From a virus (lineage: Duplodnaviria; Caudoviricetes): a DNA stretch of 62,918 nucleotides. Where the stretch lies: positions 1 through 62,918 of IMG/VR virus record IMGVR_UViG_3300048848_000227; one strand, given 5' to 3'. Position numbers and translations under genes: made by a program. Below are positions 1 to 62,918 of this stretch, one piece after another. Under the pieces are notes generated by a model. The model worked only from the letters and a program-made list of their open reading frames with translations, was not told where the DNA came from and did not search any database. Numbering within the stretch: the first letter of the stretch is position 1; the number at the start of each line of letters is the position of its first letter.

Positions 1-1797
1 TCAGAAGGCTGCTGCGTCCAGTGCCATCAGCGTATCCGCTCCCGCTTCGATGCGCGAGCGGCGAAGAGCGGTTTCCGGCAGGATACGGTCCATGAAGAAG
101 GTGGCCGTGACCAGCTTGTTCTTCAGAAACGTCTCGCGGCCATCCGCGCCGGATGAGAGCAGATCCTGCGCCGTCTTTGCCATCTTCGCCCACATGTAGC
201 CGAGCACGACAAGCCCGCTCAGATGCATGTAATCGGTCGAGCCGGCACCGGCATTGTCGGGCTTGGCCATGGCGTTCGACATGAACCACATGGAGGCTGA
301 CTGCAGGTCGTTCAGGCTCTTCTTCAGCGCCTTGGTAAAGGGCGCCATCTGTTCGCTGCTGCGGTTCTCCTCGCAGAAGTCGCCGATCTCCTTGAACAGC
401 GCCATGATGGCCCGGCCACCGTTCAGGCCGAGCTTGCGCCCGACGAGGTCCAGCGCCTGGATGCCGTTCGCGCCCTCGTAGATCATGGCGATGCGGGCGT
501 CGCGGACATACTGGCTCATGCCGTGCTCCTCGATATAGCCGTGCCCGCCAAAGACCTGCTGCGCCATGACGGCATGGTCGAAGCCGCGATCCGTCAGCAC
601 ACCCTTGAGGATGGGCGTCACGAGGCCCAGCACGTCGTCGGCCGTCTGGCGCTCGGCCTCGTCGCCTGCGCGGTGGGCAATATCGGACTTCAGCGCGGTC
701 CACAGCGTGAAGGCGCGGCTGGCTTCGTTGAAGGCGCGGATGGTCATGAGAACGCGGCGAATGTCAGGGTGCACGATCAGAGGATCGGCCTTTTTCTCGG
801 GTGCCTTGGCACCGGAGAGGGACCGGCCCTGCAGCCGTTCGCGCGCATAGGCGACCGCGTTCTGGTAAGCGGTTTCCGATACGGACAGCCCCTGCAGGCC
901 CACCCCGAGCCGTGCTTCGTTCATCATCACGAACATTGCGTTCAAGCCGCGATTGGCCGCGCCGATCAGGTATCCTGTCGCGTCATCGTAATTCATGACG
1001 CAGGTGGAGTTGCCGTGAATGCCCATCTTGTGCTCGATGGCACCGCAGGTCGCGCCGTTGCGCGCGGCGAGGTTTCCCTCGGCATCCACCACGAATTTCG
1101 GCACGATGAACAGGGAAATGCCTTTCGTGCCCTCCGGCGCACCCTCGATGCGGGCCAGCACGAGATGAATGATATTGTCGGCCATATCGTGCTCGCCGGC
1201 CGAGATGAAGATCTTCTGGCCGGAGATTTTGTAGCTGCCATCCGGCTGGGGCACGGCCTTGGTGCGCAACAGGCCGAGATCGGTTCCGCAATGCGGCTCC
1301 GTCAGGTTCATCGTCCCGGTCCAGTCGCCGGAAATCATCTTGGGCAGGTACGTCGCCTTCTGCTCGTCGGTGCCGTGCTCGATGATCGCCGCAATCGCGC
1401 CCTGCGTCAGACCGGGATACATGGTCAGCGACATATTGGCGGACGACATATACTCGCCGACAGCCGTGTGCAGCGTATAGGGTAAGCCCTGACCGCCGAA
1501 CTCCTCCGGCGCGGCAAGCCCCAGCCAACCACTTGCCCGGTAAAGATCGTAAGCCTCACGGAACCCTTTAGGGGTCGTTACCGAGCCATCGGCATGACGC
1601 ACGCAGCCTTCCCGGTCGCCCGAGAGATTGAGGGGAAACAACACCTCTTCGGCAAGCTTGGCCGCTTCACCGACGATGGCTTCCAGCATGTCGGGCGAGA
1701 CGTCGGAAAAGCCGGGCAGATTGTTGTACCGCTCGATGCCCAGCACGTCGTTGAGAATGAATAGCGTGTCGTCAACCGGAGCCTTGTAGATCGGCAT
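1..1797 (-). CDS. acyl-CoA dehydrogenase (host gene)
   Basis: Motifs [47 protein letters not shown]; start MPIYKAP after a GGGAGG RBS. Confidence 0.95.
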
Positions 1798-1997
1798 CGT
1801 TGGTCTTCCTCCCTGCGGCCTGGCCTCTCGGGCCATTGATGCCGCCAGTCTATAAAAAACTGACGTGCGCGTAAACGTCAAAATAGAGCAAGAGGCTGAT
1901 TTGAGCGATCGGCGGCGGACACATTTGCGACAGAAGGCGTCAAAGCCCGGGAAATTCGACCGCGGCCATCAAATCCAGCATTTGGTTAACGGCTTGT

Positions 1998-2064
1998 TAG
2001 CGTTGTTTGCATCTAAGATATTGAATTGATTATGCAGCGTTATCTAGCGTTACCGAGTGCGTTA
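1998..2064 (+). repeat. Short direct repeats, candidate integrase arm-type sites
   Basis: GCGTT(A/G) at 2000, 2037, 2047 and 2059, just past the integrase stop in an AT-rich segment. Confidence 0.45.
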
Positions 2065-3255
2065 TTGGGTGCTTTTTCGCTTGGAAACGCGAGCATCAGC
2101 AAAGCGTTCGGCCGCCTCAAGGTTGGCTCGATCGTAGACCGCGGCCGTGGTCTTTGTGCTGGCGTGGCCCGCAACCTTTGACGCGTCGTCCGTCGATATG
2201 CCTGCGGCCCGCGCCTCTGTGATCCCGCTCGCTCGCAAATCACGCGCCCACACCTTTGATGAGATACCCGCCGCCGCCCGGTCCTTCCCCCACTTCTCTC
2301 CGAACCAATTGGAGAAGTAGGGCTCGCCCGTTCCCTCGTAAACGACGATGGGCCCACTGCGATCGGCTTCTGGCCAGTGTGCCAACTCTTCCATAACCAT
2401 GGGCGCCCGCGACAAAGGGAACGTAATCGACATGCCTGTCTTCTGCGAGGTCTTCGACGGCATGAACCGAATGACCAGGCTGTCATCGATATCTTCCCAT
2501 CGCACACCAAACCACTTCTTCTTCAGCCGAGGCCGCATGACGTCACTGATGCCAGGGGAGTCAATTGGAACCCACTGGCCTATAACGTCCCAGAGCCGCA
2601 GCGTCGTTTCGAATACCAGCGCGTACGCAAGCGCAGATGATGGCCGCCCGTCAGCATGTGCCGCCGCGCGTAGCATCGCCACTTGGTTCGCAGTCACGGT
2701 CTGCTCTCGTCGCCTCGGGTTCGGCAGCTTCCTGCTTGTGACCTTTAGAACCTCCCTGAGATCCACGCATGCTGGCAGGCGACACATGATCCCATAAGAA
2801 ACTGCCGCATCCAGAACCGCGCGCATCATCTTTGAGGCGGCAAGCTTCTCGCCGTCATTCGACCATGCCTTATGCCACCGCTTTAAGTCGACGCCGTTTA
2901 TCTTATCCAGCCGCCTGTCTCCGACCTCCTGCATGAGCCTGGAGATGTAGAAATCGTACGGGTGCCTTGAGCCGGGCCGCAGGCTAAAGTACGGGCTGTC
3001 CGGCTCTGTGTGGTACTTGGACAGAAGAGTCCGCAAGGTGCCGTCAAATGAAACGGTGCGGTCGCGTATGCCGACCTTCCAGGCGTTCATCTCGGCCTGC
3101 AGCAAGGCGCACTTAGCGGCCATCTGTTCCGGCTCGTCACGAAGGTGGGCGAGGTTCACGGTGGCGGGCTCATAGCCTGAAACGGACGCCACCCAAGTGG
3201 GCGTCCGGCTTGCGCGTCGTTGGATCCACTTTAAACCCGGCGCTTTGATTTCCAT
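2062..3255 (-). CDS. int: Tyrosine recombinase / phage integrase
   Basis: 397 aa; R in TTLRLWD, ARDLRASG, AGH and VY catalytic-type motifs; lies at the prophage edge. Confidence 0.9.
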   Translation of the reverse strand: MEIKAPGLKWIQRRASRTPTWVASVSGYEPATVNLAHLRDEPEQMAAKCALLQAEMNAWKVGIRDRTVSFDGTLRTLLSKYHTEPDSPYFSLRPGSRHPYDFYISRLMQEVGDRRLDKINGVDLKRWHKAWSNDGEKLAASKMMRAVLDAAVSYGIMCRLPACVDLREVLKVTSRKLPNPRRREQTVTANQVAMLRAAAHADGRPSSALAYALVFETTLRLWDVIGQWVPIDSPGISDVMRPRLKKKWFGVRWEDIDDSLVIRFMPSKTSQKTGMSITFPLSRAPMVMEELAHWPEADRSGPIVVYEGTGEPYFSNWFGEKWGKDRAAAGISSKVWARDLRASGITEARAAGISTDDASKVAGHASTKTTAAVYDRANLEAAERFADARVSKRKSTQ

Positions 3256-3545
3256 TGACCCAACCTTTCTTCACCATCAGGCGCGGCCGCCGCAAAGCCT
3301 GCCGTGATTCCAAAGTAACCGTCGTAGAATTTTCTCACCAGCGGCACTGGCCGGCCGTCGTGAAGCGGGTCAACCTTCGGGAAGCCCTTCCGCTCGAGCT
3401 GCGGAATGACGACCCTTACCCACATCACGGCTCGTTCTTTGCCAACCACAGCCACTGCCAGCTGCTTGTCCGTCGCGAACATTGGCAATCTTGCAAACGG
3501 GTCATCAAGCGCCGGCCCATTGTCGTTGTCATGCGATCTTGTCAC
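3231..3545 (-). CDS. Small protein upstream of int, possible excisionase
   Basis: GTG start overlapping the upstream stop with GGAGG RBS; GFPKVDPLHDGR resembles winged-helix Xis-like proteins; position. Confidence 0.5.
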   Translation of the reverse strand: MTRSHDNDNGPALDDPFARLPMFATDKQLAVAVVGKERAVMWVRVVIPQLERKGFPKVDPLHDGRPVPLVRKFYDGYFGITAGFAAAAPDGEERLGQWKSKRRV

Positions 3546-3844
3546 TCTCCCTCCTCCTTCTGTAGGGCTGCACGGCCTGCGACAGGCGCATGAAGGCGGT
3601 TCCACCACTCCATGACGTTGTATGCCCAGCCGCTTAGGCGCTGTTCGTCAATGATGCAGCCTAGTGAAGGCCGATGCTTCTGAGCGCCCTCGCAGCGGAT
3701 GAAATACCCCCAGCCAGAAACCGCGTCGGTGATCTTCGCGCTATTGCCGCAAAGCTTGCACGGAACGCACAGCGCCTGCGCGTCTATCATGGCCTCATGG
3801 TGGGTGAGCTGCCTACGGCGATTTAGCTCGTTTCGGTCGCTCAT
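3542..3844 (-). CDS. Lar-like (restriction alleviation) Zn-finger protein
   Basis: PCKLCG...YFIRC...WWNR pattern. Confidence 0.5.
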   Translation of the reverse strand: MSDRNELNRRRQLTHHEAMIDAQALCVPCKLCGNSAKITDAVSGWGYFIRCEGAQKHRPSLGCIIDEQRLSGWAYNVMEWWNRLHAPVAGRAALQKEEGE

Positions 3845-4938
3845 TCCCCACCCCCATCTCTATCGGGTGCTTTGAGGGTGGGTGTCTCCCGTTCCTGGGG
3901 CGGCGGGTCCATGACCTCGCTGTAGGGATAGGTGCTGATCTTTCCGTCCGGGATCTCGTCGCCTGTATCAAGATCGACAACCGGCGCTCCGTCCAGGCAT
4001 TCGGCATGGCAGCTGCCCATCTCGATATCGGTGGCGCAAATATCGGCCGGGTTGAACGCTTCGGCGCAGATCGGGCAGCGGCCGATATCGTCGGCTATCG
4101 TTTCGGGCTCTGGCAGAGGGCGGACCTCTCCTGTCGCTCGACCGTCCTCACCGCGCACCGCATAGTGGCCGTCTGGGACCGTGAAGGTTTGCCGCGTCTC
4201 GTTGCTCGGTTTCGGTTGGGGCGATGGAATCAACGACGCTGCGACTGTTCGCAAAGTCGCAGTGTCGATCCCCATGTCGAACGGCTGCGTCTTGTGCTTT
4301 CGATGAAGCGCGTCGATGTAGCTGGCGCAATCCTCCAGAAGAAACCGCGCCCGCACATTCGGTTGGGGCGCTGGTGGGGTTGCTGACGCCTTGCCCGCCT
4401 GAAAGGCGCGGACGATCTGCGAAAGGTTGTAGTGAAAGGAGCCGTCATCGCGGCGGATTGCCATACAGTTACTCGTCACCCACTCGATAGCCTCGTCATC
4501 GGCGCGATCGAGCAGTTCGAGTGGCCGCACATCTGCCTGGGGTGATGGGGCCGCTGGTGTTTCCTCCCCCTGTGGGGAGGTGAGGGCTGAGAGGATGCGC
4601 TTTTCGTAATCCGCTTGAGCGGCAGCTTTGGCTTCCTCAATGTTCTTGCTTTCGCCGCCCGGCCATTCGTATTGACCGTCGCTGACATCGTTGGAGAAGC
4701 CCCAACTGACACGACCCCTCCGCCAACCCACCCTGTACGCTCCAAAAGGGGTCAGAGCGGCATCGCAATCGGCCTCTTCTTTCCACTCCAGCGCCTTCAC
4801 CACCGCCCCGACGTTGACGGCGGGGTTGGGGGTGCGAGACAGGGCGGCGTTGATTTCTTCCGCATCAGCAGCGGAAACGGCTTTCCAATAGTCACCGCAC
4901 CAGTTTCGGCGGATCAGGTCGATCAGCTTCTCATTCAT
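3841..4938 (-). CDS. Hypothetical multi-domain early protein
   Basis: Long ORF coupled to its neighbours; CPIC..C..CHAEC cluster; start MNEKL after AGGAG. Confidence 0.7.
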   Translation of the reverse strand: MNEKLIDLIRRNWCGDYWKAVSAADAEEINAALSRTPNPAVNVGAVVKALEWKEEADCDAALTPFGAYRVGWRRGRVSWGFSNDVSDGQYEWPGGESKNIEEAKAAAQADYEKRILSALTSPQGEETPAAPSPQADVRPLELLDRADDEAIEWVTSNCMAIRRDDGSFHYNLSQIVRAFQAGKASATPPAPQPNVRARFLLEDCASYIDALHRKHKTQPFDMGIDTATLRTVAASLIPSPQPKPSNETRQTFTVPDGHYAVRGEDGRATGEVRPLPEPETIADDIGRCPICAEAFNPADICATDIEMGSCHAECLDGAPVVDLDTGDEIPDGKISTYPYSEVMDPPPQERETPTLKAPDRDGGGE

Positions 4939-5330
4939 GGCATTTTCTCCTGAAGGGCGGATCGGGCTTTGCGTAGATCCCCAAACGTAATGCGGATCTG
5001 TGACCCTTGATGCAGGGCAACCCAAATAGGGTCATCGCTGCTGTGCCCGTCGTAAACCACTGACGCCTCCGCAAACGGCTTCAGCGCCTTCTCCATCCTC
5101 TCCACACGCGACAGCAGAGCGGCGTTCTCGGCGGTGGCGGTCGCATATGCCAAGGTACGATTGTACACCTCTTCAATAAGTGCTTCGACGGTGGAGGCGG
5201 AGTAGAGGGGCTCGAAATTCTCGAGATCAGCACCGTCGTCAGGGGCGCAGTTCGCGAACTTCCATTCACCATAGTCTCCCTCAGTCCAACGGTAGGAAAC
5301 CGGTTCTGTCTTCTCCACCGGGCTATTCAT
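4935..5330 (-). CDS. Hypothetical phage protein
   Basis: ORF in the coupled leftward operon; start MNSPV after AGGAG. Confidence 0.65.
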   Translation of the reverse strand: MNSPVEKTEPVSYRWTEGDYGEWKFANCAPDDGADLENFEPLYSASTVEALIEEVYNRTLAYATATAENAALLSRVERMEKALKPFAEASVVYDGHSSDDPIWVALHQGSQIRITFGDLRKARSALQEKMP

Positions 5331-5631
5331 GATGGGCTCCTGTAGTGGGGGTGGATTGGCGAATAGCTCTGGCTGCTCCACGCGTTGCGTCTCGATATCC
5401 GTCCGTCCAATCCATCTCACTATGGTGCCCGGATCGACCATTCCCCCGGTCATCGAAATGACATTCCGCGATCTTCGCGCACCGCTCGCGCTCGGCCATG
5501 ATGGCGCGGGCGATGATGACGGTCAGGTTGTCAGTGACGCTCGACCGCGCATAGTCAGCGTGGGCCTTCCGCGCCGCCTCCATCACGTCCTCGGGTATCG
5601 CAATCCCTGTGGTGGTGTCTTGGGTCATCAC
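5323..5631 (-). CDS. Hypothetical phage protein
   Basis: ERERCAKIAE motif typical of small phage proteins; overlaps neighbours. Confidence 0.65.
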   Translation of the reverse strand: MMTQDTTTGIAIPEDVMEAARKAHADYARSSVTDNLTVIIARAIMAERERCAKIAECHFDDRGNGRSGHHSEMDWTDGYRDATRGAARAIRQSTPTTGAHHE

Positions 5632-5804
5632 ACAGCACCCCGCAGCATGGCATACGGCCGGCTTTCCTGATCGACGACATCAGCAAGGCGCGTCTGCGCC
5701 TCAAGCTGCAGGGCGGCCACCGTGAAGGCGAGAACCGCGATCCCAGCGCCAACGACGGCCCATGCCTGGTTGGCCAGCAGGACGGCTTGGTTGCGGGCGC
5801 TCAT
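5628..5804 (-). CDS. Small membrane protein
   Basis: MSARNQ... with one hydrophobic helix; stop/start overlaps. Confidence 0.5.
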   Translation of the reverse strand: MSARNQAVLLANQAWAVVGAGIAVLAFTVAALQLEAQTRLADVVDQESRPYAMLRGAV

Positions 5805-5904
5805 AGTACGCGCTCCGGCTTCGCGGGGGCAGACAGGCGCAGGTGGCGCAGAAGAATGAGGACGAGTGCGAGCGGCACGATCGTCGCGAAGGTGAGGTAG
5901 AGGG

Positions 5905-6099
5905 TCATGACCGGCCCTCCGCATCGGCGATGGCTGCGATGTCCTCGAGGTGGCCGATTGCAATCATGCAATTCGCATCATAAGCCGCCCGCGTCTTGAC
6001 CGGAACGACGACGAAGGAGAGGTGCGACTTGGCAAGAGCTTGCGCAATCTTCAGCTGATGGCGAATCTCTTGCACGCTGGTGTTCTGGTAATTGCTCAT
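5905..6099 (-). CDS. Hypothetical protein
   Basis: 64 aa ORF with ATGA overlaps. Confidence 0.55.
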   Translation of the reverse strand: MSNYQNTSVQEIRHQLKIAQALAKSHLSFVVVPVKTRAAYDANCMIAIGHLEDIAAIADAEGRS

Positions 6100-6233
6100 A
6101 CCGCACCGCCTTTGCCGCCCTTACGAGGGCGCGGGTGCTTCTTGGCTTTGTGGTCGGCTTTGCGGAATGGCTCAACGCTGCCGGCGGCATTCGTCGACGG
6201 CACGTGGTGCTCGTCGGTGGTCGGTCTTCTCAT
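6096..6233 (-). CDS. Small basic protein, first gene of the leftward operon
   Basis: Preceded by the phage-typical CACCACCGAGGAGACCACACC-ATG leader. Confidence 0.55.
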   Translation of the reverse strand: MRRPTTDEHHVPSTNAAGSVEPFRKADHKAKKHPRPRKGGKGGAV

Positions 6234-6440
6234 GGTGTGGTCTCCTCGGTGGTGCGCCGTTGGTGATAGGCGTGAGGAGGTATGTAGAGGAAACCGACAC
6301 ATTAAGCAATAGGGTGTAGCGAAAAACGATACGGCCTTTAGGACTAAAGGCCCTCATTATAGTTAGCGATTGTAAACTTTTTGGTAACACTCATCATACC
6401 AGTTCGATCTTGGTGATCGAAGAGGGAGAGAGTTAAAATA

Positions 6441-6638
6441 ATGATAATGACAAAAAGCAACGCGGCAACACAGTTCGCTAAGTTCGCTGCTCTGCCCCGT
6501 GAAGAAAGACGCGCAGCCCTTCTCGTAATGGAATGCCTGGCGTGCCGCAGATTTAGGCTGTGCGAAGTTGGGCGAGAATGTCGTCTAAGACCTCGTCAAC
6601 TGATTGGTCAGCGCCGCCCGGATTGCCCACCTGGCTGA
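6441..6638 (+). CDS. Hypothetical small protein overlapping an antisense HTH gene
   Basis: GAGGGAG RBS upstream; 65 aa. Confidence 0.4.
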   Translation: MIMTKSNAATQFAKFAALPREERRAALLVMECLACRRFRLCEVGRECRLRPRQLIGQRRPDCPPG

Positions 6639-7035
6639 GTTTAGCCGAGAACGACTCGAACTGTTGGCGCTCCGATAACGGCACGACCGAAACGGGCACG
6701 ACGTCAAACGCTATGCCAAGCAGCTCGGAATCAGAGGCTCCCATCATTTTCGCGGACGACAGGGCGCTTTGCACCAGGGCGGTCCACTCCACCTCGCCAG
6801 ACGGTGAGGTGGGGAGAGGGTAGCCGGTTGCGTGGGATATCTGGACCATCTCCAAAGCAGACAGGACGCGCTCCTTCTTTTCTGGAGCCCCACTCTTCTT
6901 CATGCGCGACAGCTTCATCTCAGCCGATCGATGGTTGTGAGACCACTCGACAGGGTAATGATGAGACAGATAGCGGGCAATATCCGCCTGGGATTTGTCC
7001 GCGTGCTCCAGAGCTTTTTCAAACCAATCGATCAT
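6553..7035 (-). CDS. XRE-like HTH regulator (second repressor-like gene)
   Basis: MIDWFEKAL...SQADIARYL...LSRMKK...RVLSALEMVQISHATG is HTH-like. Confidence 0.6.
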   Translation of the reverse strand: MIDWFEKALEHADKSQADIARYLSHHYPVEWSHNHRSAEMKLSRMKKSGAPEKKERVLSALEMVQISHATGYPLPTSPSGEVEWTALVQSALSSAKMMGASDSELLGIAFDVVPVSVVPLSERQQFESFSAKLSQVGNPGGADQSVDEVLDDILAQLRTA

Positions 7036-7651
7036 GGAAACGCCTGTAGCAAAAGCCGCAACAGAAATCTGTATATATTTTCGCAACAAGCTATTGCACC
7101 TTGTGTCGAATCCGTCTACAAACGGGTCAAGAACAACAAAAAGACGGCCTACCCCGGCGCTCCCAAGCCGGCACAAACAAAATCAGAGCCCGACAAGGCC
7201 AACTCACAGGAGATGCGCGATGAAGAACCTGAAAGCCGCCGACAGAAGAAGATTTGTTGCGGGCGGCACTGGCCCGCCAAGAAGATACTAAGGGGCAGGG
7301 AGGCTGCCCCGCCATCTTCAGCAAGTCCACCCGAGGGCGGGTGGATCATGGTGGAGATTTCCACATCATTGAAATGCAGGGGGAACTAAAATGAAGTCGC
7401 TCAGAAACACAAAGACGTCACGACTGAAGCAGATTTGAAGCGTTGTTCGCGAAGCGGGCAGCGCTATTTTTCGTTGCCTGCGCAGCTTGCAAATCCATCC
7501 AGAAACAGCCGACCCGGAGGTCGCCACCACGCGCTTCGCGGCTGTTTTCTGGAGGTCCTACTACCCCACCGAGGAGTCTGGCGCCATGGCGCACAGGCAA
7601 GCAGGGGCTCGATTCCCGACACCACATCGGGCATGTGAAACCTACCACGTT

Positions 7652-8257
7652 TTACATCTTTGTCAAAGGCTTTCGCGCTGCAATGCGCTCGCTGAGGAGA
7701 ATGGGATGCACCGCAACAACATTGGCAAGCGTCACCAGCTCGCCGTTGTATCGTTGCAGCTTTCCATCCTCACCCTTACGCACACCGATGCCCTGCCACA
7801 CACCGACCCAGGCAAGCCCGTCAGCGGTGTGCGCGATCACCTCGTTGCCCACAACCGGCCGGGCCGGCGCCGCGAGCACACGGCCTCCTACGGGCAGGCC
7901 GGGCTCCATGACCCGCGTGTCGATTCGCATAGCGTACGGCGCCGTCGGTACGGATCGAAAGCGCCACTTGCCCAGCTTGCGGTTCGCGATCTTGCCAAGC
8001 AGCGGGACGCCAGCAAAAGGGTCAGGCGCTGCATCGTCGAAGGCGGCTCGCAACTCTTCCCGCGTCAGGCCGAGCCACTTGGCGATCGTCGGGTGGAAGA
8101 CGTCATCGGGCACGCGCTTGCGGATCCAGTTCGACACGTTCTGCTGGCTGACGTGGCTGCCGTGAATGGCGGTCAGTTCTTCGGCGATGACGCGCAGCGG
8201 CAACTTGCGCCGCTCGCGTTCAGCTTGGATCATTTTGCCTAACTTTGAAGAGGTCAC
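7652..8257 (-). CDS. CI-like repressor: XRE HTH plus degenerate S24-like domain
   Basis: VSQQNVSNWIRKRVP HTH; YAMRIDTRVMEPGL S24-like; divergent from a Cro-like gene; start GTG 8257 or ATG 8233. Confidence 0.75.
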   Translation of the reverse strand: MTSSKLGKMIQAERERRKLPLRVIAEELTAIHGSHVSQQNVSNWIRKRVPDDVFHPTIAKWLGLTREELRAAFDDAAPDPFAGVPLLGKIANRKLGKWRFRSVPTAPYAMRIDTRVMEPGLPVGGRVLAAPARPVVGNEVIAHTADGLAWVGVWQGIGVRKGEDGKLQRYNGELVTLANVVAVHPILLSERIAARKPLTKM

Positions 8258-8266
8258 GTTTGCACC

Positions 8267-8295
8267 TTGACAAATTTGTAAAACGGTCTTAATTT
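8267..8295 (+). promoter_or_regulatory. Sigma70 promoter/operator, copy 1 (PR-like)
   Basis: TTGACA-17bp-TAATTT; 20-mer TTGACAAATTTGTAAAACGG repeated 4x. Confidence 0.8.
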
Positions 8296-8353
8296 CACAA
8301 ACCTTGCGACGTGTCAACCAACGCACCGCAAGCACCACACCAGAGGAGACTAT

Positions 8354-8680
8354 ATGACCCAGATTACCAGCGAGCTGCTGGCGGATATGCACGCGCGCCG
8401 CATTGCCGGCGAAACTGTCGCGGATATCGCAGCCAGATATGACGTCAAACCGATGACGATCTACCAGGCATTCCGTCGTGCCCATGGCGGCACGCCTCTT
8501 CCCGGCCCCGCCAACGACAACAATCCCAACCGCGTTACGCGCATGTCGGCCCGCAATGGCGGCTGCTCGACCACTTCTGGCCTTGTGCCCTGCACCTTGG
8601 TGCGCATTCCGTCGATCGACGGGCCGGCTGGTCACGAAGGCGACGGCGGCCAGCGCCAGCCGCTGCAGGTGGCAGCATGA
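8354..8680 (+). CDS. Cro-like HTH protein
   Basis: GETVADIAARYDVKPMTIYQAF HTH; GAGGAG RBS; internal PANDN and C-terminal LQVAA. Confidence 0.75.
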   Translation: MTQITSELLADMHARRIAGETVADIAARYDVKPMTIYQAFRRAHGGTPLPGPANDNNPNRVTRMSARNGGCSTTSGLVPCTLVRIPSIDGPAGHEGDGGQRQPLQVAA

Positions 8681-8955
8681 GCGGCTGCGAATGCACTTCC
8701 TTTGAGGAAGGCGACTGGGTCGAATGCGCCCTCAACCCTGACTTCTTCGGCATCATCCTGAATGAAAGCGACTTTGGCCGCTACTACACCGTTCAGCTCG
8801 CCGTCTCCCTCGAGATCCGCAGCTTCCATTGGGCCACGCTCCGGCACGCGCCTGAATACGAAGAGTCAGGCGGCGATCCGCCCGTCGGCGCACGCAAGGA
8901 CAACGTCATTGTGGTGCACTTCGGTGCAGATACGGAAACGAAGGGGGCTGCGTGA
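8677..8955 (+). CDS. Hypothetical protein (SH3/KOW-like)
   Basis: FEEGDWV..; coupled ORF. Confidence 0.65.
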   Translation: MSGCECTSFEEGDWVECALNPDFFGIILNESDFGRYYTVQLAVSLEIRSFHWATLRHAPEYEESGGDPPVGARKDNVIVVHFGADTETKGAA

Positions 8956-10250
8956 TGTTTACTTGCAAAAAAGTCGACAAGATCAGAGCACTTAAAAGCT
9001 TTGCCGGCGAGTTTACGCGCGGCCGGGAATACGTCGTCAGCGCGGCTAGCGAGCACAGCGTCTCCGTAGAGCTCGACGATAAAGGCTCCACGACAAATGG
9101 ATGGGCGAAAGACTGCTTCGAACTCGTCCAGCCCGAACCAAAGTGGGTGCCGAAGGTTGGCGACCGGGTGCGGTTTACGAACGAGGTTCCTGATTATTGG
9201 TTCTTCGGGCCCATGAGCTCCAACAAGGAAGGAGTTGTGACTGACGTCGGCGACGAGACAAGCGCGCTGTACATCACCGTTGATGTCGGCAAAGATGGGA
9301 CTGGCTTCGTCGGCCTTGAGCACATCGGACCCGCCCACACAACCATCCCCACCCCCACCTTCGCAATCGGCACCAAGGTCCGCATGACGCAAGACGTCCC
9401 GCCGTTCGCCAAGAAGGGCGACGAGGGCGTCGTTGTTGGAGGCCCTGACGTCGACGGTCATCTGCGGGTGGAGTACGCGACGGGCGGCGTTGCTGGCGAG
9501 GTTCACTTCGCCGAGCCGGGGCAGCTGGAGGCTGTTGCGGGGCTACGGATCGAGGCCGGTAAGTTCTACAAGACGCGGGATGGGCGGAAGGTTGGGCCGA
9601 TGGTGGCCTATGAGGGTTTTCTGGTCGGCAGCGGCTTGCACTACGCTTCGGACGGTGAATGCTGCTATCACGGCAAAAGCAACCGGCGCTCGTTCCCGAA
9701 AAGCGACCTCATCGCCGAATGGGCCGACGAACCCGCCGCAACTGCCGAAGCGGCGACGCCGAAGTTCAAGGTGGGGGATGCCATCCGGCACAAGGAGCTT
9801 GGTTACGTCGGCTTTGTGAAAGAGGTTCGGCCTGACGGCGCGGTGAAAACCTTCTGGACGAAACAAGGATGGGGAGGAACTGACCGGGCTGACGAGATCG
9901 AACTTATCACGGCGGCTCCAGCACCCACCACCCCCGCAATCGTCGCCCTCATCACCAACGGCACCCCGCTCCCCAGCGCAAGCCCCAAGGTGCACGCCTC
10001 GCAAGAAGCAGCCGGCACCGAAGCGGCCCGCCTTGCTGAAGAGCATAAAGGCCAGAAGTTCGGCGTGTTCGTCCTTGCCGACACCAAGGAGGTCGCCAAA
10101 ACGTACGAGCATGAATGGCAGCGGCTTGCGGCGGGAGGCGACAAGATCCTGGCGATCAAGGCCATCCGCGCGCTGACGGGCTTCGGCCTGAAGGCGTCAA
10201 AGGACGGCATCGAAGACTGGCTCGACCGATACGTTCGGCGCGCCGCCTAA
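8952..10250 (+). CDS. Multi-domain protein with repeated SH3/KOW-like modules and a C-terminal L7/L12-CTD-like domain
   Basis: KVGDRVR, AIGTKVR and KVGDAIR modules; GDKILAIKAIRALTGFGLKASKD. Confidence 0.75.
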   Translation: MMFTCKKVDKIRALKSFAGEFTRGREYVVSAASEHSVSVELDDKGSTTNGWAKDCFELVQPEPKWVPKVGDRVRFTNEVPDYWFFGPMSSNKEGVVTDVGDETSALYITVDVGKDGTGFVGLEHIGPAHTTIPTPTFAIGTKVRMTQDVPPFAKKGDEGVVVGGPDVDGHLRVEYATGGVAGEVHFAEPGQLEAVAGLRIEAGKFYKTRDGRKVGPMVAYEGFLVGSGLHYASDGECCYHGKSNRRSFPKSDLIAEWADEPAATAEAATPKFKVGDAIRHKELGYVGFVKEVRPDGAVKTFWTKQGWGGTDRADEIELITAAPAPTTPAIVALITNGTPLPSASPKVHASQEAAGTEAARLAEEHKGQKFGVFVLADTKEVAKTYEHEWQRLAAGGDKILAIKAIRALTGFGLKASKDGIEDWLDRYVRRAA

Positions 10251-10313
10251 CCAACACCCACCAACCACCACAACCAGCCCTACTGCTTCAGCAGTAGGGT
10301 GAGAGGAGAAGCT

Positions 10314-10853
10314 ATGACCGATTTTATCCCGTTCCAGAAAATCCCGCGCCTCAAGAGAGGTTGCGTCATCACCGAAAAGCTTGACGGCACCAATGCGCAG
10401 ATCGTCATCGATGCGGAAGGCAACATCCGCGCCGGCTCACGCAATCGGTGGATCACGCCGGAAGACGACAACTACGGCTTCGCCGGCTGGGTCAGCCGCA
10501 ATGCAGAAGAGCTCCGGAAGCTCGGCGAAGGCCAGCATTTTGGCGAGTGGTGGGGCAACGGCATCCAGCGCGGCTACGGCCTGAAGGAAAAACGCTTCTC
10601 GCTGTTCAATTCCGGACGATGGTCAGATCCCGCAGTTCGTCCCGCCTGCTGCGACGTAGTGCCGGTCCTCTACGCCGGCCACTTTGCGACGGACACCGTC
10701 GACATGGTGCTGGACAACCTCAAGGAGACGGGTTCGCAGGCCGCGCCAGGCTTCCCGCGCCCGGAAGGCGTCATCGTATTCCTGCCGGCATCCAACCACC
10801 TCTACAAGGTTCTGGCCGAAAACGATGACGTACCGAAGGTGCTCGCAGCATGA
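10314..10853 (+). CDS. ATP-dependent RNA ligase (Rnl2-like nucleotidyltransferase domain)
   Basis: TEKLDGTNA (KxDGxN), GSRNR, FGEWWG, EGVIV. Confidence 0.85.
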   Translation: MTDFIPFQKIPRLKRGCVITEKLDGTNAQIVIDAEGNIRAGSRNRWITPEDDNYGFAGWVSRNAEELRKLGEGQHFGEWWGNGIQRGYGLKEKRFSLFNSGRWSDPAVRPACCDVVPVLYAGHFATDTVDMVLDNLKETGSQAAPGFPRPEGVIVFLPASNHLYKVLAENDDVPKVLAA

Positions 10854-11059
10854 CCCCCTTCAACTTCCCCCTCGACCACGTTCCCGTCACCCCCGAACCA
10901 CCCAAGCGCAACCCGCTGCTCGGTGCGGCCATCGCCTTTGCATCCGTCGTCGTCTCCGGCTTCGCTTTCTACGCGGCGCCCGTCCTGACGGTCACGGTCA
11001 TTGTGCTTGGGCTGGGATGGCTTTTCGTTACCGCAGACGACACCACAGAGGAGAAATGA
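10850..11059 (+). CDS. Small membrane protein
   Basis: Two hydrophobic segments; ATGA overlap. Confidence 0.6.
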   Translation: MTPFNFPLDHVPVTPEPPKRNPLLGAAIAFASVVVSGFAFYAAPVLTVTVIVLGLGWLFVTADDTTEEK

Positions 11060-11833
11060 ATGGCGATTTCGCTAGGTAGCCTCAACAGCACCAGAAACAA
11101 CAAGCCACCTTTCGGCCTGCTTTACGGCGTTCACGGCGTCGGCAAGACCGCACTGGCCGCGGAGTTCCCCAACCCTTACTACCTCCCGACGCTCGGCGAA
11201 GAGCCGCCGGATGATGTTGATATCCCGTCGCCAGGCACGGCAGAAACGCTCGACGATGTGCTTGAGGTCATCGGCTGGCTGCTGACCGCAGACCACGACC
11301 GGAAGACCTTCATTCTGGACTCGATCGACGGCACGGAAAACCTTGTCTGGGCCGCCACCTGCAAGCGCCTCGGACTCAACAGCATCGAAGAAGCCGGATT
11401 CGGCAAGGGTTACGTGGAAGCCGATACGGAGTGGCGCGACCTTCTCGGCGGTCTCCAGGCTCTCCGCGATGCCGGCATTGCCGTGGTCATCATCGCTCAT
11501 ACCGAAATAACACGCTTCGACAGCCCGACGAGCGACCCTTATTCGCGCTATTCGCCGAAGCTCCACAAGCGGGCCAATGCGCTCATTCAGGAGGCGGCGC
11601 AGTTCGTCGGCTTCATCAACTATCGCCACACGCTGAAGGAAAAGGAGGTCGGCTTCAACAAGAAGGTCTCTCACGCCGAAGGCAGCGGCGAACGGCAGAT
11701 CCATCTCGAGGAGCGTCCGGGCTTTCTGGCCAAGTCGCGCTACGCCACGCCGCCGGCCGTCACCTTCAAGAAAGGCAAGGGCTGGGAGGAGCTTTCCAAG
11801 TACATGCCCGCGCCGACGGGGAGGGCCGCCTAA
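11060..11833 (+). CDS. AAA-family ATPase (Sak4-like annealing protein)
   Basis: YGVHGVGKT Walker A, FILDS Walker B, IIAH, AKSRY; next to SSB-like and nuclease genes. Confidence 0.85.
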   Translation: MAISLGSLNSTRNNKPPFGLLYGVHGVGKTALAAEFPNPYYLPTLGEEPPDDVDIPSPGTAETLDDVLEVIGWLLTADHDRKTFILDSIDGTENLVWAATCKRLGLNSIEEAGFGKGYVEADTEWRDLLGGLQALRDAGIAVVIIAHTEITRFDSPTSDPYSRYSPKLHKRANALIQEAAQFVGFINYRHTLKEKEVGFNKKVSHAEGSGERQIHLEERPGFLAKSRYATPPAVTFKKGKGWEELSKYMPAPTGRAA

Positions 11834-12013
11834 TGCTCCACAAAGAAGAATACTTCGCGTGGCTACCCGTTCAAGCCGCCACACCGACGGGCGCTCGATG
11901 GGCTTGGTTTGAGCTCGTGACGCGCGAGTGCTGGACAACTGCGAAGGGTCGCGGCCCTTGGCGCTACTACACCGCCAACTAACCACCACCAATCACCACT
12001 AGGAGACTACAGA

Positions 12014-12577
12014 ATGGCAAGACTTGGAACCGCATTCGACGCCACGCAGCACGACACCACGCAGTCGGACTATTCCGAACTGCCGAACGGCATCTACCGG
12101 CTGGAAATCGAGGCGTCGGACGTTGTGCCGACCAGCACTGGCAGTGGCACGATCCTGAAGACCACGCTCGTCGTCATCGAGCCGGAGGACTACAAGGGCC
12201 GCAAGCTCTTCAACAACTACAACCTCGAAAACAAGAACCCCGTCGCGCAGGAAATCGGCCAGAAGCAGTTTGCGTCGCTGTGCCGCGCAATCGGCGAAAG
12301 CACCGTCGAGGACTCAGAAGACCTGCACTTCAAGGCGTTCGTTGCCAAGATCGGCCTGGGCAAGGCGTCTGCGGACGGCAAGTACCCGGCCCGCGCCGAG
12401 ATCAAGTCCTACTTCTTCCCCGACGACGACAAGGAAGTCCCGGCGCCCGCCATCGACGCCAACCAGCCGGCCGCTGCGCCGAAGCCCGCCAACGACAACC
12501 GCCCAGCGGCATCAAACGACAACCGTACTGCCGCAGCTGCGGCGACTGGCGCCAAGCGGCCGTGGGGTGCGAAGTGA
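12014..12577 (+). CDS. DUF669-like ssDNA-binding protein
   Basis: ELPNGIY...YKGRKLF..NLEN; Ala/Pro tail ending KRPWGAK. Confidence 0.8.
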   Translation: MARLGTAFDATQHDTTQSDYSELPNGIYRLEIEASDVVPTSTGSGTILKTTLVVIEPEDYKGRKLFNNYNLENKNPVAQEIGQKQFASLCRAIGESTVEDSEDLHFKAFVAKIGLGKASADGKYPARAEIKSYFFPDDDKEVPAPAIDANQPAAAPKPANDNRPAASNDNRTAAAAATGAKRPWGAK

Positions 12578-12780
12578 CCCTAGTCGAGTTCAAGGTGTGG
12601 CTTAACGGCTTCGAACAAGCAATGGGCGGAGCGACGCCGACAGCTGAACAATGGAAGGTAATCAAAGGGAAGCTCGCGATGGTCGAGTTGGTGAGGGTGA
12701 CTTACCGCGACACGACCACTCGGAAGTTTGGCGGCGTGGATCCTTCGCAGATGGCCGACGCCAGCTTCCAGCGGGCCTAA
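12574..12780 (+). CDS. Hypothetical protein
   Basis: GTG start overlapping the upstream stop; EFKVWLNGF..PTAEQW. Confidence 0.6.
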   Translation: MTLVEFKVWLNGFEQAMGGATPTAEQWKVIKGKLAMVELVRVTYRDTTTRKFGGVDPSQMADASFQRA

Positions 12781-12841
12781 CCCAACCAACGCGGGGCGTC
12801 ACCAGCGCCCCGCTTTTCACCACCACCAAGAGGAGACCAAA

Positions 12842-13228
12842 ATGGGCAACAAAATCTTCAAATGGTACGTCGCCGGCGCGGTTGATGACGAGGTTTTTAA
12901 CAGCAAGCACAACACACGCGAAGAGGCTCTGGCCTCGGCACAAGCGGAATATGGCGAAGATCCGTTCGTTCTGATCGAGGCCGACCCGTCTGTCGTGAAA
13001 GCCAACCTCAGCACGGAATGGGTCATCGAGAAGATCTTGGAAGATCTCGAAGAAAACAACGAACAGTGCTGGGGCGAAGATGGGCCCGACAACCCATGGG
13101 GCGACACCAAGCCCCTGGAGAAAGCTATCGAGAAAGCCGTCGCTGATTGGCTGATTGCCTGCCCGCCGAAGACTTTCTGCGTCGACGAGTTCCGTACGAC
13201 CGAGGCGTTCAACGGCGCGATGCTCTAA
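12842..13228 (+). CDS. Acidic hypothetical protein
   Basis: AGAGGAGA RBS leader; 128 aa. Confidence 0.7.
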   Translation: MGNKIFKWYVAGAVDDEVFNSKHNTREEALASAQAEYGEDPFVLIEADPSVVKANLSTEWVIEKILEDLEENNEQCWGEDGPDNPWGDTKPLEKAIEKAVADWLIACPPKTFCVDEFRTTEAFNGAML

Positions 13229-13290
13229 CACCCACACCCCCGCACGGCCACCAACCGTGCGGGCTTTCACCACCACCAAGAGGAGACACC

Positions 13291-14346
13291 ATGCACCTGA
13301 CAATCAACAGGGCCGCCCTTTCGCGCGCCATCACGGCCGCCGGCAGAGCCGTGGAAAGCCGCAACACCGTTCCCATTCTCAGCAACCTGCTCCTGGCCGC
13401 CACAGACGACGGCCTGACTGTCACCGGCACGGATCTCGACGTCGTCGTGACCATTCAGGCAGAAGCCGATGTTCGCGCGCCAGGAGCCGTCTGTGTGGAC
13501 GCAAAGCTTCTGGGGGATATCTCCAAAAAAGCCGGCGCAGACGACGTGCTGCTGTCGCTGGAAGACGACAAGCTGATCGTGAAGTCCGGCCGCAGCCGGT
13601 TCGCGCTGCAGACCCTGCCGGCGATCGACTTTCCGACCATGGGCGCGGCCACCTATGCTGCCACGTTCGACATCGATCTGGCTGCGCTGTTTGCGCCTGT
13701 GCAGTTTGCGATCTCTTCGGAAGAGACGCGCTACTACCTGAACGGCATCTTCTTTCATGGCACGGAAGCGGGCGTCATTGCCGTGGCCACAGACGGCCAT
13801 AGGCTCTCACGGCACGTTTCCGCACCTGTCGGCGCCTTCGCTGGCGTAATCGTGCCGCGCAAGACCGTAGGCCTGCTGCCGAAGGGCGTGGTGACTGTTC
13901 AGGTGTCGGACACCAAGATCCGTATTCAGGCCGACGGTTTCGAGCTCATCAGCAAGCTGATCGACGGAACGTTCCCCGATTATCAGCGCGTCATCCCAGC
14001 CAACAACGAGCGAATCGTGACCGTTGATCGTGACGCCATGATGAAGGCAGCAGACCGCGTTGCCTCGATCTCTTCCGAGAAAGGCAAGGCCGTCAAGCTG
14101 TCCGTCGCGCCTGGCGGCATTGTTCTGTCCGCACGCTCCGAAGTCGGCGCAGCCGAAGACGAAGTCGCGGTGGAATACAGCGGCGAGCCTTTCGATATCG
14201 GGTTCAATTCCGCCTACTTGCGCGATCTCTTCACCGTCCTGCCCGCCGGGCCGGTCGTCATGAAGTTGACGGAGAACGGGCCTGGGTTGGTGGAGTCGCC
14301 CGCGTTTGAGGGGCTGACTATGGTCGTCATGCCGATGCGGGTGTGA
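13291..14346 (+). CDS. dnaN: DNA polymerase III beta sliding clamp homolog
   Basis: PILSNLL, GTDLD, EETRYYLNGI, VATDGHRL, LIDGTFPDYQRVIP, VVMPMRV. Confidence 0.93.
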   Translation: MHLTINRAALSRAITAAGRAVESRNTVPILSNLLLAATDDGLTVTGTDLDVVVTIQAEADVRAPGAVCVDAKLLGDISKKAGADDVLLSLEDDKLIVKSGRSRFALQTLPAIDFPTMGAATYAATFDIDLAALFAPVQFAISSEETRYYLNGIFFHGTEAGVIAVATDGHRLSRHVSAPVGAFAGVIVPRKTVGLLPKGVVTVQVSDTKIRIQADGFELISKLIDGTFPDYQRVIPANNERIVTVDRDAMMKAADRVASISSEKGKAVKLSVAPGGIVLSARSEVGAAEDEVAVEYSGEPFDIGFNSAYLRDLFTVLPAGPVVMKLTENGPGLVESPAFEGLTMVVMPMRV

Positions 14347-14642
14347 CGATGGCTGTGCAGGAAGAGGGCGGGCTGTGGCGGCCCGCTAACGCCACAGAAG
14401 CGCAGGACTTTGAGCATCAGTGGTGCCGGCATTGCCTCAATCGTAACGGTGACGGCAATTGGGAAGACGAGTTTGGCAACGAAATTGACGGTGCCTGCAT
14501 AGTTCAAGATCAGATGTATTGGAGCGCCGAATTTCAGCCGCCGGAACTCATCATCCGCCACGGTCAGCCGTGGTGCACCGCGTTTCGCCAAGATACTGAC
14601 GTTCCGAGCCGTTGCCTGTTCACGAAGGAGATGGACGCCTAA
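14343..14642 (+). CDS. Cys-rich hypothetical protein
   Basis: WCRHC...C...WC; coupled ORF. Confidence 0.65.
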   Translation: MTMAVQEEGGLWRPANATEAQDFEHQWCRHCLNRNGDGNWEDEFGNEIDGACIVQDQMYWSAEFQPPELIIRHGQPWCTAFRQDTDVPSRCLFTKEMDA

Positions 14643-15571
14643 TGGCCCCCATCCCCACACCCGAATCCGCAACCGTCCGCGCCATCTACGAGGCATACGA
14701 AGCCACGAACCGCCACTACGACAGCCTGGGCATCTCCGTCGGTATCGCCGGCACGGAATGCGATCGCGCCTTGTGGTTTATCTTCCGCTGGTGCGCAGCG
14801 CCCGAAGCCGTCGATGGCCGCAAGGTCTCGATCTTTCGGACGGGTGACATGTGGGAAGAACGCCTCGTAGATGACCTTCGGGCCATCAACGTCGAGGTGT
14901 GGGGCCAGCAGGACCGCATTCGGCTTGTCGCGGGACACGTCCGCGGCAAGTGCGACGGCCACGCGCTAGGCGTACCGGAAGCACCGAAGACCGAACACCT
15001 CTGCGAGTTTAAGTCGTCGAACTCCAAGGGCTTCGCCGACCTCGTCAAGAAGGGCTGCAAGGACAGCAAGCCCCTGCACTTCGCACAATGCCAGCTGGGA
15101 ATGCAGGCCTTCGGTCACGACCGGGCTTTGTATTTGGTCGTGAACAAGGACACCGACGAGCGCTACGCAGAGCGCATTCCTTATGATGCAGACTTCACCC
15201 TCCGGCTGCTCGCGCGGCTGGAGCGCATCATTTCTTCGGACGAGCCTCCGTCTCGCCTATGCACCAAGCGTGACGACTTCCGCGGCATGTTCTGCCGGCA
15301 GGCGGGCGTGTGCTGGCAGGAGGAAATGCCGCGCGTGACCTGCCGCGTGTGCTTGCACAGCACGCCTGAGATGGGCGGCGATGGGCACTGGTCGTGCGCC
15401 CGATGGGCAAAGCCCATCTCGACCGACGAGCAGAAGGCCGCGTGCCCGGCCATGCTGTTCATTCCGGCCTTGGTTCCGGGTGAGCAGATCGAGGTCGATG
15501 AGGCCGCGGAAACGATCACTTACAGGCTGGCCAATGGCGAGCTTTGGACCGACGGCGCCACCACCGCCTAA
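14642..15571 (+). CDS. PD-(D/E)XK exonuclease (Cas4/YqaJ-like)
   Basis: ECDRALW, GKCDG, LCEFKS, HFAQCQ, C-terminal Cys clusters. Confidence 0.8.
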   Translation: MAPIPTPESATVRAIYEAYEATNRHYDSLGISVGIAGTECDRALWFIFRWCAAPEAVDGRKVSIFRTGDMWEERLVDDLRAINVEVWGQQDRIRLVAGHVRGKCDGHALGVPEAPKTEHLCEFKSSNSKGFADLVKKGCKDSKPLHFAQCQLGMQAFGHDRALYLVVNKDTDERYAERIPYDADFTLRLLARLERIISSDEPPSRLCTKRDDFRGMFCRQAGVCWQEEMPRVTCRVCLHSTPEMGGDGHWSCARWAKPISTDEQKAACPAMLFIPALVPGEQIEVDEAAETITYRLANGELWTDGATTA

Positions 15572-15594
15572 CCACACCATAAGAGGAGAGAATA

Positions 15595-15834
15595 ATGGCC
15601 GATTACAATTTCGACCGCATGCACCTGAATGTCAGGCAGACGCGTCAAGCGATTGACAGCCCGGCGCTGCTGCATGGCGCGTTCATCTGGAGCGAAACGC
15701 CGCAGGGTGAGGACTATTGGCGCGCGCAAACCACCGCGCCGACGCATGAGGGGCGATCGACGCTGGCCTACATGGCTGCGCAGTCCATTGAGCTGGAGAT
15801 CCAGTCTGAGTTCTACAGGGGGTTCGCGGCATGA
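15595..15834 (+). CDS. Hypothetical protein
   Basis: AFIWSETPQGEDYW motif; AGAGGAGA RBS. Confidence 0.7.
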   Translation: MADYNFDRMHLNVRQTRQAIDSPALLHGAFIWSETPQGEDYWRAQTTAPTHEGRSTLAYMAAQSIELEIQSEFYRGFAA

Positions 15835-16322
15835 GCACACCAGCCAACGACAACCGCCCCGCCAGCTACGATCAGCAGCTACAAGAACACGCCGCGCTCG
15901 TGCGCCGCTTGGCTCGTAAAATCTCCTACCGTGACGCAGACGACGTCGCGCAGGACATCATGCTGTGCGCCGTGAGAACCCACAAGCACCGCGACGAACG
16001 CTATCCTTTCTCGACTTGGCTTCATGTCGTCGCAGGTAACGTGCGCGTTGAACGGTATCGGGCAAGCACCACCAACATGCGTGCCGGCGTGACCGTGGCG
16101 GACGACACGGAACATGAGGGTGCCGTTCAGCCAAGCCAGCACATCCAGGCGGAACTTGCAGAAGTGCTGCGGACGCTCTCCGGTACGCGTGATGGCGAGG
16201 CTTTGGTACGGCTAGCCATGGGCGACAAGCTAGAGGAGGTCGCCGCGGACTTTGGGGTTAGTCGTGAACGCGTACGCCAGCTAGCGCAGCGCGCTCGCCA
16301 GTCGTTGCAGGTGGCAGCATGA
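15831..16322 (+). CDS. ECF/sigma70-like factor
   Basis: DADDVAQD and FSTWL (region 2); LEEVAADFGVSRERVRQL (region 4). Confidence 0.8.
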   Translation: MSTPANDNRPASYDQQLQEHAALVRRLARKISYRDADDVAQDIMLCAVRTHKHRDERYPFSTWLHVVAGNVRVERYRASTTNMRAGVTVADDTEHEGAVQPSQHIQAELAEVLRTLSGTRDGEALVRLAMGDKLEEVAADFGVSRERVRQLAQRARQSLQVAA

Positions 16323-16460
16323 CCCACTCCACCTCCGTACTGCACCCCAAAGACATTGTCACCCCCGAACAGCTGACCGCCCTGCGCGAGGCCGGGTGGA
16401 TGGTCGTGCGCGTCGATGCCATCCGGCTGGCGCAGGCTCATGCGCGGGAGGAGGTCAACC

Positions 16461-18221
16461 ATGCTCCAACTTCGTGACTACCAGCGCGAGTCGCTGGATG
16501 CCCTCTATAGCTACTGGGCCAACGGCGGCGGCAACGGCCTGATCGTGCTACCGACCGGAGCGGGCAAGGCTCTGGTTATCGCCAAGCTGATCGAGGAGCT
16601 GCTTGCCGATTATCCCGACATGCGGATCGCTAACATTACCCATAGCGCAAGCCTGGTCGAGCAGAACTTCAAGGAGTTCATCGGCCTGCAGCCGTTTGCG
16701 CCGGCCGGGATCTATTCGGCCAGCCTCGGACGGCGAGACGCAAAGGCGCAGGTGCTCTTTGCGGGCATCCAGTCTGTTGCCAACCGCGTTGACGAACTCG
16801 GCCCGATCGACCTTGTTGTCGTTGACGAGGCGCACGCCATCAGCCGGAACGCCGACACGCAATACGGCAAGTTCTTCGAAGGCGTGAGGCGCCTCAACCC
16901 GGACAGCCGAGTCTGTGGCACGACGGCGACGGACTACCGCATGGATTCCGGCCGCCTGACGGAAGGTGACGAGGAAGAGGCGATCGTTGCAGAGAACGAC
17001 AATGGCGAAACGGTCGTGATCAAGCCGAAGCGCACGCGGCTTTTTGACGACGTCGTCTATGAGATCGGCATCGGAGAGCTGATCGAGAAGGGCTATCTGA
17101 CGCGCCTCACCAGCCAGCGGACGGAAAGCAAGATCAACCTCAAGGGCGTTGGCACGCGCGGAGGGGAATACATTCCGGGGCAGGTGTCCGAGGCCGCCGA
17201 GCGCATCATCGAAGACGCCATCGCGGAAGATATGGTGCTGTCGGAAGGTCGCCGGGCCGGGCTGTTCTTCTCGACCAGCAAGGAGAACGCCAACCACATC
17301 GCTGAGGCCATCCGCAGGCATGGTCGGACCTGCGCCGTGCTCACCAGCGACAATGCTCACCAGACCAAGGAGATATTCGAGGGCTTCAGGTCCGGCAAAT
17401 ACTGGGCCATCTCCTCGGTTTCCATGATCACTACCGGGACTAATTTTCCGTTCGTCGATTTCATCTCGCTGATTTTGTCGACGAAGTCACCTGGGAAGCT
17501 GGTGCAGATCCTGGGTCGCGGGACGCGCAACTGTGCCGGCAAGGACGACTGCCTCATTGCAGACCATGGCCGGAATTTGGCCTACCACGGCCCGATTGAT
17601 CGGATCCGCCCGCGCGAGCCTGGCAGCGGTGAAGGCGAGCAGCCAAAGAAGCTCTGCCCGACGGAGTCCGTGGACATCAACGGGCAGAAGGGCTGCGGCG
17701 AGCTCATCCCGATTTCGCAAATGGTCTGCCATTGCTGCAACTACGTCTTCCCGCCGAGTGAGGAGGAGAAGATCACGGTGGCCGCGGCTGCGGCTCCGGT
17801 CCTTTCAACCGAAAAGCCATGGTCTCCCGTCAAGTCACGCACCTTCCGCCATCACCCTGGCAAGGGTGTCGACAAGGACGGAAAGCCGAAGCCGGATTCC
17901 GTGAAGTGCTCCTACGCGGTCGGCCTCAACATCGTGAACGAGTGGCATTGCTGCGAGCATACTGGATTTCCGAAAAGCAAAGCCGATAGGTGGTGGCTGG
18001 CTCATCATGGCCGCCGGCCTTTTCCGAAGACGGTTCTGGAGTGGCTGGAGAGGCAAGGGGAACTGGTCGAGACCGCGGAAGTGCAGCTCGACTACTCGAG
18101 AAACCCAAAATATCCGGACATCAAGGCTCATCGCGTGGGCGCAGTGAACGATAACCGCGAGCCCGCCACGAACGACAACAGCCGGTGGGCGGATGACATG
18201 CGAGACGAGATACCCTTCTGA
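16461..18221 (+). CDS. SF2 DEAH helicase with Zn finger
   Basis: LRDYQ, PTGAGK, DEAH, TAT, QILGRGTR; ends DEIPF. Confidence 0.92.
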   Translation: MLQLRDYQRESLDALYSYWANGGGNGLIVLPTGAGKALVIAKLIEELLADYPDMRIANITHSASLVEQNFKEFIGLQPFAPAGIYSASLGRRDAKAQVLFAGIQSVANRVDELGPIDLVVVDEAHAISRNADTQYGKFFEGVRRLNPDSRVCGTTATDYRMDSGRLTEGDEEEAIVAENDNGETVVIKPKRTRLFDDVVYEIGIGELIEKGYLTRLTSQRTESKINLKGVGTRGGEYIPGQVSEAAERIIEDAIAEDMVLSEGRRAGLFFSTSKENANHIAEAIRRHGRTCAVLTSDNAHQTKEIFEGFRSGKYWAISSVSMITTGTNFPFVDFISLILSTKSPGKLVQILGRGTRNCAGKDDCLIADHGRNLAYHGPIDRIRPREPGSGEGEQPKKLCPTESVDINGQKGCGELIPISQMVCHCCNYVFPPSEEEKITVAAAAAPVLSTEKPWSPVKSRTFRHHPGKGVDKDGKPKPDSVKCSYAVGLNIVNEWHCCEHTGFPKSKADRWWLAHHGRRPFPKTVLEWLERQGELVETAEVQLDYSRNPKYPDIKAHRVGAVNDNREPATNDNSRWADDMRDEIPF

Positions 18222-18223
18222 TG

Positions 18224-18252
18224 TTGACAAATTTGTAAAACGGACTTAGGTT
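18224..18252 (+). promoter_or_regulatory. Sigma70 promoter/operator, copy 2 (upstream of rtcB)
   Basis: TTGACA-17bp-TAGGTT with the identical 20-mer. Confidence 0.8.
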
Positions 18253-18286
18253 GCGCGTACCGACACCATGGAAGAGGAGAATTGCG

Positions 18287-19459
18287 ATGACCTACAAGAT
18301 TTTTGGTCAGCACGATGAGAAGACCAGAAGACAAATGGAAACCTGCATGGCAACAGGCAGCGCGGCTGCTGGCGTGCTATGCGCAGACGGCCATCTGGGC
18401 TACGCGCACCCGATCGGCGGCGTCGTTGGCTACACGGACCACATCTCAATCAGCGGCGTAGGTTTTGACATCGCCTGCGGCAACATGGCCGTACGCCTTG
18501 ATATGCCCTATGCTGACATCTCATCGCGCATCGGCGTGATCCTTCAGGACATCCAGTCCGTCGTCAGCTTCGGCGTGGGGCGCAAGAACGAAGAGCGCGT
18601 CGAACACGCTCTGTTTGATAAGGACGACCTCTGGCTCGCTGCCGATGTCGCTGACCTGAAGTCTATGGCGCAAGGCCAGCTTGGAACCGTCGGATCCGGC
18701 AACCATTACGTCGACATCTTCGAAGGCGATGACGGTGCTACATGGATCGGAGTGCACTTCGGGTCGCGCGGGCTCGGCCACAAGATCACGACCAAGTACC
18801 TAGGCCTAGCCGGCGCAAAGGACGGCATGGAAGTCCCGCCCGCGCTGCTACCGTCCGACAGCGACATGGGGCGCGGCTATCTCGCTGGTATCGAATTGGG
18901 CGGTCTATACGCATACGCCGGCCGCGAATGGGTTATTGAGCGCGTCCGCAAGATCATTGGCGGCGCCGTGACGTTCTCCGTCCACAATCATCACAATTTC
19001 GCATGGCGCGAGACGCACGATGGCGTTGACATGTGGGTCGTACGCAAGGGCGCTACCCCATCGTTCCCAGGCCAGTATGGATTCGTTGGCGGCTCAATGG
19101 GCGATGATGCTGTCATCCTGCGCGGTGTGGATTCACCGGAGAGCAAGGGCGCGCTCTACTCCACGGTCCACGGCGCTGGCCGAGTCATGTCGCGCACCGA
19201 AGCACGCGGGCGTTTCGTCAAGGTTGACGGCAAGAAGATCCGTCAGCCGGGCCGCGTGCGCCACGACGAATGGCAGAATTGGATCCGTGAAAAGGGCGTT
19301 ACCGTCCTCGGTAGCGATCTCGACGAAGCCCCGCAGGCCTACCGCCGCCTCCCCGAAGTCTTGGCCGCTCATGCCGGCACGATTGCCATCAAGCATGTGC
19401 TGCACCCGCGCGGCGTCATTATGGCCGGCGCCAACGAGTTCGACCCGTACAAGGATTGA
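18287..19459 (+). CDS. rtcB: RtcB-family RNA ligase
   Basis: DGHLGY, GFDIACG, LGTVGSGNHY, HFGSRGLG, HN, RKGA, GSMG, HGAGR, DEAPQAY. Confidence 0.95.
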   Translation: MTYKIFGQHDEKTRRQMETCMATGSAAAGVLCADGHLGYAHPIGGVVGYTDHISISGVGFDIACGNMAVRLDMPYADISSRIGVILQDIQSVVSFGVGRKNEERVEHALFDKDDLWLAADVADLKSMAQGQLGTVGSGNHYVDIFEGDDGATWIGVHFGSRGLGHKITTKYLGLAGAKDGMEVPPALLPSDSDMGRGYLAGIELGGLYAYAGREWVIERVRKIIGGAVTFSVHNHHNFAWRETHDGVDMWVVRKGATPSFPGQYGFVGGSMGDDAVILRGVDSPESKGALYSTVHGAGRVMSRTEARGRFVKVDGKKIRQPGRVRHDEWQNWIREKGVTVLGSDLDEAPQAYRRLPEVLAAHAGTIAIKHVLHPRGVIMAGANEFDPYKD

Positions 19460-19507
19460 TAACCACCCGCGCCTCACCAGCGCGCCACCACCACAGAGGA
19501 GAAACCA

Positions 19508-19885
19508 ATGGGCTACTATGATAGTGAATCCTTCTCGTCGCTTGTCGGCAAGACGCTAACTTCCGTAAGAAGAGACGGCGACGAAGAGATCCATTTTACC
19601 ACGACGGACGGCGACACGTACCGTCTCTACCATTCGCAGGATTGCTGCGAATCCGTGACGATCGACGACATCGAAGGCGACCTGCAGTCGCTGGTCGGTA
19701 GCCCGATCCTCGTGGCTGAAGAAGTGAGCAACACGGACAGCCGCGATCCAGAGCAGGAGTACGACTCCTTCACGTGGACGTACTACAAGCTGGCAACCAT
19801 CAAGGGTCACGTCGATATCCGCTGGTTCGGCAGCTCAAACGGCTACTATTCCGAAAGCGTAGAATTCGGGAAGGTGGCCGCATGA
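19508..19885 (+). CDS. Conserved phage hypothetical protein
   Basis: HSQDCCESV...SNGYYSE motif; RBS leader. Confidence 0.8.
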   Translation: MGYYDSESFSSLVGKTLTSVRRDGDEEIHFTTTDGDTYRLYHSQDCCESVTIDDIEGDLQSLVGSPILVAEEVSNTDSRDPEQEYDSFTWTYYKLATIKGHVDIRWFGSSNGYYSESVEFGKVAA

Positions 19886-20619
19886 CCAACTTCAACCCCC
19901 TCGCCACCGCCGCCATCGGCCACAACCAGCCGCCCGCCACGCCCTTCGACCTCATCAAGCAGGAGATCGAAGACCTCTTCGACGAGGCCCGACACTTCTG
20001 CGACGGCGAAGCAATCGCCGACGAGGCAACGGCTGCCGCCATTACCGAACTGCACGACCGGATCCACGCGGCCGGGTCCAAGGCCGACAAGCTGCGTGTC
20101 GAAGAAAAGGCACCGCTCGACGAAGCCGTGAAGGCCGTCCAAGCCAAGTACGCGCCGCTGATATCCGACACGAAGTCCGCCAAGGGCAAAGTCGTGCTCG
20201 GCAAGGAGGCGTGCCAGACGCTGCTCACGCCATGGCGCACCGCCAAAGCCCTGGCAGCTCAGAAGGAAGCCGCCCGCATCGCAGAGGAGGCCGCTGAGGC
20301 GCGTCGCAAGGCGGACGCGGCCATCCAGTCCAGCAGCGGCAACTTGGCCGCCCGTGAGGAAGCTGAGGCTGTTCTAGCCGACGCCAAGCGGCTGGAGCGC
20401 GGTGCGAAGAAGGCGGACAAGGCTGCGACCACGGGGACGGGTTTGCGGACTGTATATGACGTCGTGCTGGTGGACGAGGAATCCGCTATGGATTGGCTGT
20501 GGGGGCGGGCCAAGCAGGAGGTGCTGGCCGTCGCGCAGCGGAATGCTGAGGAGCTTGTGCGCTCGGGTGCGCGGAACGTGCCGGGGTTTCGGGTGGACGA
20601 GCGGAAGGTGGCTCGGTGA
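19882..20619 (+). CDS. Coiled-coil phage protein
   Basis: IGHNQPP N-terminus, Ala/Glu-rich helix, VPGFRV C-terminus. Confidence 0.75.
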   Translation: MTNFNPLATAAIGHNQPPATPFDLIKQEIEDLFDEARHFCDGEAIADEATAAAITELHDRIHAAGSKADKLRVEEKAPLDEAVKAVQAKYAPLISDTKSAKGKVVLGKEACQTLLTPWRTAKALAAQKEAARIAEEAAEARRKADAAIQSSSGNLAAREEAEAVLADAKRLERGAKKADKAATTGTGLRTVYDVVLVDEESAMDWLWGRAKQEVLAVAQRNAEELVRSGARNVPGFRVDERKVAR

Positions 20620-20822
20620 TGCTGCAAGCGAGAGTTGAGAAATCCACCGACAACCAATTCTACATCACGCCTATCGGGGCCGGGGGATATGGCATTGCGT
20701 TCAAGGAGGAATGGCAGGCCGATCGGATCGCAGATGCCATCAATGATGCTTATGCGCGAGGCGCCAACGAACTGCGCAGCTCTTTGCGTGAACTTCTTGG
20801 CGCCGCTCAGGAGGAGGAATAA
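20616..20822 (+). CDS. Hypothetical protein
   Basis: Coupled 68 aa ORF. Confidence 0.55.
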   Translation: MMLQARVEKSTDNQFYITPIGAGGYGIAFKEEWQADRIADAINDAYARGANELRSSLRELLGAAQEEE

Positions 20823-21127
20823 TGGGCGCGCCAACGGATGAGGGGCATGGGCAGTGGCCGATGATCACTGACACGTCGCCATGCCCACGTTGCGGAGAGG
20901 CTGGCCTTTGGCGCGACCACGCTGATGTGGGCGTGGGGATCATCCACGGCCCATACGGCTGCCCGTGCTGCGGTTGGTCGGAGAGTGAGGAATACGACCT
21001 GCAGAAAGGCGGAGGCCTGCAGGAGAACGGCTCGTATCTGGACCCGTACGGCGGGCTGCTGCCGGCGGGAAACCCAATTGCCATGATGCTGGCGCGGGAG
21101 GCCAAGGCCACCACTGCCGCGCCATAG
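20822..21127 (+). CDS. Zn-ribbon hypothetical protein
   Basis: CPRCG..DVGVG..GCPCCGW; GGAGG RBS. Confidence 0.7.
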   Translation: MGAPTDEGHGQWPMITDTSPCPRCGEAGLWRDHADVGVGIIHGPYGCPCCGWSESEEYDLQKGGGLQENGSYLDPYGGLLPAGNPIAMMLAREAKATTAAP

Positions 21128-21330
21128 CGCGCAGTCGGGCCATTCCCGATCGGGAACATTCGCCGCTATACCGCGATAAACTTCTTATAATTGTCCCGTT
21201 CGGGATGAACCCCACATCGCTAACCACCACCCCACAGGCAATTAACCGCCCAAATCGCCCTTAATTGCTGCCAGCACAAAAGCCGCGCGCCACCAACGCG
21301 CGGTTCACCACACCACAATGAGGAGACAAC

Positions 21331-21909
21331 ATGACAAACCCGCTACCGGCCGGGAGATATGGCGCGATTCTATGCGACCCCCCATGGTCCTTCCGCACCT
21401 ACGGCAAACAAGACGTCGCGCCCGCTCGAGGCGCGCAACCCTATTCCGTTATGTCGCTTGCCGACATCAAGGCGCTGCCCGTCCAAGACGTCGCGGCGCC
21501 GAACTGCTTGCTGTTCATGTGGACGGTCAGCCACCTGCAGGCCGCAGCCACCGACGTCGCTCGAGCTTGGGGTTTCGAGCCCGTGTCGATCGCCTTCGTA
21601 TGGGACAAGGGCCGCATGGGCATGGGGTACTGGACGCGCCAGGAGGTTGAGATCTGCCACCTGTTCAAGCGCGGCCGCCCGTCGCGCAAGAGCAAGGGCG
21701 TTCGTCAGGTCATCCGTGCGACCCGGCGCGAGCACAGCCGCAAGCCAGACGAGCAGTACGCCCGCATCGAGGCGCTGGTCGAAGGGCCTTATCTCGAGAT
21801 GTTCGCGCGGCAGCCGTGGGACGGTTGGGCGGCGTGGGGCAACGAGACGAGGAAGTATGGGGCTGCCGTGGCGGCGAACGACAACGCGAAGATGGAGGTG
21901 GCGGCGTGA
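21331..21909 (+). CDS. MT-A70-family adenine methyltransferase
   Basis: DPPW, LFMW, GMGYWTR, REHSRKP, YLEMFAR, WGNE. Confidence 0.92.
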   Translation: MTNPLPAGRYGAILCDPPWSFRTYGKQDVAPARGAQPYSVMSLADIKALPVQDVAAPNCLLFMWTVSHLQAAATDVARAWGFEPVSIAFVWDKGRMGMGYWTRQEVEICHLFKRGRPSRKSKGVRQVIRATRREHSRKPDEQYARIEALVEGPYLEMFARQPWDGWAAWGNETRKYGAAVAANDNAKMEVAA

Positions 21910-22697
21910 TTGAGCTTCATAATGGCGACTGCCTCGAGATCCTGCCAACGCTCGCGGCGGGCTCGGTGGACATGGTGCTGTGTGACCTCCCGTACGGGAC
22001 GACGCAGAACAAATGGGACGCTGTAATCCCTTTTGAACCGCTATGGCGTGAATACCGCCGCGTTTTACGCAAGGGAGGTATAGTTGCGCTTACTGCCAGC
22101 CAGCCTTTCACTTCGGCGCTCGTAATGAGCAACCCGAAAATGTTCAAACACGAATGGATATGGCTAAAAAACCGGGGCAGTAACTTCGCCAACACGGTTA
22201 GAGAGCCCATGAAGGAGCACGAGTCCGTACTGATATTCTCAGATGGCAAGTGGAACTACAACAAGCAGATGCAGGAACGCACTGGCGGCGGGTTGAGTCG
22301 TGCTGGCTATTCCATTGAGCAATTCACCGACTCTGCCAATTACGGATCAATGAAGCCAGAGCGCAAGTTAGGGCTCCCCGAACTCCGAGTTCCATCCTCT
22401 TGGCAGAAATTCAACACCGAAGTCGGCCACCACCCCACCCAAAAGCCCGTCGCCCTCATGGAATACCTGATCCGCACCTATACGAACGAGGGCGAAACGG
22501 TGCTCGACAACACCATGGGCAGCGGAACAACCGGCGTCGCCTGCCGTAACACGGCCAGAAGATTTATCGGCATCGAGCGCGATCCCGTCTATTTCGCAGT
22601 CGCCGAGCGGCGCATCCACAACTCCGCCGCTACGCCAGTTGCAGCCACCACGCCTACCCCAGCCAACGACAACGACCTGTTCGGGGTGGCAGCATGA
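21906..22697 (+). CDS. N4/N6 DNA methyltransferase (beta class)
   Basis: GDCLE, DLPYG, HPTQKP, VLDNTMGSGTTG. Confidence 0.93.
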   Translation: MIELHNGDCLEILPTLAAGSVDMVLCDLPYGTTQNKWDAVIPFEPLWREYRRVLRKGGIVALTASQPFTSALVMSNPKMFKHEWIWLKNRGSNFANTVREPMKEHESVLIFSDGKWNYNKQMQERTGGGLSRAGYSIEQFTDSANYGSMKPERKLGLPELRVPSSWQKFNTEVGHHPTQKPVALMEYLIRTYTNEGETVLDNTMGSGTTGVACRNTARRFIGIERDPVYFAVAERRIHNSAATPVAATTPTPANDNDLFGVAA

Positions 22698-23080
22698 CCA
22701 AGATAAATCTTAACAAGCCCATCCTCCCCGTCTTCCCGACCCAGGACGAGCACGGCAACCCGACGACCTGCCGCATCTGCTCCATGCGTGCGATGGGCGC
22801 CGGCATTGGTGACATGTCGCGTGGCGACAAGGACCCGGCATACCTCTGCGTCGAGTGCGCCGTGCTCGTCGAGGCTGTTCGTAGCATGCGACGGTTCGAT
22901 CTCTACGAGCTGAAGGCATTGGATGGCTGCGTCGCCGCAGTGGGGGATTTCCTAACCGACCGCGGCATCACTGACCTAGCGCTGCTCGATGAATTGGACG
23001 CCCGCATGCTCTGCAAGCGGGTGGTCATGGCGTTTGGCGATACGCTTCGGCGGATATTGAGAGAGGAGAGCCCGTTTTGA
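22694..23080 (+). CDS. Zn-binding hypothetical protein
   Basis: CRIC...CVEC; coupled ORF. Confidence 0.7.
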   Translation: MTKINLNKPILPVFPTQDEHGNPTTCRICSMRAMGAGIGDMSRGDKDPAYLCVECAVLVEAVRSMRRFDLYELKALDGCVAAVGDFLTDRGITDLALLDELDARMLCKRVVMAFGDTLRRILREESPF

Positions 23081-23274
23081 TGGATCTCAAGATCAGGAAC
23101 ACCCCGCCGGACGCATGGGAGGCTGCGGCCGCATTGGCTGCCCGTTTCGTCAAGGAATATCCGGAGCGCGTGGGGGTTGGAGCAGGCGTTGCCTACACCA
23201 AGCGCGGCAGCCCGACATTCTATGTCTATCGGACGAAGACGAGCATCGTGGTGCTTGGGGAGGAGAAGGGATGA
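23077..23274 (+). CDS. Hypothetical protein
   Basis: Coupled 65 aa ORF. Confidence 0.6.
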   Translation: MMDLKIRNTPPDAWEAAAALAARFVKEYPERVGVGAGVAYTKRGSPTFYVYRTKTSIVVLGEEKG

Positions 23275-23873
23275 TGGAGCTAGGAAAACCGGATGCGCAA
23301 GACGCTCCAATCAAGAGAGAACGCAAACCCATCCCGCAAGGCGTAAGGTTTGACGTCTTTCGACGTGACAACTTTGCTTGCGTCTACTGCGGACGGGGCT
23401 CTCCAGATGTCACGCTGCATTGCGACCACAGGGTTGCTCACTCAAAAGGCGGGAGCGATGATCCGTCAAATCTGGTCACGGCGTGTAGTGACTGCAACTA
23501 TGGAAAGAGTGCGAAGACTGTGAAAACAACAAACTCCCGCCCGAAAGTTGCAAATGATAACGCGCTGGTCGGGCTGTTCGGCCATACCCGCGATGCTGAT
23601 GGCAAGATAGATCACCAGTTCGAGATTACCGGAATGGTTGGTAGTGATTTTTGCACCATTCAGCTTTTCTCGTGGATGGATGGGCGCCCTACCAAGGTTG
23701 AAATGGTTAGGATTTGCGATTTCAGCCTTGCCTCATATACGCTTTACCCTTCTCAAGATGAGTGGCACTGGACGTGGGCTTTAGAGGCTGCACGAGAAGA
23801 CGGACGAGGGGCATCCTGGGCGCGCAAGACGTTCAGGCTTACGACCGGAAGAGAATATGGGGAAGCAGCATGA
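23271..23873 (+). CDS. HNH endonuclease with C-terminal extension
   Basis: RDNFACVYCG..CDHRV..NLVTACSDCN. Confidence 0.88.
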   Translation: MMELGKPDAQDAPIKRERKPIPQGVRFDVFRRDNFACVYCGRGSPDVTLHCDHRVAHSKGGSDDPSNLVTACSDCNYGKSAKTVKTTNSRPKVANDNALVGLFGHTRDADGKIDHQFEITGMVGSDFCTIQLFSWMDGRPTKVEMVRICDFSLASYTLYPSQDEWHWTWALEAAREDGRGASWARKTFRLTTGREYGEAA

Positions 23874-24295
23874 CCACACCTAAAGACCTGGCGCCATACA
23901 CGTGCTTGGCCAGTGATCTGGCTCCGCACAGGAGACCCAGTCACGGCCTTCGCTGCTCGAACATGACGGGAGAAGTCGCGCTTGGTCGCGTACGCTGCGC
24001 CAACGGGCTGTTTCAGTATAAGGCTTACTGCATGGACTGCGGCCGCGTCGGCACAAACTTCCTGCATAGCGACGTCGAGGGCCTGGACGTTGATCGGATC
24101 CCGGTAATTCGAGATCGTGACAAGGTGCCATGTGAGCGTTGCGGATCGGAAGAAGGTTCTGAGGCCCACCACTGGGCGCCGTCCCACCTCTTCGAAGACT
24201 CGCTGGAATGGCCGACCAGCCATTTATGCCGGAAGTGCCACATGCTTTGGCATTCCGTCGTCACGCCGAAAATGCACGCAAGGAGGGCAGCATGA
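23870..24295 (+). CDS. Zn-finger protein (HNH-like C-terminus)
   Basis: CMDC, CERCG..HHW..LCRKCH. Confidence 0.65.
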   Translation: MTTPKDLAPYTCLASDLAPHRRPSHGLRCSNMTGEVALGRVRCANGLFQYKAYCMDCGRVGTNFLHSDVEGLDVDRIPVIRDRDKVPCERCGSEEGSEAHHWAPSHLFEDSLEWPTSHLCRKCHMLWHSVVTPKMHARRAA

Positions 24296-26697
24296 GGCCA
24301 ACATCAACAAGCCCATATGCATCCGTGGGGCAGCGGCTCGTCAACATGGGTTACTCCGCTGTGCCGGTTCTTCCGGGGAGCAAGCGGCCGGGCCAGTACG
24401 CACGAGGGCAATGGTACGGGGAGAACGACTGGCAGCGCTTCGGCGACCGGTTGCCGACGCACTTTGAAGTTCCCATCTGGTCGACTTGGCCGGACGCGGG
24501 CGTCTGCATCGTGCTGGACGACATCGTCAAGGTCGTCGACATCGACTCGGACGACGAAGACCTGATTGCCGCCGTTCTGTCCGTCATGCCTCATAGCCCT
24601 GTGCGCAAGCGCGGGGCTAAAGGCTTTTCGGTGTTCTACCGCGGATCGCCGGAGATCGTCTCAAAGCCATTCAACATCAAGCTGGCCGGCGCTTCAAAGC
24701 CCATGCGCGCTGTGGATCTACTGGCCAAGGGGCGGCAGACGGTGCTGCCCCCTACGATCCACCCGGAAACAGACGCGCCGTACGTCTGGATTGACGACGA
24801 CTCGCTTGCGGATCTTGAGCCGCAAGACTTGCCGGTGCTGCCCGATGACATCGACGTGAGGATTGCGGCGGCTCTTGAGCCATTCGGCTTTACCGAGGAG
24901 GAGGTCAAGCGCGACTTCATAGGGGTGGAGACGGGCGACAGCGTATGGCGCGAGATCAAGGATACGGCGCTGGCCAACCTGCACTTGTGGGTTCCGGATC
25001 TCGGCATCCCCCTTGGCCGGCATACGGGCCGCGGCGCCTATCGCGGTGCGGCGACGTGGCGGGGCGGCGACGGGTTCAACGTGTCGTTCCATCAGGACGG
25101 CATTCGGGACATGGCGCAGGATCTCGGCCTGACGCCTATCGACGTGGTGATGAAAGCCCGCGGCATGACGGACATGGACGCGCTGGCTTGGCTGAAGAGC
25201 AAGCTTGGCTATGTCGACCCATGGCTGCCGTCGCTCGACTTCAGCCTGATCATTAAGAACGGCTACGCGAAGAAAGGGCCGGTCATTGATGAGGCAGATC
25301 TGCAGGAGGAGCCGGAAGTCGTGGATGCGGAGACGGGCGAGATCCTGCCAGCAACCACGGCAACGACAGCGGCAACAGCAGCAACAATAGCACCAACCGC
25401 GATTGCAACGACGGCCGGAGGCCTGCCCCCGCACCTCTGCGAGGTGCCCGGCCTCGTCGGCCAGATCGTCGAATGGCTGAACCTAACGGCCCGCAACCCG
25501 TCGCCAACGCTCAACCTCGGCGCGGCGCTGGCCTATGTCGGGGCGCTGGCCGGTAGGCGCTACGAGGGGCCGACAGGGTTGCGCAGCAACGTCTACGTCG
25601 TTGGCCTGGCCGCATCAGGCTTCGGTAAGGAGCATCCGCGTGCGGGCGTCAAGGCACTGGCCAGCGCAAGCGGCACTCTGGCCAAGTTCTTCGGCGGCAA
25701 CAAGATCTCGTCGTCGTCCGCGCTCCGCAACCGCGTCAAGCAGAACCCATCGCTCGTCTATATGATCGACGAGTTCGGCGGGTTCATGCGCAAGGTGACG
25801 TCGCCGAAGTCGGGCAACCACGAGAAGGAAATCGCGGAAGACTTGCTGGAAATGACCGGCACGGCCGGGTCCATCTTCATGGGTGCCGACTACGCGCAGA
25901 ACCTTGCCGAGCCGATCCACAACCCGAATGTCTGCATCTATGGCACGTCGACGCCGGACGCCTTCTGGAAGGCTCTGGCCAGCGGTAGCGTGGCCGACGG
26001 CTTCTTGCCCCGCTTCATCATGCTGGACGCAGGCGTGACCAGACCGGAGCCTCGAGACCCGCAGGCATCTGTCAACAACCCGCCGTCTGCGTTGATAGAG
26101 GACATCCAGTCCTTCGCGGTGCACAAGTTCGGCAGCAAGCTGAACGGTGTTCTCGCGTCCGGCAGTATGTCCATGAAGCCGATACCTGCCGAGTGGGGCG
26201 AAGGCGCAAAGAGGGTTTTCGATCTGCTCGTCGATCGCATGTTCAAGACGATGGACTCGAGTTCGAAAGACCTGGAGCCGATCTATGCGCGTGTCGCGGA
26301 GAACAGCGTGCGGCTTGCGCTTATCATTGCGGCGGGTGTGGACTACCAGCGGCCCGTCATATCCGAGGGCATCATGCAGTGGGCTGCGGACGTCGCGCAG
26401 AGGTCATCGCTTATGATGATCGAGCAGGCCGAAGAGCGCATGGCGGACAATGACAGGCAGGCCGAATACAAGCGTGTGAGGTCGATCATCGATAGGGCTG
26501 GACCAAAGGGAACCGTCGCCAACGACGTGGCCCGTGCGCTGAACGGGATCATGGACAGGCGCCGCATGCACGACATCATAGACCAGCTGACGGAGGCTGG
26601 CCAGATCGTGGAAGGCATCGTGCGGGCGCAGAACGGGCGCAGCCTAAAGCGGCTGTGGAGCGACAAGAATGCCCCTAGTATGTTAGATGCGGCTTAA
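24292..26697 (+). CDS. Prim-Pol primase fused to a P-loop helicase-like domain
   Basis: VVDID, GRQTVLPPTIHP, ASGFGKE, MIDEFG, DGFLPRF. Confidence 0.88.
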   Translation: MRPTSTSPYASVGQRLVNMGYSAVPVLPGSKRPGQYARGQWYGENDWQRFGDRLPTHFEVPIWSTWPDAGVCIVLDDIVKVVDIDSDDEDLIAAVLSVMPHSPVRKRGAKGFSVFYRGSPEIVSKPFNIKLAGASKPMRAVDLLAKGRQTVLPPTIHPETDAPYVWIDDDSLADLEPQDLPVLPDDIDVRIAAALEPFGFTEEEVKRDFIGVETGDSVWREIKDTALANLHLWVPDLGIPLGRHTGRGAYRGAATWRGGDGFNVSFHQDGIRDMAQDLGLTPIDVVMKARGMTDMDALAWLKSKLGYVDPWLPSLDFSLIIKNGYAKKGPVIDEADLQEEPEVVDAETGEILPATTATTAATAATIAPTAIATTAGGLPPHLCEVPGLVGQIVEWLNLTARNPSPTLNLGAALAYVGALAGRRYEGPTGLRSNVYVVGLAASGFGKEHPRAGVKALASASGTLAKFFGGNKISSSSALRNRVKQNPSLVYMIDEFGGFMRKVTSPKSGNHEKEIAEDLLEMTGTAGSIFMGADYAQNLAEPIHNPNVCIYGTSTPDAFWKALASGSVADGFLPRFIMLDAGVTRPEPRDPQASVNNPPSALIEDIQSFAVHKFGSKLNGVLASGSMSMKPIPAEWGEGAKRVFDLLVDRMFKTMDSSSKDLEPIYARVAENSVRLALIIAAGVDYQRPVISEGIMQWAADVAQRSSLMMIEQAEERMADNDRQAEYKRVRSIIDRAGPKGTVANDVARALNGIMDRRRMHDIIDQLTEAGQIVEGIVRAQNGRSLKRLWSDKNAPSMLDAA

Positions 26698-26701
26698 AGA
26701 A

Positions 26702-26932
26702 TTGGGGGCGGAAAAGGGAGGACGCTTCCTCCCCCAACTCCCCCAAAACACCGAATTGGGGGAGGAAAGGGCGGAAGCGTTTCCGCCCCCAATGAATGCA
26801 TTTTTATATAACAATATCATATATATAAGGTAGTTGGGGGAGGAAAGGGAGGTGAAGTAGTTTTCTAGTGAAAATCATGTAATACTATAACGTTTTGAGG
26901 GTATATACGTGTGAGTCCTCCTCCTCCCCCAA
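26702..26932. repeat. Iteron-like repeats flanking an AT-rich core: candidate replication origin
   Basis: TTGGGGG(C/A)GGAA at 26702, 26756, 26834; inverted copies at 26726, 26781, 26921; AT-rich 26793-26830. Confidence 0.7.
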
Positions 26933-26972
26933 TTCAATTTTTACCACACCACACCACCACAGGAGAACCACC

Positions 26973-27434
26973 ATGGCCCGCACCACCCAGACAACGAAGC
27001 TGAACGGCAAGCGCGTAAGGATCGTGACCAGCGCGGCAGGCAAGGTGACCGTGACCGTAGCGCCGCCGAAGGAGTGGGAGCTGCAGGCAGCCCAGATCCG
27101 CGCGCTGCGCGCCATGCCGGAATACGGAAAGCAGTTCCTGTTGGCTGGCGACCAGAACTCAGCCAAGCGCGGCCCGCGTGCGCAGGTCGAGGCCATGTCG
27201 GCAGGCATGACGCCGGGTGAGGCCGATGTGCGGATCTATCTTGCGCACGGGCGGCTGGCAATGGTCGAGAACAAGGTTGGCGTAGGCCGCCTGTCTCCGG
27301 CGCAGGTTACGCGCCATGCCGACCTCAAGCGGCTTGGCCACACGATCGAGGTGGTGCGGGCGGTCACGGCAGAGGAAGCGGCCGCCAAGATGGTTGCTCT
27401 GGTGCGGGGTTGGCTTGCGGCTAACGATGGTTGA
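26973..27434 (+). CDS. VRR-NUC domain nuclease
   Basis: EWELQ, GMTPGEAD, VENK, GRLSPAQ. Confidence 0.85.
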   Translation: MARTTQTTKLNGKRVRIVTSAAGKVTVTVAPPKEWELQAAQIRALRAMPEYGKQFLLAGDQNSAKRGPRAQVEAMSAGMTPGEADVRIYLAHGRLAMVENKVGVGRLSPAQVTRHADLKRLGHTIEVVRAVTAEEAAAKMVALVRGWLAANDG

Positions 27435-27549
27435 CGCTGGGAAGGCCTGTGGCGCGTTTTGTGGGTATGGGTGGTGCCATCGGGCGCTTGGGTGTGGCAT
27501 GCGCGTCAGTGGGGCTGTGTGGGTGTTTGTGCTGTTGCTGCTTTACCCA

Positions 27550-27578
27550 TTGACAAATTTGTAAAACGGCCCTATATA
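27550..27578 (+). promoter_or_regulatory. Sigma70 promoter/operator, copy 3
   Basis: TTGACA-17bp-TATATA with the identical 20-mer. Confidence 0.8.
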
Positions 27579-27612
27579 CGATAGACCAACACCACGACGA
27601 GGAGATGATAGC

Positions 27613-27870
27613 ATGGCGGACAGAGCGATTGATGATGGTGGGTACGCTTACCCGTTCAAGTTGGAGCACGAATTCGATAAGGAGTCTGGGGTGCCTACGC
27701 GCACAGAAGTATTCCCGGGCATGAGCCTGCGTGACCATTTCGCTGGCTTGGCTTTACCGGTGGCAAGCAGGCAGTACAGCGTAGATTCGGCTAAGTACCA
27801 CCATCATGTGGCTAGCGAATGCTACGCGCAAGCAGACGCCATGATCGCAGCCCGCAAGGTCACAGCATGA
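27613..27870 (+). CDS. Hypothetical phage protein
   Basis: GG.AYP..GMSLRDHFAG..YAQADAMIAAR motif common in phages. Confidence 0.8.
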   Translation: MADRAIDDGGYAYPFKLEHEFDKESGVPTRTEVFPGMSLRDHFAGLALPVASRQYSVDSAKYHHHVASECYAQADAMIAARKVTA

Positions 27871-28814
27871 CCCAGCCTGACGATCAGATACTTGACGCCT
27901 CTGGGCGAGTGGCCTTCACGGGCGATCAGCCTCACCCATATCGCACCAACACTCGGTTTCGTCGAGTTGATGGTGTTTGGGAGCCGATTGTCGACGCTGC
28001 TGAAGCACGCACATCTAAGCGAGTCTCAACGCCGGATGAGCGCGCCGCAGGTAGGGTGATTTCGGCAACAAAGGCAAAAGCGGAGAAACGAGCCTTGAGC
28101 AAGATCGTTAAGGTCATAGCCAAACGCCAGGACATCGGGGATCCGTCCATTGTGCAAAGCCGTAGCGAAGACTTTCCCCTGGTCGAGGCCTTGCGTCGCG
28201 ACGGACAGGAGGAATTAATCAAGGTGGTGCGGCGCTATCGCAAGCTTGTGGCTCTTTGCGAGGCGGAGCCTTTGAAGGGGCTGGATTACAGCAAGTCCGA
28301 TGGTGGAGAAATCGTCAGGGAGAGCAACAGGCTCACGCCAGAAGCCGACATAGACGAGGCGTCAGCTACAAATTGGCAGAATGTTCCTGACGGGGAATTG
28401 AAGGTTTCGACGAAAATCAAGAAGAGCAAGGGCGCGTATCCGATACCGTCTCGGCGTACGGTCGTAGCTGCCAATGATAACCTGGCGCAATCTCACGTCG
28501 TCCGAACGGAGAGCCTACACGTCAAACTCACAGACGAAGTGCTTAACCAGCATATAGACGCAAAGCCGGTATTGGCAGAACTGCGTGCTTCCCTTGGGCC
28601 ACTGGTTGAGCCTTTCGAGGATGCCGCACTTGGCGGGCGCTCCTACACGGATATCGGCAGGGTTCGTGGCGAGGCGGCAAAGCCAGCCGTAGCTGGCAAG
28701 ACATTAGTGGGCATGGCCATCGGCACTATAGCCATAAAATGGCAGGAGATCGATAAGAAGGCAAAGATTGCCGAGTCCATCGCATTGGCCCGCTTTCGCA
28801 ATCGAGCTGCGTAG
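27867..28814 (+). CDS. Hypothetical protein, possible late-gene regulator
   Basis: 315 aa; weak HTH-like GRSYTDIG near the C-terminus; last gene before the late region (function from position only). Confidence 0.6.
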   Translation: MTQPDDQILDASGRVAFTGDQPHPYRTNTRFRRVDGVWEPIVDAAEARTSKRVSTPDERAAGRVISATKAKAEKRALSKIVKVIAKRQDIGDPSIVQSRSEDFPLVEALRRDGQEELIKVVRRYRKLVALCEAEPLKGLDYSKSDGGEIVRESNRLTPEADIDEASATNWQNVPDGELKVSTKIKKSKGAYPIPSRRTVVAANDNLAQSHVVRTESLHVKLTDEVLNQHIDAKPVLAELRASLGPLVEPFEDAALGGRSYTDIGRVRGEAAKPAVAGKTLVGMAIGTIAIKWQEIDKKAKIAESIALARFRNRAA

Positions 28815-28823
28815 GGTCCGCCA

Positions 28824-29986
28824 CGCGCACTCAAGTCCCTAACGGTTGAGAGGACTATCCTCAAACCGTTGCGGTCACGACCGCCCCGCCGCCATGCTGC
28901 ACTTCGTTGCAGCCGCTGAGTGTGCGGGTAACGATTGGCAAGGGTGCTGGATTTCTAGTTACCCAGGCTTGCCAACACTATAACGAAGATGCCGCGGCAC
29001 CAGTGATGGTGATCGTCTGCAGGGATAGCCGAGCGCAAATCGGAACCCGATGGCATTTGAACGCGTGTTGCGTCACGCTTCCATCTTCGTTTGCTTATTC
29101 GTGGTGCTGTCGGCCTTCAGGGGTTCGAAAACCAATACCATGGCGCCGGCACGCTACGAGCCAATTGCATGAGGAAGTGGGCCGCAAGGCCAAGATATAG
29201 CAGTGGACGCCCCAGTGAAAGCGACCTGCCATCGGCGGCCCTTGCGGCCTTAAGGAAGCGTGATGCACCGGATACGATGACTGGACACAGTGCCTGAATT
29301 AACAGGCTACTGCACCTCATGCATACCCTTTGGCCATTTACCGTTAGATGCATGCGGCTTGGACGCTGCATTCGGTTGGCCATACTTACAACGAAGATGA
29401 CAAAGGCGGCGACCCCTGCCGGGCTGATGTCGAACCAGACCCGGCCATCTTCGTTTGACCACACACAGGACCGTGAATGGCTTTGCCACGACGGATACCC
29501 AAAGAGCCAGGCTGTACGCCGGCCGCCTGTCGATACACGATGACGTTGGGTGATTGGTGAGCCTTTATAGGTCGGTTCGATTCCGGCACGTTGTCGTTAC
29601 CCCATCGCTGCCCGCTCCGTCTCCTCGGCGCCGCAGCGATCCTGCTGGAGGTTGAGTGCGCCAGATGCTTGTCATCTATAAGCCGCGCTCCCTCCAGCTT
29701 TCGTTTATTCTTGGAGCCCACCATGCTGACACTCACGCACCGTGCAGCCTCAATGGCGCGCCTACTCGTCACCGCATGCGCCTTCCTCATGGTGCTGTCT
29801 GTCGTTGCATCGTGCTCGACCGATCGGCAGTGGGCTGACGTGGCTACGATGGTGCGGCATACGTATTTGGTTCGATAAGTTTCATATTCTCGCTGGATTC
29901 TCGACCTCTTCAGCGGGGATTGTTGGGGTGGGCTTCGGCTCACCCCAACCGACATGAGGTCGATCCCAACATGGAGGTCGAGAACC
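28824..29986 (+). ncRNA. Candidate large structured ncRNA or array of RNA domains
   Basis: No credible CDS; consecutive domains closed by 6-11 bp stems with G-U pairs and A/C/U-rich linkers. Confidence 0.6.
29537..29597 (+). ncRNA. tRNA-like element lacking the anticodon arm
   Basis: 10-bp outer stem; D-arm GGGT-GATTGGTGA-GCCT; T-arm GTCGG-TTCGATT-CCGGC. Confidence 0.6.
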
Positions 29987-30658
29987 ATGGGAACTTTCAT
30001 TGATTTAACTGGGCAGCGCTTTGGTAGGCTCTTTCTTACGGGAAGAGGTGCAAACCGCGGACGTCGCGTGACGTGGAATTTCGTATGCGACTGTGGCGTT
30101 ACAGGAAACACGGTTGCGTCATACGTGACCACTGGTCGTCAGGTCAGTTGCGGGTGTTACCACAAGGAGGTGGTGGCATCGCTGGGCCGGGCTACGGCTA
30201 CACATGGAGCGACGCGAGGCGGAGTTCAGACGCCAACGTATTCCTCGTGGAGCGCTATGCGAGAGCGGGTTCTTTGCGACACCCACCATGCCTACGCCAG
30301 GTATGGCGGTAAGGGCGTAGAGATTTGCGACAGGTGGCTAGAAGGCGAAGACGGATTGACTGGATACGAGTGCTTCCTCGTTGACATGGGCGAGCGCCCG
30401 CAAGGCCACTCTATCGACCGGATTGATACTCATGGGCACTATGAGCCGGGCAACTGCAGATGGGCAACGCCAGATATACAGGCGAGAAATGCCACCGACA
30501 CGAAGATGAGCGGTATTGACGTTGGCATCCTGCTGTCGATGGTGGCCAACGACAATGCATCTTTATCTACGCTATCTGCAAGGTTTGGCATATCTAAGCA
30601 GCATGCTTGGAAGATAAAGACAGGTAAGAGATGGGCCGCATCGACTCTCGATCTGTAG
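29987..30658 (+). CDS. Free-standing HNH homing-endonuclease-like protein
   Basis: DLTGQRFGRL, CDCG, SCGC, HSIDRID..YEPGNCRWAT. Confidence 0.85.
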   Translation: MGTFIDLTGQRFGRLFLTGRGANRGRRVTWNFVCDCGVTGNTVASYVTTGRQVSCGCYHKEVVASLGRATATHGATRGGVQTPTYSSWSAMRERVLCDTHHAYARYGGKGVEICDRWLEGEDGLTGYECFLVDMGERPQGHSIDRIDTHGHYEPGNCRWATPDIQARNATDTKMSGIDVGILLSMVANDNASLSTLSARFGISKQHAWKIKTGKRWAASTLDL

Positions 30659-30939
30659 AAGCTAAAGCCTATCGAAAGCTCTACAAGACGGCACAATGGC
30701 GCTCCATCCGGGAGCGCCAGCTTGCGGAGCATCCGCTTTGCCAGTGGTGTGTCGAGCGTGAGGAAGTCACTGAGGCGACCGAAGTTCATCACTCAGATGG
30801 TGGGCACAAGGGCGATGTCACGAGGTTCTTTTCTGGCCCCTTCCTCTCGACCTGCAAGCCTTGCCACTCCTCGAGAGGCCAGCGAGAGGACGCAGGGCAG
30901 ACGGTCGTGGCCTACGGGGCGGATGGGTGGCCCCTCTAG
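30631..30939 (+). CDS. Packaging-associated HNH endonuclease
   Basis: HPLCQWC..ATEVHH..CKPCH immediately before terS. Confidence 0.88.
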   Translation: MGRIDSRSVEAKAYRKLYKTAQWRSIRERQLAEHPLCQWCVEREEVTEATEVHHSDGGHKGDVTRFFSGPFLSTCKPCHSSRGQREDAGQTVVAYGADGWPL

Positions 30940-31040
30940 GGGTGCCGGGTGCCTTCGAAGTGTCAGGACCTAACGGGCGGGGAACCGGCGTTGGGCAAAC
31001 GCGCACAACGCCACATTTCAAAATATGAGGGTATGACGCC

Positions 31041-31436
31041 ATGGCACGGCAGAGAACGCCAGCCGCCAAGGCAGCTGTCACTGGCGCTGACAAGAAGAAC
31101 AAGGGCCGTTTTGAGGAGAGAAACGAGCCTGTCGTTGACGGAGAACTCGGCGAGCCGTTCGCATGGCTGTCCGAAAACGCAAAAGAGGCTTGGCGCGAAC
31201 TGGCTGAAGAAATTCCGTGGCTCAACAAGAGCCACCGCGGCGTCCTTTCGATAGCGGCAAAAGTCCGCGGACGAATGATGGGCGATATGGTCAACGGCGA
31301 GACGGATGTCGGCGTCCAGGCCATGAATCTTTACAGGCAATGCTTGGGATCAATGGGAGCTACACCAGCAGACGCTTCGAAGGCGGGAGCTAAGCCAGAT
31401 GGCGAAAAGACCGACCCTGCCGACGCTTACTTCTGA
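31041..31436 (+). CDS. terS: Terminase small subunit
   Basis: P.WLSENAKEAW..MGATPADASK; lies before terL. Confidence 0.8.
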   Translation: MARQRTPAAKAAVTGADKKNKGRFEERNEPVVDGELGEPFAWLSENAKEAWRELAEEIPWLNKSHRGVLSIAAKVRGRMMGDMVNGETDVGVQAMNLYRQCLGSMGATPADASKAGAKPDGEKTDPADAYF

Positions 31437-33339
31437 TGATCAGACGACCGCATACGCTCTATCGGTTGTTTCTGGCGAGACGGTTGCTGGGCCGCACGTT
31501 CGCAACGCATGCCAGCGCCACCTTGACGACCTGGAAAACGGGCCGAAGCGAGGCCTGATCTGGGACCCGGCGGGCGCGGCGCGCTTCATTGGCTACTGCC
31601 GCGACGTGCTGCGCCTCAATGGCGGCCAGTTCGAAGGCAAGAAGTTCATCCTGCAGCCCAGCCAGGCGTTCATCGCCGGCTCGATTTTCGGGTGGAAGCG
31701 TACCAACGAGGACGGCAAGATCGTTCGGCGTTTTCGTCGCGCCTATGTCGAGCAAGCAAAAGGCCAGGGCAAGTCGCCATTCGCTGGCGCTGTCGGCCTG
31801 TATTGCATGACGGCGGACGGCGAAGCGGCAGCCGAAATCTACGCAGCAGGCAAAGACAAGGCGCAGGCTTTCGTTCTGTTTCGCGACTCTGTCGCTATGT
31901 ATGAGCAGTCGCCAAAACTTTCGCGGGAGCTGACGCCATCCGGCGGCAACCCCGTCTGGAACTTGGCGCACATCAAGTCGCGATCGTTCTTCCGGCCTAT
32001 CTCTCGCGAGCAGGCGCACAGCGGCCCGCGGCCTTATGTGGCTTTGGTCGACGAGTTGCACGAGCACCCGAACGGTCACACGATCGAAATGCTTGAGCGC
32101 GGCTTCAAGTTTCGCGACCAGCCGTTGTTGTTGATGATCACAAACTCGGGGAGCGACCGCAACAGCGTATGCTGGGCGGAGCACCAGTGGGCGGTCAAGG
32201 TTGCGGCCGGCACGGAAACGCCCGACGACGACTTCCACTATGTGGGCGACTGCATTGGCACCAACAACTCCAGCGACGAGACGTTCAGCTATGTCTGCGC
32301 GCTCGACAAGGACGACGACCCGTTTACGGACCCGTCCTGCTGGGTGAAGGCCAACCCGCTTCTGGGCGTGACGCTCAAGTACGAATACATCGAGGGCGTT
32401 GTAGCGCAGGCGAGGGACATCCCGTCAAAGCGCAATAACATCCTGCGGCTGCACTTTTGTGTCTGGACCGAGTCCGACACGGCCTGGATCCCGCGGCCGC
32501 TTCTCGAAAAGGTGATGTTCGATTTCGATCCATACGTCGAGCACAAAGGCAAGAAGATCAACGCGGCCGGCCTCGACTTGTCTGGAGCGAAGGATCTGAC
32601 AGCTGGGGCCTTCATCATCGAGACGGGCACGAAGCGCGTTATCCGCGCGGACGGCACGGAGGCAGATCTACCGACTTACGATTTGTGGATCGAGGCATTT
32701 ACGCCGCGGGACACAATGGACGAGCGGTCGAAGGTCGACCATGTGCCTTACCGCCTGTGGAACGAAACTTTCCACAAAGACGCGGCCGGCAACGATACGG
32801 CGCAGCCTTACATAAACGCTCCGGAGGGCGCCCGTGTACGATACGACCATGTGGCTGCTCTCTTTTCTCGCATCAATACGGAGCACGGCATTGGCGTCCT
32901 GGCTTTTGACCGTTACGCCTTCGACAAGTTCGAGCAAGAGCTCGACGAGTACGGCGTCGATATCAAGACGGTAGCCCACCCGCAAGGTGGTAAGCGCCGC
33001 GCCAAGCCAGATGAGGAGAAGGTTGAAGCGGCGAAGGCTGCCGGCCTGGAAGCTCCATTGGGTCTTTGGATGCCAGGGTCCGTTGCCGCTCTGGAAACGC
33101 TTATTCTTGAAGAGCGCATCAGGCTTCGCCGGTCTCCGGTCCTGCTTGGCGCGCTCATGGGCGTCGCAATCGAGACGGACCCGCTGATGGGCAATCAGTG
33201 GTTCAGCAAGAAGAAATCAACGGTGAGGATCGACCCTGCTGTGGCGGCTGCAATGGCGGTCGGGGCTGCGGTTGATGGCGAAGCTGCGCCACAAGCCGAC
33301 ATCGGCGACTTCATCAACAACATGGTTATGGTGATCTAA
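31399..33339 (+). CDS. terL: Terminase large subunit
   Basis: AKGQGKS, VDELHEH, WVKANP, GLDLS, RIDPAVA. Confidence 0.95.
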   Translation: MAKRPTLPTLTSDDQTTAYALSVVSGETVAGPHVRNACQRHLDDLENGPKRGLIWDPAGAARFIGYCRDVLRLNGGQFEGKKFILQPSQAFIAGSIFGWKRTNEDGKIVRRFRRAYVEQAKGQGKSPFAGAVGLYCMTADGEAAAEIYAAGKDKAQAFVLFRDSVAMYEQSPKLSRELTPSGGNPVWNLAHIKSRSFFRPISREQAHSGPRPYVALVDELHEHPNGHTIEMLERGFKFRDQPLLLMITNSGSDRNSVCWAEHQWAVKVAAGTETPDDDFHYVGDCIGTNNSSDETFSYVCALDKDDDPFTDPSCWVKANPLLGVTLKYEYIEGVVAQARDIPSKRNNILRLHFCVWTESDTAWIPRPLLEKVMFDFDPYVEHKGKKINAAGLDLSGAKDLTAGAFIIETGTKRVIRADGTEADLPTYDLWIEAFTPRDTMDERSKVDHVPYRLWNETFHKDAAGNDTAQPYINAPEGARVRYDHVAALFSRINTEHGIGVLAFDRYAFDKFEQELDEYGVDIKTVAHPQGGKRRAKPDEEKVEAAKAAGLEAPLGLWMPGSVAALETLILEERIRLRRSPVLLGALMGVAIETDPLMGNQWFSKKKSTVRIDPAVAAAMAVGAAVDGEAAPQADIGDFINNMVMVI

Positions 33340-34565
33340 TGGGCCTCTTCGAGAGATGGCGCGGAGTGCCCATAAAACTCACCGACGGCGAGTTCTGGCG
33401 CGGTTTCTTCGGGCTGGGCACTACGTCCGGTGAGACGGTGACGATCGAAAGCGCCCTGCAGCTTGATGCTGTATGGGCGTGCGTCAACCTTATCCGGAAC
33501 GCATTCATCATGCTGCCGTGCCTTGTCTACAAGGCCGACGGCGTGACCGTCGATACGAGCTCTGAGCTTTACGGCCTGCTGCATGACATGCCTAATATGG
33601 ACGACACCGCGTCGGACTTCTGGGCAATGGTGGCCCTGTGCCTCTGCCTTGATGGCAATTTTTTCGCCGAGAAGAAGATGATTGGTACGCGGCTGGTGGC
33701 ACTCAACCCGCTGCCTCCGCTGAAGGTTGACGTCTGTCGCGATAAGCGCAACACGCGCTACTACGAGGTGACGGAAGACGGCAAGAAGCGGCGCATTCCA
33801 GAAGACAAGATGTTCCACGTACGCGGCGCGGTTCTGCCCGGCTGCGACCGCGGCATGTCGCCGATTGGCGTTGTTCGCAATGCAGTCGGTAACGCGCTTG
33901 CGGGAGAACGTGTCGCCGGAGGCATGTTTGCCAATGGCTTCCAGCCGTCTGGTATTTTGACCTCTGACCAGATCTTGAAAGAGCCGCAGCGCGCCCAGCT
34001 GAGCGACATGCTCAAGCAATTCTCCGGTTCTACCAAGCCAGGCAAAGTTGCCGTCCTTGAAGCCGGCTTGAAATACGAACAGCTGACGATCGCGCCTAAA
34101 GACGCGCAAATGCTCGAGACGCGCCAGTACAGCGTCGAGCAGATTTGCCGCATCTTTGGCGTTCCGCCGGTCATGATTGGCCATGCGGCCAATGGCACGA
34201 CGACGTGGGGCAGCGGGATCGAGCAGTTGATTCTGCAGTTCACCAAGACCTGCCTTGGCCCAATGGTCAAAAGCATTGAATCCGCCGTCTATCGCGACCT
34301 GCTGAGCAGCGAAACGCGCAAGCAAATGGTGGTCAAGTTCTCGATGGAAGGCCTGTTGAGGGGGGATAGCGAGGCTCGGGCGGATTTCGTCTCCAAGATG
34401 ATCCAGTCTGGCGTTTACACCGTCAACGAGGGCCGCGCCTACGAGAACAAGGCGCCAATCGAAGGCGGCGATCGTTCGATCGTCAACGGTACGATGACCC
34501 CGCTTGATATGCTTGGCAAGGACCCACAGGCAACGCCTGAACCGCCCGCAGCACGCGCTGCATAA
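33339..34565 (+). CDS. Portal protein, HK97 family
   Basis: AVWACVNLI, GMSPI, DAQMLETR, ICRIFGVPP, TVNEGR. Confidence 0.95.
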   Translation: MGLFERWRGVPIKLTDGEFWRGFFGLGTTSGETVTIESALQLDAVWACVNLIRNAFIMLPCLVYKADGVTVDTSSELYGLLHDMPNMDDTASDFWAMVALCLCLDGNFFAEKKMIGTRLVALNPLPPLKVDVCRDKRNTRYYEVTEDGKKRRIPEDKMFHVRGAVLPGCDRGMSPIGVVRNAVGNALAGERVAGGMFANGFQPSGILTSDQILKEPQRAQLSDMLKQFSGSTKPGKVAVLEAGLKYEQLTIAPKDAQMLETRQYSVEQICRIFGVPPVMIGHAANGTTTWGSGIEQLILQFTKTCLGPMVKSIESAVYRDLLSSETRKQMVVKFSMEGLLRGDSEARADFVSKMIQSGVYTVNEGRAYENKAPIEGGDRSIVNGTMTPLDMLGKDPQATPEPPAARAA

Positions 34566-34574
34566 GGACAAATC

Positions 34575-35696
34575 ATGAAATTTGAACACCTGATTTCGGC
34601 CTTTGTGGCCGAACCCTGGGCGATTCAGCGCGAAAAACTGGGCATTTTGGCTGATGTTTTGGTTGCGCGCGCCGAGGGCGAGAAGCTGTTTTCGACCGAG
34701 TTCGCGGCGGCTGTCGATGACGCAAGATCCAAGGAAATCGCCGAATCCGACGGAAAAGTCGCGATTATCCCGGTTTACGGGGTGCTTGCGCAGAAAATGG
34801 ACATGTTTTCCGCCATGAGTGGCGGATCGTCCTACGCGGGCATCAAAAAGGCGCTGCACTCCGCCCTGTCAAACGAGGACGTGAAGGCCATTGTGCTGGA
34901 CGTCGACAGCCCTGGCGGCACAGTACCCGGCACGGACGAGCTTGCGACGGAAATTCGCAAGCTACGCGGCGGTGAAAAGCCAATCATTGCGCAGGTTAAC
35001 AGCCTTGCGGCAAGCGCTGCCTACTGGGTGGCGTCCGCAGCCGATGAAATCGTGGTGACGCCTTCGGGCCGCGCCGGTTCGATCGGCGTTTACACAGCGC
35101 ACGACGATGTCTCGGCCGCTCTCGAGCAGCGCGGCATCAAGCGCACCTACATCTCCGCCGGAAAGCACAAGGTCGAAGGCAACGAGACTGAGCCGCTGAG
35201 CAAGGAAACGCTCGCGCATGTGCAAGATGGCGTGAACCGTTCCTACAATAAGTTCGTTGCGGCTGTCGCCGAAGGGCGCGGCACGACGGTCGGCAAGGTT
35301 GAAGACGGCTACGGACAGGGCAGGGTGTTTTACGCCGAAAGCCTGATTGACCGCGGCATGGTCGATCGCATTGCCACTCTGGAAGAAACACTCGAGCGCT
35401 TTGGCGCCGATACGCAGCCGGCTTATGTGCGGCGCGTTAAGGCAAGCAACCAGGCGCGCGCGGAATCGGCCGCACTTCTTGCTACCAAGATGGCGGCGGG
35501 CGAGCCGATTACGAAACGTGAGTTCGAAAACGGCCTCAAGGGACTTGCTGGCTTTTCGAACTCAGAGGCAGAGCGGGCCGCTCGGCTCTACCTCAAGACA
35601 GATCAGGGGGCTCCTGATGACGAGACGGATGCTGCTGCTTTGGCAGCCCTAGACCGGCTTTTGGCCGAAGCAAAATCACCACTCATCAAACGATAG
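34575..35696 (+). CDS. S49-family prohead protease
   Basis: DVDSPGG, AASAAYW, GSIGV, SAGKHK. Confidence 0.92.
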   Translation: MKFEHLISAFVAEPWAIQREKLGILADVLVARAEGEKLFSTEFAAAVDDARSKEIAESDGKVAIIPVYGVLAQKMDMFSAMSGGSSYAGIKKALHSALSNEDVKAIVLDVDSPGGTVPGTDELATEIRKLRGGEKPIIAQVNSLAASAAYWVASAADEIVVTPSGRAGSIGVYTAHDDVSAALEQRGIKRTYISAGKHKVEGNETEPLSKETLAHVQDGVNRSYNKFVAAVAEGRGTTVGKVEDGYGQGRVFYAESLIDRGMVDRIATLEETLERFGADTQPAYVRRVKASNQARAESAALLATKMAAGEPITKREFENGLKGLAGFSNSEAERAARLYLKTDQGAPDDETDAAALAALDRLLAEAKSPLIKR

Positions 35697-35705
35697 GAGC
35701 CTTTC

Positions 35706-36899
35706 ATGGCCGAACTAGCAGAAAAGATTGGCGAGCTCAGTGCTTCGCTCACCTCCATCAAGGAGCAGGTCGGCAATCTTGCGACCGACTTCACGTCGAA
35801 GCTCTCCGCCACGGGCGAAGTTTCCGCCGAGCTGAAGGAAAAGACCGACAAGGCCCTTTCTGAACTCGGCGCCGTCACCACTCGCCTCGGCGACCTGGAA
35901 AAGCGCGCCGCCCGCGAACGCGAAAACGGCGAAGACGAACAGAAGTCGCTCGGCGACATGGTCGTTGAGGAAGCTGTGTCCCGCGAGTTCAAGAGCTCGA
36001 CTCGTGGCTCGCTCCGAATCTCCGCTGATCGCGCAACAATCACTTCCGGAAATACGACAGTAGGCGCAGGACGCTCGGCCGGCACTTCGCTCGTTTCGGC
36101 ACAGCGCGTTGCTGGCGTCATTGCGCAGCCTGATCGCCGCATGACTATCCGCGACCTTCTGATGCCAGGCCAGACAAATTCGAATTCGATCGAGTACGTC
36201 AAGGAAACGGGCTTTACGAACAACGCAGCCATGGTTGCCGAAACGACTGTCAAGCCGTACTCCGACCTGACCTTCGACATGACCAGCACGCCGGTTCGCA
36301 CGCTGGCTCATCTGTTCAAGGCTTCGCGTCAGATCATGGATGACGCGCCGGCACTCCGCAGCTACATTGATGGTCGCGCTCGCTACGGCCTGCAGTTCAA
36401 GGAAGAAGCCCAGCTTCTCAAGGGCGACGGCACTGGCCAGAACATTTTGGGCGTCCAGCCCCAGGCCACTGCGTTTTCACCGGCGTTCGCCCCGCAGGAC
36501 GCAACCGCAATCGATCGCCTTCGTCTCGCCATTCTGCAGGTTGTTCTGGCCGAGTATCCCGCGACCGGCTTCGTCCTCAACCCTGTTGACTGGGCCGGCA
36601 TCGAGCTGACCAAAGACAACGAGGGCCGCTACATCATCGCGAACCCGCAGGGCAGCATTACGCCGACCATTTGGGGTCTTCCTGTTGTCTCTACGCAGGC
36701 TCAGACTGTCGGCACGTTCCTGACTGGCGCCTTCAATATGGCCGCCCAGATCTTCGACCGCATGGACATCGAGGTTCTTCTGTCGACCGAGAACGTCGAC
36801 GACTTTGAGAAGAACATGGTCTCGATCCGTGCAGAAGAACGCCTCGGCCTCGCGGTCTATCGCCCAGAAGCCTTCGTCACTGGCGCAATCGCGGCCTAA
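35706..36899 (+). CDS. Major capsid protein, HK97 family
   Basis: Coiled-coil delta domain; EEAQLLKGDGTG, WGLPVV, AEERLGLAVYRPEAF. Confidence 0.96.
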   Translation: MAELAEKIGELSASLTSIKEQVGNLATDFTSKLSATGEVSAELKEKTDKALSELGAVTTRLGDLEKRAARERENGEDEQKSLGDMVVEEAVSREFKSSTRGSLRISADRATITSGNTTVGAGRSAGTSLVSAQRVAGVIAQPDRRMTIRDLLMPGQTNSNSIEYVKETGFTNNAAMVAETTVKPYSDLTFDMTSTPVRTLAHLFKASRQIMDDAPALRSYIDGRARYGLQFKEEAQLLKGDGTGQNILGVQPQATAFSPAFAPQDATAIDRLRLAILQVVLAEYPATGFVLNPVDWAGIELTKDNEGRYIIANPQGSITPTIWGLPVVSTQAQTVGTFLTGAFNMAAQIFDRMDIEVLLSTENVDDFEKNMVSIRAEERLGLAVYRPEAFVTGAIAA

Positions 36900-36906
36900 G
36901 CCTGAA

Positions 36907-36926
36907 GGGGCGCCTTCGGGCGCCCC
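36907..36926 (+). other. Stable UUCG hairpin after the capsid gene
   Basis: GGGGCGCC-TTCG-GGCGCCCC; no U-tract. Confidence 0.6.
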
Positions 36927-36950
36927 GATTCCAACCAATAGGAGGGCTTC

Positions 36951-37250
36951 ATGGCCTACGACAAGACGAAAGACCCGTCTGCGGGTAATCCATACATTTC
37001 CGGCCGCCGGAAGGGCGCTCGCCATCCGAAGGGCCTAACGGTCACGCCAAGCGACACGGTGGACCTTGCTAGCTACGCGGCTGGCCTTGTGGTCATCACT
37101 GCCGGCAACATCAAATACATTCCTTCGCAGAATGCGGACGCCGACACGATCACGGTGACTGCTGCCCCGGTTGGGTTTATCATCCCCCACCAGGTCCGGC
37201 GCGTGTTCGCGACGGGCACGACCGGCGCTGTCGCTACGCTGGAGGGTTGA
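36951..37250 (+). CDS. Head spike-base-like protein (RcGTA Rcc01079-like)
   Basis: VTPSDTVDL...IPHQVRRVFATGTT pattern, recalled from that family. Confidence 0.65.
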   Translation: MAYDKTKDPSAGNPYISGRRKGARHPKGLTVTPSDTVDLASYAAGLVVITAGNIKYIPSQNADADTITVTAAPVGFIIPHQVRRVFATGTTGAVATLEG

Positions 37251-37251
37251 T

Positions 37252-37515
37252 ATGTCTTCGAAGAAAGAAGAGCCCTCGGCCAAGGTCGAGCCTTCCGTGT
37301 TGAAGTCGGCGGATGTCGTTTACACGGAAAAGACCCTGCCCCCTGCGCCCGAGCCCAAGACGAAAGACGATGCCAACGCCGTCACGGTGAAGGCTGTTCG
37401 CAGCTTTGAGGGCATCGAAGGTGACAAGGGTCCGGCGTCAGCGCCGTTCTCGGTCAGCCGCCAGCGCTACGCGGATCTGAAGGCCAACGGCCTTGTCGAA
37501 CTGGTTGAAGAGTAG
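37252..37515 (+). CDS. Hypothetical virion-region protein
   Basis: ORF with GGAGG RBS; L.ANGLVE C-terminus. Confidence 0.65.
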   Translation: MSSKKEEPSAKVEPSVLKSADVVYTEKTLPPAPEPKTKDDANAVTVKAVRSFEGIEGDKGPASAPFSVSRQRYADLKANGLVELVEE

Positions 37516-37538
37516 CCCAAAGGGCGGGACGGTTGTCT

Positions 37539-37895
37539 ATGGCGCTGGTTGATATAGAGCTCGCGCGCAAGCACCTGCGCATCTTTCATGATGATGAGGA
37601 CGCCGAGATCGGCGTCTATCTAGCCGCGGCTGAATCGATCGTTCTGGAGTATCTGGATAGACCTGTTTTGCCAGTTGGTGGAACGCTTCCTGATCCGGAC
37701 ACGGTTGGCTACACGATGATCGTAACGCCGCCAATCGTTGCTGCCGTTCTCCTTGTTTTGTCTGATCTGTACGAGCGCCGTGAGGCGCCAGAGAAGGACA
37801 CGGGCGACGCCGTGCTTCAGCCGACAGTACGGCGGCTTCTGGCTCCTTGGCGCGTCTGGCGTACGTCCTTGGAGGATGTGGCATGCGCGTACTGA
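37539..37895 (+). CDS. Head-tail connector (gp6-like)
   Basis: ARKHLRI..DED, AVLLVLSDLYERRE, LLAPWR. Confidence 0.9.
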   Translation: MALVDIELARKHLRIFHDDEDAEIGVYLAAAESIVLEYLDRPVLPVGGTLPDPDTVGYTMIVTPPIVAAVLLVLSDLYERREAPEKDTGDAVLQPTVRRLLAPWRVWRTSLEDVACAY

Positions 37896-37959
37896 CACCC
37901 CATAAGAACTGGCGCGGCTGAGCCGCATATTGCGCCGCGCGCGCTAGAAGGACCAATTC

Positions 37960-38370
37960 ATGGCCGCACTAAGCATTACCGCATCCAGCGTCGTCGCTGG
38001 CAGCAATTCCGAGCGCGACGTCGGCACGGCCGGCGCTGCAATCACGGCCGGGCAGGCCGTCTACTACGACACCGCAGTTGCCAAATGGCTTCCCGCCGAT
38101 ACCAATTCCGCGACCGTTGCAGCTCGCAAGGCCGGCGCCATCGCGCTGAACACCGCGGCGCTTGACCAGCCGATTTCGCTGCACAAGGCCGGCGACCTGG
38201 CGGTCAATGCCGTCCTCACGAAGGGCGTTGCCTACTACCTCGGCGGCACGCCTGGCGCGATTGTCCCCGTTGCCGATCTTACGACGGGCGATTACACGCA
38301 AATCATCGGGATTGCCAAGAGCACGACTGTTCTGGCTGTCGATCTCCAGTCGGCCGGCGTCGCTATCTGA
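37960..38370 (+). CDS. Putative capsid decoration/structural protein
   Basis: Ala/Gly/Thr-rich; AITAGQAVY. Confidence 0.65.
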   Translation: MAALSITASSVVAGSNSERDVGTAGAAITAGQAVYYDTAVAKWLPADTNSATVAARKAGAIALNTAALDQPISLHKAGDLAVNAVLTKGVAYYLGGTPGAIVPVADLTTGDYTQIIGIAKSTTVLAVDLQSAGVAI

Positions 38371-38543
38371 TGCACGTCCGCTTTACGGCTGATTTCCCAT
38401 GGCGGCAGCCCGGCTTCACCATCGATTACAAGGCCGGCATGACGCTCAACGTCAAACGGGCCTGCGGTGAAGAAGCCATCGAGAAGGGCGTCGCCGCGAA
38501 GATCCAGCCAACAAAGCGCGGAGGCGACGATGACGGCAGGTAA
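38370..38543 (+). CDS. Small hypothetical protein (not in the ORF track)
   Basis: MHVRFTADF...; 57 aa coupled by TGATG. Confidence 0.55.
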   Translation: MHVRFTADFPWRQPGFTIDYKAGMTLNVKRACGEEAIEKGVAAKIQPTKRGGDDDGR

Positions 38544-38874
38544 AATGCGCCAGGTTGTGAACTTCCAGCGGCGCGCGGAGCTTGATGACGGGTATGGGAA
38601 CGAGGTTTCCGGCCCATTCGAAACCGTCTTTACTGACGCGGCCGAGTTCATCCCGCTCAAGGGCGGGGAAAGCGTGCTGGCTGCCCGCCTGACGGGGATT
38701 CAGCCGGTGGTCGTCCGAGTACGCAGCTCGATCGCTGCACGCGCTGTGGGGCCATCCTGGCAGATTGTGGATGCACGCTCTGGCGTGGTCTACGCGATCA
38801 CGGCGCCTCCGATGAATGCCGACCAGAAGAATGCCTACCTCGACATCATGGTAACGCAGGGCGTTGCCTCTTAG
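38530..38874 (+). CDS. Head closure / head-tail adaptor
   Basis: MTAGKMRQVVNFQ..DDGYG. Confidence 0.85.
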   Translation: MTAGKMRQVVNFQRRAELDDGYGNEVSGPFETVFTDAAEFIPLKGGESVLAARLTGIQPVVVRVRSSIAARAVGPSWQIVDARSGVVYAITAPPMNADQKNAYLDIMVTQGVAS

Positions 38875-38886
38875 GAGCGCAACAAG

Positions 38887-39378
38887 ATGGCCATGAAAGC
38901 GAAAGTGCAGGGGCGCGAGGCGCTCATGCGGCGGCTTAATGCGCTGGCGCCGAACGCTGAAAAGTACGCGGCGGAAGCGAAGCTTTCCATCATGGAAGAT
39001 TTCGCGGCCGAGATGGAGCAGAAGGCGCCAACCGGCGCTTCGCTCGAGTACATGCATTCGTTTGAGGCGGACTTCCTCCGCAATCAGCCAACGCAAAAAC
39101 AGGTTGGCATTCAGGCAACCAAAGACAAAGACGCGGTCGGCTTGTTCGCATCGTGGATTTGGAGATTCCTGGAATTTGGCACTGCGCCGCACAGCACCGC
39201 AAAAGGCGGCGGCACGGTCGCCGGCAAGAAATCCGCCGCGGCGGACCCGTCTGGGATGCACCCTGGCACTACGGCACAGCCGCATATCTTTCCTGCGTGG
39301 AGAGCTGCCAAGCCGCAAGCGAAGAAGCGATTGAGCGCCGCGATCAACAAGGCAGTTCGGGAGGCGATGAACAAATAA
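38887..39378 (+). CDS. HK97 gp10-family tail component
   Basis: FLEFGT, HPGTTAQPHIFPA. Confidence 0.88.
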   Translation: MAMKAKVQGREALMRRLNALAPNAEKYAAEAKLSIMEDFAAEMEQKAPTGASLEYMHSFEADFLRNQPTQKQVGIQATKDKDAVGLFASWIWRFLEFGTAPHSTAKGGGTVAGKKSAAADPSGMHPGTTAQPHIFPAWRAAKPQAKKRLSAAINKAVREAMNK

Positions 39379-39794
39379 TGGCCTCACCAGAACTTGAGAT
39401 CCAGGGCGAAGTCGTGCGGCTGCTGAAGGCGGACGCCGACGTTATGACGCTGGTCAACGGCGTCTACGATGACGTGCCCACAACGTGCTGGCCCCCCCCG
39501 AAGGAGGGGTTTATCGACATCGGCGACGCACATACGCTTCGGCAAGACGCGTCCTGTCTTGAGGGCGGCGACATCTACCTGACCATGCATGCGTGGTCGC
39601 GCAAGGTGGGCTTTCCCGCCGTTCGCGCAATCGCCGACGCAATGATCGAAGCGCTGCACATGGCTGCGCTTACCATGCCCACACATAGATTTATCTCGAT
39701 GATGCACCGCCAGACGCGCGTGTTTCGCGACCCCGATGGCAAAACGAGCCACGCGGTCGTCGAGTTTGTCGTGAGATACGACCGGGCCGCTTAA
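39378..39794 (+). CDS. Tail terminator (DUF3168-like)
   Basis: VYDDVP, HAWSR, RDPDGKTSHAV. Confidence 0.85.
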   Translation: MASPELEIQGEVVRLLKADADVMTLVNGVYDDVPTTCWPPPKEGFIDIGDAHTLRQDASCLEGGDIYLTMHAWSRKVGFPAVRAIADAMIEALHMAALTMPTHRFISMMHRQTRVFRDPDGKTSHAVVEFVVRYDRAA

Positions 39795-39869
39795 GCCGGC
39801 CATTCCCCAATCATCAATAGCACCACGACCGGCCATCTGCCGGTTTTTTCACATGAAGGAACCTATCAC

Positions 39870-40292
39870 ATGGCCCAGCAGCTTGGTCGCGAACTTTACA
39901 TTCAGTTGGGGGACGGCGCTACCCCGGAGGTCTTCACCAACCTTTGCGGTCTGAAGACGCGCAGCTTCAGCCTTTCGGCAAGCGAGATCGACACTACCAT
40001 TCCGTCCTGCACCAATCCCGGCGATGAAGTCCAGAAGACGTCCCGCCCCGGCATGGTCAACCGCACGTTCTCCGGTTCCGGCGCGTTCGTTTCGTCCGCT
40101 GCCATGACCGCTTTCATGGACAAGGTCATCAACGCGACCGTCTTCAATGCCAAGGTGCTTGCGCCAGGTCTCGGCATTTTTACAGGGCCTTTCTTCGTCA
40201 CGGATTTTGAGCTGTCTGGCGACATGGAGAACAACATGGAATTCAGCGCGACGTTCGTTCCGGGCGATGCCCTGACGTTCACCGCCGCCTGA
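39870..40292 (+). CDS. Major tail tube protein
   Basis: GDGATPEVFT, SGSG; position. Confidence 0.88.
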   Translation: MAQQLGRELYIQLGDGATPEVFTNLCGLKTRSFSLSASEIDTTIPSCTNPGDEVQKTSRPGMVNRTFSGSGAFVSSAAMTAFMDKVINATVFNAKVLAPGLGIFTGPFFVTDFELSGDMENNMEFSATFVPGDALTFTAA

Positions 40293-40315
40293 TCCAGCAA
40301 TAGAGGAGACATCAC

Positions 40316-40672
40316 ATGACAGCAGTGAACACCGCGCGCGGCGAAGTCGCGCTTACGATCGACGGCGTTGAGCTCGTTCTGGCGGCAAGCATGAACGGGC
40401 TTGCCGCCGTATCGTCCGCCCTGCAGTGCAAGTCCCTTGGGGACTTGTGGCAGCGGCTGGCGGGCGTCGAGATCGGCGCCACGCTTGCGGCAATCCAGTT
40501 CCTGACGATCAAGGGCGACAAGGCTGCGGCACTCGAGAAGATCCAACTTCGGCACTTCGCAGATTGCTCGGTCGCGTTCAACGCCATGATTGCGGCTCAC
40601 CTTGGCGAGGCCGAAGACGCGGGAAACGAAAGCGCCGTCGAGGAGCCAAAGACCAAGACGGCGAAGAAGTAA
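40316..40672 (+). CDS. Tail assembly chaperone (G-like)
   Basis: NTARGEV motif; between tail tube and tape measure; slippery GGGAAAC near the end. Confidence 0.8.
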   Translation: MTAVNTARGEVALTIDGVELVLAASMNGLAAVSSALQCKSLGDLWQRLAGVEIGATLAAIQFLTIKGDKAAALEKIQLRHFADCSVAFNAMIAAHLGEAEDAGNESAVEEPKTKTAKK

Positions 40673-40866
40673 CCCCCGACAGGCAGCTTAGGCAATGGCT
40701 CCGGACAGCTCACAAGATAGGTTGGCGCCCTCCTGAATTTTGGGCGTCAACGCTCGTTGAGTTCTTCGAGTCCATTGAGGCGCACAACGAGTCAGAAGGC
40801 GACGAAGAGCCGGAAGGCCTGTCGCAAGAGGCTGTTGCAGCGGCGTTCGCGAAGATGGGCGGCTAG
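40621..40866 (+). CDS. Tail chaperone -1 frameshift extension (T-like)
   Basis: Open -1 frame with IGWRPPEFWASTLVEF. Confidence 0.7.
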   Translation, partial: GKRKRRRGAKDQDGEEVTPDRQLRQWLRTAHKIGWRPPEFWASTLVEFFESIEAHNESEGDEEPEGLSQEAVAAAFAKMGG

Positions 40867-41162
40867 TTGTCCACCGCAACGCCAAGCGCCTCCATCCGCC
40901 TCTTCCAAGATGCGGACTCCGGGCCGTTGCGACGGATGCAGGAGGCTACGATCGCCTTATGGTCTGAAAAACTACCAGCCAGCCTATTACCTGATCCTAA
41001 TTTGTAGGATGCGATCACGTCAATCGACGCCTCGCATTGCTCTTGCTGCTCCGCGACGATCTTCTCTTGTGCTTCCGCGTTCTCCTTGATCGCGTAGTAG
41101 CCACCTCCGGCAATTATCACGACGCACGCCACGGCGATCAGCGCCTTAAGCCAGCCATCCAT
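40863..41162 (-). CDS. Membrane-anchored moron-like protein
   Basis: Opposite strand inside the tail operon; N-terminal TM helix; GGAGG RBS. Confidence 0.7.
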   Translation of the reverse strand: MDGWLKALIAVACVVIIAGGGYYAIKENAEAQEKIVAEQQEQCEASIDVIASYKLGSGNRLAGSFSDHKAIVASCIRRNGPESASWKRRMEALGVAVDN

Positions 41163-41176
41163 TCCCCACCTCCAGG

Positions 41177-41200
41177 GCCCGCAAATCCTGCGGGCTTTTT
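41177..41200 (+). terminator. Intrinsic terminator-like hairpin
   Basis: GCCCGCA-AATCC-TGCGGGC-TTTTT. Confidence 0.6.
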
Positions 41201-41221
41201 CGTATGCTAGGACAGTTGCCG

Positions 41222-44200
41222 ATGGCTGACAAATCCGATGACCTGATCATCTCGATTAGCACGGACCTGGCCACGGTGCGCCGAAGCCTGAAGAGGCTTG
41301 AGGCCGATATTGCCGCGTCGTCCAGCAAGGTCGAAAAGCAGTTCGACACCATGGGCAAGGGCATCGACAAGTCGATGACCACAGCTCTGCAGACCCGCAT
41401 CGACAAGATGGTCGGTATCGGGACGCAGGGCGCCAAGGAATGGACGGGCGCGCTTGCCGATCAGGGCAAGGAGCTCGAACGCCTGCGGGCGAAATACAAT
41501 CCGCTGTTTTCGACGATCGACAACTACAAGAAGTCGGTTGCGGATATCAAGCGCGCGCACGCCGTCGGCGCTATCTCTGCAAACGAGATGACGGCAGCCA
41601 TTACAAAGGAGCGGCAGGCTGCTCTGGCTTCGACCGCGGCCATCAAGGGCCGCAATGCGGCTTTGGCCGATACGCCGTCGGGACATAGCGCGGGGGCGGA
41701 TCAGTCAAGAAAACAGGTGCTGGGCTACCAGGCATTTGATATCGGGCAGGGCGTAGCGTCCGGCATGCCGCTTGGCATGATTGCCGCACAGCAGGGCCCG
41801 CAGATTGCGCAGATGTATGCCGGCGCTGGCGGCCTGAAGACCGCTCTTGGTGACGTGGCAACGATTGCAACTGGCGTTGTTAGCACATTCGGTGCGATGC
41901 CTCTGGCAATCGCTGCAGCCGCAGCCGCGGCTATCGGCTTTTCCAAGCTGTCGACATCTGGCGCCAAGACGGCAGAGGATGCCATCAAGAGCCAATCCGA
42001 GGCGATTGCCGGCATCAAAGATGCGTATGGCATTGCCGCCGAGGGACTTGGCGACTACGTCAAGAAAAGCCAGGCGGAAGCCAGCGCGGCGGCGCGAGCC
42101 AACCTTAAGGTTCAACAGGACGTCGCCAAGGATGAGGCGTCCAGCTTCAGCAAGACTATCGGTGTTCTTGGTGCCCGCACGGGCGGCGCGTCTGACATTC
42201 AGACGAAGTTTCAGCCGTTCGCGGCCGCAATTCGCGAATGGAGAAAGTCGGTAGCTGAAGGCACGCCCGATTTCGTGCGTTTCCGTTCCCAGATAGAAGC
42301 CATCGTCGCACTTAACCCTGACGGCCTGAGAAAGTTTGGAGACGAGCTCCTTAATAACTCCACGGCCGCTGCTGACGCAGAGCGTAGAGTAAAAACTGCG
42401 AAAGACGTGATTGCGGGCCTTGGCGCCATAGCGGCCGGGCAGGTTGGTGACATTGCGTCCTTGAAAGACGCTCTCAACGAACTATCCCAGATCGCGATTC
42501 CAGCCCTTAACGATTCTGAGCGTGCACTGAAGGCGCTTCAGGGCGCGATGGGCGCAGCGGGCGGGTCAGAAGATCGACGCGCCGCGACGGCGCAGTATGA
42601 GGCTGCGCTGCAGCGCATTTCGGATCAGAACCCAACGGTCACTAACCCCCAGGGTGTTACCGTCCCTGTTCCTGTCCCAGGCCAGAAGCCATCCACGCTC
42701 GATGAAGCGCCAGACGCCTCCATCAAAAAAGCCGAAACGGCCGCCCAAAAAGCAGCAAATGCCTACCGCGACCTGATCAAGTCTGCCGACGATCGCATCG
42801 AACAGATGCGCCTCGAGCTCGAGATTACCGGGCAGTATGGCACGGCGACAGACGCAGCCCGTTTTCGGCTTCAACTGCTGCAGGATGCGCAGGACAAGGG
42901 CCGGACGATCGGCGACAAAGAGCGCGCCGACATCGAGACGCGCGTTGCGGCTTATGCCGGCTACTCCGAAGCGCTGGCCAAGGCCAAGCTTCAGCAGGAT
43001 CTGCTGACAGACGCCCGCATGCGCGGCATGTCAGCGCAGGACCAGAAGATCGTACAGATGCAGCGCCAGTATGGCCTGCAGGAAGATCCGAATAGCGCAA
43101 CCGGGCAGGCGATCGCCAAGTCGCTGCAGCTTGACGAAATCAAGTCGGCGTCCGACCAGTTCATTGACAATTTGAGTGGTGCGCTCCTTAGCGGCGGCGG
43201 GGATATCGGCGAAAAGCTCGGTCAGCTCATTCTGTCGGAATTACTGAGCTCGGCGCAAAAGCAGATTTCCGGCATCCTGAAGCAGTTGTTTTCGGCGATG
43301 CTGCCGGGTGGCGGTGCGCCAAGCGCGGCGGGTGCTGTTGCGAGTGCTGCCAGCGGCTTTCAGTCCTACGCGGCTCCGGTTGGGGCGGTCACGCGCGAGG
43401 CTCTTCCGCCTCCAGGCGCAACGACGGATATTGCAGCATACATCGCCAAGGCGGCCTCAGCCCGCGGCATTGATCCGAGCGTCGCACTCCGCGTTGCAAA
43501 GTCTGAAGGCGGGCTGGACAGCTGGAACCTGCAGTCCGGCGTCATGAAGAATGGCATCCGCGAGCAGTCCTACGGGCCGTTTCAGCTCTACAAGGGCGGC
43601 GGACTTGGCAACGTCTTCCAAAAGAAGACGGGCCTTGACCCCGCAATGGCATCCAGCGGCCCGGCCGGCGTCGATTTCGCACTCGATCACGCCAAGCAGA
43701 ATGGCTGGGGCTCTTGGTATGGCGCGAAGAACAGCGGTATCGGGAATTTCGACGGCATCAATGCAGGTTCGAAGTCTGCGTCTGCCGCTCTCGAAAAGCT
43801 TGCTGGCGCCTCAACCGAAAGCACCAAAGGTTTAAGCAGCCTAGCATCCAGCCTTGCTGGAGGTGCAGGCGGCGCCGCTGGAGCTGCAGGCAACCTCATT
43901 GGTGGCTTTGATTGGTCGAAGCTATTGAGCTCGTCGTTCACGCCAAACACAACGCTCAGCGCTGTTCTAGGCCTGGCAAGCGGCGGCCGTGTTGTCGGCC
44001 CTGGTAGCGGCACAAGCGACAGCATCCCCGCGATGTTGTCCAACGGCGAACACGTCACTCGTGCCGCCATGGTGAAGAAGCACGGGGCGCTTCTGGACGC
44101 GATCAACTCCGATAGGATCCCGCGTTTTGCCGTGGGTGGTTTTGCCACTCTCAACGGCCACGCGCCACGCGCGCCAAGCCTTAGCCGACGCCAGTCCATG

Positions 44201-44380
44201 TATGCCGCCAAGCCCGCCTCACAGGACATCTTCGTCACGGTGAACGGCGCTTCCGGCGACACGCACATCCGCGAATTGACCCGGCAGGGCGTGCAGGAAG
44301 CAATGGCTGCCGATCGTGTTGCCCAGCAGCGCGGCGGCTTTGGTGCATTGCAAGGCAAGTTCGCCAGCCAGAAAGGCTAA
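41222..44380 (+). CDS. Tape measure protein with a lytic transglycosylase-like domain
   Basis: ~1050 aa, Ala-rich; QQGPQI; GIDPSVALRVAKSEGG..GPFQL; GPGSGTSDSIPAMLSNGE. Confidence 0.93.
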   Translation: MADKSDDLIISISTDLATVRRSLKRLEADIAASSSKVEKQFDTMGKGIDKSMTTALQTRIDKMVGIGTQGAKEWTGALADQGKELERLRAKYNPLFSTIDNYKKSVADIKRAHAVGAISANEMTAAITKERQAALASTAAIKGRNAALADTPSGHSAGADQSRKQVLGYQAFDIGQGVASGMPLGMIAAQQGPQIAQMYAGAGGLKTALGDVATIATGVVSTFGAMPLAIAAAAAAAIGFSKLSTSGAKTAEDAIKSQSEAIAGIKDAYGIAAEGLGDYVKKSQAEASAAARANLKVQQDVAKDEASSFSKTIGVLGARTGGASDIQTKFQPFAAAIREWRKSVAEGTPDFVRFRSQIEAIVALNPDGLRKFGDELLNNSTAAADAERRVKTAKDVIAGLGAIAAGQVGDIASLKDALNELSQIAIPALNDSERALKALQGAMGAAGGSEDRRAATAQYEAALQRISDQNPTVTNPQGVTVPVPVPGQKPSTLDEAPDASIKKAETAAQKAANAYRDLIKSADDRIEQMRLELEITGQYGTATDAARFRLQLLQDAQDKGRTIGDKERADIETRVAAYAGYSEALAKAKLQQDLLTDARMRGMSAQDQKIVQMQRQYGLQEDPNSATGQAIAKSLQLDEIKSASDQFIDNLSGALLSGGGDIGEKLGQLILSELLSSAQKQISGILKQLFSAMLPGGGAPSAAGAVASAASGFQSYAAPVGAVTREALPPPGATTDIAAYIAKAASARGIDPSVALRVAKSEGGLDSWNLQSGVMKNGIREQSYGPFQLYKGGGLGNVFQKKTGLDPAMASSGPAGVDFALDHAKQNGWGSWYGAKNSGIGNFDGINAGSKSASAALEKLAGASTESTKGLSSLASSLAGGAGGAAGAAGNLIGGFDWSKLLSSSFTPNTTLSAVLGLASGGRVVGPGSGTSDSIPAMLSNGEHVTRAAMVKKHGALLDAINSDRIPRFAVGGFATLNGHAPRAPSLSRRQSMYAAKPASQDIFVTVNGASGDTHIRELTRQGVQEAMAADRVAQQRGGFGALQGKFASQKG

Positions 44381-44383
44381 AAG

Positions 44384-45130
44384 ATGGCCCGATATCTAAA
44401 CGTGCCCACTCTCGAGGCCAACTTTCTGGCGCCAGTAAAGACCACGTTCGACGTCCAGGGGTCATCCCTGGACGGCGGGCGGAACGGCCTTGGCGAAGGC
44501 ATCACCATCGAAATGACAGGGGGCGGCATCGTCACCGCCACTTATGAAGACTGCAAGATCAAGGACAAAGAGCAGTACCGCTACATCAACCAGCTCGGTG
44601 CGCGACTGAACGGCTCTTTCCGGTTCATCAACGTCCCGATCATCACGGACTGGTTCGGCCCGTTTCCCACTCTTGGCGGCCTGCCTGCGCCTATTGCCAG
44701 CGGCATTACACATTCGGACGGCTCGTTCTTTTCCGACGCCTCCGGCTACAGCCAGGCGACCGTATGGGGCGAGGTGACTGAAGCGGCCGCCTTGAATGCC
44801 GGCATTATCAAGATGAAGATTTACGGCATGCCGCGGCGGCTGGACTGGTCGGAATGGTTTTCGATCTATCACCCGACGAAGGGGTGGCGGGCCTATCGCT
44901 TTTGGGATGTGGTCGAGGAGTTCATCAACGGCGGCGATAGTGCCGGGTCATATCAGGAATACCGCCTTGCGATCGGCCCTGCGCTGCGCGAAGCCGCGCC
45001 TGTCGGCACGCGCGTCGAGTTCGCGCGCCCTCGCTTTGTAGCCAAGTTTCCCGCAGGATTTACCCTGCCGTCCGTGGTTGAGGCGTTCTTCGTCACGCAG
45101 CAGTCCATCCAGTTCACCGAGGCGTTTTGA
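44384..45130 (+). CDS. Distal tail protein (putative)
   Basis: Follows the tape measure gene; ends FTEAF. Confidence 0.7.
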   Translation: MARYLNVPTLEANFLAPVKTTFDVQGSSLDGGRNGLGEGITIEMTGGGIVTATYEDCKIKDKEQYRYINQLGARLNGSFRFINVPIITDWFGPFPTLGGLPAPIASGITHSDGSFFSDASGYSQATVWGEVTEAAALNAGIIKMKIYGMPRRLDWSEWFSIYHPTKGWRAYRFWDVVEEFINGGDSAGSYQEYRLAIGPALREAAPVGTRVEFARPRFVAKFPAGFTLPSVVEAFFVTQQSIQFTEAF

Positions 45131-45363
45131 TGACCAGCTATGTAAGCCGAGAAGAATTTGACCGGATGTCTGGGCGCCTTGCGCAGATCGAGAAGCGTTA
45201 TGGCGGGCAGTCGGCTGTGTCCACGGTTGTCACCGTGACATCAGAAGTCGGAGAGATCCGCGTCAAGGAAATCGTACAGCAGAACGTCGACAAAGCACTC
45301 GTGCAGATGAGGCGCGGCGGTTTCAGCACCATGCAAAACCGGCACGATAGCCGGCGGGGTTAA
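45127..45363 (+). CDS. Small protein resembling the tape measure C-terminus
   Basis: VTVT..G..VKEIVQQNV..A..RGGF..Q aligns by eye to the TMP end. Confidence 0.6.
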   Translation: MMTSYVSREEFDRMSGRLAQIEKRYGGQSAVSTVVTVTSEVGEIRVKEIVQQNVDKALVQMRRGGFSTMQNRHDSRRG

Positions 45364-45365
45364 CG

Positions 45366-45968
45366 ATGGGCTGGGTACCAGACAACATCATCGAGGAGCT
45401 GCGCGGCAGCCACCAGCTCGGCATCTTTATGCGGGTTGCCACGGATCCGGCGCTTCACCTCTGGTTCGGCGTCAACGACATGCCCGTCGGGTTCGACAGC
45501 ATCGACCCGGACGGCACGGTGTATCTTGGCGGCGGCAGGCTTCAGGGCATCCCGACGCTCGAGATCCTTGTGAACGGCACGTCGGACAGCGTCGAGTTCA
45601 CCGTCTCGGGCATTGATCCGGATGCCGGCGCAAGGATGATCGACAGCCTTCCGCCCGTCCGCGGCGCTGAAGTCCACATGGGCATTACGACGCTCGATCA
45701 GTATTTCCAGCCCATGAGCAAGATCATTCCGCTTTGGTGCGGGACTGCGTCGCACATCGGCGAGTCCAGTGCCGCGGTGCAGTCTGGGCAGGGCGCGAGC
45801 CTGACGCTCTCGCTGGCGGTTGCCGCCGGCAATGAGACGCGGTCGCGGCCTTCGCGGTCGCTTTGGTCGAGTGCGCATCAAAAGGCGATCTACCCAACCG
45901 ACAAGTTTTGCGACGGCACAGCCCGTCTCGCACGCGGCGTCCAGCCGGTCTGGCCGCAGTACGATTAG
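45366..45968 (+). CDS. Tail tip / hub protein
   Basis: GTVYLGGG, YPTDKFC; position. Confidence 0.75.
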   Translation: MGWVPDNIIEELRGSHQLGIFMRVATDPALHLWFGVNDMPVGFDSIDPDGTVYLGGGRLQGIPTLEILVNGTSDSVEFTVSGIDPDAGARMIDSLPPVRGAEVHMGITTLDQYFQPMSKIIPLWCGTASHIGESSAAVQSGQGASLTLSLAVAAGNETRSRPSRSLWSSAHQKAIYPTDKFCDGTARLARGVQPVWPQYD

Positions 45969-46006
45969 CGGGCCAACGCCCGCACCAACGCCCGCGAGGG
46001 GACATC

Positions 46007-46423
46007 ATGACATTGCTGACGGAATACGCGGCCCTCCCGCACCGATGGGTGTGGGGCGGCATGGGCGGTCACGACTGCACGACTTTTTGCGCGCGGTGGA
46101 TTGAGGTGGCGACGGGAAAGAATCCGATCTCTCATTTTATCGGCACCTACTCCACGAGGGAAGAAGCTGCCGCGATCATTGAGTCGCTCGGCGGCATCGA
46201 GCGCATGATCGACGAAGGGCTCGCGCGGGCGGGCTTTGCCCGTACGAGCGCTCCGCAATCCGGCGACATCGGCCTGATTACCGCGCCCGTCGGCTTTGAT
46301 GCCACCTGCGTCAGCCAGAAGAAAATCCCCGCAATCCGCTTCGGCCCCTTGTGGCTAGCGATGTCGGCCCGCGGCTCCGTTGCGAAGCAGGCGGACCACA
46401 GCGCCGCCTGGAGAATTGTATGA
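46007..46423 (+). CDS. NlpC/P60-like tail assembly protein
   Basis: WG..HDCTTF..GDIG. Confidence 0.78.
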   Translation: MTLLTEYAALPHRWVWGGMGGHDCTTFCARWIEVATGKNPISHFIGTYSTREEAAAIIESLGGIERMIDEGLARAGFARTSAPQSGDIGLITAPVGFDATCVSQKKIPAIRFGPLWLAMSARGSVAKQADHSAAWRIV

Positions 46424-48657
46424 GCTTGCGCGCGCGATATGAGGACATGCCGTCCTATGAGATTTCCAGGCGCGTTACCGAGATGGACTGGCATTCGACG
46501 ACCAGCCTAAAGACCCCGCCGCCGTCTTACGATCCGATCTTTACGCCGCTCTTTATTGCCGCCGGCTTCACCGGCACCATCACGATTGGCACCGTGACAA
46601 TCACGACGGCGTCCATCGCGTCGGCGATCGCCACCACGGCACTGACCTTTGGCCTGCAGATGCTGATGGCGCCAAAGCCTCCGAAGCCGGAGGACGGCAA
46701 GGCACCAAAGACGCAGGTTGTGCCGTATCGCCAGTGGTGCGTCGGCACGAACCGGCTTTCCGGAGCGTTCATGCTGTGGGAGTCGATCGGCAACAAGCTA
46801 TTCGCAGTTCAGGCCGTCGCCGGCCATCCTGTTTCGGCGTTCAAGCGGTTTTGGCTGCATGACGACGTGGTCGAGCTTGCTGAGCTCGACAGCCTTGGCC
46901 AGCGGATGGGCGACAGCAATCCCTACGCAGATGGCGTCTATATCTTCAGGCGCCTCGGCTCCGAAAGCTTGGCCGCCCTTCCGTACCAGAACATCATTGA
47001 CCGCTTTGCAGAAAAGCCGCTTGCCGAAAGGCTGTGGACGTCTGAGCACCTTGGCATCGGCCAAGCCTCCATGGCCATGATCGCTCGCGCGACGAAGGCC
47101 ACCAAGCAGCAGCAGCGCTTTCCTTACGGCGTTCCCAACCTGACGGCAGAGGTTGACGGCGCCAAGTGCTGGGATTTCCGTAATCCCGCGCAGAGCCCCG
47201 CGAACCCGGCGACGTGGACGTTCACCAAGAACTCCGCTCTCATTCTGGCCTGGCATCTCTGCTTCAGCGAGTTCGGTGAGCGCGTCGATTACACCAAGGC
47301 CATCCTTCCGGTCATCGATATGTGGAAGGAAGAGGCAGACATCTGCGACGAAGCTGTCCCGCTGAAAGGCGGCGGAACTGAGAAGCGGTATGAGTGCAAT
47401 GGCTGGGACACCGCTGAGAACAGCCCGAAGGCTGCGCTTAATGCGATCCTGGCGACCTGCGACGGTCATTTGGTCGTTCGCGGGGATGGCGCCAGAATCC
47501 TTACCGTCGGCAAGTTCCGCGAAAGCCGCTGCTCGACTTTGTCGGACGCCGACATCATCGGGCATTCCATCCAGTACGACGTCCTGTTTGAGGACGAGGT
47601 CAACCGGCTTATTCCGAAGTTCACCTATCCTGCGATCGACTATGCGACGGCTGACACGGACTATTTCGAGGACACAGCCGCGCAGCTGAAGGCTGGTCGA
47701 GTTCTTCCGCAAGAGGCAGAATACACGTGGGTCCAGCAGTGGCGTCAGGCGCGGCGCCTCGCTAAGCGCGAATGGCTGCGGATCCAGCAGAAAGTAAACG
47801 GCTCGATTGATATTCGGCACTCGGGAATCAATGCGGCCTACAGTCGTTGGGTAAGGCTGGCGACTCCTTTCCTCATTCCCAAGCTGAACGGCACGGTCGT
47901 GGAGAATAGGCGTTCGGTCCTGGCTCTCACCAAGGGCGGCTTTTCCATGGATATCAAGGCGCATCCGGAGAACATCGATTTCTGGTCGCCCACCACTGAC
48001 GAGGGAACGCAACCGCCTATTCCGCCAAAGCAGAACAAGGACGGCTTGGCGACGCCTGTTATCAACTTGGTGCAGGCCAAGTCGAATGGATCTAGCGTCT
48101 ACATCCGGGTCGACATCATCGACCCTGACGACGACAGCTTGATTCCCTTGACGAGATACAGGCTTGCCGACGACGGCTCCGGCAACCCCGGAGAATGGAT
48201 CGAGCAAGAGTTCCCCGACGTGGTCCCGGCAGGCGGGTTCATCAAGATGAACACGAACGTCGTGCCGTCCGGTAAAGTCATTGATATACAGGTGGCCTAC
48301 AAGACGTCCAAGAACACGGGCGACTGGTCGCTAACCGCAACAGTCACCTCTACGGTCGATACGACCGCTCCAGCGTCGCCCACCAATCTGTCATTCTCTT
48401 CCCCGAACTTCTCGGCCAAAGCAGCCAACACGACTTCGTCGCAAGGCCGCACCGTCTATCTGACGTTCAAAGTTGGGACGACAGCGCAAACCTTCGCAGC
48501 GGCAACGCTTATCGACAAGCTTGCTGCATCGCCTGGCGATGTTCGCACAGTTCAACCGGCGTCCGCAGCCGGGGCAATTCGTCGCCTCTGGGTCCAGGCT
48601 GAGAATAGCTCGGGTATCGTCAGTTCGGAAGTTTTCATTGACGTTGCCGTGCCCTGA
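46420..48657 (+). CDS. Tail tip / host specificity protein
   Basis: GVPN, GAKCWDFR, ADICDE, RYECNG. Confidence 0.82.
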   Translation: MSLRARYEDMPSYEISRRVTEMDWHSTTSLKTPPPSYDPIFTPLFIAAGFTGTITIGTVTITTASIASAIATTALTFGLQMLMAPKPPKPEDGKAPKTQVVPYRQWCVGTNRLSGAFMLWESIGNKLFAVQAVAGHPVSAFKRFWLHDDVVELAELDSLGQRMGDSNPYADGVYIFRRLGSESLAALPYQNIIDRFAEKPLAERLWTSEHLGIGQASMAMIARATKATKQQQRFPYGVPNLTAEVDGAKCWDFRNPAQSPANPATWTFTKNSALILAWHLCFSEFGERVDYTKAILPVIDMWKEEADICDEAVPLKGGGTEKRYECNGWDTAENSPKAALNAILATCDGHLVVRGDGARILTVGKFRESRCSTLSDADIIGHSIQYDVLFEDEVNRLIPKFTYPAIDYATADTDYFEDTAAQLKAGRVLPQEAEYTWVQQWRQARRLAKREWLRIQQKVNGSIDIRHSGINAAYSRWVRLATPFLIPKLNGTVVENRRSVLALTKGGFSMDIKAHPENIDFWSPTTDEGTQPPIPPKQNKDGLATPVINLVQAKSNGSSVYIRVDIIDPDDDSLIPLTRYRLADDGSGNPGEWIEQEFPDVVPAGGFIKMNTNVVPSGKVIDIQVAYKTSKNTGDWSLTATVTSTVDTTAPASPTNLSFSSPNFSAKAANTTSSQGRTVYLTFKVGTTAQTFAAATLIDKLAASPGDVRTVQPASAAGAIRRLWVQAENSSGIVSSEVFIDVAVP

Positions 48658-48738
48658 TCGGGCACGACAGCGGCCCCTTCCTATCACATCTACTGCACCC
48701 TGCCTCTGGCGGGTCGCTTCCGCATGGAGAACAGCCGC

Positions 48739-51015
48739 ATGGGCCTAATTAGAGATTTTGCAGCGACGGTCTTTGCGGACGGCCCGACATCGGCGCCCTC
48801 CCAGCCGCCCAAGAGTGGCGCCAGGGCGCTCTTCGGCTTGATTGATGCCAACCTCTCCAACCTGATCAACGGGCTGGTGATCGGCGGCGCCGTTGTCTAC
48901 GCCACACGTGCGGCGCTATTCGCGGATCTGGCGCGACCGGCCAACACGCTAGGCATTGTCTACAACGACAGCACGCTGGCTTACAACGGCGTGTATGTGA
49001 AGGCGGGCGCTTCTGGCTCCGGTAGCTGGTCGCTTACGGGGCTGGCTTTGCCTTCTTCGTTTGCTGTTGATCTTTCCGCTGTAGTTTCCGAGGTCGCAGC
49101 CGCCCGAAACGGTGCGGGTTCGCTCGACGCCCGTCTCGACGCCGAACTTGCCGCTTTCAATGATCTTTCGGGAGACGTCGACACAATCGCCGGTGAAATC
49201 ACGACCGCCCGAAACGGTGAAGGCAGCCTTGCGCAACGTCTCCTTTCTATCGTTCAGCTGATTTCCGATCTTTCCGAAGATGTGCAGCCAGTCGTGGACG
49301 AGGTCATTGATGCGCGTGGTGGAGAGGACAGCCTTGCGGCCCGGTTCCTGGCCACCGTCCAGCTGATTTCCGAACTGTCCGCGGTGGTTGAGTCCTTCGG
49401 GATCAACCCTGTTGATGTCTTCGGCTGGGCACACGCTTTTGTCGGCGCCAACAACAAGCCGATTGCGGGGATACGCCCAGACGGCACGTTCGCAGCTCAA
49501 GGGTTTGAGTTTTCCGATGGAAGGCTGCTAGAAGGCGACACAGGCGACTGGGAACAAGCGACGGTCGGAAAGACAGGGAAGCCCATCTGCGGTATCAAGG
49601 ATGGGGATTTTGTCGTCGGGCATGCGGGGGCATCCGCCGATCTCAAAATGTTGGCCAAAGAGCCTGGGCTGCTCGCACGCTCTGCGTCCATGTCCTTCCC
49701 AAGCAACGAGGGATTTGCGCGACCAGCTTGGGATTACAATATCGTCATCGGCTATGGTCAGTCCCTCAGCGTAGGCCAACAGGCGTGGGCGCGATGGGTC
49801 GCGGAAGACACGCCGACCCGAACCGACACCTGGATGATTGGCAACTCGGTTCGTCCCGTCACGGATCAAACAGCAGCGTGGGCGCCGATCGGCGGCTCGG
49901 CCGTGCTGACGCAGCTCAAAGCCACCGTCGAGGCTCCTGACGACAGCGGCACCATCCTTTCCCCGTCTGCCGTCGATGCTCTTGCGACTGACAGCCAGGC
50001 GCTCGGCTTCAACCCATTGATTGGCGCTGTCCGTTACGTCGCCCGTGCATTTGAGGATGTCCAGTTCTTCAGGAAGAATTGGCTTGCATATTCGGCGGGC
50101 AGTGGTGGAAAGACGATTGAGCAGCTGACGCCTGGCGCTTCGCCAAACCTGTATAACCGGCTTGTGCAGGGCGGTGCAGCCGCAGTCGCTGCGGTGCCCG
50201 GCGGCGCGACCAAGGGCGTTGTTGCCGTCTCCATCATGCAGGGCGAAAACAACTACGCTTCCGTTGGGGGTGATCGGACAAAGGCTGGCTACAAGGCCAA
50301 GCTTTCCGCAGTTCTCGATGCTATCGACGCGACCAACGCTGCAGCCACAGGACAGACCCGGAAGGCGCTGAAGCTGACCTATCAGACGGGCGGCGGGTAC
50401 GTGGCGGACGATACGCCTACACCTCTGTCTATCGCCATGGCGCAATGGGAACTGAGCCTTGAGCGTGGCGATGTTGTCATGGTGGGCCCGGTTTATCAGA
50501 TGACGGATAAGGCCGGCCACCTAACGGCAGACGGTTCGGCTTGGTACAGCCAGCAGCTTGGAAAGGTTATGCACCGGGTGCTTACGCTTGGTCAGCGGTG
50601 GGAACCTCTTTCGCCGCTCTGGACCGACAGGGCAGGGCAAACGGTTTACATCGGATATCACGTTCCAGAGCCGCCGATTGTGCTCGGTACGCCCTACGAC
50701 ATCCTCACGGCAACTGACTTCCGTGACAAAGGATTCCGCGTCCAAGACTCTCTCGGTTACGTCGCTATTGACGCTGTCCGTGTCGTCGGCGCGTCAATCA
50801 TCGCGATTGATCTGGCTCGATCCCCATTGCCAGATGCCACAGTTTGGTACGCTGGAAAGACGGGCTTCAATGGAGGCGGCTGTGTCCGAGACAGTGACGC
50901 TACGGTAGCTGACGCCGTCTACCGCTCAAGCGATATCCCGGCTCTCACCGGGAAGCCTTACCCCCTTCACAACTGGTCAATTGCTTCCTGGCTGCCTGTC
51001 GGCTGGTCTCGCTAG
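48739..51015 (+). CDS. Tail spike/fibre with an SGNH (O-acetylesterase-like) domain
   Basis: GYGQSL, MQGENN, HLT; three AARNG/ARGG..SL..R repeats; start may be 48724. Confidence 0.75.
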   Translation: MGLIRDFAATVFADGPTSAPSQPPKSGARALFGLIDANLSNLINGLVIGGAVVYATRAALFADLARPANTLGIVYNDSTLAYNGVYVKAGASGSGSWSLTGLALPSSFAVDLSAVVSEVAAARNGAGSLDARLDAELAAFNDLSGDVDTIAGEITTARNGEGSLAQRLLSIVQLISDLSEDVQPVVDEVIDARGGEDSLAARFLATVQLISELSAVVESFGINPVDVFGWAHAFVGANNKPIAGIRPDGTFAAQGFEFSDGRLLEGDTGDWEQATVGKTGKPICGIKDGDFVVGHAGASADLKMLAKEPGLLARSASMSFPSNEGFARPAWDYNIVIGYGQSLSVGQQAWARWVAEDTPTRTDTWMIGNSVRPVTDQTAAWAPIGGSAVLTQLKATVEAPDDSGTILSPSAVDALATDSQALGFNPLIGAVRYVARAFEDVQFFRKNWLAYSAGSGGKTIEQLTPGASPNLYNRLVQGGAAAVAAVPGGATKGVVAVSIMQGENNYASVGGDRTKAGYKAKLSAVLDAIDATNAAATGQTRKALKLTYQTGGGYVADDTPTPLSIAMAQWELSLERGDVVMVGPVYQMTDKAGHLTADGSAWYSQQLGKVMHRVLTLGQRWEPLSPLWTDRAGQTVYIGYHVPEPPIVLGTPYDILTATDFRDKGFRVQDSLGYVAIDAVRVVGASIIAIDLARSPLPDATVWYAGKTGFNGGGCVRDSDATVADAVYRSSDIPALTGKPYPLHNWSIASWLPVGWSR

Positions 51016-51026
51016 AGGATACCCAC

Positions 51027-51854
51027 ATGAAAACGACACTCCCCGATCTTGACGATAGCCGCTCGCCATTCGCGCCACTCGTCGCATCCAAATACGGGTT
51101 CCCGGCCGACAGTCTTCGGGCTCTTTACCTCATGACGGGGCAGCACTCTGATGGAGCGCTGATCTCAGGCGGCAACGTGACGGACTATTCTGGCTTGGCA
51201 AATCACGCCAGTTATCAGGTCGGAGGCAATGCCTACCAGCGGTCCTGGGGGCAGGACTTCGTTGACAATGGCGGCGGCATCATCACGCCGATCCCTGTCA
51301 ACGCATCTTACACGACTGTCTTGGTTGCCAGACAGACCCACAGCGAGGGGCCAACGACGGCGCGCTTTCCTGTGTTTTCTGCGCCATCGTCAGCTCTGGC
51401 AGCGACCACCGCTAGCTTCAACAGCCCAACGGCAAATGGCCTTTACCTGACCGAGCAGATGTCAGTCGCGGGGGCCGGTAAGCTCGACCTAGGGCTTTTT
51501 GTCAGGAACAGCGAGTTCGATGGCGACACATCTCCGCGCAAGGGCGTGGTCCGCGACCTAGTGTCGTCGATGAGCTTCTTCGCCATGGCTGTGTCGGTCA
51601 ATTTCGAGACGAATGTCATCAACTTCGTTTCTTCGGCGGGGTCTTATTCGATCACGGATGCTGATGTTTCAGCACTCGTCGAAGCCGGCTCGGGATTTCA
51701 TTCCTTTGGCTTGTTTCGTCTCGATACCCAGCCGCTGCCTGGGGCGCTCTGCTTGGCGGCGATCCACAATGTGGCCTACCCGATGGAGTCGCTTAAGCAG
51801 ATCTTCGCTAATGCGCGCCGGTTGGTACGCCGACGCGGCGTTGAGGTCGTCTGA
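51027..51854 (+). CDS. Hypothetical tail-associated protein
   Basis: 275 aa, beta-rich; GAGG RBS. Confidence 0.65.
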   Translation: MKTTLPDLDDSRSPFAPLVASKYGFPADSLRALYLMTGQHSDGALISGGNVTDYSGLANHASYQVGGNAYQRSWGQDFVDNGGGIITPIPVNASYTTVLVARQTHSEGPTTARFPVFSAPSSALAATTASFNSPTANGLYLTEQMSVAGAGKLDLGLFVRNSEFDGDTSPRKGVVRDLVSSMSFFAMAVSVNFETNVINFVSSAGSYSITDADVSALVEAGSGFHSFGLFRLDTQPLPGALCLAAIHNVAYPMESLKQIFANARRLVRRRGVEVV

Positions 51855-51914
51855 AAATTAACGCGGGCTGTAGCGCCGGCTCATAGCCACACCACACCAC
51901 AAGAGGAAATCACC

Positions 51915-52751
51915 ATGGCGCGGGAAACCCTTCCCGTCGCCCTCGACCTGATGTTCGGGCACGAGGGCGGCTATTCAAATGCCGCGACAGACAGCGGCGG
52001 GCCGACGAAGTACGGCATCACGCACAAGACGCTTGCGGCGCGTCGTGGCGTAAAGTCGGTAACGGCTGCCGAGGTCAAGGCGCTGACGTTGGCAGAAGCG
52101 ACGGACATCTACCGCAAGTCCTACTGGGTGCAGTCGGGTGGCGATCTGCTCCCCGCCGGCCTTGATTATGCGGCGTTCGACTTCGGCGTGAACTCCGGCC
52201 CCGCGACCGCGATCAAGCGGCTGCAGACGGTTCTTGCGGCGGCGGGCGGCTATCAGGGCAAGGTTGACGGCCACCTCGGAGAGCAGACTCTTGCGGCCAT
52301 CAAGGCCTATCCCGGCGGCGTGCGGATGCTGCTCATCGCATATTGCGACGAGCGCATGAAGTACCTGCGCGGCCTGGGCGGCTCGACGGGCTTCGGCCCG
52401 AATGGGCGCGGCTGGACGATCCGCGTGACCGGCAAGGATCCGCTGAAGAAGTGGAAAGACCAGCCTGGCGTCGTTGGCAACGCTCTGCGTCTCACCAGCG
52501 TGGCGGGGCCTTCTCCGGTCAAGGTCGTTGCTCCAGCCGAAGCTGCAGCCAAGGCCGACACCAAAAGCACGGGCTTGCCCGAGATCCTCAAGAAGCCCGA
52601 AGCATGGGGCCCGCTAGGCGGGCTGCTGTCGGCTGGTGGCGCGATTGCCGCCGGCAGCGGGCCGTTGCAGTGGGCGCTGGCTATCGCGCTTGTGGCAGGC
52701 GTCCTCGTCGGCGTCTGGTACTTCGTCCGGCGGGTGAGGGGCGGGGCATGA
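51915..52751 (+). CDS. Endolysin, GH108 family, with a hydrophobic C-terminus
   Basis: HEGGYSN..DSGGPTKYGIT, FDFGVNSG. Confidence 0.92.
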   Translation: MARETLPVALDLMFGHEGGYSNAATDSGGPTKYGITHKTLAARRGVKSVTAAEVKALTLAEATDIYRKSYWVQSGGDLLPAGLDYAAFDFGVNSGPATAIKRLQTVLAAAGGYQGKVDGHLGEQTLAAIKAYPGGVRMLLIAYCDERMKYLRGLGGSTGFGPNGRGWTIRVTGKDPLKKWKDQPGVVGNALRLTSVAGPSPVKVVAPAEAAAKADTKSTGLPEILKKPEAWGPLGGLLSAGGAIAAGSGPLQWALAIALVAGVLVGVWYFVRRVRGGA

Positions 52752-52996
52752 TCTTGCTGTCTACTCTATGGGCGCGCCTGCAAGGCTACGTCGCTGCGGC
52801 GGGGGTCGTCCTGGGCATCGTTGCTGGAGCGTTCCTCTACGGGCGCTCTGACGGCCGCCAAGATGCTGAGGCAGCCCAGGCCAAGAGCAACGCGCGCGCC
52901 CGAACACAATCCAAGGAAGTCGAACATGAAATCAACGGTCTTGATGATCGTAGCGTTGACGATCGTCTCGCTAAGTGGGTGCGCGACAAGCGGTAA
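52748..52996 (+). CDS. Putative i-spanin (Rz-like)
   Basis: N-terminal TM helix plus helical domain, after the endolysin. Confidence 0.6.
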   Translation: MILLSTLWARLQGYVAAAGVVLGIVAGAFLYGRSDGRQDAEAAQAKSNARARTQSKEVEHEINGLDDRSVDDRLAKWVRDKR

Positions 52997-53117
52997 CTAC
53001 TGCGAGATCGCGCGCGCCATTCGACCTTCCGTCGTTGACTCTCTCACCGCGGAAACCAAGCGTCAGATTCTCGCAGAGAATGAGAAGCTTTCCGCCCTTT
53101 GCGGGGTAAAGCCTTAA
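52926..53117 (+). CDS. Putative o-spanin lipoprotein (Rz1-like)
   Basis: Lipobox LSGC; overlaps the upstream gene. Confidence 0.7.
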   Translation: MKSTVLMIVALTIVSLSGCATSGNYCEIARAIRPSVVDSLTAETKRQILAENEKLSALCGVKP

Positions 53118-53190
53118 TGAGAAAATCCAGAATTCTACACTTCCTGAAATGGCATCTGTTTAGCGCCTGCATCTGCATTGGCGCTTTCGC

Positions 53191-53538
53191 TTGACCGGCG
53201 CTGAGCTGATGGCCGTCGTGGTGTTCGGCATCACGGTATTCGGCGTCATTTTCGGCATGTGGCGCTTCATCGATGGCAAGATCGAGAAGGGCAAGGCTGA
53301 CGCCGCGGTCATCGCCGGCGCCGCCTCCGCACTGGCCGGGCTAACAAGGCAGGAGCTTGCCGAACACCGCCTTTACTGCGCCGAGACATACATCACCAAG
53401 GCCGGCATGCGCGAAAGCACAGAGCTGATCATGGATGCCCTGCAGGGCGTCAAGCAGGCCGTAGACCACATGGCCTTGCGCGTCGACCGTGTCGTCGAGA
53501 ACCAGGCATCAAAGCCCCGTCCGTCGTCGCGCGTCTAA
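53191..53538 (+). CDS. Membrane protein, possible holin
   Basis: N-terminal TM helix; located in the lysis region. Confidence 0.55.
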   Translation: MTGAELMAVVVFGITVFGVIFGMWRFIDGKIEKGKADAAVIAGAASALAGLTRQELAEHRLYCAETYITKAGMRESTELIMDALQGVKQAVDHMALRVDRVVENQASKPRPSSRV

Positions 53539-53606
53539 GGCGCCTCTACTTCTTTAGCGCGCTCTTATGCTGCGCCAGTCACCAACCCGAAATTGAGAGA
53601 TGAATT

Positions 53607-53867
53607 ATGGCTACGCAGCTTCTAGCTACGGGCAGCACGGCTGCCGATTCCACAGATGTAGTGATTGATCAGGGCTCAACGCTGACCGTTTCCCTGAAGG
53701 GTGCCGACGCGAAGGCGCAGGTCAATATCGCGTTGAAGGATGATGTTTCCGGCTATCAGGTTGTCGGCAGCCTGTCGCTGCCGAAGAAAGCCGTCTGCAT
53801 CATTGCTCCTGGAACGTATCGCTTCAGTCGATTGGCGGGCGGGACGTGCGGGGTGTTCAGTGCTTAG
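53607..53867 (+). CDS. Hypothetical protein
   Basis: 86 aa ORF. Confidence 0.65.
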   Translation: MATQLLATGSTAADSTDVVIDQGSTLTVSLKGADAKAQVNIALKDDVSGYQVVGSLSLPKKAVCIIAPGTYRFSRLAGGTCGVFSA

Positions 53868-54046
53868 TCCACTGTTCATACCTCTTTTTCGCCCTGTAGT
53901 GGGAGAGTTCGATTCAGACAAGCCTGTCTCTGGGGTCTTTCTCATAAGTGGCCTTTTGGTGATCTTCGACTCCTCGACGAACAAAAGCCGCCTCTTGACC
54001 ATCAACGATGCAAGCGCTGGCACAACTAGGCCTGCAAGGATTTCCA

Positions 54047-55216
54047 ATGGCAATTGATAGCAAGAACCCGCTGACGGTCAACGGCTCACTTTCGAGTTCC
54101 GACAGGGCTCTCACAGCTGGCGCTCTGCGTAAGTATGCCCCGTCAGCTTTCTACAATCTCAAACCGTCGAATACACTGAAACTTCGCGCGGCGATGGCCA
54201 GCGCTTCGGCGAACTGCAACGTTCTCTGTATCGGCCCCTCCACAACGGCTGGCGAGTCTACGGGCCAAGGCACTACGCAGGCTGTGAATTCCTGGGTTGC
54301 CCAGCTTGCGGATCGGCTGTCCGCCCGCGGCATCCCTGCCGGCGCCAATAACCGCTTCGGGTGCATGTCTTCCCTCTGGTCGTACCTGATTGCGGCCGAC
54401 GGCAGAGTTTCCGCAACGGGCGGCGTGTCGCAAGGCGGCACAGTTACGGCGGGCGGAAACAGCATCAATATTCCCGTCGGCGGCACATTTTCTTTCACGC
54501 CTCAAAAGCCTGTCGATACGTTTATCGTTACAACGTACGCCACCGCAGCAAGCCGGTCATTTCGGCTCACAGCAGGGACTGGCACGCCGGTCGCAGTGTC
54601 GCAAGCAGTTGCCGGTGTTATCACGAATACGACTGTTACGGCCGACGCTCTCGGGACAAAGACGCTCCTCCTTGACAACGTGGTGGGCGGCACGGTCGTG
54701 ATCGTCGGTGTCCGTGCATTTGATAACAGCCGCCGCGAAATCTCTTTGCTCAATTGGGGGGTATCTGGCGCCCGCGCTGATCAGCTTATCGAAAACACAG
54801 ATACCATTGCTGGCCGTCTGGCTATGATCACCGCATTCGCAGCTCCCGGCGCGATCCTTGATGACCTTGCCATCAATGACTGGCGGCAGGGCATCGCGGT
54901 TGCGACTACTCAGGCCAGCATTACAACATTGGCAAATCGGGTGATCTCCGCAGGCGGCAATCCAATCCTTACGACGCCGCTTTTTGACGGAGGTACTGCA
55001 GGAACGACTGCCCAGCAGGATCTCTACGCCGCCATGACATTTGATGTCGCGGACACCCTTGACCTTCCCGTCATTGACGTTCGGTCAAGCTGGGTCTCAT
55101 ACGCTGCTGCCAACGGTCTAAGCCTATATTCCGACACTGTGCATCCGTTGGCAAAAGGATACGCAATGAAAGCGGCGCTTATGACGGAGTTCTTTTCGAA
55201 ACTCAGAGGTATGTAA
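54047..55216 (+). CDS. SGNH/GDSL hydrolase-like protein
   Basis: IGPSTTAG, NWGVSG, IND, DTVHP. Confidence 0.85.
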   Translation: MAIDSKNPLTVNGSLSSSDRALTAGALRKYAPSAFYNLKPSNTLKLRAAMASASANCNVLCIGPSTTAGESTGQGTTQAVNSWVAQLADRLSARGIPAGANNRFGCMSSLWSYLIAADGRVSATGGVSQGGTVTAGGNSINIPVGGTFSFTPQKPVDTFIVTTYATAASRSFRLTAGTGTPVAVSQAVAGVITNTTVTADALGTKTLLLDNVVGGTVVIVGVRAFDNSRREISLLNWGVSGARADQLIENTDTIAGRLAMITAFAAPGAILDDLAINDWRQGIAVATTQASITTLANRVISAGGNPILTTPLFDGGTAGTTAQQDLYAAMTFDVADTLDLPVIDVRSSWVSYAAANGLSLYSDTVHPLAKGYAMKAALMTEFFSKLRGM

Positions 55217-55260
55217 GATAGTTGTCTCGCTAACCGGCCAGCTGATCGCATAACTCCACC

Positions 55261-55297
55261 AAGCCCCCTTGCCCTAACCGGCGAGGGGGCTTTTTTT
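55261..55297 (+). terminator. Intrinsic terminator ending the late operon
   Basis: GCCCCCTTGCC-CTAACC-GGCGAGGGGGC-T7. Confidence 0.85.
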
Positions 55298-55314
55298 GTT
55301 TTCGCCGCTACATA

Positions 55315-55343
55315 TTGACAAATTTGTAAAACGGTCCTATTGT
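55315..55343 (+). promoter_or_regulatory. Sigma70 promoter/operator, copy 4
   Basis: TTGACA-17bp-TATTGT with the identical 20-mer. Confidence 0.8.
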
Positions 55344-55386
55344 GAGGCTACCACCACCACGACACCACCATAGAGGAGACCACACC

Positions 55387-56034
55387 ATGAGACGTTACGT
55401 CCTCGCCTTCCTTGCTGTCATCGTCGCTGCGGCAGGCTATCTGGCCTACCCAGCCACGGCCGGAACGCCGCTGCCAGACCTCGCTTCTTATTCCGTCAAG
55501 CTCAACACGCCTACCGGCCACGGCTCCGGCACGCACATTGGCGGCGGCTACATCCTGACGGCGGCACACGTCGTTGCAGGCAGAACGTCCGTGGTCGTGC
55601 AGACCAACATCGGGCGCCAGCGCTACGCCAAGGTGCTCTGGATTAACACCGAGACCGACCTTGCGCTGCTGCTCACCAGCCCGCAGGGCATGGCGTCCGC
55701 CAACCTGTCCTGCCGCACGGCACATGCAGGCGAGCCCATCCGCGCCGACGGCAACCCCCTCAACATCGACTTCGTTTCCTCCAGCGGCAAGATCTCCGGC
55801 GATGCGCGCGAGATTGCGTCGGGACGGCTGGCCTATGTCACTGACATGACGACCGTCATGGGAATGAGCGGGGGTGGCACGTTCGACCGCAATGGCGACC
55901 TGATTGGCATCACGTCTGCGGTCGCGATTGCGCCGCTGCAGACCGGGCCTGCCGCATGGACGCCAAGCCTGACGGGCTTCGGGATGGCCGTGCCGTCCTT
56001 CGTTGCCTGCAGGCTTATGGGGCGGGGGGTTTGA
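55387..56034 (+). CDS. Exported trypsin-like serine protease
   Basis: Signal/TM N-terminus; TAAH, DLALL and GMSGG triad. Confidence 0.9.
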   Translation: MRRYVLAFLAVIVAAAGYLAYPATAGTPLPDLASYSVKLNTPTGHGSGTHIGGGYILTAAHVVAGRTSVVVQTNIGRQRYAKVLWINTETDLALLLTSPQGMASANLSCRTAHAGEPIRADGNPLNIDFVSSSGKISGDAREIASGRLAYVTDMTTVMGMSGGGTFDRNGDLIGITSAVAIAPLQTGPAAWTPSLTGFGMAVPSFVACRLMGRGV

Positions 56035-56513
56035 TGATGGCGCCCAAGACAGACCCATGGCTGAACCCGAAGCAATACCGCGCCGAGCGCCGCCGCCAAA
56101 TGACCGCCCGCCTCATCGTTCTCAACACCTGCTGGGCCGCGCTTGTCGTCTGGGCGGCTGTACAGGGCTACGTGTCGTTCGTGTTTACGCATGATGTGTC
56201 AAACATCAGCTACGTGATCTCGGCTGTGCTGGCCGCCTCGCTGGCCGCCGTATTCCTCGGCCGCACCGCCCATCTCTACCGCACCGAAGTCTGGCTTGTG
56301 ACGCTCGGCCTGATCGGCAACGTCGTCGGGTTTCTGATTGCCCTGCAGGACATCGACACAGGCTCGCTGGGTTCTCCTGACGGCGTCCAGAAGGTCGCGG
56401 CAGGATTGCTTGCCGGGATGGGCGTTGCCTTCTGCTCGACGCTGGTGGGCGCTGTTGGCGCGCTCTGGCTTAGCACGGTCGGCTGGGTCGTTGGCGCTAA
56501 GGAGGGGGCGTGA
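56034..56513 (+). CDS. MotA/TolQ/ExbB-like membrane protein
   Basis: Four hydrophobic segments; LGLIGNVVG...GMGVAFCSTLVG. Confidence 0.72.
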   Translation: MMAPKTDPWLNPKQYRAERRRQMTARLIVLNTCWAALVVWAAVQGYVSFVFTHDVSNISYVISAVLAASLAAVFLGRTAHLYRTEVWLVTLGLIGNVVGFLIALQDIDTGSLGSPDGVQKVAAGLLAGMGVAFCSTLVGAVGALWLSTVGWVVGAKEGA

Positions 56514-56710
56514 TGGGAGTTAAAAGCACGATCGCGCTCACTCGATTGGAGGCGGAGGGTCGATATTACGAGCTCGTCACGGCGCTCATGCGCAAAGAAG
56601 GGCTCTGTTTTTCCGATGTGATTCTGGAGGCGGCATTGGAGGAATTGAACGACGCAGCGCACAACGGCGAGGGGTTTGAAAACTACACCATCAGCCGTGA
56701 TCGCCCATGA
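56510..56710 (+). CDS. Hypothetical protein
   Basis: Coupled 66 aa ORF. Confidence 0.55.
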   Translation: MMGVKSTIALTRLEAEGRYYELVTALMRKEGLCFSDVILEAALEELNDAAHNGEGFENYTISRDRP

Positions 56711-57252
56711 ACGCCATCCTCTTCCGCGATTTGCTCATGAATATGCTGCTTGGTCTTGTCGCACTCGTCGTCTTGGTCCTCGCCAACATCAACCCAACCG
56801 CCAGCGAAGACCCCATCAGCCAGCCTGGCAACCTGATCGCCAGTGCAGCATGGCCCGCCGGATCGACCGATGTGGACATCTGGGTGATCGGCCCTGACAA
56901 CGAGGCGGTCGGCTACAGCCACAAGAGTGGCAAACTGTGGTCGCTCCTTCGTGATGATCTTGGCACATCGAACGATGACACGCCTTTGAACTATGAGTCC
57001 GCGTTCACGCGCGGGCTCCCAGACGGCGAGTACGCCGTCAACGTCCGCTGCTACGCCTGCCAGCGGGGCGCAGTTCCGGTGTCAGTCGAGATCCGGCTGG
57101 CCGAAGGCGGGCTTATCTGGCGCGGCGTCGTGGATCTTCTGAAGGACAAGCAGGAGCGGACGGCGCAGCGGTTCCGCATTGCGGACGGGCGGGTCGTGCC
57201 GGGTTCGGCGAACAGTGTTTTCAAGGACATGAGGAGGGGTGCCTCGTCATGA
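56707..57252 (+). CDS. MotB/ExbD-like single-pass membrane protein
   Basis: FRDLL Asp at the TM start; periplasmic domain with DVDIWV..P. Confidence 0.62.
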   Translation: MNAILFRDLLMNMLLGLVALVVLVLANINPTASEDPISQPGNLIASAAWPAGSTDVDIWVIGPDNEAVGYSHKSGKLWSLLRDDLGTSNDDTPLNYESAFTRGLPDGEYAVNVRCYACQRGAVPVSVEIRLAEGGLIWRGVVDLLKDKQERTAQRFRIADGRVVPGSANSVFKDMRRGASS

Positions 57253-57539
57253 GATTATTTAAGTTCTTCAGGAGGCGCGAGATGCAACGAGAAATCACGC
57301 TTATAGTGCGCGGCCTGACCTACTCAGAGCCAACCACATACGAAAAAAATGGGTCAACTCGTATCACTACGAACCCATTCCTTATTGAGCGGGACGAAAT
57401 CGAAGTTAAGTGGAAGCTAGACGGAAAGCGCGATGATCTTCGTGTCGGGCAGTCAATTAGATGCTCTTTGACCCTGATCGGTGCAGACGAAGAATCTTCT
57501 ATCGAGCCGCCACCCGCTACTCCGCAGGTGGCCCCATGA
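57249..57539 (+). CDS. Hypothetical protein (lower GC)
   Basis: 96 aa; ATGA overlaps on both sides. Confidence 0.55.
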   Translation: MRLFKFFRRREMQREITLIVRGLTYSEPTTYEKNGSTRITTNPFLIERDEIEVKWKLDGKRDDLRVGQSIRCSLTLIGADEESSIEPPPATPQVAP

Positions 57540-57961
57540 CCACAGCCATCACCCTCTGGCTCGCGTTCGTCCTCGCTTGCGGCGTGCTGACCTTATTCGG
57601 CAACCGCAAGCAGGCCATCGGTTTCACGGTCATCTCGATCACCATGGGCTTCCTTGCAACCCTGCCGCTCGGCCACCCCGCAACGCGCACCCCGCCGCCC
57701 GGCCAGTTTACGGTGCTCGGCGCTCGCATCGATGTGGACAAGGCTATCTACGTTCTCGTCGATGGCCAGCCCGAGCCCGTCTACTACCAGCTGCCGTATT
57801 CGGCGCAGACCGCCAACCAGCTGCAGCAGGCCATGGATGCGGCGGAAGGCAACGGCACGGGCGTCTCCATGAAGATGGACGGCGAAGGCTCGCCTGGCTT
57901 TGCTGAAGCCGGCGACGGGCGCAAGGAGCCCACCAAGCAGCAGGAGGTGCCGCTGCTATGA
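57536..57961 (+). CDS. Membrane protein
   Basis: Two N-terminal TM helices; AIYVLV..EPVYYQLPYS. Confidence 0.7.
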   Translation: MTTAITLWLAFVLACGVLTLFGNRKQAIGFTVISITMGFLATLPLGHPATRTPPPGQFTVLGARIDVDKAIYVLVDGQPEPVYYQLPYSAQTANQLQQAMDAAEGNGTGVSMKMDGEGSPGFAEAGDGRKEPTKQQEVPLL

Positions 57962-58109
57962 CGTCGGAGATAGCATGGACCTTCGGCCTGCCGTTTGTGG
58001 CGTTCTTTGTTTTGATGAGCGTCTGCTGGTACGGCCTTCGCCGAATAGGAGAAGAACCGGACTGGGTACCAATCAGGCCGCTGCGCACACCACCACATGA
58101 GGAGACACC

Positions 58110-59363
58110 ATGACCACACCACCACTTAGCGACGATATCCTGCAGGAAGCCGTGCTCATCAGAGCAGCGGCCGGCTCAGACAGGGAAGCCGCCGAAGCGC
58201 TTGGCATCGCCAGATCCTCGCTGCAGAACAGACTCAAGCGCGCCGCCGAACGCGGGTTGATGGGCGTGGCTCCGGTTTTGCCGGGGTTCCGTATCTCGCA
58301 AATCAGCAACACGCCGAACGGCGACTTCATCCAGCAGAAGCCCGAACGTGGCGAAGCGTGGACCCTGCCGGAAGGGCATTCGATAAAGGGCGTGTCTGCG
58401 CTCGTTGATGCGGATGGGCGGACGGTGCAGAGCTGGGTAAAAACGGCGGCAGATTCCGTGAAGGCCAACAACCTGCGCGACGCCATTCTGGCTGTCTTCG
58501 CGGATCATTCCGCGGCCGTCCTGCCGGACCCGCCTGCATTCACAGACGCCGACACTATGACCGTCTACCCGATCGTCGATCTTCACCTGGGGCTCTACGC
58601 GTGGGCTCGAGAGACCGGTGCGGACTACGACGTCGACATCTCGGCAGGCCTACTGCGGGCGGCCGTGAGCAATCTTGTCTCCCGCTCAGCGGCATCCGAG
58701 ACCGCCATCGTGCTAGATTTGGGAGATTATTTCCACGCGGACGATAGCCGCAACCAGACAAAACGCAGCGGCAACCCGCTTGATGTCGATACGCGCTACG
58801 CCCGCGTTCTTCAGGTCGGCTACGAACTCGTCGTCGAGACGATCGAGTTGGCGCTGCAGAAGCACGCCAAAGTCATCTACCGGAAGCTGCCTGGCAACCA
58901 CGACGACGAAACCAGCCTAATGCTGGCCATCTCAATCGCCGCTCACTTCCGCAATGAGCCGCGCGTGTCCGTTGATACCGACCCCAGCCGCTTCTTTATT
59001 CATCGCTTCGGCAAGGTGATGATTGGGGCGACGCATGGCGATCAGCTCAAGAAGGACGACATGGCCGGCTTTATGTCGACCAACTACCCGGAGGAGTGGG
59101 GGCAGACGCGATTCCGCCACGGGTTCACCGGCCACATCCACCACGACACGGCCAAGGTCCGGAATGGTGTGAAAGTCGAGAGCTTCAATACGCTCGCTGC
59201 AAAAGACGCTTGGCACGCCGGCATGGGTTTCTCGTCGCCGCGCACCGCTGTCTCCATCACGATGCACCGCGACTACGGCGAGATCGATCGGTTCACCGTG
59301 AGCTTGCCCATGCTTCAGCGGGCGGCGGCGAATGACAACGAACTATTGAAGGCAGCGGCATGA
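58110..59363 (+). CDS. Calcineurin-like metallophosphoesterase with N-terminal HTH
   Basis: DLHLG, GDYFH, GNHD, HGD, GHIHH. Confidence 0.88.
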   Translation: MTTPPLSDDILQEAVLIRAAAGSDREAAEALGIARSSLQNRLKRAAERGLMGVAPVLPGFRISQISNTPNGDFIQQKPERGEAWTLPEGHSIKGVSALVDADGRTVQSWVKTAADSVKANNLRDAILAVFADHSAAVLPDPPAFTDADTMTVYPIVDLHLGLYAWARETGADYDVDISAGLLRAAVSNLVSRSAASETAIVLDLGDYFHADDSRNQTKRSGNPLDVDTRYARVLQVGYELVVETIELALQKHAKVIYRKLPGNHDDETSLMLAISIAAHFRNEPRVSVDTDPSRFFIHRFGKVMIGATHGDQLKKDDMAGFMSTNYPEEWGQTRFRHGFTGHIHHDTAKVRNGVKVESFNTLAAKDAWHAGMGFSSPRTAVSITMHRDYGEIDRFTVSLPMLQRAAANDNELLKAAA

Positions 59364-59848
59364 TCTTGACAGTTGAGAGGCTTCGGGAGGTACTGCATTA
59401 TGATACAGAGACTGGAAACTTCGTCTGGCTAGTGTCAACTAGCAACCGCGTAAGGGTAGGCGCAGTTGCCGGGAACGCTTCCGGTCACGAGTATCATCGA
59501 ATCCGAGTCGATGGTGGGCTATATTACGCCCATCGGCTAGCTGTTTTCTACCAGACGGGGCAGTGGCCGAAGAACAAGGTTGATCACAAGAGTATCAACA
59601 AGCGAGACAATGCTTGGGATAATCTTCGCGAAGCGACCAACCAGGACAACTCGGCAAACGTCCCAGTCAGCAAAAACAACAGCGTTGGCCTGAAGGGGGT
59701 CAGCCGAGATGGAAAGCGCTATCGCGCACACATCACAATCAAAGGAAAATACAACCACCTTGGAAACTTCGCCACTCCGGAGGAAGCGCATGCAGCCTAT
59801 TTAATAGCTGCCAACGACAACTTTGGTGAATTCGCTAGAGCAGCCTAA
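59360..59848 (+). CDS. HNH-AP2 endonuclease
   Basis: LHYDTETG, AHRLA, VDH..DNAWDNLR, KGVS..HLGNF. Confidence 0.9.
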   Translation: MILTVERLREVLHYDTETGNFVWLVSTSNRVRVGAVAGNASGHEYHRIRVDGGLYYAHRLAVFYQTGQWPKNKVDHKSINKRDNAWDNLREATNQDNSANVPVSKNNSVGLKGVSRDGKRYRAHITIKGKYNHLGNFATPEEAHAAYLIAANDNFGEFARAA

Positions 59849-59903
59849 CCACACCCAGCCGCCACCAACCGGCTGGGCCACCACACCACAAGAGGAGAAC
59901 ACC

Positions 59904-60461
59904 ATGGGACTTTTAGCGGCCCACGTAGGAAGAGTTATGGCGGAAGGCACCAAGCCGCCCATCGCCGCCAACGACAACACCCCACAGGGCGGCCAGTACA
60001 TCGGCCTCACCCGCCAAGCAGCCACCATGCAAGCCTACGACGAGTCCGTCGAAGCTTGGCGCGCATCAACCGACCGCAAGCAGTCCGGCCTCGAGGGGCT
60101 CGCCGCCCTGCCGGGTTACGCCTACCTCGCGTCACCCTACAGCAAGTACCCATACGGCCACGCTGAGGCCGCCAGGGTGGCCTGCGCGGTAACGGCGGGA
60201 CTTATGCGGCGTGGCATCGTCGCATACTCGCCTATCGCTCACGGACACGCTGTGGCCGAACACGGCCTGCCGCTCGACTGGCCTTTCTGGAAGCGCCAGT
60301 GCGATCCGCTGCTGGCCGGCGCTGCTGCAATGATCGTGCTGCAGGCGCATGGCTGGTGGGATTCCGTCGGCATGCAGTACGAGCTCGACGCGTTCATCGG
60401 GACGGGGCGGCCGATCCAGTATGTCGAGCCGGCGGATTTTTGTGTGGTGGAGGGGGTGTGA
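59904..60461 (+). CDS. DUF1937 / nucleoside deoxyribosyltransferase-like protein
   Basis: YLASPYS, YSPIAHGH, GW.DS.G..YE. Confidence 0.75.
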   Translation: MGLLAAHVGRVMAEGTKPPIAANDNTPQGGQYIGLTRQAATMQAYDESVEAWRASTDRKQSGLEGLAALPGYAYLASPYSKYPYGHAEAARVACAVTAGLMRRGIVAYSPIAHGHAVAEHGLPLDWPFWKRQCDPLLAGAAAMIVLQAHGWWDSVGMQYELDAFIGTGRPIQYVEPADFCVVEGV

Positions 60462-60628
60462 TGGATAGGGACGAAATAATCTTCAGCAGCTTTGTGCTGG
60501 TCTACATCACTGGTGGCCTGGTCTCTCTCGGGATGATGGTCAAAACTCTCGGTATTCCTGCCATTTTGGTTGCGCCGTTCTGGCCCGCCGCTTGGCTCAT
60601 CTATTTCGGGCATTGGATCGTGTCATGA
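60461..60628 (+). CDS. Small membrane protein
   Basis: Hydrophobic 55 aa; coupled. Confidence 0.5.
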   Translation: MDRDEIIFSSFVLVYITGGLVSLGMMVKTLGIPAILVAPFWPAAWLIYFGHWIVS

Positions 60629-61029
60629 GCGACCTATCACGAGCCATAGAAGTAGCCGTCGACGCTCACTGGGAGCAAGCCGACAAGACCGGCCAGCCCT
60701 ACATCCTTCACCCTCTCCGCGTGATGCTGTCGCAGAAGGATGAGACGTCGCGCATTGTCGCCGTCCTTCATGACGTCGTCGAGGACTCGACATCGGTAGG
60801 CCACGGCGACATCCTCGCGATGTTCGGCGCGAGCGTCCACACCGCTGTGTATGCGCTCACCCGTCAGGACGGCGAAACATACGAGGCGTTCATTCTACGA
60901 GCCAAGGCCGACCCGATCGCACGGCGCGTCAAGATTGCCGACATTAAGGACAACCTGCGGCCAGGCGCGCCGCACCTGCGCGAACGATATGAGGCGGCAC
61001 TTGCCGTATTGGAGGAACCAACATGCTGA
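60625..61029 (+). CDS. HD-domain hydrolase (SpoT/Mesh1-like)
   Basis: AH..Q.DK.GQPYILHP, AVLHDVVED, VKIADIKDN. Confidence 0.85.
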   Translation: MSDLSRAIEVAVDAHWEQADKTGQPYILHPLRVMLSQKDETSRIVAVLHDVVEDSTSVGHGDILAMFGASVHTAVYALTRQDGETYEAFILRAKADPIARRVKIADIKDNLRPGAPHLRERYEAALAVLEEPTC

Positions 61030-61505
61030 ACGAACGCGGAGAACTCACGGAAGTGCCAGATCAGCTGAAGGCTCTGGCACGCGCCATCGGCAAGCACCCG
61101 GCCGACGACGACTACAGCGTGTTTGACCGTGCCATGGCGGCCATGCCATCGACTAATCCGAAGCGAGCATTTGGTGTCAAGAAGCCGTCGGCGCAGTTCA
61201 TCCCGCCCGTTGCTTTGATCGAGGAGAGCGTCGTCATGGCGCTCGGTGCAGCCAAGTACGGCGCGTTCAACTGGCAGGACGACCCAGTCGACGCGACCAC
61301 CTATTATAGCGCGGCGATCCGGCATCTGCTGCAATGGTTCTCTGGCGAAGATCGAGATCCGGAAAGTGGCGCGTCGCATCTTGCGCATGTGCGGGCCTGC
61401 ATGGCCATCCTGATCGACTCGCAGGCAAGCGGGCTGCTGGTCGACGATCGACCGAAGTGCGCGCCCGTTGGGGAAGCCATCGACCGGCTGAAGGTGGCGG
61501 CGTGA
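61023..61505 (+). CDS. dATP/dGTP diphosphohydrolase-like (DUF5664)
   Basis: GAAKYGAFNW, RHL..W..GEDRDPESG.SHLAH. Confidence 0.82.
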   Translation: MLNERGELTEVPDQLKALARAIGKHPADDDYSVFDRAMAAMPSTNPKRAFGVKKPSAQFIPPVALIEESVVMALGAAKYGAFNWQDDPVDATTYYSAAIRHLLQWFSGEDRDPESGASHLAHVRACMAILIDSQASGLLVDDRPKCAPVGEAIDRLKVAA

Positions 61506-62233
61506 AAGTTGAAGACCTCAGCGAGATAGAGGTGGCGCTCCTTATGGAGCGGTTCCATCAAAAGACCCGCCGCGTCGGAAAATGCCTCGAATGGCAGGGG
61601 TATATTCAAGGCGGAGGATACGGTGTTCTAGAGCGCCGGATCGGTGGGCGGGCCATCAAGGTATTGGCCCATCGATTTTCCGCCAAATACCTTGGTGGTC
61701 TTGATATCACCGATATTGACGCATGCCATCAATGCGATAACCGAAAATGCGTTGATGATCACCATCTGTTCGCTGGCACGAGAAAACAGAACATGGAGGA
61801 TGCGGTGAATAAGGGCCGCCAAGCTAAGGGATCCATGCTGCCACAGACAAATCTGACAGAAGATCAAGTCCATCAGATCCGAGAGGATACACAAGGCTAC
61901 GAGGCAATAGCATCGCTGTTCAAGACGACCTCATCATCCGTGAGCAACATCAAAAATCTTGTCGAATGGTCGTGGCTTCCCGTTCGAGGCTCCATTCACA
62001 AAGCGGGGTCAGGCGACAGGATAGCAGGAGAGGCGCACTACTGTGCGAAGCTAGACGAGCAGAAGGTCATCAGGATACGCACCTCAAATGAGCCGCTTGC
62101 CGTTCTGGCCGCGGAGTTCGGCGTGGCCTACAACACCGTTCACTCGGCGCTGGTCGGAAAGACGTGGCGTCGTGTTGATGTTGCGGCGAATGACAACCGA
62201 ATTAGCAAGGAGGTGCTGCGGTGGGCGGCTTGA
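61502..62233 (+). CDS. HNH endonuclease with repeated C-terminal HTH-like modules
   Basis: CLEWQG, AHR, CHQCDNRKCV..HLFAGT..NMED. Confidence 0.88.
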   Translation: MKVEDLSEIEVALLMERFHQKTRRVGKCLEWQGYIQGGGYGVLERRIGGRAIKVLAHRFSAKYLGGLDITDIDACHQCDNRKCVDDHHLFAGTRKQNMEDAVNKGRQAKGSMLPQTNLTEDQVHQIREDTQGYEAIASLFKTTSSSVSNIKNLVEWSWLPVRGSIHKAGSGDRIAGEAHYCAKLDEQKVIRIRTSNEPLAVLAAEFGVAYNTVHSALVGKTWRRVDVAANDNRISKEVLRWAA

Positions 62234-62240
62234 CTGAAAG

Positions 62241-62312
62241 CTGGAGTTGGCAGCAGGCCAGCTACCGCCAACTCCAGAGGGCTCGGCTACTTTTTGCCGG
62301 GCCCTTTCTTTT
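62241..62312. terminator. Tandem hairpins between convergent genes
   Basis: CTGGAGTTGGC/GCCAACTCCAG (11 bp), then AGGGCTCGGC/GCCGGGCCCT plus a T-rich tail. Confidence 0.55.
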
Positions 62313-62448
62313 CGTCCTGCCCAAGCGCGGAGGCTGACACCTTCCGGATCTCGGTCGATGATAGCTTCCCGGTGCGGAGCCCTTTGGATGCCAAGGTCGA
62401 CACCGGCTGGCCGGTCTGCTTATTTCCACCCGTTGTAGATTTCGCCAT
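62287..62448 (-). CDS. Small basic protein (53 aa, not in the ORF track)
   Basis: AAAGGA RBS; MAKSTTGGNKQTGQPVSTLASKGLR...ASALGQ. Confidence 0.6.
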   Translation of the reverse strand: MAKSTTGGNKQTGQPVSTLASKGLRTGKLSSTEIRKVSASALGQDEKKGPGKK

Positions 62449-62558
62449 GATCAAGTTCCTTTGTTAGCGACTCTGAACTCAATCAAGATACGCCGTAATG
62501 ACGTGACCACAATCGGGACGAGGGCGAAACCACAGTTATCCCGTGGTGATTTGGCTGG

Positions 62559-62918
62559 TCACCGGGAATCCCTCCCAAACACAAACCGCTTCGTCGACCC
62601 GTCCGTAAACTCCATCGTGCCTTCCCCCGCCACCTGCGAATAGTTCGCCGTTGGCCTGGTCATCGTCACGGATCCGCGCCGGCCGTCGGTGCAGGCAACG
62701 GGGAAGACGATCGTGGCAGCCTGCCAGCTGTCGAACGTGCCGCTGCACGTTACCCCCTTGTCCGCGATGCTGAACTTGCCATTGGACATGGTCGCGCTGA
62801 ATGTTGTCTGTCCGCTACCATGCTTGCCAGTCGCATTGACGTACTGGTTCTCGAGCGTGTTGCAGCCAGCAAGAAGGGTGAGGGCGAGGAGGAGAGGCGC
62901 GCGGTTCATGGGGAGCAT
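62559..62918 (-). CDS. Lipoprotein (host or moron)
   Basis: Lipobox LAGC. Confidence 0.75.
   Translation of the reverse strand: MLPMNRAPLLLALTLLAGCNTLENQYVNATGKHGSGQTTFSATMSNGKFSIADKGVTCSGTFDSWQAATIVFPVACTDGRRGSVTMTRPTANYSQVAGEGTMEFTDGSTKRFVFGRDSR

What the first reader, a model, noticed from the sequence alone, without database searches (positions are those of the whole stretch)
28824..29986. ~1.15 kb ORF-poor tract folding as a string of RNA domains before the packaging genes
Stems seen: 28824-33/28917-26 closing a 4-way junction with three hairpins; 28935-42/28968-75; 28982-91/29082-91; 29166-74/29315-23 enclosing 29180-89/29240-49; 29331-36/29377-82; 29390-99/29446-55; a tRNA-like unit; and further stems to 29986. 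G-U pairs favour the + strand, and linkers are A/C/U-rich. Large phage ncRNAs (GOLLD, ROOL) and tRNA clusters are known in phages, but I do not recognise this one. It may be a new large ncRNA or a processed small-RNA array, possibly a substrate of the two phage RNA ligases (inference).
Basis: partly seen in the sequence, partly recalled or inferred. Interest (0 to 1): 0.85.

Follow-up and report, generated by a model that had tools for sequence, protein, structure and literature searches.

The report
Phage structured-RNA cassette array, no tRNAs
The tract is mostly a string of conserved folded RNA modules that sits where related rhizobial phages keep their tRNA genes, framed by two RNA elements missing from the RNA-family library, and it also holds one small protein gene and the leader of the next gene.

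Summary
Nine of twelve segments fold far better than shuffles, with z from -2.3 to -6.4; six coding controls gave -1.6 to 0.0.

It is not one anonymous large RNA. Window 28817-29713 is a modular array on the + strand. It is framed by element A (three hairpins ending in GGGUAAC) and element B (a hairpin showing a CUCCUC loop, then an intrinsic terminator). Neither matches Rfam 15. Both recur in related viral contigs and Rhizobiaceae prophages, one copy per locus, with compensatory changes.

In 36 of 39 sources B follows A at 65-667 nt; the window has the longest gap. In relatives the gap often holds tRNA-Met. Here it holds non-tRNA cassettes:
- Y1, a 4-way junction with a GNRA loop
- C
- X2
- Z, a tRNA-like unit with no anticodon arm

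Window 29723-29878 is a real small lipoprotein-like gene. Window 29890-29987 is the 5' leader of an HNH endonuclease gene.

RtcB was absent from 10 of 10 relatives that carry A and B, so the RNA-ligase link is unsupported. No RNA-seq run was available. Parts of this tract were noted earlier in the scan on this same window.

The parts
27550..27579 (+). Context: promoter/operator-like site (TTGACA, 17 nt, TATATA; palindrome ACAAATTTGT). It lies upstream of the 85-aa ORF (27613), the 331-aa ORF (27819-28814) and the tract.
   Evidence: It is one of four exact copies of TTGACAAATTTGT in the window; the other three are at 8267, 18224 and 55315. No + strand terminator-like site lies between it and element B (one search covers 28000-30800).
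28817..28935 (+). Element A. It has hairpin P2 (28841-28870, with a conserved UGA bulge), hairpin P3 (28871-28884) and a nearly invariant 3' hairpin (28885-28928), then the single-stranded tail GUAAC.
   Evidence: Model R1 scores 115.7 bits here and finds one copy in each of 38 sources. Across 36 distinct sequences and 25 pairs, 99.3% of cells are paired, 15 pairs changed on both sides, and 0 of 500 shuffles reach this. z is -5.5.
28935..28975 (+). X1 hairpin (TTGGCAAG / CTTGCCAA).
   Evidence: The 8-bp stem is perfect and z is -2.4. L032 starts a similar hairpin right after its A.
28980..29093 (+). Y1 cassette. It is a 4-way junction closed by AACGAAGATG / CATCTTCGTT, and its first inner hairpin carries a GUGA (GNRA) loop.
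   Evidence: There are 13 distinct family members of 106-120 nt. Seven of 18 predicted pairs changed on both sides. It is 71% identical to L047.
29094..29163 (+). W' hairpin. Its 5' arm TATTCGTGGTGCTGTCGG is shared with a roughly 190-nt module in L025 and L047.
   Evidence: z is -2.6 on + and 0.0 on -. The shared arm was seen.
29164..29327 (+). C cassette, closed by TGCATGAGG / CCTCATGCA and enclosing 29180-89/29240-49.
   Evidence: It is 80% identical to L041, where it directly follows A. Of 41 shared pairs, 6 are compensatory, 1 changed on one side and 0 are broken. z is -4.2. An 18-mer from its core matches only L041 among the viral contigs.
29328..29389 (+). X2 hairpin (TGGCCA ... TGGCCA, with an inner stem).
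   Evidence: It is 79% identical to L044, where it lies between tRNA-Met and B. One pair is compensatory, 3 changed on one side and 0 of 13 are broken. z is -3.6.
29390..29457 (+). Y2. It has the same 10-bp closing stem as Y1 around a different 46-nt interior.
   Evidence: Inverted repeat I12 and direct repeat D5. z is -4.55.
29458..29535 (+). Spacer without significant structure.
   Evidence: z is -0.75.
29536..29597 (+). Z, a tRNA-like 3-way unit with no anticodon arm. It has the acceptor-like stem CGATGACGT / ACGTTGTCG, a D-like hairpin and the T-arm GTCGG TTCGATT CCGGC. It lies directly 5' of B.
   Evidence: No tRNA is called by ARAGORN at default settings or by Rfam; there is only a 16-bit tRNA-Sec hit. 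Analogous units with ACGAC.../...GTCGTT closing stems precede B in L002, L035 and L059.
29599..29713 (+). Element B. SL1 (29604-29640) shows UCUCCUC in its loop. A terminator hairpin follows (29644-29698), then TTTCGTTT.
   Evidence: Model R2 hits at 29601-29713. Across 34 distinct sequences and 21 pairs, 97.2% of cells are paired, 11 pairs changed on both sides, and 0 of 500 shuffles reach this. CUCCUC is unpaired in 30 of 31 minimum-energy folds. z is -6.2.
29723..29878 (+). Small protein gene of 51 aa. It has GGAG 6 nt before the ATG, a signal-like N-terminus and the lipobox-like motif VASC.
   Evidence: Against L047 there are 21 identical, 17 synonymous and 9 non-synonymous codons, and the differences by codon position are 5/8/23. 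The region is unstructured, z +0.4. It has no Pfam or PHROGs match.
29890..29987 (+). T leader, the 5' UTR of the HNH endonuclease gene. TTCTCGACCTC pairs with GAGGTCGAGAA, which overlaps the GGAGG ribosome-binding site. It encloses a GC hairpin with a UUCG loop (29922-29949).
   Evidence: Inverted repeats I6 and I7. z is -6.35. It is conserved ahead of different endonuclease-like ORFs in six other loci in the leader alignment (L007, L011, L023, L025, L043, L048), and blastn also matches it in L015 and L029. The base of the inner hairpin covaries.
29988..30658 (+). Context: HNH endonuclease gene. Its start is probably the ATG at 29988, not 29954.
   Evidence: It matches phrog_374 at 8e-55, and the match begins at residue 10 of the 234-aa ORF.

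Best explanation
Window 28817-29713 is the non-coding 3' part of a + strand phage operon that makes a set of stable, structured RNAs.

Transcription probably starts at the operator-controlled promoter at 27550 and runs through the 85-aa and 331-aa genes (inferred). It then passes element A, a variable set of cargo cassettes and element B, whose second hairpin is the intrinsic terminator.

A and B are the constant frame of this locus in phages related to Sinorhizobium phage AP-16-3 and in Rhizobiaceae prophages. The space between them, and the space just after B, is a hot spot. Relatives carry tRNA-Met and other tRNAs there. This phage carries only non-tRNA structured cassettes: X1, Y1, W', C, X2, Y2 and Z.

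The precursor is probably cut at the conserved single-stranded GUAAC/UAU after A and at the closing stems. RNase E, P, Z or III would do this, as in tRNA and rRNA operons (inferred).

The released B would be a trans-acting small RNA. Its exposed UCUCCUC loop can pair with GAGGAGA ribosome-binding sites, which mark this phage's early genes (inferred).

For: Shown by calls:
- A and B are conserved RNAs on the + strand with compensatory changes and G-U pairs.
- Each occurs once per locus.
- B follows A in 36 of 39 sources at 65-667 nt. The window has the longest gap, and L064 has a gap of about 5 nt.
- tRNAs in relatives are all on A's strand.
- tRNA-Met starts 6 nt after GGGUAAC in 10 sources, so A's 3' hairpin must lie in the tRNA precursor's 5' leader.
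- B starts directly after the CCA end in many sources.
- B carries a terminator hairpin and a U tract in all 31 distinct copies.
- Cassettes C, X2, Y1 and Z recur elsewhere with their pairing kept.
- The closing stems AACGAAG/CTTCGTT and AAGCAAG/CTTGCTT differ by a double compensatory change.
- A promoter-like site lies at 27550.
- GAGGAGA followed 3-10 nt later by ATG occurs 19 times against 0.81 expected. Eighteen of the 19 lie outside the late structural block.
- No Rfam family matches.
Against: No transcript data could be had, so transcription, ends, processing and stability are all inferred.

The promoter assignment rests on one consensus match 1.27 kb upstream. My own promoter scan covered only 28000-30800 and found none there.

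In 12 sources tRNAs lie after B's terminator. Either the terminator is leaky or there are further promoters.

A's 3' hairpin is almost invariant, with 7 of 16 pairs never varying. That degree of conservation hints at a constraint beyond folding.

The alignments used for the pair counts were fitted to the models, and most members were found through sequence patterns. This inflates conservation and makes the Y closing stem invariant by ascertainment.

The anti-SD idea is weak. Any CUCCUC pairs with ordinary ribosome-binding sites, and my duplex ranking did not single out targets: the 85-aa ORF start ranked 6th of 257 among many spurious ORF starts.
Confidence: 0.55

Rival explanations
1. Regulatory boundary rather than RNA genes. 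A would be a cis-acting RNA element, nut- or put-like or a processing and stability element for the upstream gene. B's terminator would be the barrier between the early operon and the late packaging genes. Read-through or antitermination would then decide late expression, as in the lambda pR'-6S-tR' arrangement (recalled). The cassettes would be passengers.
For: A always begins right after the stop codon of the last early-region gene, although that gene belongs to at least three unrelated families. HNH endonuclease and terminase-type genes follow B on the same strand in the window and in the relatives read. A has several adjacent hairpins with nearly invariant bulges and an invariant tail. In Shiga-toxin lambdoid phages tRNA genes also sit just downstream of the late promoter (recalled). 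HK022 putRNA is a known cis-acting antiterminator (PMC9378689; search listing and start of abstract only).
Against: No late promoter or pause site was identified. A is 1.27 kb from the only recognisable promoter in the window. B has a conserved exposed loop motif, which a mere terminator does not need. Nothing here tests an interaction with RNA polymerase.
Confidence: 0.2
2. Decayed tRNA array. The cassettes would be remnants of former tRNA genes and spacers that still fold but no longer act. Only A and B, if anything, would be functional.
For: The window has no tRNA gene, while 20 of 32 relatives have them at this place. Z keeps a T-arm that is 18 of 19 identical, by eye, to a tRNA-like stretch in L044, and it keeps an acceptor-like stem. 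Relaxed ARAGORN gives a poor tRNA call there.
Against: C, X2 and Y1 do not look like tRNAs. They recur in other phages with compensatory changes and no broken pairs. Y1 has a conserved GNRA hairpin in 13 distinct sequences. Z-like units without an anticodon arm recur in L002, L035 and L059.
Confidence: 0.12
3. One large ncRNA of about 0.9 kb, GOLLD- or ROOL-like, whose domains act together.
For: The structured domains are contiguous on one strand and bounded by conserved 5' and 3' elements. The whole-tract fold gives -375.8 kcal/mol and keeps A, X2, Y2 and B as local domains.
Against: The distance from A to B varies from about 5 to 667 nt. The interior is swapped for tRNAs or other cassettes among relatives. 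No Rfam large-RNA family matches.
Confidence: 0.06
4. DNA-level elements such as operators, recombination sites or single-strand DNA hairpins, not RNA.
For: The cores of A's 3' hairpin and of the T leader are near-perfect palindromes, and they are more invariant than folding alone requires. Module junctions are sharp, as at recombination sites.
Against: G-U pairs are common on the + strand only. In A's helix 1, two pairs are G-U in 12 and 13 of 36 sequences, and in helix 3 one pair is G-U in 7. z is much better on + for A, W' and Z. The loop of A's 3' hairpin varies by 1 nt in length. tRNA-Met adjacency puts A inside a transcript.
Confidence: 0.04

Closest known systems
Stable RNAs of unknown function in the phage T4 tRNA gene cluster (species 1 and 2, rnaC/rnaD); recalled, no paper retrieved (one search found none)
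   Same: These are non-tRNA structured RNAs encoded among phage tRNA genes. They are presumably co-transcribed and cut out of the same precursor.
   Different: There is no sequence or model relation. Here a fixed A...B frame exists with or without tRNAs, and this phage has no tRNA at all.
3' external transcribed spacer of glyW-cysT-leuZ (3'ETS-leuZ) and small RNAs derived from mRNA 3' UTRs, in E. coli and Salmonella; recalled (one search listed only papers that mention it)
   Same: Like these, B lies directly after a tRNA's 3' end in many relatives, shares the operon's terminator, and would be released by processing rather than made from its own promoter.
   Different: 3'ETS-leuZ is a sponge for host small RNAs. 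B shows an anti-Shine-Dalgarno loop, and in the window it follows a tRNA-like unit, not a tRNA. No function was tested.
Alphaproteobacterial small RNAs with C/U-rich anti-SD loops (AbcR1/2, NfeR1 of the ar14 family, CcsR 'cuckoo' RNAs); recalled (one search lists AbcR and NfeR1 papers)
   Same: Both have a hairpin loop with a CUCCUC-type motif followed by an intrinsic terminator, and both occur in Rhizobiales.
   Different: No ar-family or other Rfam model matches B at E up to 10. B is phage-borne and tied to A.
HK022 put RNA, lambda nut sites and the 6S leader (PMC9378689, listing only; the rest recalled)
   Same: Adjacent conserved hairpins in a phage transcript lie upstream of a terminator that precedes downstream gene blocks.
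   Different: A is not promoter-proximal in the window. There is no sequence similarity, and no action on RNA polymerase was tested.
GOLLD and ROOL large phage ncRNAs (Rfam)
   Same: They are large, multi-domain and phage-associated, and they are often near tRNA genes (recalled).
   Different: There is no Rfam match. The modules here vary independently.

Membership tests
tRNA (Rfam RF00005; ARAGORN) | Cloverleaf with a 7-bp acceptor stem, D arm, anticodon arm and T arm, scoring above the model threshold. | tested here: not met
   ARAGORN finds 0 genes in the whole window. Rfam shows no RF00005 match at E up to 10, only tRNA-Sec at 16 bits against a gathering score of 47 at 29539-29595. With its threshold relaxed to 80%, ARAGORN calls a mismatched 'tRNA-Val' at 29508-29595.
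tmRNA (one-piece or two-piece) | A tRNA-like domain together with a tag reading frame. | tested here: not met
   ARAGORN with the tmRNA search on finds none in the window, the tract or the related loci.
GOLLD, ROOL and all other Rfam 15 families | A covariance-model match at or near the gathering score. | tested here: not met
   There are 0 matches at gathering scores in the window. At E up to 10 over 28600-30200 there are only four sub-threshold chance hits. Relatives give only tRNAs and one ar35 hit elsewhere.
Terminator-bearing trans-acting small RNA with an anti-SD seed | An intrinsic terminator at the 3' end. | tested here: met
   The hairpin and U tract are in all 31 distinct B copies. 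In the terminator helix, 7 of 13 pairs changed on both sides.
Terminator-bearing trans-acting small RNA with an anti-SD seed | A conserved single-stranded seed exposed in a loop. | tested here: met
   CUCCUC is invariant and unpaired in 30 of 31 minimum-energy folds.
Terminator-bearing trans-acting small RNA with an anti-SD seed | Expression as a discrete RNA and regulation of targets. | not testable with these tools
   No RNA run was listed. The duplex scan was not discriminating.
tRNA-operon spacer RNA (3'ETS type) | It lies in one transcript with tRNAs, directly after a tRNA's 3' end and before the terminator. | tested here: inconclusive
   The position is met in relatives: B follows ...CCGCAACCA in L004, L005, L009-L011, L013, L027 and L028. 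In the window no tRNA is present and Z holds that place. Co-transcription was not tested.
put/nut-type antitermination RNA | Promoter-proximal hairpins that make RNA polymerase resistant to terminators. | not testable with these tools
   Only position could be checked. A lies upstream of B's terminator in 36 of 39 sources, but 1.27 kb from the promoter-like site in the window.

The most novel reading that the evidence does not exclude
A...B is a phage 'RNA cassette holder'. It would be a conserved transcription and processing frame into which tRNA-sized structured RNAs are swapped by recombination at fixed junctions, after GGGUAACUAU and before CCCAU. In phages such as this one the cargo has moved from tRNAs to tRNA mimics and other folded RNAs (Z without an anticodon arm; the Y1 and C junction RNAs). 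These could act as decoys or substrates in the conflict over host tRNA-cleaving defences and RNA repair. Meanwhile B would shut off the phage's own early genes through their GAGGAGA ribosome-binding sites.
Probability: 0.12. Interest if true: 0.8.

Novelty: new variant of a known kind. Interest (0 to 1): 0.55.

Why it matters
Phage tRNA clusters are well known, but what else is made from them is hardly studied.

This locus adds candidate RNA families that Rfam 15 lacks. A, B and Y1 are supported by covariation, and C, X2 and Z have narrower support.

It shows that these families form a fixed frame with exchangeable cargo in a widespread group of rhizobial temperate phages, and that a phage can keep the frame with no tRNA in it.

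It also gives a testable candidate for a phage small RNA that targets ribosome-binding sites, and a defined place to look for tRNA mimics. The host group, legume symbionts and agrobacteria, is cultivable and has a sequenced isolated phage (AP-16-3), so the predictions can be tested directly.

Tried and rejected
RNA evidence: the look-up of sequencing runs listed one DNA holder, a soil metagenome that may be the source, and no RNA holder.

Database look-ups that found nothing:
- Rfam at gathering scores and at E up to 10.
- blastn against 50,697 phage records matched only the first 120 nt or so, in 2 records.
- An 18-mer from C's core matched only L041 among the viral contigs.

Promoter inside A's 3' end (TTGCAG ... 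TAACGAT): considered because conservation stops sharply after GGGTAACTAT. Rejected because tRNA-Met starts 6 nt later in 10 sources, which leaves no room for a transcription start.

ORF 29050-29172 (40 aa) as a gene: its IFVCLFVVLSA stretch is kept in L047 with two synonymous differences. Rejected for four reasons. The same DNA is the 3' strand of the Y stem and the 5' arm of W. L025 has a 1-nt deletion there. Y2 has a stop in that frame. The protein has no Pfam match.

The minus-strand 248-aa ORF (29386-30132) and five other weak ORFs have no Pfam match at E up to 0.1, apart from one 13-bit chance hit.

Cohesive-end (cos) site in the tract: not pursued. In AP-16-3 the homologous region is followed by HNH, and then the record ends.

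Ligase link: RtcB is in 0 of 10 relatives and PF09414 in 1 of 5.

Duplex search for B targets was not discriminating.

The Y closing-stem scans returned 73 and 118 loci, mostly chance. Of the 187 new loci, only 15 carry B.

Literature:
- The AP-16-3 paper (PMC10460002; passages found for tRNA, RNA and cos) mentions tRNA-Met and tRNA-fMet genes in related prophages and nothing about non-coding RNA.
- The searches gave background only.
- One search was badly posed and uninformative.
- I found no description of these elements.

Not done: the metagenome-contig scan, protein homology searches for the 51-aa and 331-aa proteins, structure prediction, and a third covariance model.
Full report
Context. 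The window is a 62.9-kb IMG/VR provirus record.
- The finding lies between a replication and early-gene block and the packaging genes.
- The early block holds the primase-polymerase at 24208-26697 and a 331-aa ORF of no known family at 27819-28814.
- The packaging side holds an HNH endonuclease at 29988-30658, a second HNH at 30631-30939, the small terminase at 31041 and the large terminase at 31399.
- The phage also encodes RtcB (18251-19459), an RNA ligase of family PF09414 (10299-10853) and a sigma factor (15831-16322).
- ARAGORN finds no tRNA or tmRNA in the whole window. Rfam finds nothing at gathering scores.

Observation.
- I split the tract into twelve segments and folded each against 200 dinucleotide shuffles.
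- Nine segments have z between -2.25 and -6.35 on the + strand. Six coding controls gave -1.6 to 0.0.
- Two segments are unstructured: 29458-29535 and 29713-29889.
- The + strand is clearly better for A, for 29094-29163 and for Z.
- Unpaired bases in the whole-tract fold are G-poor, 43 of 308.
- I set the segment borders knowing the stems, so the z-values are somewhat generous.

Relatives.
- blastn against phage records matched only the first 120 nt or so, in Sinorhizobium phage AP-16-3 and one unverified record. In AP-16-3 the match starts at the stop codon of the homologue of the 331-aa gene.
- A 19-mer from this element found 39 viral contigs. Ten were chance hits inside a coding gene, which left 32 loci with the earlier ones.
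- A relaxed 3' pattern found six Rhizobiaceae genomes: Agrobacterium, Rhizobium and Limoniibacter.

Element A (28817-28935).
- The alignment and RNAalifold give three hairpins. P2 is variable and carries a conserved UGA bulge. P3 is short. The third is a long, nearly invariant 3' hairpin, CCCGCCGYCA-U-GCUGCA(loop)UGCAGC-CGC-UGARYG-GCGGG, followed by GUAACUAU.
- Covariance model R1 finds exactly one copy in each of 38 sources.
- A sample of 151 genomes of the family gave 4 hits. A fifth was found only with the filters off.
- With the divergent copies L053 and L054 added there are 36 distinct sequences. Of 893 cells, 99.3% are paired, 15 of 25 pairs changed on both sides, and no shuffle of 500 reaches these values. 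Slid partners pair in only 29-46% of cells. This alignment was fitted to the model, which leans toward the structure.
In that variant it is near-isoenergetic with the three-hairpin fold (difference -9.8 to +1.7 kcal/mol in 13 sequences). Its 4-bp core is broken in 4 of 17. In the window it is the minimum-energy fold.

Element B (29599-29713).
- By eye and then by nhmmer, a second element lies downstream of A in 36 of 39 sources. Model R2 adds L021 and L046.
- All 31 distinct copies fold as SL1 plus a terminator hairpin with a U tract. The invariant CUCCUC is unpaired in the SL1 loop in 30 of 31.
- On 34 distinct sequences, 97.2% of cells are paired, 11 of 21 pairs changed on both sides, and 0 of 500 shuffles reach this.
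- R2 hit 11 of 151 family genomes. The stronger hits are true copies next to phage-type genes or tRNAs. Several weak ones look like plain terminators.

The frame and its cargo. The distance from A to B runs from about 5 nt (L064) through 65-68 nt (L019, L024) to 667 nt in the window, the longest seen.
- Sixteen sources have tRNA-Met between A and B. In ten of them it starts 6 nt after GGGUAAC.
- Twelve sources have tRNAs within 1.5 kb after B.
- Fifteen sources, including the window, have none.
- All tRNAs are on A's strand.
- In many sources B begins directly after the tRNA's CCA end.
- Conservation stops exactly after GGGTAACTAT, and unrelated sequences follow.
- A must therefore be transcribed as the leader of whatever follows it. 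The A-B interval behaves as an insertion and exchange hot spot.

The window's cargo.
- Y1 (28980-29093) belongs to a family of 13 distinct sequences of 106-120 nt. Members have a 9-10 bp closing stem, a first inner hairpin with a GUGA tetraloop whose stem covaries, and two more variable hairpins. One chance match, L203, was dropped. The closing stem is invariant by the way the members were found. Shorter hairpins at the same place in L019, L024, L008 and L053 close with AAGCAAG/CTTGCTT, a double compensatory change.
- Y2 (29390-29457) uses the same closing stem around a different interior.
- C (29164-29327) is 80% identical to a module that directly follows A in L041. All 13 differing paired columns keep pairing, with 6 compensatory pairs and 0 broken.
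- X2 recurs between tRNA-Met and B in Agrobacterium burrii.
- Z (29536-29597) has an acceptor-like stem, a D-like hairpin and a T-arm, but a 7-nt linker where the anticodon arm should be. Analogous three-way units with related closing stems precede B in L002, L035 and L059.

The last 270 nt are not part of the array.
- The ORF 29723-29878 has a GGAG ribosome-binding site and a signal-like N-terminus ending in VASC.
- It is conserved in Rhizobium sp. Leaf384 with 17 synonymous against 9 non-synonymous codon differences, and 23 of 36 differences fall at third positions. It is a protein gene inserted after B's terminator.
- L029 and L015 go straight from B to the leader.
- 29890-29987 is a conserved leader. 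In it TTCTCGACCTC can pair with GAGGTCGAGAA across the ribosome-binding site of the HNH endonuclease gene. It precedes different endonuclease-like ORFs in other loci.

Transcription and a possible role for B.
- The window has four exact copies of TTGACAAATTTGT. The copy at 27550 has TATATA 17 nt downstream. It precedes the 85-aa and 331-aa ORFs and then the tract.
- GAGGAGA followed 3-10 nt later by ATG occurs 19 times against 0.81 expected: 14 in the 6-28 kb early block, 4 at 55-61 kb and 1 in the late block. The window's B loop, UCUCCUC, is its exact complement.
- This suggests, and does not show, that B damps translation of early genes.

Ligases. RtcB is absent from 10 of 10 relatives at least 92% complete that carry A and B, including L041 (which has C) and L022 (which has Y1). 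PF09414 is present in 1 of 5. The elements therefore do not depend on the ligases.

Verdict.
- The tract is best read in three parts: a phage stable-RNA operon segment with two RNA elements not in Rfam (A and B) framing exchangeable structured cargo, a small lipoprotein-like gene, and a translational leader.
- Function is inferred. Expression could not be tested.

Noticed in passing
L002, L046, L047, L059, L064 (C-terminal tails of the gene upstream of A); L029/L015, L025, L035 (N-termini of the ORFs after the T leader): The peptide motif (A/S)NDN(L/Y/F/N), written with varied codons, recurs. It resembles the start of the alphaproteobacterial SsrA tag (recalled). Some tails also end in LAA, VAA or AAA, for example ..AANDNLMRAINLAA* in L046 and ..AANDNLMAAMKKVAA* in L064.
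   Followed up: no
window 6231-61238: GAGGAGA followed 3-10 nt later by ATG occurs 19 times against 0.81 expected. It is almost confined to the early and accessory genes, with only one case (40303) in the late structural block.
   Followed up: partly
window 8267, 18224, 27550, 55315: There are four exact copies of TTGACAAATTTGT, a -35 hexamer overlapping the palindrome ACAAATTTGT. At 27550 it is followed 17 nt later by TATATA. This looks like a repressor-controlled promoter set.
   Followed up: partly
L004 1512-1625: A relative carries a match to the Rfam alphaproteobacterial small RNA ar35 (45.9 bits, gathering score 45) about 2.4 kb upstream of its 331-aa homologue. The window shows no such match.
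   Followed up: no
L032, about 70-110 nt after its element A: There is a hybrid stretch..AATCCCCATTGCAGCCGTCCTGCGGGTAAC... It joins a B-like 5' end to an A-like 3' end, which suggests recombination between the two elements.
   Followed up: no
L003 (MT839724, 'Bacteriophage sp.', human fecal sample): This 4-kb unverified record carries A and B of the Rhizobiaceae-phage type, near-identical to L006. That is an odd source for a rhizobial phage and may reflect contamination.
   Followed up: no
window 10299-10853 and 18251-19459: The phage has two RNA ligases of different chemistry (PF09414 and RtcB) but no tRNA gene. RtcB was absent from all ten relatives checked.
   Followed up: partly
L047 and L025, after Y1 or A: A module of about 190 nt closed by TATTCGTGGTG ... 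CACCACGATA is shared by L025 and L047. The window keeps only its 5' arm, in a shorter hairpin at 29094-29163.
   Followed up: no
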